From NCBI GenBank assembly GCA_048941265.1, contig JBHLNT010000103.1, positions 1 through 14,368 of the forward strand: a stretch of DNA of 14,368 nucleotides, given 5' to 3'. The position numbers and the translations under genes are program-made. Under the pieces are notes generated by a model. The model was not told the origin of the DNA and did not search any database. It was given only the letters and a program-made list of their open reading frames with translations. This DNA comes from Promethearchaeota archaeon. GTDB lineage: Archaea > Asgardarchaeota > Lokiarchaeia > Sigyniarchaeales > SOKP01. Below, piece by piece: positions 1-14,368 of this stretch (positions are counted from its first letter, which is position 1; each line of letters begins with the position of its first letter).

Positions 1-388
<388 letters not shown>

Positions 389-750
389 GTGGTGTTGAAA
401 GAGGACTCGTGGTTCGGGCTTTGAATGCGCAGGAGTAAGATTAAGCGTGTGAGAAGTAGTAAGCATGTTGAAAGATGGCAAAAAAAAGCGATTGGAGAGG
501 GGTGTGTTCCTGAGTTTAGACTTTTACAATTTACAATTTTCAACCAAAAAAGAAGAAAAAAATACGATATTAAATTTATATTTGAAATGGAATAGTTTAA
601 GGTAAGGATTAGGAATAATAAGCCAAAAAGTGATTTGGTATACAATGTTTACCTATTTTGCACTTCAAGGTTATTTAATGTTTAAACATCTCAACAAAGA
701 AGCTTAATTAAAAAAAAAATACAAATAAATGATAATTTAATTAAGTGTTT

Positions 751-852
751 GCAATACAATCATGGTAAATTATCAAAAGAATATTTTTTTGTATTGCCAA
801 TCCTAGCAATACAATTCTAGATCAAACGTAAATATATTAATATTTGTATTGC
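751..852. promoter_or_regulatory. Four-box operator-like array (GCAATACAA / TTGTATTGC) overlapping the probable fic promoter
   Basis: Exact 9-mers at 751-759 (forward), 789-797 (reverse), 806-814 (forward) and 844-852 (reverse), with spacers of 29, 8 and 29 nt. TATA-like AAATATATTA at 830-839, about 30 nt before ATG 866. Confidence 0.7.
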
Positions 853-865
853 CAAATAGTGATTG

Positions 866-1765
866 ATGGTATCAATAATAACAAAGAAAGTCAAAGGAAA
901 TGAATATTTTTTTTTAGTTCATTCGTATCGAGAGGGAGCTAAAGTAAAGCAAATCCAAAAGAGTTTAGGTAAACAAATACCTCCAAATTTAGAAAAAATT
1001 AAAGAGGAATTTATATCTGAAGTAGTTCATAAACTTTGGATACCCTCTATAGAAAAATATAAAGAAAAGTATTTAGTATGGATTAATAAAATTCCAGATC
1101 TTGTGAGAGATAAAGAATTTAGGACATTCGGGATACGATTTACTTATAGTTCTGGAAAAATTGAGGGATCTACTCTTACATTACGGGAAGTGACCCTTGC
1201 AGTGGATGAGCCTGAAGTATCAATCAACAAACCTACTAATGATATTAACGAGGCTCAATTACATATGAAATGTTATGAAGATTTAATTCAAACTAAGGAA
1301 GAATTGACCCAAAAATTAATCCAAAAATGGCACGGTATTCTTTTCTCTTTACATTATAATCGAGAAATAATTGCGGGGGAGATAAGAGAATTAGATGTTA
1401 AAATAAGGGGCTCTAAACATATTCCACCTCCTCCAGATGAGGTTCCAGGTCAATTAAAAGCATTATTTGACTGGTATTATCATAATAAGGAAAAACTCCA
1501 TCCTGTTTTACTTGCATGTATAATGCATTTTAGATTTGTGTCCATCCATCCTTTTTATGATGGAAATGGAAGAATGACTCGATTGCTAACAAATTATATT
1601 TTATTTAAAAATAATTACCCTATGTTTAATATTGAAGCAAATATTCGAAAATCCTATTACGGTGCCTTAGAGAAAACGAATCTCACAAATGACGAGATGC
1701 GGTTCGTCAATTGGTTTTTTAAAAATTATATTGATACCCTTAAAATAAGTTATTTCATTAGATAA
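866..1765 (+). CDS. Fic family protein (class II, probable AMP transferase) with an N-terminal basic beta-sheet domain
   Basis: Canonical Fic motif HPFYDGNGRMTR and an upstream inhibitory motif SGKIEG ((S/T)xxxE(G/N)). ATG at 866 preferred over TTG at 863. Confidence 0.95.
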   Translation: MVSIITKKVKGNEYFFLVHSYREGAKVKQIQKSLGKQIPPNLEKIKEEFISEVVHKLWIPSIEKYKEKYLVWINKIPDLVRDKEFRTFGIRFTYSSGKIEGSTLTLREVTLAVDEPEVSINKPTNDINEAQLHMKCYEDLIQTKEELTQKLIQKWHGILFSLHYNREIIAGEIRELDVKIRGSKHIPPPPDEVPGQLKALFDWYYHNKEKLHPVLLACIMHFRFVSIHPFYDGNGRMTRLLTNYILFKNNYPMFNIEANIRKSYYGALEKTNLTNDEMRFVNWFFKNYIDTLKISYFIR

Positions 1766-1831
1766 GGATAATTTAATAAATATCTCATTGATATTCAAGA
1801 AATAACATAAGAAAATGTGTTCCAGTGTTAA

Positions 1832-1851
1832 GTTTTTTTTCTATTTTTTTT
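1832..1851 (+). terminator. Possible oligo-T archaeal terminator of fic
   Basis: Two long T tracts about 70 nt after the fic stop. Weak evidence in AT-rich DNA. Confidence 0.35.
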
Positions 1852-1925
1852 GTAATTGAAAACTTAAAAAGAAGAGGGATATAAGTTTATTTTATTATAG
1901 TATCCTTATTAAAAAAGCGAGTATT

Positions 1926-3155
1926 ATGAGCAGGGAAGGTCATATTAGTTATGAGGATTTAAGCCATCAGCATGGAGAAAGCATGACAACTGGCAGTCTT
2001 TTTATGTTTTCTGAAGAGGAGAATGAGTTTAGAAGGGAAATTCGAAATTTTTCTAAAAAGGAAATTGATCCTTTAGTCGAACAAATCGATCGCGAGGATA
2101 ACGTTGATTTAACTCTACAGATCATTCAAAAATTAGGTAAAAAATACTTTCCACTGGCATTCCCGAAGGAGCTTGGAGGGAGTGGTAAAGGTACGGTATA
2201 TCGAATGATATTTGGAGAAGAGCTTTCAGCAATCCATTATCCAACAGCTGTAATTTACGGTTGTAGCTGTAACCTTTATGGAGTTCCATTAATTCATTTT
2301 GGTAGCCAAGAACAGCAAAAAAAATTTCTAAAACCCATTATGGACGGTTCTGTTTTAGGAGCTCTGGGTATTACAGAACCAACTGCGGGAAGTGATGCGA
2401 TTGGAGGTATGCGAACTACAGCCCTAAGAAAGGGAGATAAATATATTATCAACGGCGAAAAACGATATATAACAAATGGGAGCATTGCCAAATTTATCCT
2501 CCTTTATTGTGTTACAAATCCCAATGTTCATCGACGAAATGGCATCAGTGCCATAATATTCCCAACTGATACTCCTGGATTTGAGGTGGTAAAAGATTAT
2601 GAGTTAATAGGACGTAAGGGGTGTGTAAATTCTCATCTTCGATTCAATAATTGCGAGGTATCTACAGAAAATTTGATTGGAAGAGAGAACGAAGGTGTCG
2701 AAATTATGTTATTTGGGCTTGATGCTGAACGAATTTTTGTGGGAAGTCAGTATCTAGGTATTTCTCGCTCCGCTTTTGAAGTGGCAACAAAATATTCAGC
2801 ATTAAGAAAACAATTTAAAAAAGAAATTCGTATGTTTGAAGGTATAAGTTTTAAAATAGCTGAAATGTATATGAAAATCGAAGCTGGACGATTAATGCTT
2901 TTAAGGGCCGGGAGAATGATAGATCAAGGGCTAACTGCTACAAAAGAAGCAGCAGCCGCGAAATGTTTCGTGAGTGATAATGCGGTTCAAATTGTAACTG
3001 ACGCTCTCCAAGTTCTTGGAGGGATTGGATATACTAAAGAATTTCCACTGGAACGCTATTTTAGAGACGTAAAAATTGCTCAAATTGGTGGTGGAACTGC
3101 CGAGATTTTACGGTACATCATACAAAGAGAAGTGTATAAAGACATGAAATTATAA
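1926..3155 (+). CDS. Acyl-CoA dehydrogenase (isovaleryl-CoA/LCAD-type active-site arrangement)
   Basis: Motifs GALGITEPTAGSDA, INGEKRYITNG, RKQFKKEI, LQVLGGIGYTKEFPLERYFRD and QIGGGTAEI. The true start could be a downstream ATG. Confidence 0.96.
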   Translation: MSREGHISYEDLSHQHGESMTTGSLFMFSEEENEFRREIRNFSKKEIDPLVEQIDREDNVDLTLQIIQKLGKKYFPLAFPKELGGSGKGTVYRMIFGEELSAIHYPTAVIYGCSCNLYGVPLIHFGSQEQQKKFLKPIMDGSVLGALGITEPTAGSDAIGGMRTTALRKGDKYIINGEKRYITNGSIAKFILLYCVTNPNVHRRNGISAIIFPTDTPGFEVVKDYELIGRKGCVNSHLRFNNCEVSTENLIGRENEGVEIMLFGLDAERIFVGSQYLGISRSAFEVATKYSALRKQFKKEIRMFEGISFKIAEMYMKIEAGRLMLLRAGRMIDQGLTATKEAAAAKCFVSDNAVQIVTDALQVLGGIGYTKEFPLERYFRDVKIAQIGGGTAEILRYIIQREVYKDMKL

Positions 3156-3186
3156 TTTGATCTCACTTTTTTTCCGCGATGGAATC

Positions 3187-3582
3187 TCATCCTAGCAAAT
3201 AGGCAAAAATTATGAATACTATAATAATATAGGTGATAATTACAATTACAAACTGTATTATTAAAACCGCAAACAGGATTTTTATGCGCCTTCCAAAACG
3301 TTTTATCCCATAAAATTCATCAAAGCTTAAAGCAATCAAGCCAATAATTAGATTAATTATAAATGCGATGATGTAAAGCCATGGGTTGAAACTAAATAAG
3401 AAAACAATTATACTCCAAATGGTATTTAAAATGATAGCAGGCTTTTTTTTTTTCGTTAATCCCTTTAAGGAGATCATTCGTAGCATAACTACCATCCCAA
3501 TAATAAAATTTATAACCGCAGCAATAAGTGCAATTGTTAATATTATAAGTAATAGAGTTAAAAGATCCATTGATTGAAACAT
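3187..3582 (-). CDS. Hypothetical membrane protein (about 4 TM helices)
   Basis: 131-aa ORF with long hydrophobic segments separated by Lys/Arg-rich loops (KKKKP, KRFGRRIK). Confidence 0.8.
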   Translation of the reverse strand: MFQSMDLLTLLLIILTIALIAAVINFIIGMVVMLRMISLKGLTKKKKPAIILNTIWSIIVFLFSFNPWLYIIAFIINLIIGLIALSFDEFYGIKRFGRRIKILFAVLIIQFVIVIITYIIIVFIIFAYLLG

Positions 3583-3656
3583 AATATGTGTTTGTTCTTA
3601 AAAAATAAAAAATTTTGGAAATTTTATTTAGTAATTAGAAATCTCAATAGTAACTC

Positions 3657-4223
3657 TTATTTTTTAATACGTTTAATCAAAACAATAATTAATCCAATAA
3701 TCCATAGCAACACACAGCTATATAAAACGATAATGCATAGAGTTGCTGATAATGAGACTCCTAATGCTGAAACTTCTGTTATATTCGATGGATTGAAAAG
3801 TATTATTGCGATAAAAATTCCCTCAATTACATCAAATAATACACTCACCCACGACACCATTGATAAGTTAAGATAAAATTTTTGAAGCTTCTCTGAGTCC
3901 TTTAATTGACGAGCGACAAGTAATAAACCAGTAAAAACAGCCGTACCATACACAAACATAAATACAAAATCAAGATTATTTACAATGGTCATTAATTCAA
4001 CATAACGAGAGAGCGACTTCTTTTTCCATATAGTAATAATCTTATCCATATTCTTTTTATTCCAAGCAGCTTTCATTTCCATAAGACCCGCACCAGGGGG
4101 AAATTGAGCAAGTAAAGTGGCGAAAATTAAAAACACAAATACCCATGTCAATATAAAAGTCACTAGAAATGTAAATAATAAGATTTTATCTGTTGGTTTT
4201 TCCAGTAAAATTTGTAATTTCAT
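3657..4223 (-). CDS. Hypothetical membrane protein (about 4 TM helices)
   Basis: 188-aa ORF with an N-terminal TM segment, a soluble loop, then LDFVFMFVY and FDVIEG-containing hydrophobic helices. Confidence 0.85.
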   Translation of the reverse strand: MKLQILLEKPTDKILLFTFLVTFILTWVFVFLIFATLLAQFPPGAGLMEMKAAWNKKNMDKIITIWKKKSLSRYVELMTIVNNLDFVFMFVYGTAVFTGLLLVARQLKDSEKLQKFYLNLSMVSWVSVLFDVIEGIFIAIILFNPSNITEVSALGVSLSATLCIIVLYSCVLLWIIGLIIVLIKRIKK

Positions 4224-4303
4224 ATTATTCTGTATTTATTATGAAATATTAATACTTCTAGTACCAAAGGAGGAAGTTCTTACTTACTTAGGATGACTTA
4301 TTT

Positions 4304-4594
4304 TTATAAAAATTTTGCAAGAGATTTTTCAATTTGCTCCAACACCTGTTTATTTTGTTCTTTTTTCAGCGCCCTATAAAGGGATTCTCTAACTCTTTAA
4401 CTCCCAATCATACCTCATATTTCCGCAGCTCCGCTTCTAATAAAATAGTTTTTATGTTCTAGAGCTTCCGTAAGATGATCAATCGCTAAACCACCTATTT
4501 TGACTAGGTATTGAATGGCTTGTTCTCTGACTTCGAAATTACCACTATTTGCTAATCTTTTTATGAGCTTTTCAACGCCAATGTTTAGACACAT
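4304..4594 (-). pseudogene. HEAT/PBS-lyase repeat protein pseudogene with two in-frame stops
   Basis: Manual translation: MCLNIGVEKLIKRLANSGNFEVREQAIQYLVKIGGLAIDHLTEALEHKNYFIRSGAAEI*GMIGS*RVRESLYRALKKEQNKQVLEQIEKSLAKFL*. The HEAT pattern continues through TGA (4415-4417) and TAA (4397-4399) without a frameshift. Confidence 0.8.
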
Positions 4595-4724
4595 GTATAG
4601 CTAAAAAATTAGGCTCTTCTATGATTCATAGATAGCTTTTAAGATTAATAAGATTTTAGCATAAAAAATGCGACTTTAAATACATGAATGAATACATCTA
4701 GTCGTTAAAAAAAGACGTTGTAAA

Positions 4725-5861
4725 ATGGTAATTAACAAATTAAAGAAGGAACTAAAAAGCAGAAGGAGAATTAACAAAGAGCAAGATTATATTGTCTCCT
4801 CCATAGTTAAAGAACCTTCTTTCCTTAAGAAAGGAATACTTACGAAAATAGAACATAGAACTGCTATAACCTCTTCTTTAAAAGAAAAGCAAGCCCCTCT
4901 TTCCGTGAAATTTCTTTTTCCGAATATGGAAATTAATCCCGAAGATAATGAAATTGATTCCAAGATAACTGCTTCTGAATTAGAAGAATGGAAAAAAAGT
5001 AAGAAATTCTATAAATCTTTGAATAAGTCTATTAAAAAGTTGGAATGGATTAAATATAACTTACAGATTAAGTCCAAACGAATAAAAAGTAAAAATATAG
5101 CTAATTTATCACAATCTTTGAGAAATGCCATCAAAGATATCGAGGTAGCTATAAATGAGATGAAAATAGGAGTCAATAAAACTAAGAACTTGCCGGTTCG
5201 AAACGATTTACAATTATATGATAAACGCGCTAATGAATTTCGACATAAAGATGTATTCGAGACAAAAATATACTTAATTAGGATGAATATTAAACCGGAA
5301 TCCATAGTAAATACATTAAAAATGGTCTTTCTTAGAAAAAAGATAGTGTTCTTGATGGAAGATAACTTAACGTATCTTAAAGACACTATTAATCATTTTT
5401 TTAATGCTATATTTCGTAATTCATTTGATATTGAAATTTTATCCTTAACTAAAACAGAATATAACGAGTTTAGAGATCGACATAAAGATTTTATAGTGAT
5501 TACTGGGAAAAAAATATTGGTAAACGATGGGAAAGAGAATTACGTGAAAAATTGCAAATTTGAGAAAAAATTAGTAGACATCTTTTTTAAAAATTCTGAT
5601 CCATTAACAGGACTAAAAATCCTGAGAAAGGAACTCCAAGAGATATATGATCTTTCAAATGAAATTCGAGATTTTAGTGCCCTTAATGATAATAAGCTTT
5701 CTCGTAGAAAAATGTTAAAACATCTGGAGCAGGTATTTTTTCTAAAAGTTAAGAAAAATTATTTTAATATACTCTTAGGTATTGTTAATACTTATTTTAA
5801 CAAAAAAATTAAATTTTCAGAGGATTATATCGAAGAAAAAATCGATACAATGTGGAGATAA
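4725..5861 (+). CDS. Hypothetical protein: Lys-rich coiled-coil-like N-terminus plus a C-terminal domain paralogous to 13167-14060
   Basis: 378-aa ORF. The last ~200 aa align by eye with the 297-aa protein (IRMNIKPE/IKMNLRPE, YLKDTI/FLKDTL, GLKILRKELQEIYDLSN/GLKNLRDKIREIYTLSN, EEKIDTMW/AEKIDNMW). Confidence 0.88.
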   Translation: MVINKLKKELKSRRRINKEQDYIVSSIVKEPSFLKKGILTKIEHRTAITSSLKEKQAPLSVKFLFPNMEINPEDNEIDSKITASELEEWKKSKKFYKSLNKSIKKLEWIKYNLQIKSKRIKSKNIANLSQSLRNAIKDIEVAINEMKIGVNKTKNLPVRNDLQLYDKRANEFRHKDVFETKIYLIRMNIKPESIVNTLKMVFLRKKIVFLMEDNLTYLKDTINHFFNAIFRNSFDIEILSLTKTEYNEFRDRHKDFIVITGKKILVNDGKENYVKNCKFEKKLVDIFFKNSDPLTGLKILRKELQEIYDLSNEIRDFSALNDNKLSRRKMLKHLEQVFFLKVKKNYFNILLGIVNTYFNKKIKFSEDYIEEKIDTMWR

Positions 5862-5932
5862 GATATGTTATATTAATTCTTAATCTAAATAAAATCTCTA
5901 AAATAATATTAGATAATTTCATGATATTACTT

Positions 5933-6055
5933 TTAATCACTATTGTCCTTCTTATTCTCCTCATCCTCCGTTGACGAATAAGATATATAGACAACCTCAT
6001 CCTTATCAAGAGATTGTAATATATCTTCTAAATTTTTAATTTTTTTCTTACTCAT
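5933..6055 (-). CDS. Small 40-aa protein absent from the ORF track: MSKKKIKNLEDILQSLDKDEVVYISYSSTEDEENKKDNSD
   Basis: ATG at 6055 with a strong Shine-Dalgarno GAGGTGA (6063-6069) 7 nt upstream. TAA at 5933-5935. Protein-like composition with a basic head and acidic tail. Confidence 0.65.
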   Translation of the reverse strand: MSKKKIKNLEDILQSLDKDEVVYISYSSTEDEENKKDNSD

Positions 6056-6100
6056 TTTCTTTTCACCTCTTTTTTTATGAATTTTCTTTTTCTTTTATTC

Positions 6101-6312
6101 TGAGGGAGTTAGATTTCCATTAGAATTAATAGATCTAAACCCGCCTCTTAGCATATTAGGAAGCGAGAAGTAATAAGAGCAGATAATAATAAAAAGCAGA
6201 GAAATCGCGAGAGACGGGTTTGGATGATCTAATGGACAGTCGGTACTACTTGCCTATTGCAAGCCGGTGCATCCATTCTTCTAGTCTGTGCGACTAAGTT
6301 AACTCGTCTCAT
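6101..6312. ncRNA. Candidate structured RNA (5' leader or standalone ncRNA), family not recognised
   Basis: Nested complementary segments 6101-6111/6300-6311, 6116-6124/6228-6236, 6133-6148/6210-6225, 6249-6253/6259-6263 and 6282-6286/6292-6296. GC content is higher than in the flanks. The promoter favours the minus strand and G-U pairs slightly favour the plus strand. Confidence 0.6.
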
Positions 6313-6335
6313 TGATTCATAAAAAGTCTGCCTCT

Positions 6336-6348
6336 TATATAAATTTGA
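6336..6348 (-). promoter_or_regulatory. BRE/TATA promoter candidate (TCAAA-TTTATATA on the minus strand)
   Basis: Consensus archaeal TATA box. Normal spacing places the start near 6312, exactly at the edge of the closing stem of the structured element. Confidence 0.55.
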
Positions 6349-6366
6349 TGGTTAGTATAGAAGTAT

Positions 6367-6384
6367 AGCGTAAAACTTTACGCT
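6367..6384. promoter_or_regulatory. Perfect palindrome AGCGTAAA-AC-TTTACGCT, candidate transcription factor site
   Basis: 8-bp arms with a 2-nt spacer, about 24 nt upstream of the minus-strand TATA box. Confidence 0.5.
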
Positions 6385-6467
6385 TTGAGGGGCTTTAATC
6401 CGAATTTCGAAAAAACAAAAACAATGGAAAAAAAAGAATAAAATTCTTTTTGTATAAATAAGGAAAA

Positions 6468-7928
6468 TTATTTGATTGTAAGATTATGGAGGGAGGCTTT
6501 TAACACACTTTCAAATTTATCACAGATATAATCTGCATCCTGTTCCGTAATTACGAGTGGTGGTTTAATTTTAATCAAATTATACATTAAGATTTTTCCT
6601 GTTCCGCTTAAGTATGGCATGCTAGGTCCAAAGAAAATATTCTGTCTTACGGCCTCTATAAGCATTTCATTTAATAATCCTTTATGTGGCTCTCTGGAGT
6701 CTTGATTTTCAACTAATTCGACTCCAATAAAAAGTCCTGGACCACGAATATCTCCAATCACTTCATATTTCTCTTGGAGCTCTTTAAGTCTCTTCGTAAT
6801 TTGTTTGCCCCTCTCTTCACAGTTTTCATTTATTTTCCCTTTTTCAATGACTTTAAAGGCAGCCAGTCCAGCTGTTAAACCTATTGGTGTATTACAAAAT
6901 GTAGTATGATCTTCTGATGGGGTAAATCTCTTTTTAATATTTGGACTTGCGATCATGGCGCCTAATGGAAATCCTCCCCCGATAGCTTTGGTGAAGCACA
7001 TCATATCGGGAGAAAGATCAATTCCCAATTCTTTTTCATACTTTTCTGTGAGAGTGAAATATTTTCCTGTTCTCCATACTCCTGTTTGAGACTCATCATA
7101 AATAATGAGAATTTTTTCTTGATCGCACACTTCTCTTAACTTTACAAGAAACTCCGGAGGAAAAGGAACATGTCCGCCTGCGGCTTGGCAAACTTCTAAT
7201 ATCACTGCTGCAAGTTTTCTTGAGCTTAATCCCGTTAAATATTCCTTAACTAATTCAAAACACTCTAAATTACACTGAGGGTCTTTTTTACCATACAATC
7301 CATTTTTATAATTCCACATGCACCGGTAGCAGTAGGGTTGGGGCACTCTTACAAAAGAATCTATGCCGAAGGAGCGAAATCTTGTTATAGTATGAATAGG
7401 TTGAGAAGCAGTTAACATGGCTAAAGTATTTCCATGATATCCACCTCGGAATACGAGAATCTGATCTGCTCCTTTCCCGGCAATTAATGCAAGCTTTATG
7501 GCAGCTTCAATTGCTAAACTGCCACCAGAATTATTTATATGAACTCTACCACCTTTTATTCTTCCCGAGACTAATTCAGATAATTTATTTGTAAATTTAG
7601 CTCGTGCTGGTGAAATAACAGAGGATTTGACGTGAGTGAATCGCTTCATTTGTTCAGAAACCGCATAATTCACATCAGGATGAGCGAATCCTAATGCTAA
7701 AGTCCAATTTTGGGAGGTGCAATCAATTATCTCTGCTGTTTCTCCAGTTTTAAGATCTTTTGTAATTACCCAAGGAGAACCTGGTTCTTTAGCTTCAATT
7801 AATACTTTATCTTCATAATGAACATTTAAACAATGATCCTCAAATAATAATAATTCCTCTGGATTTACATCCGCAGAAATTCTACTTAATTCTTCTTTAC
7901 TTACAATTTTGGGCTCAAAATCCGCCAT
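6468..7928 (-). CDS. Class III PLP-dependent aminotransferase (GabT/ArgD-like superfamily)
   Basis: Motifs LGFAHPDV, FRGGYHGNT, LIIYDESQTGVWRTG, PDMMCFTKAIGGGFPLGA (PLP lysine) and GDIRGPGLFIGVELV. Confidence 0.95.
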   Translation of the reverse strand: MADFEPKIVSKEELSRISADVNPEELLLFEDHCLNVHYEDKVLIEAKEPGSPWVITKDLKTGETAEIIDCTSQNWTLALGFAHPDVNYAVSEQMKRFTHVKSSVISPARAKFTNKLSELVSGRIKGGRVHINNSGGSLAIEAAIKLALIAGKGADQILVFRGGYHGNTLAMLTASQPIHTITRFRSFGIDSFVRVPQPYCYRCMWNYKNGLYGKKDPQCNLECFELVKEYLTGLSSRKLAAVILEVCQAAGGHVPFPPEFLVKLREVCDQEKILIIYDESQTGVWRTGKYFTLTEKYEKELGIDLSPDMMCFTKAIGGGFPLGAMIASPNIKKRFTPSEDHTTFCNTPIGLTAGLAAFKVIEKGKINENCEERGKQITKRLKELQEKYEVIGDIRGPGLFIGVELVENQDSREPHKGLLNEMLIEAVRQNIFFGPSMPYLSGTGKILMYNLIKIKPPLVITEQDADYICDKFESVLKASLHNLTIK

Positions 7929-8023
7929 TTTAATTTCACATTTAATGTTTATTTTACTATAAATATTCGATAGATTTTATTCTTTCATCTTTACTAAAAT
8001 CACTTAAATTTCACTTAATTTTG

Positions 8024-8488
8024 TTAGAATTCTTTTATATTGCAATAATATTTCTCATTTTCAAAAATCACTTCCTTTTGTTTAATAAATCCATTTCGAA
8101 TCCAAAAGGTATTTGCGCCTAAATTTTTTACAAATGAATTTGCGATGATCGAAGAATGAATTCCTTGTTTTCGGCAGAACTCTATTGTAAAATTTAACAC
8201 TGTTTTACCGTAGCCAAGACGTCTAAATTTTGGTTTGATATAAAATTCCGCGATACTGTAATATTTTTCCTCTGCTCTTAAGAAACAAAATCCAATTAAC
8301 TCCTCATTTTTATGTGCTACAATAGGAAATCTCTGGGGATCTGTCCAATAATACTCAAAATATTTCTCTGATGCTATTTCTCCTTTAGGGCGTTCCTGAA
8401 ATTGCTCAAGTTCTTTGGAATAATCAATTAATGCTTTATAAATTTCATTCTTTTCTTCAAATGAAGCTAAATTAATTTTAAGAGACAT
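8024..8488 (-). CDS. GNAT family N-acetyltransferase
   Basis: Acetyl-CoA binding motif A IAEFYIKPKFRRLGYGK and motif B NLGANTFWIRNGF. Confidence 0.92.
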   Translation of the reverse strand: MSLKINLASFEEKNEIYKALIDYSKELEQFQERPKGEIASEKYFEYYWTDPQRFPIVAHKNEELIGFCFLRAEEKYYSIAEFYIKPKFRRLGYGKTVLNFTIEFCRKQGIHSSIIANSFVKNLGANTFWIRNGFIKQKEVIFENEKYYCNIKEF

Positions 8489-8544
8489 CTTAACTTATTT
8501 ATTATTTTATATCTTAGCAGAAAAACTTTCAATTTGAATAGTAT

Positions 8545-9687
8545 TCATGGAATAAGCTTGCTTCGAATATATTTTATTAGATCTCCCATCTTAGCATAAT
8601 AAACCTCATCATTTTTAGGGATTTGAGCCAATTTATCTAATTTCTTTTCAATAGTAGATGATAAACGCCCATATTGACTGCTAAAAGCTTCAACTCTTCT
8701 TTTTAAACTGAATTCTAATTTTTGATGCGGTGTTAAAATTAAATAATTGTCTATAGCCCGAAACATTTTATTCTTATCTTTTGGAAGATCTCCCCAAATT
8801 TCGATCAATAAATTGGCAGCAGAATCACTTGTAATTGTAGTATTACACTCAATATTTTCAATCAATAATCTTTCCTCTTTTATTACTTCCTCTTCATTTA
8901 ATTCTTCAAATTCGCCAGTTTTTACTTTATTATATAGAGGAGTACCGGGGAAAATCTCTAAGGTCCTTAATCGGACAAAATTTGGTTCAAGTTCATTAAT
9001 CACCCGAGCAGTCTCCAAAGCATGTTCAGTACTCCACCTTTTACCACCTAATCCGGGCATGACATACGTGCATAAGGATATTCCGCCATCTTTGATGTGT
9101 TGTCCTCCTATGATATGCTCTTCACTTGAAACTCCTTTATTTATGAATTTTAAAACATTATCGGAACCTGATTCTAACCCCACATGAATTCTGTCTAAGC
9201 CTGCTTGATTTAATACCTTGAAATAGGCAGAATCCTTCTTAGAAGCAGTTTTAGTTCTTCCATAACTAGTAATTCTTATAATTGATGGGAATGTTTCTTT
9301 TAGATAATATAAAATCTCTTTTAGAAAGGAACCCTTGTAAATAAGAGGATTAGCACCCCCTAAAAAAACCGTTGTTGCGTTAGTATAGAGATGCCAATAT
9401 ACAAGGTGCATTATGCAATCTCTTAAATTAGGATGTTTAGAACTTGCTTTGAACATAGTAGTTTGATTAATTTGACCGGACTTTAGAAGAAACTCATTTA
9501 GATAAGCCGCATTATCTATATCATTTTTTATTTCTTCTACTGTCCTTCTTCTAAATTTGATTGAACCATGAAATAAATTACTAGGACAAAACGCACACTT
9601 ACCCCATGGACAATAAAAATGAGTGCTTATTGATAAGCTAAAATTCTCCGTGGGCGGTCTTACTCTAGCAATTTGAAATTCTTCCAT
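8545..9687 (-). CDS. Radical SAM protein of uncharacterised type
   Basis: CxxxCxxC (CPWGKCAFC), VFLGGAN, RIHVGLESGSDNVL, YVMPGLGG and N-terminal VRPPTE. ATG at 9687 preferred over the alternative start at 9705. Confidence 0.93.
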   Translation of the reverse strand: MEEFQIARVRPPTENFSLSISTHFYCPWGKCAFCPSNLFHGSIKFRRRTVEEIKNDIDNAAYLNEFLLKSGQINQTTMFKASSKHPNLRDCIMHLVYWHLYTNATTVFLGGANPLIYKGSFLKEILYYLKETFPSIIRITSYGRTKTASKKDSAYFKVLNQAGLDRIHVGLESGSDNVLKFINKGVSSEEHIIGGQHIKDGGISLCTYVMPGLGGKRWSTEHALETARVINELEPNFVRLRTLEIFPGTPLYNKVKTGEFEELNEEEVIKEERLLIENIECNTTITSDSAANLLIEIWGDLPKDKNKMFRAIDNYLILTPHQKLEFSLKRRVEAFSSQYGRLSSTIEKKLDKLAQIPKNDEVYYAKMGDLIKYIRSKLIP

Positions 9688-9737
9688 CCTAAATCTAATT
9701 TCCAAAAATTTAAATTCATTAATATTTTAAATTTTTA

Positions 9738-10874
9738 CTACTCTAATTCCTTGTCTCTATGGGTTTTTTTCATATCCTCTTCGGTAATGTCATTATTTTT
9801 TGCGATTAACGCCAAGAGTGCATCAAGAGTGATATAAGTATTTAATTCAAATTGGGGGAAAAACGTCTTAGTCACCTTATGGATAGATTTATTATAATAA
9901 CTGACCATCTCAGGTCTGCCCTCAATTATTAAATTTCCTTGGTACTTACGATACCATTTATTAGTTCTTGCCAAACTTGATTCCTTGAATGATGTGATAG
10001 TAAACAATTTCATCCCAACATCTCCTGCCTGCTGCGCATATTTTAAGATTTGATCTGTTTCACCACTCCCGCTTATTAAAACTGCTAAATCCTCCTTTCT
10101 TCTACTTTTCCAATGACCTTCATATACAACGTGTAGATCTTTCAAACCCTCTTTATGCAAATGACCATACCTTATCGCTATTATTCGTGAGATAATCTCA
10201 TTTATCCCTGCACCTTTAAAATAAATCACTCGGTCATTGGAAATTTCTAAAAAATCATTTATTAAGGAAGCATAATTAGTAATTGGTTTTTCTTGTTTTT
10301 CAAGTTCCTGAAGATTAGAATACAACCCATCAATTAGATTAGTACAACTACTATTAAAAGCTTCCATTTTTTTGGATTTATTATAGGCATATCCCATACA
10401 CGAACATAAAACCGCGCTCGCTTGTTCGAATTCCGTTCCAAGAGGGGCATATTTACTTTCATGATTGATATCGCCCTTGATAAGAATTACGTTTTCAAAT
10501 TTCTCCTCCAGTTCAGGATTTCCTGTAATATAGATAACATTTAAGCCTTTTTTTAAGGCAAATTCCGCATCCTCAGTGGATTTGCCGATGCCTGATCGAG
10601 AATTTACTATGAATACATCTCCTCCTCTTAAAGGTCGTAGATTTGCATTGTTAACTTGATTAACCCGAATACCATACAAATTTTCTAATTCGTTAGCAAG
10701 TAATAAAGCACTTTGTAATGATCTACCAGCACCATCGATGGTTACTCTTTTATCTTGTTTTCCATTTTCTAAAATTTCTAAACACGTTTGCATGGTATTA
10801 TAATTAACGCTCTTTAAGGAATCCTCTATTCTTCTAACTAAGTATTTATATGTATCTCTAAAAAATGAGTCCAT
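9738..10874 (-). CDS. Tandem double SIS-domain protein, 6-phospho-3-hexuloisomerase (PHI/HxlB)-like
   Basis: Domain 1 has GAGRS, IVNSRSG and APLGTEFEQ. Domain 2 has GAGINE, LISGSGET, ITSFKESSLA, QFEL and a C-terminal MKKTHRDKELE. The protein is about twice the length of PHI. Confidence 0.8.
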   Translation of the reverse strand: MDSFFRDTYKYLVRRIEDSLKSVNYNTMQTCLEILENGKQDKRVTIDGAGRSLQSALLLANELENLYGIRVNQVNNANLRPLRGGDVFIVNSRSGIGKSTEDAEFALKKGLNVIYITGNPELEEKFENVILIKGDINHESKYAPLGTEFEQASAVLCSCMGYAYNKSKKMEAFNSSCTNLIDGLYSNLQELEKQEKPITNYASLINDFLEISNDRVIYFKGAGINEIISRIIAIRYGHLHKEGLKDLHVVYEGHWKSRRKEDLAVLISGSGETDQILKYAQQAGDVGMKLFTITSFKESSLARTNKWYRKYQGNLIIEGRPEMVSYYNKSIHKVTKTFFPQFELNTYITLDALLALIAKNNDITEEDMKKTHRDKELE

Positions 10875-10970
10875 TATTAGAAGTAAAATTTGATTGATTT
10901 AAAACTTTAATAAAACGAATCCCAGCATTACCAAGAGCAAGAAAATTAAGTTGTCATGTTCATTTAGAGT

Positions 10971-12158
10971 TTAAAATAAATTTAATGGGGGGACCATCTT
11001 TTTTAGATTTTGCATTGCTCTTTGGAGCGTTTCTTCTGATTTACAAAAGCAAAACCGGGTTTCATATTGTCCATTTTGAGGATCAGCATAAAAAGAAGAA
11101 CCAGGAACAGTTGCGATACCAATGTTTTTCACCATGTGTAAAGCTAAATCGTATGAATTTTGAAGATTATACCGCTCCATATAATCCTTACAATTCGCAA
11201 TAATATAATAAGCCCCATCTGGTTTTATTGGATTGAGTTCTGTTTGTAATAATGCGTTAAAGAGAAGATCTCTAGCTTTTTGATAAAAATCTGCGAGCCA
11301 TTTATAGTAATATTTACCCAGTGAAAGAGCAAATGCTGCAGCTTCTTGGAGGGGTGCTGGAGCCCCAACCGTTAGAAAATCATGAACTTTTTTAATTTCA
11401 TTGGTTATTCTTTCACTTGCTATAGCCCATCCAACTCTCCAGCCGGTCAGGGAGTAAGTTTTCGAAATAGAATTAATAGTTATTGAATTATTTTCCATAT
11501 CAGGCAAGGAAGCGATGGAAATATGTTTATGGTTATCAAATAAAATATGTTCATAAATCTCATCAGTAACTGCAATACAATCATAATTCAGGCATAAGTC
11601 TGAGATGAATTTCAATTCTTTATAACTAAATACCTTTCCAGTAGGATTATTGGGAGTATTTATAATTATCGCTTTAGTATTTTCATTAAAAAGTCGCTCA
11701 AGTTGCTCAAAATTGAAGTGCCAGTCAGGAGGATTTAACATTATATAACGAGGTTTAGCTCCAGATAGAAGACAGTCAGGTCCATAGTTTTCATAAAATG
11801 GTTCAAATATAATCACCTCATCACCGGGATTTATAATGGCTTTCATTGACGAGATCATTGCTTCTGTAGAACCACAAGTGACTGTGATATGTTTAGAAGG
11901 TTCAACAAATTGTATTTTATTATAATCGGCTAATTTTTCTGCAATAGCATTCCTTAGCGATTCAGAGCCCCAAGTGATAGCATACTGGTTTATATTCGCT
12001 CGAATTGCCTCAATTGCTACATTTTTAATAGGTTCAGGGGCTGAAAAATCTGGAAAACCTTGTGCTAGATTGATGCAACCCGGATGTGCGTTCGCTACGC
12101 GTGTCATTTCACGGATCACTGATTCTGCAAAAACTTTAGTGATTTTAGAAAGTTCCAT
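10971..12158 (-). CDS. Class I/II PLP-dependent aminotransferase (YbdL/kynurenine aminotransferase-like)
   Basis: Motifs INLAQGFPDF, NTPNNPTGKVF, DEIYEHI and SISKTYSLTGWRVGW. ATG at 12158 (MELSK...) preferred. Confidence 0.95.
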   Translation of the reverse strand: MELSKITKVFAESVIREMTRVANAHPGCINLAQGFPDFSAPEPIKNVAIEAIRANINQYAITWGSESLRNAIAEKLADYNKIQFVEPSKHITVTCGSTEAMISSMKAIINPGDEVIIFEPFYENYGPDCLLSGAKPRYIMLNPPDWHFNFEQLERLFNENTKAIIINTPNNPTGKVFSYKELKFISDLCLNYDCIAVTDEIYEHILFDNHKHISIASLPDMENNSITINSISKTYSLTGWRVGWAIASERITNEIKKVHDFLTVGAPAPLQEAAAFALSLGKYYYKWLADFYQKARDLLFNALLQTELNPIKPDGAYYIIANCKDYMERYNLQNSYDLALHMVKNIGIATVPGSSFYADPQNGQYETRFCFCKSEETLQRAMQNLKKMVPPLNLF

Positions 12159-12518
12159 GATATATTTTAAATTATTTCTAAGTTTAAAAAGCATTTTATA
12201 TGATGTATCGTGCTCTTAAAGCGTGAATGTATTGTAATATTTAGAAGTGATTTCTGTATATAATTGTGTAGAATAAAAAAAATAGATTTTTTTATAAGTA
12301 GATTTTAAATGTAATATGTAAGGTGATTTGGTATTAAAAAAGTAAACAAGGATAAAATCGAGTATTTTCTCGATCCTAAATTTTTAGAAGATTTAAGTTT
12401 AGTCGAGGTAAAATTAATTAAGGAAATTTTGGAGAAATAGCATACATCATGATGATATTTGGTGTATTTAAAACCAGTTTAGATTATTTTCAAATTCTTT
12501 TACCTAAAGTTATGTAAA

Positions 12519-12980
12519 ATGATCGAAAAAACTAAAATTATGATGTCCAAATTAGGTATCAAAGGAGAAATAATAGAACATCCCGATATTAATGGTACTC
12601 ACTCTGAATTCATTGCAAAAAAACTAGATATTCCCCTTGAAAATATAATAAAATGCTTGATATTAAAATCTAAAAAAGGTAATCTTTTATCTGTAATTAT
12701 TTTAGGAAATCAGCGGGTAGATCTAAAAATGTTAGAAAAAATATCACAAATGAAAAAATTTACTTTAGCATCTGAAAAACTAGTAAAAGAAAGTACTGGT
12801 TATCCTATTGGTGGCGTACCTCCTATTGCTGTTATAAATAAAATGCCTGTAATTGTGGATAAAGCTGTTATTAAAAAACAATTCGTCTTAGGCTCTGCGG
12901 GTACGCCATATCATGGATTAAAAATAGATCCTAAAATATTTACAAAATTTAATCTAATTTTTGCTGATATCCATGAATAA
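12519..12980 (+). CDS. YbaK/ProX (aminoacyl-tRNA deacylase, INS superfamily) protein
   Basis: Motifs IIKCLILK, TGYPIGGVPP, VIVD and SAG, and a typical length of 153 aa. Confidence 0.92.
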   Translation: MIEKTKIMMSKLGIKGEIIEHPDINGTHSEFIAKKLDIPLENIIKCLILKSKKGNLLSVIILGNQRVDLKMLEKISQMKKFTLASEKLVKESTGYPIGGVPPIAVINKMPVIVDKAVIKKQFVLGSAGTPYHGLKIDPKIFTKFNLIFADIHE

Positions 12981-13166
12981 AAGAATTATTTTTGAAAAAA
13001 GTTTGGTTCAAATATTTTTCAATCTTAATTTTTCAGTCTGTTACGCTTACTATTCATTTTTTTGAGAATCAGAGATATATTTTCCAAAATTTAAATCTAG
13101 TAAAAAAAAGTTTGGTTTTTTTAGGTAAATTTTGAATACATTACAAAAAGTTGATTTGAATGACGC

Positions 13167-14060
13167 ATGGCTATTAAAGCACAAAATAATATGGAAACTG
13201 AAGTCTGGGGAAATGTGGAGATTGTATGCCCTATTTGTCGCTCCAAAAAAATTATCAATATTCCTATGCGTATAATTGACGAGTCAAAACAATTGACCAG
13301 TTTACTGATTCCTTCTGGAAGAGTTTGTGATCATGCATTTGTACCATTTATTGATAAACATCTTAAAGTGAGAGGATATCAAAAATTAGATGTGTTATTA
13401 GATGAAATAGAACCCACAACCGAACTTATTTCAGAACTAAATCCTCAAGATATCGATTTATTTGAAATTAAGATGAATCTCAGACCTGAAATTATGATTT
13501 ATGCAATTCGAGGCAGCCTACTTAAGAAAAAAATTTTAATCATAATAGATAATGATTTAGAATTTCTTAAAGATACCTTATTTGATTTTTTCGATTATGC
13601 CTTTCAAAAATCTTTTGAAGCACATATTTTAATTCATACCAAAGAAACGTATAAGATTAGCAAAAAACACTATTCGGAATATTTAGTTCTAGAAGGTAAA
13701 GGGATAATTGGAAAGATGAAAAAATCGATAACTATCAATGAATTGAAGATAGAACAGGAAATTATTAAAGAATTTTTCAGAGAAAGTGATTCAAATTTAG
13801 GTTTAAAAAATTTAAGAGATAAGATAAGAGAAATTTATACTCTCTCTAATAAATTACTCGAATTTTATCATAAGCAAGGCATAGATCACCCACTACAAGC
13901 GAGAAAGGCAATACGATATTTAGAAGACACCCATTTTATAAAAATTAGTAAAGGCTATTTCAAATTTTTGGTAGAAGTTGTAAAGTATTACTTTAATACG
14001 AATATTATCTTGGTGCAAGATAAATTAGCTGAGAAAATAGATAATATGTGGGGATTATGA
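13167..14060 (+). CDS. Hypothetical protein: N-terminal zinc-ribbon (CPIC...CDH) plus a conserved C-terminal domain shared with 4725-5861
   Basis: 297-aa ORF with CPICRSKKIINIP...VCDHAFVPFID and a paralogous C-terminal region. Confidence 0.88.
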   Translation: MAIKAQNNMETEVWGNVEIVCPICRSKKIINIPMRIIDESKQLTSLLIPSGRVCDHAFVPFIDKHLKVRGYQKLDVLLDEIEPTTELISELNPQDIDLFEIKMNLRPEIMIYAIRGSLLKKKILIIIDNDLEFLKDTLFDFFDYAFQKSFEAHILIHTKETYKISKKHYSEYLVLEGKGIIGKMKKSITINELKIEQEIIKEFFRESDSNLGLKNLRDKIREIYTLSNKLLEFYHKQGIDHPLQARKAIRYLEDTHFIKISKGYFKFLVEVVKYYFNTNIILVQDKLAEKIDNMWGL

Positions 14061-14236
14061 GTAAAATCTCAAGGCTTTAAACCCGCGTTTTTTGTTATAA
14101 ATTATCAGCTATAAGAAGAGCTAATTTAAAACTTTATCCATAAAGTTTTAAATGAAAATTTTTATATGAGAAGTTAGAAACTCTAAAAAAAAACAATTAA
14201 ACTTCGAGCATCAATTCAGACAAAATTAAAAGGTAA

Positions 14237-14368
14237 ATGGTGAAGAGTCTAATCCTACAGAAAAAGAAAAAGATTTCTCTAACTGAGAAACGATCTTGTT
14301 TTATTTGTCGCGAAAAGTTCTACTATAATGAATTTAAAAACATTTATCGTTATTTAAGCTCGTTTAAT
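14237..14368 (+). CDS. Partial ORF truncated by the window end, CxxC-containing probable zinc-binding protein
   Basis: ATG at 14237 is open for 44 codons to the edge: MVKSLILQKKKKISLTEKRSCFICREKFYYNEFKNIYRYLSSFN. Confidence 0.55.
   Translation, partial: MVKSLILQKKKKISLTEKRSCFICREKFYYNEFKNIYRYLSSFN

Follow-up and report, generated by a model that had tools for sequence, protein, structure and literature searches.

A family of structured leaders carrying short open frames in Lokiarchaeia-type Asgard archaea: candidates for ribosome-sensed attenuation upstream of tRNA arrays, lysine-biosynthesis genes and a 40-residue protein gene

Introduction

The DNA analysed here (the window) is a 14,368-nt stretch, contig JBHLNT010000103.1 of assembly GCA_048941265.1, and it holds an intergenic block whose GC content (0.35-0.48 over positions 6100-6299, against 0.19-0.29 in the flanks) sets it apart from its surroundings. 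What this block is, on which strand it is read and which gene it serves are the questions addressed below. An initial annotation made from the letters alone described it as a structured RNA with mutually exclusive pairings, lying between a TATA box and a hidden small ORF in a probable Asgard archaeon. The host is indeed an Asgard archaeon, and the unannotated structured leader with its mutually exclusive pairings is borne out by the comparative analysis.

Layout and strand of the unit

Judged from its sequence context, the structured block most likely forms the 5' leader of a unit on the minus strand, running from the TATA box through the leader into the gene of a 40-aa protein. The TATA box reads TTTATATA on the minus strand (6343-6336), and 23 nt separate it from the AUG of a short frame in the window copy. 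The parts of the unit are as follows.

To about 6351, minus strand: BRE-like block, conserved, just upstream of the TATA box
6336-6343, minus strand: TATA box TTTATATA, conserved in 5/5 versions; the sequence upstream is not alignable
6312-6101, minus strand: structured leader
6229-6312, minus strand: short leader ORF (AUG 6312-6310, 27 codons, UAG 6231-6229), predicted to be leaderless; its translation and the transcript start are putative
6300-6311, minus strand: strand a, overlapping codons 1-4; its partner is c (compact fold, P1') or a' (extended fold, P1)
6282-6296, minus strand: hairpin A, with pairs kept in 96.7% of cells
6229-6277, minus strand: helix PB (6277-6270 with 6238-6231), enclosing hairpin B (6263-6249)
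6236-6228, minus strand: strand b, pairing within the PB region or with b'
6210-6225, minus strand: strand c, the switching strand, core CGUCUC; its partner is a or c'
6180-6209, minus strand: tail after c, carrying a motif of the GAUUUCU type and, at 6195-6191, a U5 run; putative zone of termination or decision
6133-6148, minus strand: strand c', which lies downstream of c and forms helix P3 with it
6101-6124, minus strand: strands b' (6124-6116) and a' (6111-6101), completing the extended fold; specific to the window's subfamily
6063-6069, minus strand: GAGGUGA, ribosome-binding site for the 40-aa ORF, within a linker that is A-rich and unstructured; GAGGT core in 5/5 versions
5933-6055, minus strand: gene of a 40-aa acidic protein, which we read as the regulated gene; peptide conserved in five loci

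Five distinct full-length versions of the unit were found, in four genomes of one genus and in one metagenome variant, and the alignable sequence among them begins exactly at the promoter. The RNA and the 40-aa ORF always co-occur; in one genome the upstream gene differs, and the RNA and the ORF stay together. A covariance model of the RNA in its extended fold (R1) gives strong matches in 4 of 101 genomes, and a peptide model matches the same four genomes among 161 searched, the fifth version being the metagenome variant. Within the genus the unit is patchy, occurring in 4 of 10 genomes (the source genome included) and absent from two genomes that are 98-99% complete. Promoter conservation and this co-occurrence support the initial proposal that transcription is probably driven by the TATA box of the minus strand and reaches the small ORF; the public sequencing runs listed as containing the locus are all DNA runs. 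The same annotation had left the strand undecided, because several G-U pairs favour plus. We assign the unit to the minus strand because the conserved promoter, the folding z-scores and helix P3 all favour it.

Among the versions of the 40-aa gene, substitutions are distributed 64:33:116 over the three codon positions, which is a coding pattern; its ATG is replaced by ATA in two versions. With its many Lys, Asp, Glu and Ser residues the product is hydrophilic and highly charged, and it has no hydrophobic stretch. A peptide search with it returned only itself and the one metagenome variant, a protein atlas search gave no usable match, and Pfam gave nothing. The type I toxin-antitoxin pair that had been offered as one possible function finds no support, given the charged, hydrophilic product and the lack of a conserved plus-strand promoter; a riboswitch, another of the options, fares no better (below), and the attenuator-like leader fits best.

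Folding of the window copy

The features on which the initial annotation was based all lie at the coordinates it gave, namely the closing stem (6101-6111 with 6300-6311), the 16-bp stem (6133-6148 with 6210-6225, 88% complementary), the 9-bp stem (6116-6124 with 6228-6236), the small hairpins at 6249-6263 and 6282-6296, the TATA box, the GAGGTGA motif (6069-6063) and the 40-codon ORF (6055-5933). The second partner of 6231-6236 is likewise found at 6272-6277, and the minus-strand helix at that place extends to 8 bp (6277-6270 with 6238-6231). Folding energy against shuffles, a check the annotation had proposed, gives a minimum of -60.6 kcal/mol on the plus strand (z -2.37; 3/200 shuffles fold as well) and -54.8 kcal/mol on the minus strand (z -2.26; 4/200), so that on both strands the window sequence taken alone folds better than most shuffles and only moderately better than chance. 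We judge the feature to be real because of its conservation, not because of its folding energy.

Across the versions the folding z-scores range from -1.8 to -3.2 on the minus strand versus -1.1 to -2.3 on the plus strand, and in the two versions that diverge most, helix P3 (c:c') is better kept on the minus strand. The 5' half, taken from the four genomes, folds by itself with z-scores from -2.2 to -5.2, and together with the tail after c it forms the best-conserved block; this self-folding, strongly conserved half had escaped the first reading. The tail is conserved within an otherwise variable loop, and the same motif recurs in other subfamilies. Helix b:b' is weakened in 2 of the 5 versions, and hairpin B carries one compensatory change from C-G to U-A. 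Among these five sequences neither fold shows covariation beyond shuffles, about half of which reach the observed values. The window leader contains no hairpin directly trailed by a U run, its U5 run lying 14 nt after c. The GAGGUGA site falls outside the paired region in both predicted folds; its sequestration by strand c (7 bp, two of them G-U) was set aside because a and c' are better partners.

Database searches assign the block to no established class. Rfam, named in the initial annotation as the first check of novelty, gives no relevant match on either strand, with none relevant at E up to 10 in 5950-6480 and none at gathering score in the window; the relatives described below also give nothing, the five dapA/asd loci examined being without a match at E up to 0.5. 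A riboswitch is disfavoured by the missing Rfam match and by inner helices that vary between subfamilies, hence no conserved ligand pocket. SRP RNA and RNase P RNA were rejected as identities, both being encoded on other contigs of the genome. A repeat or MITE was rejected because BLAST detects only one copy of the block in its own genome. A tRNA scan of the window found none, and inspection of the sequence by eye fitted no C/D box, H/ACA, K-turn, hammerhead or BHB motif.

A wider family of leaders

A covariance model finds 22 relatives within one Lokiarchaeial family, and these precede tRNA arrays, the lysine-biosynthesis genes dapA or asd, or the 40-aa gene; a family in such positions was not seen in the initial annotation. 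A model built from the tRNA-array copies only recovers the window copy in a genome-wide search with an E-value of 2.8e-4. In the 22-member alignment the paired cells amount to 88.7%, and both sides vary in 10 of the 21 pairs, values that none of 500 shuffles reaches and that compare with 34-54% paired in slid controls, although the members are related, so the counts overstate independence, and the alignment is fitted to the model's structure. Paired changes beyond shuffles, expected by the first reading for a functional RNA, are seen in the 22-member family and not among the five sequences of the window's subfamily.

What all subfamilies share is limited to the closing helix with its flanks and to portions of two hairpins; the inner helices differ, and in the window's subfamily the interior is built on another plan. 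In 15 of the 22 members the c' partner scores above 95% of shuffles, lying at a distance that is specific to the subfamily, and in the other 7/22 it is not significant. In one member an a:c pair is changed from A-U to U-A and its c' changes along. By sequence comparison, the predicted alternative pairing is a trait of the family.

Besides the four copies in the genus, model R1 detects among its 101 genomes partial 5' matches in another genus, in which the frame is interrupted at codon 3 and the RNA fails to fold (z +1.2); these look like decayed remnants. A pattern scan of 400 genomes of the phylum yielded seven further matches outside the family, which look like chance, the reversed-pattern controls being matched in 11 genomes.

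A conserved short frame and its codon content

The leader has a conserved short frame of its own, which the initial annotation did not list. It is open for 21-33 codons in 22/22 members; in 20/22 the +1 frame already meets a stop at codon 0, and the +2 frame reaches 21 codons in 4/22. In the window its stop codon (UAG 6231-6229) ends 12 nt before the core of c, and a distance of 10-15 nt is kept in 21/22 members, the exception being one dapA copy in which it is 30 nt. From TATA box to start codon there are 23-25 nt in 13/13 members of the tRNA-heading and 40-aa groups, and the dapA/asd copies have an extra in-frame ATG 6 nt upstream that restores a spacing of 24-25 nt in most of them. A TATA-to-AUG distance of 23-25 nt fits the usual archaeal spacing for a transcript that starts at the start codon.

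Substitutions in the 27-codon frame are distributed 20:45:33 over the codon positions, a pattern by which a conserved protein was rejected. Read in this way, the peptide sequence of the frame is unconstrained, which would suit a leader peptide and equally an untranslated RNA. Its composition follows the genes lying downstream. Of the eight copies located before dapA or asd, seven carry 5-9 Lys, the exception being one asd copy with only 2; in these copies the in-frame Lys codons average 5.9 versus 2.4 and 2.3 in the other frames, and the averages are 0.8 in the tRNA copies and 0.25 in the 40-aa copies. The leaders of the His-Ala-Gln-Tyr-Asp-Gly-Thr-Cys-Glu-Pro tRNA array contain all ten of these amino acids in 4 of 5 loci, and the divergent Asn-Phe-Ile-Lys-Val-Arg-Trp-Met-Leu array is headed by an unrelated leaderless frame that uses almost only its own set. 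The match to array composition has a Fisher p of 3.7e-7 to 1.5e-3 per locus with flat off-frame controls; a strict codon-anticodon match to the array tRNAs is weaker than the amino-acid match (9-17 of 28 and 15-19 of 24-27 codons). No codon bias linking the window's leader peptide to the 40-aa gene is evident. Since tRNA genes are not controllable via their own translation, a mechanism shared by the family must act on transcription or on RNA fate.

Proposed mechanism and alternatives

The anatomy of these leaders, their conservation and the genes that they precede are observed, and from them we propose that the window block is probably a member of a family of ribosome-sensed attenuators based on a leaderless short ORF, found in one Lokiarchaeia-type Asgard family. 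The transcript is predicted to begin at the AUG at 6312 and so to open a leaderless frame of 27 codons, which would cross the self-folding 5' half and end 12 nt before strand c. Strand c could pair with a, which overlaps the start codon, and thereby close a compact junction; alternatively it could pair with c' about 70 nt downstream, and in the window's subfamily b:b' and a:a' would then zip up into a long extended hairpin. A ribosome stalled anywhere in the short frame would block a:c closure, the polymerase would pass the U-rich tract after c and reach c', and c:c' would fix a read-through form from which the downstream gene is expressed. With fast translation of the frame, or with none, a:c would close and the transcript would end in the U-rich tract. 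The transcript start, the translation of the frame, the site of termination and the fold that stands for "on" are in this scheme what we infer.

For the family as a whole, we put the chances at about even that leaderless-ORF attenuation operates throughout, such that both divergent tRNA arrays would be autoregulated by leader peptides sampling the amino acids of their own tRNAs, the lysine genes would be governed by a Lys-rich version, and the window copy would be a paralogue through which this sensor of translational status also governs the 40-aa acidic protein.

The alternative that retains most is a non-coding structured leader or an independent small RNA of some 100-130 nt. A protein or ligand would recognise its conserved closing helix, and the open frame would be incidental. 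Transcription of the 5' domain would start at a promoter of its own and stop in the U-rich tail, and c', b' and a', located in the next transcript or in read-through RNA, would pair with it. That the 5' half and the tail are the best-conserved parts and fold alone, that the U-rich tail is present in all subfamilies and that the frame shows no amino-acid constraint all agree with such an RNA, and the TATA-like boxes found inside the spacer of the tRNA-array copies would permit a separate downstream promoter. We nevertheless regard it as unlikely, since it leaves unexplained why the frame is open in every member with the other frames closed, why its stop lies at a near-constant distance before c in 21/22 and why the peptide content tracks the downstream genes; the inner helices, unconserved between subfamilies, argue against a ligand pocket, and no Rfam family matches.

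The second alternative keeps the attenuator and reverses its sense. The sequence data do not impose one role on c', and the opposite logic is compatible with them: c:c' with the next U-rich stretch would form the terminator and a:c the anti-terminator, so that stalled ribosomes would shut expression off and efficient translation or a free leader would permit it, a behaviour that in the tRNA arrays would resemble stringent control. Consistent with this are the U4-5 after c' in the dapA/asd copies, the U3-U6 after c' in two tRNA-array copies and the fact that c:c' is the stronger helix. Several members have no U run after c', however, and it would be maladaptive to turn off lysine-biosynthesis genes when lysine is short, or a tRNA array when its own tRNAs are limiting; we give this logic a somewhat smaller chance than the non-coding leader. 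Archaeal termination rules, it may be added, differ from bacterial ones.

That the short frame encodes a functional basic micropeptide, paired in the window with the acidic 40-aa product, the helices being secondary, is very improbable. The frame is conserved, an N-terminal MRR and Y-S-x-C-Y-like motifs recur in the tRNA-heading and dapA/asd copies, and the window unit would yield one basic and one acidic small product; the recurring residues, however, are encoded by strand a and by both arms of a hairpin with compensatory changes, codon position 2 is the most substituted, and the peptides diverge widely between subfamilies, tracking the downstream genes. A DNA-level palindrome (a mobile-element end or a protein-binding inverted repeat) or a plus-strand antisense RNA is hardly credible: the long imperfect inverted repeat with its 11-bp perfect outer repeat (6072-6082 with 6315-6325), the patchy distribution within the genus and some helix P2 substitutions that give G-U pairs on the plus strand only point that way, but the DNA is single-copy in its genome, one relative lacks the outer repeat, the two arms are very unequally conserved, no conserved plus-strand promoter or terminator exists, and the frame and the family contexts are left unaccounted for.

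Relation to known systems

Leader-peptide attenuation is a textbook bacterial mechanism, exemplified by transcription attenuators of the trpL, hisL, thrL and pheL type. The proposed ribosome-sensed leaders have in common with these a short leader frame (here predicted to be translated) that carries codons for the amino acid of the pathway (here evident in the dapA/asd and tRNA-array copies), a stop just before a strand with two alternative partners, a U-rich tract downstream and a control that needs transcription-translation coupling. They differ from them in the archaeal host, in a frame predicted to be leaderless, so that the start codon lies within a switching strand, in the use of three switching strands instead of four without a canonical hairpin-plus-U terminator, in putative sensor codons that are dispersed and not in a run, and in the genes controlled, which for some members would be tRNA arrays and for the window copy a 40-aa gene. 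With riboswitches, including that for lysine (RF00168), they share a leader in which the 3' strand of the closing helix can pair instead with a sequence farther downstream, and with the lysine riboswitch the position of some members before lysine-biosynthesis genes; unlike riboswitches, neither the window nor the dapA/asd copies match Rfam, the inner helices vary and an open frame is conserved.

A further parallel is provided by the leaderless polycysteine short-ORF attenuators of mycobacteria, in which a stalled ribosome is reported to prevent formation of an RNA structure (bioRxiv 10.1101/834739). Like the leaders proposed here, these have a leaderless short ORF as first cistron and apply one sensing principle at many loci (the "ribulon" idea). 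The structure blocked in mycobacteria hides the ribosome site of the next gene and thus exerts translational control (bioRxiv 10.1101/834739), whereas the corresponding site here lies in the unpaired A-rich linker; unlike the mycobacterial type, the family includes tRNA-array members that are not controllable through translation, and the domain of life and the sequence family differ.

Implications

Our search of a literature library that includes few subscription journals found no report of archaeal leader-peptide attenuation, nor of short ORFs placed ahead of tRNA arrays. If the proposed mechanism is true, it would constitute the first case of leader-peptide attenuation known from Archaea and the first such feedback on tRNA genes, and it would mean that transcription and translation in an Asgard archaeon are coupled tightly enough for ribosomes to steer the polymerase. 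It would also offer a testable route by which archaeal tRNA supply is matched to decoding demand without ppGpp, and its compact signature (promoter, 5' AUG, closing helix and downstream competitor strand) could guide the search for further leaders. In the window, what was an orphan hairpin would become a regulated unit, and the 40-aa acidic protein would be flagged as tied to translational status.

The structured block and its host

Read directly, the sequence contains every element of the intergenic block listed in the initial annotation, each where it was placed. Minimum-energy folding of either strand yields all three long-range helices and both small hairpins, and an inverted-repeat scan recovered the 16-bp arm pair as well as an additional perfect 11-bp outer pair (6072-6082 with 6315-6325). 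GC content is also higher within the block (0.35-0.48) than on either side of it (0.19-0.29), as had been claimed. Folding of the window's single sequence, judged against shuffles as the initial annotation proposed, is better than chance to a moderate degree only (plus strand, z = -2.37, 3 of 200 shuffles equally good; minus strand, z = -2.26, 4 of 200). No Rfam family reached its gathering score in the window, and in 5950-6480 none appeared even with the E limit relaxed to 10. The earlier view that the block is not SRP RNA, RNase P RNA or a tRNA is borne out: the genome's SRP and RNase P RNA genes lie on other contigs, and ARAGORN found no tRNA in the window. By BLAST, the block occurs once in its own genome.

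Features of the window around the block
7928-6468, minus: class-III aminotransferase gene, first in the minus-strand order, upstream of the TATA box
minus, in this order: aminotransferase gene, TATA box, structured block, GAGGUGA, 40-aa ORF
6055-5933, minus: 40-aa ORF, last in the minus-strand order
4725-5861, plus: 378-aa ORF without Pfam match, converging on the leader/40-aa unit
863-1765, plus: Fic/DOC-family gene, immediately after the rRNA end

The host had been taken for an Asgard archaeon, in agreement with the relatives that carry the same element, which are Promethearchaeia, Promethearchaeota or Hermodarchaeota MAGs. In the Rfam search the window start (1-396) matched an archaeal 23S rRNA at its 3' end, with some 200 nt inserted between model positions 2882 and 2883; Asgard rRNAs reportedly have enlarged expansion segments, of which this insertion is reminiscent. 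The 378-aa ORF, which sits between the 40-aa ORF and two conserved membrane-protein genes, is missing at the corresponding position in two relatives and thus looks like an insertion.

Conservation, coding potential and strand

A BLAST search of 61 relatives recovered the block from three further genomes within the genus, at full length in two (87% and 78% identity) and in part in one (74%), and an exact-pattern scan added a fifth distinct version from metagenome contigs (two identical records). In a covariance-model search of 101 family genomes with the extended fold described below, only these four matched strongly, and a profile of the 40-aa peptide matched these four among 161 of the class; the RNA and the ORF therefore travel together. 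Their linkage is unbroken in one genome whose upstream gene differs, and in another genome of the genus a different gene occupies the site adjoining the conserved membrane-protein genes. When 5.8 billion proteins were searched with the 40-aa product, only the window's own and the metagenome variant matched. Substitutions distributed 64:33:116 over the codon positions (summed over six genome pairs) mark this ORF as coding. Frame and peptide are retained in all five versions; the start codon is ATG in three, and ATA replaces it in the other two (homologues L010 and L012), which would either use a non-AUG start or couple initiation to something upstream.

The initial annotation had left the strand unresolved, with G-U pairs favouring the plus strand; taken together, the comparisons settle on the minus strand. 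Alignability begins at the BRE/TATA block, nothing ahead of it being alignable, and no conserved plus-strand promoter or T-run was found among the homologues. Folding z-scores over the five versions are -2.3, -3.2, -3.0, -3.0 and -1.8 on the minus strand and -2.3, -2.1, -1.8, -1.1 and -1.4 on the plus strand. Helix P3 in the two most divergent versions reaches -21.0 and -18.5 kcal/mol on the minus strand versus -12.4 and -12.3 on the plus strand; helix P2 shows the opposite trend in one version (-7.7 versus -11.7).

Another genus has partial window-type leaders (L035 1501-1610, minus; L036 1501-1629, plus; L040, L041, L046, L048) that cover about the first 70 nt after a TATA-like box with equal spacing. 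Their frame ends at codon 3, the RNA is unfolded (z +1.2), and the ORF downstream has, by eye, a GIY-YIG-type appearance. They are probably decayed remnants.

Two folds of the window-type leader

The 5' half on the minus strand (6312-6205) is far better conserved than the 3' half and folds alone into a junction (z of -2.2, -3.7, -5.2 and -2.6 in the four genomes).

Elements of the 5'-half junction
6311-6300 (strand a) with the CGUCUC core of strand c (within 6225-6210), minus: closing helix P1'
minus: hairpin A
minus: helix built on the second partner named in the initial annotation, enclosing hairpin B

The 3' half carries strands c', b' and a', ordered for pairing with c, b and a in an extended fold (P3, P2 and P1, respectively). 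The two alternative folds proposed earlier thus belong to a more extensive switch, with two partners available to each of c, b and a. Among the five sequences, pairing is kept in 90.9% and 95.2% of cells for the two folds versus 28-49% in slid controls. Covariation, which the initial annotation had recommended testing, showed no excess over shuffles for these five sequences, about half of 500 shuffles reaching the observed values. A conserved U5 run lies at 6195-6191.

A wider family of leaders

A model of the 5' half only returned weak matches that share both end sequences and differ in the interior, one of them with A-U swapped to U-A in P1'. Scanning 400 phylum genomes with a gapped pattern for the two ends gave chance-looking matches about as numerous as those of the reversed control, together with a second subfamily, which is flanked by two large, divergently oriented tRNA gene arrays. 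A family model built solely from six tRNA-array copies found 21 places in 13 genomes among 135 of the family and recovered the window's copy at E 2.8e-4. In the alignment of 22 matches, 88.7% of cells are paired versus 34-54% in slid controls, both partners vary at 10 of 21 pairs and none of 500 shuffles reaches the observed values, although the alignment was fitted to the model, which favours structure, and its members are related.

The 21 places include a second, weaker leader in the window's own genome, on another contig (C258:2887-3014, plus; locus L098 1501-1628; E 0.0026 genome-wide). Its frame has 29 codons, a single tRNA-Ala gene follows some 115 nt downstream, and the match between c and c' is poor.

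All 22 members have an open frame from a 5' AUG (21-33 codons, mostly 27-29); the +1 frame is shut at the first codon in 20, and the +2 frame is as long as 21 codons in four. The stop codon ends 10-15 nt ahead of the c core in 21 of the 22 (12 nt in the window). The distance from TATA box to AUG is 23-25 nt in window-type and tRNA-type copies, and an extra in-frame ATG 6 nt upstream regains it in most dapA/asd copies; such spacing fits, for an archaeal promoter, a predicted transcript start at the AUG. Since strand a overlaps codons 1-4, the a:c helix would bury the start codon. Substitutions of 20:45:33 per codon position show that the peptide sequence is free of constraint in the window's subfamily.

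In 15 of 22 members, c has a downstream partner better than 95% of shuffles, at a distance characteristic of the subfamily: about 57-67 nt for most dapA/asd copies, 68 nt for window-type copies and 98-108 nt for most tRNA-heading copies. The member with an altered a:c pair has an altered c' too. Beyond c come a tail with a common GAUUUCU-type motif and a U-rich spacer.

Downstream genes and peptide content

Nine of the 22 copies lie ahead of tRNA genes: six head the same-strand array His-Ala-Gln-Tyr-Asp-Gly-Thr-Cys-Glu-Pro, two precede a single tRNA and one is ended by a contig edge. Eight precede dapA and/or asd (DHDPS and semialdehyde dehydrogenase, confirmed by Pfam), four are of the window type, and one lies ahead of a 161-aa ORF that has no Pfam match. 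The dapA/asd leader peptides contain 5-9 Lys in seven of eight copies. Their Lys codons average 5.9 in frame but 2.4 and 2.3 in the two alternative frames, and the in-frame mean is 0.8 for tRNA copies and 0.25 for window-type copies. The dapA leader of the window's genome (contig C106; L102 2386-2673, minus) retains c and c' with the U-rich spacer separating them; the contig ends within the leader, so that the assembly lacks the short frame. The window's leader peptide has no bias linkable to the 40-aa gene.

At L082, L083, L084 and L085 (about 3.1 kb each) and at L088, L099 and L065, two arrays of 11-13 tRNA genes apiece point away from one another inside a stretch of about 3 kb, in a gene order shared by several genera; each array is preceded by its own TATA-proximal short ORF mirroring the array's tRNAs in amino acids. 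All ten amino acids of the His-to-Pro array occur in its leader peptide at four of five loci holding both arrays. The short frame ahead of the opposite array (Asn-Phe-Ile-Lys-Val-Arg-Trp-Met-Arg-Ile-Lys-Leu) is unrelated in sequence to the window's family, and in it 18-23 of 24-27 post-start residues are drawn from that array's set. This restriction is common to three widely differing peptide sequences, off-frame translations are flat, and Fisher tests on composition gave 3.7e-7 to 1.5e-3 per locus. Under strict wobble the match is looser, with 9-17 of 28 and 15-19 of 24-27 codons readable by the array's own tRNAs, the arrays being clipped in the 3-kb loci.

Proposed mechanism

We infer that ribosome-mediated attenuation operates through the leader, an account resting throughout on comparative sequence analysis; the public sequencing runs listed for the locus are all DNA. 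Because tRNA arrays are not controllable via their own translation, the shared step would be transcription termination or RNA fate. The compact form closed by a:c and followed by the U-rich tract would be the 'off' state, whereas c:c' would mark read-through, accompanied by b:b' and a:a' in the window's subfamily. A ribosome inside the short frame would block a:c, and stall-induced expression would be adaptive for lysine genes and tRNA arrays, which argues for this polarity. The reverse logic, also compatible with the sequence, seems less likely; we put forward a:c as 'off' tentatively, with less confidence than attenuation itself.

Bacterial leader-peptide attenuators are the closest known systems, and the mycobacterial leaderless polycysteine short-ORF attenuators are likewise close (bioRxiv 10.1101/834739). 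Unlike in these, the host here is an archaeon, the start codon lies within a switching strand, there are three switching strands rather than four, sensor codons are dispersed and tRNA arrays are targets. A literature search covering few subscription journals found no report of archaeal leader-peptide attenuation or tRNA-array short ORFs. A 2019 survey placed archaeal tRNA clusters in at least two euryarchaeal classes, its excerpted text leaving their leaders and promoters unmentioned (PMC6333295).

The initial annotation is thus confirmed in what it observed and partly right in its interpretation (an attenuator-like leader, minus strand, Asgard host), the decisive features, namely the conserved short frame and the family, having been overlooked. 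It seems rather probable that these leaders of Lokiarchaeial relatives, the window's copy included, are a family of ribosome-sensed attenuators.
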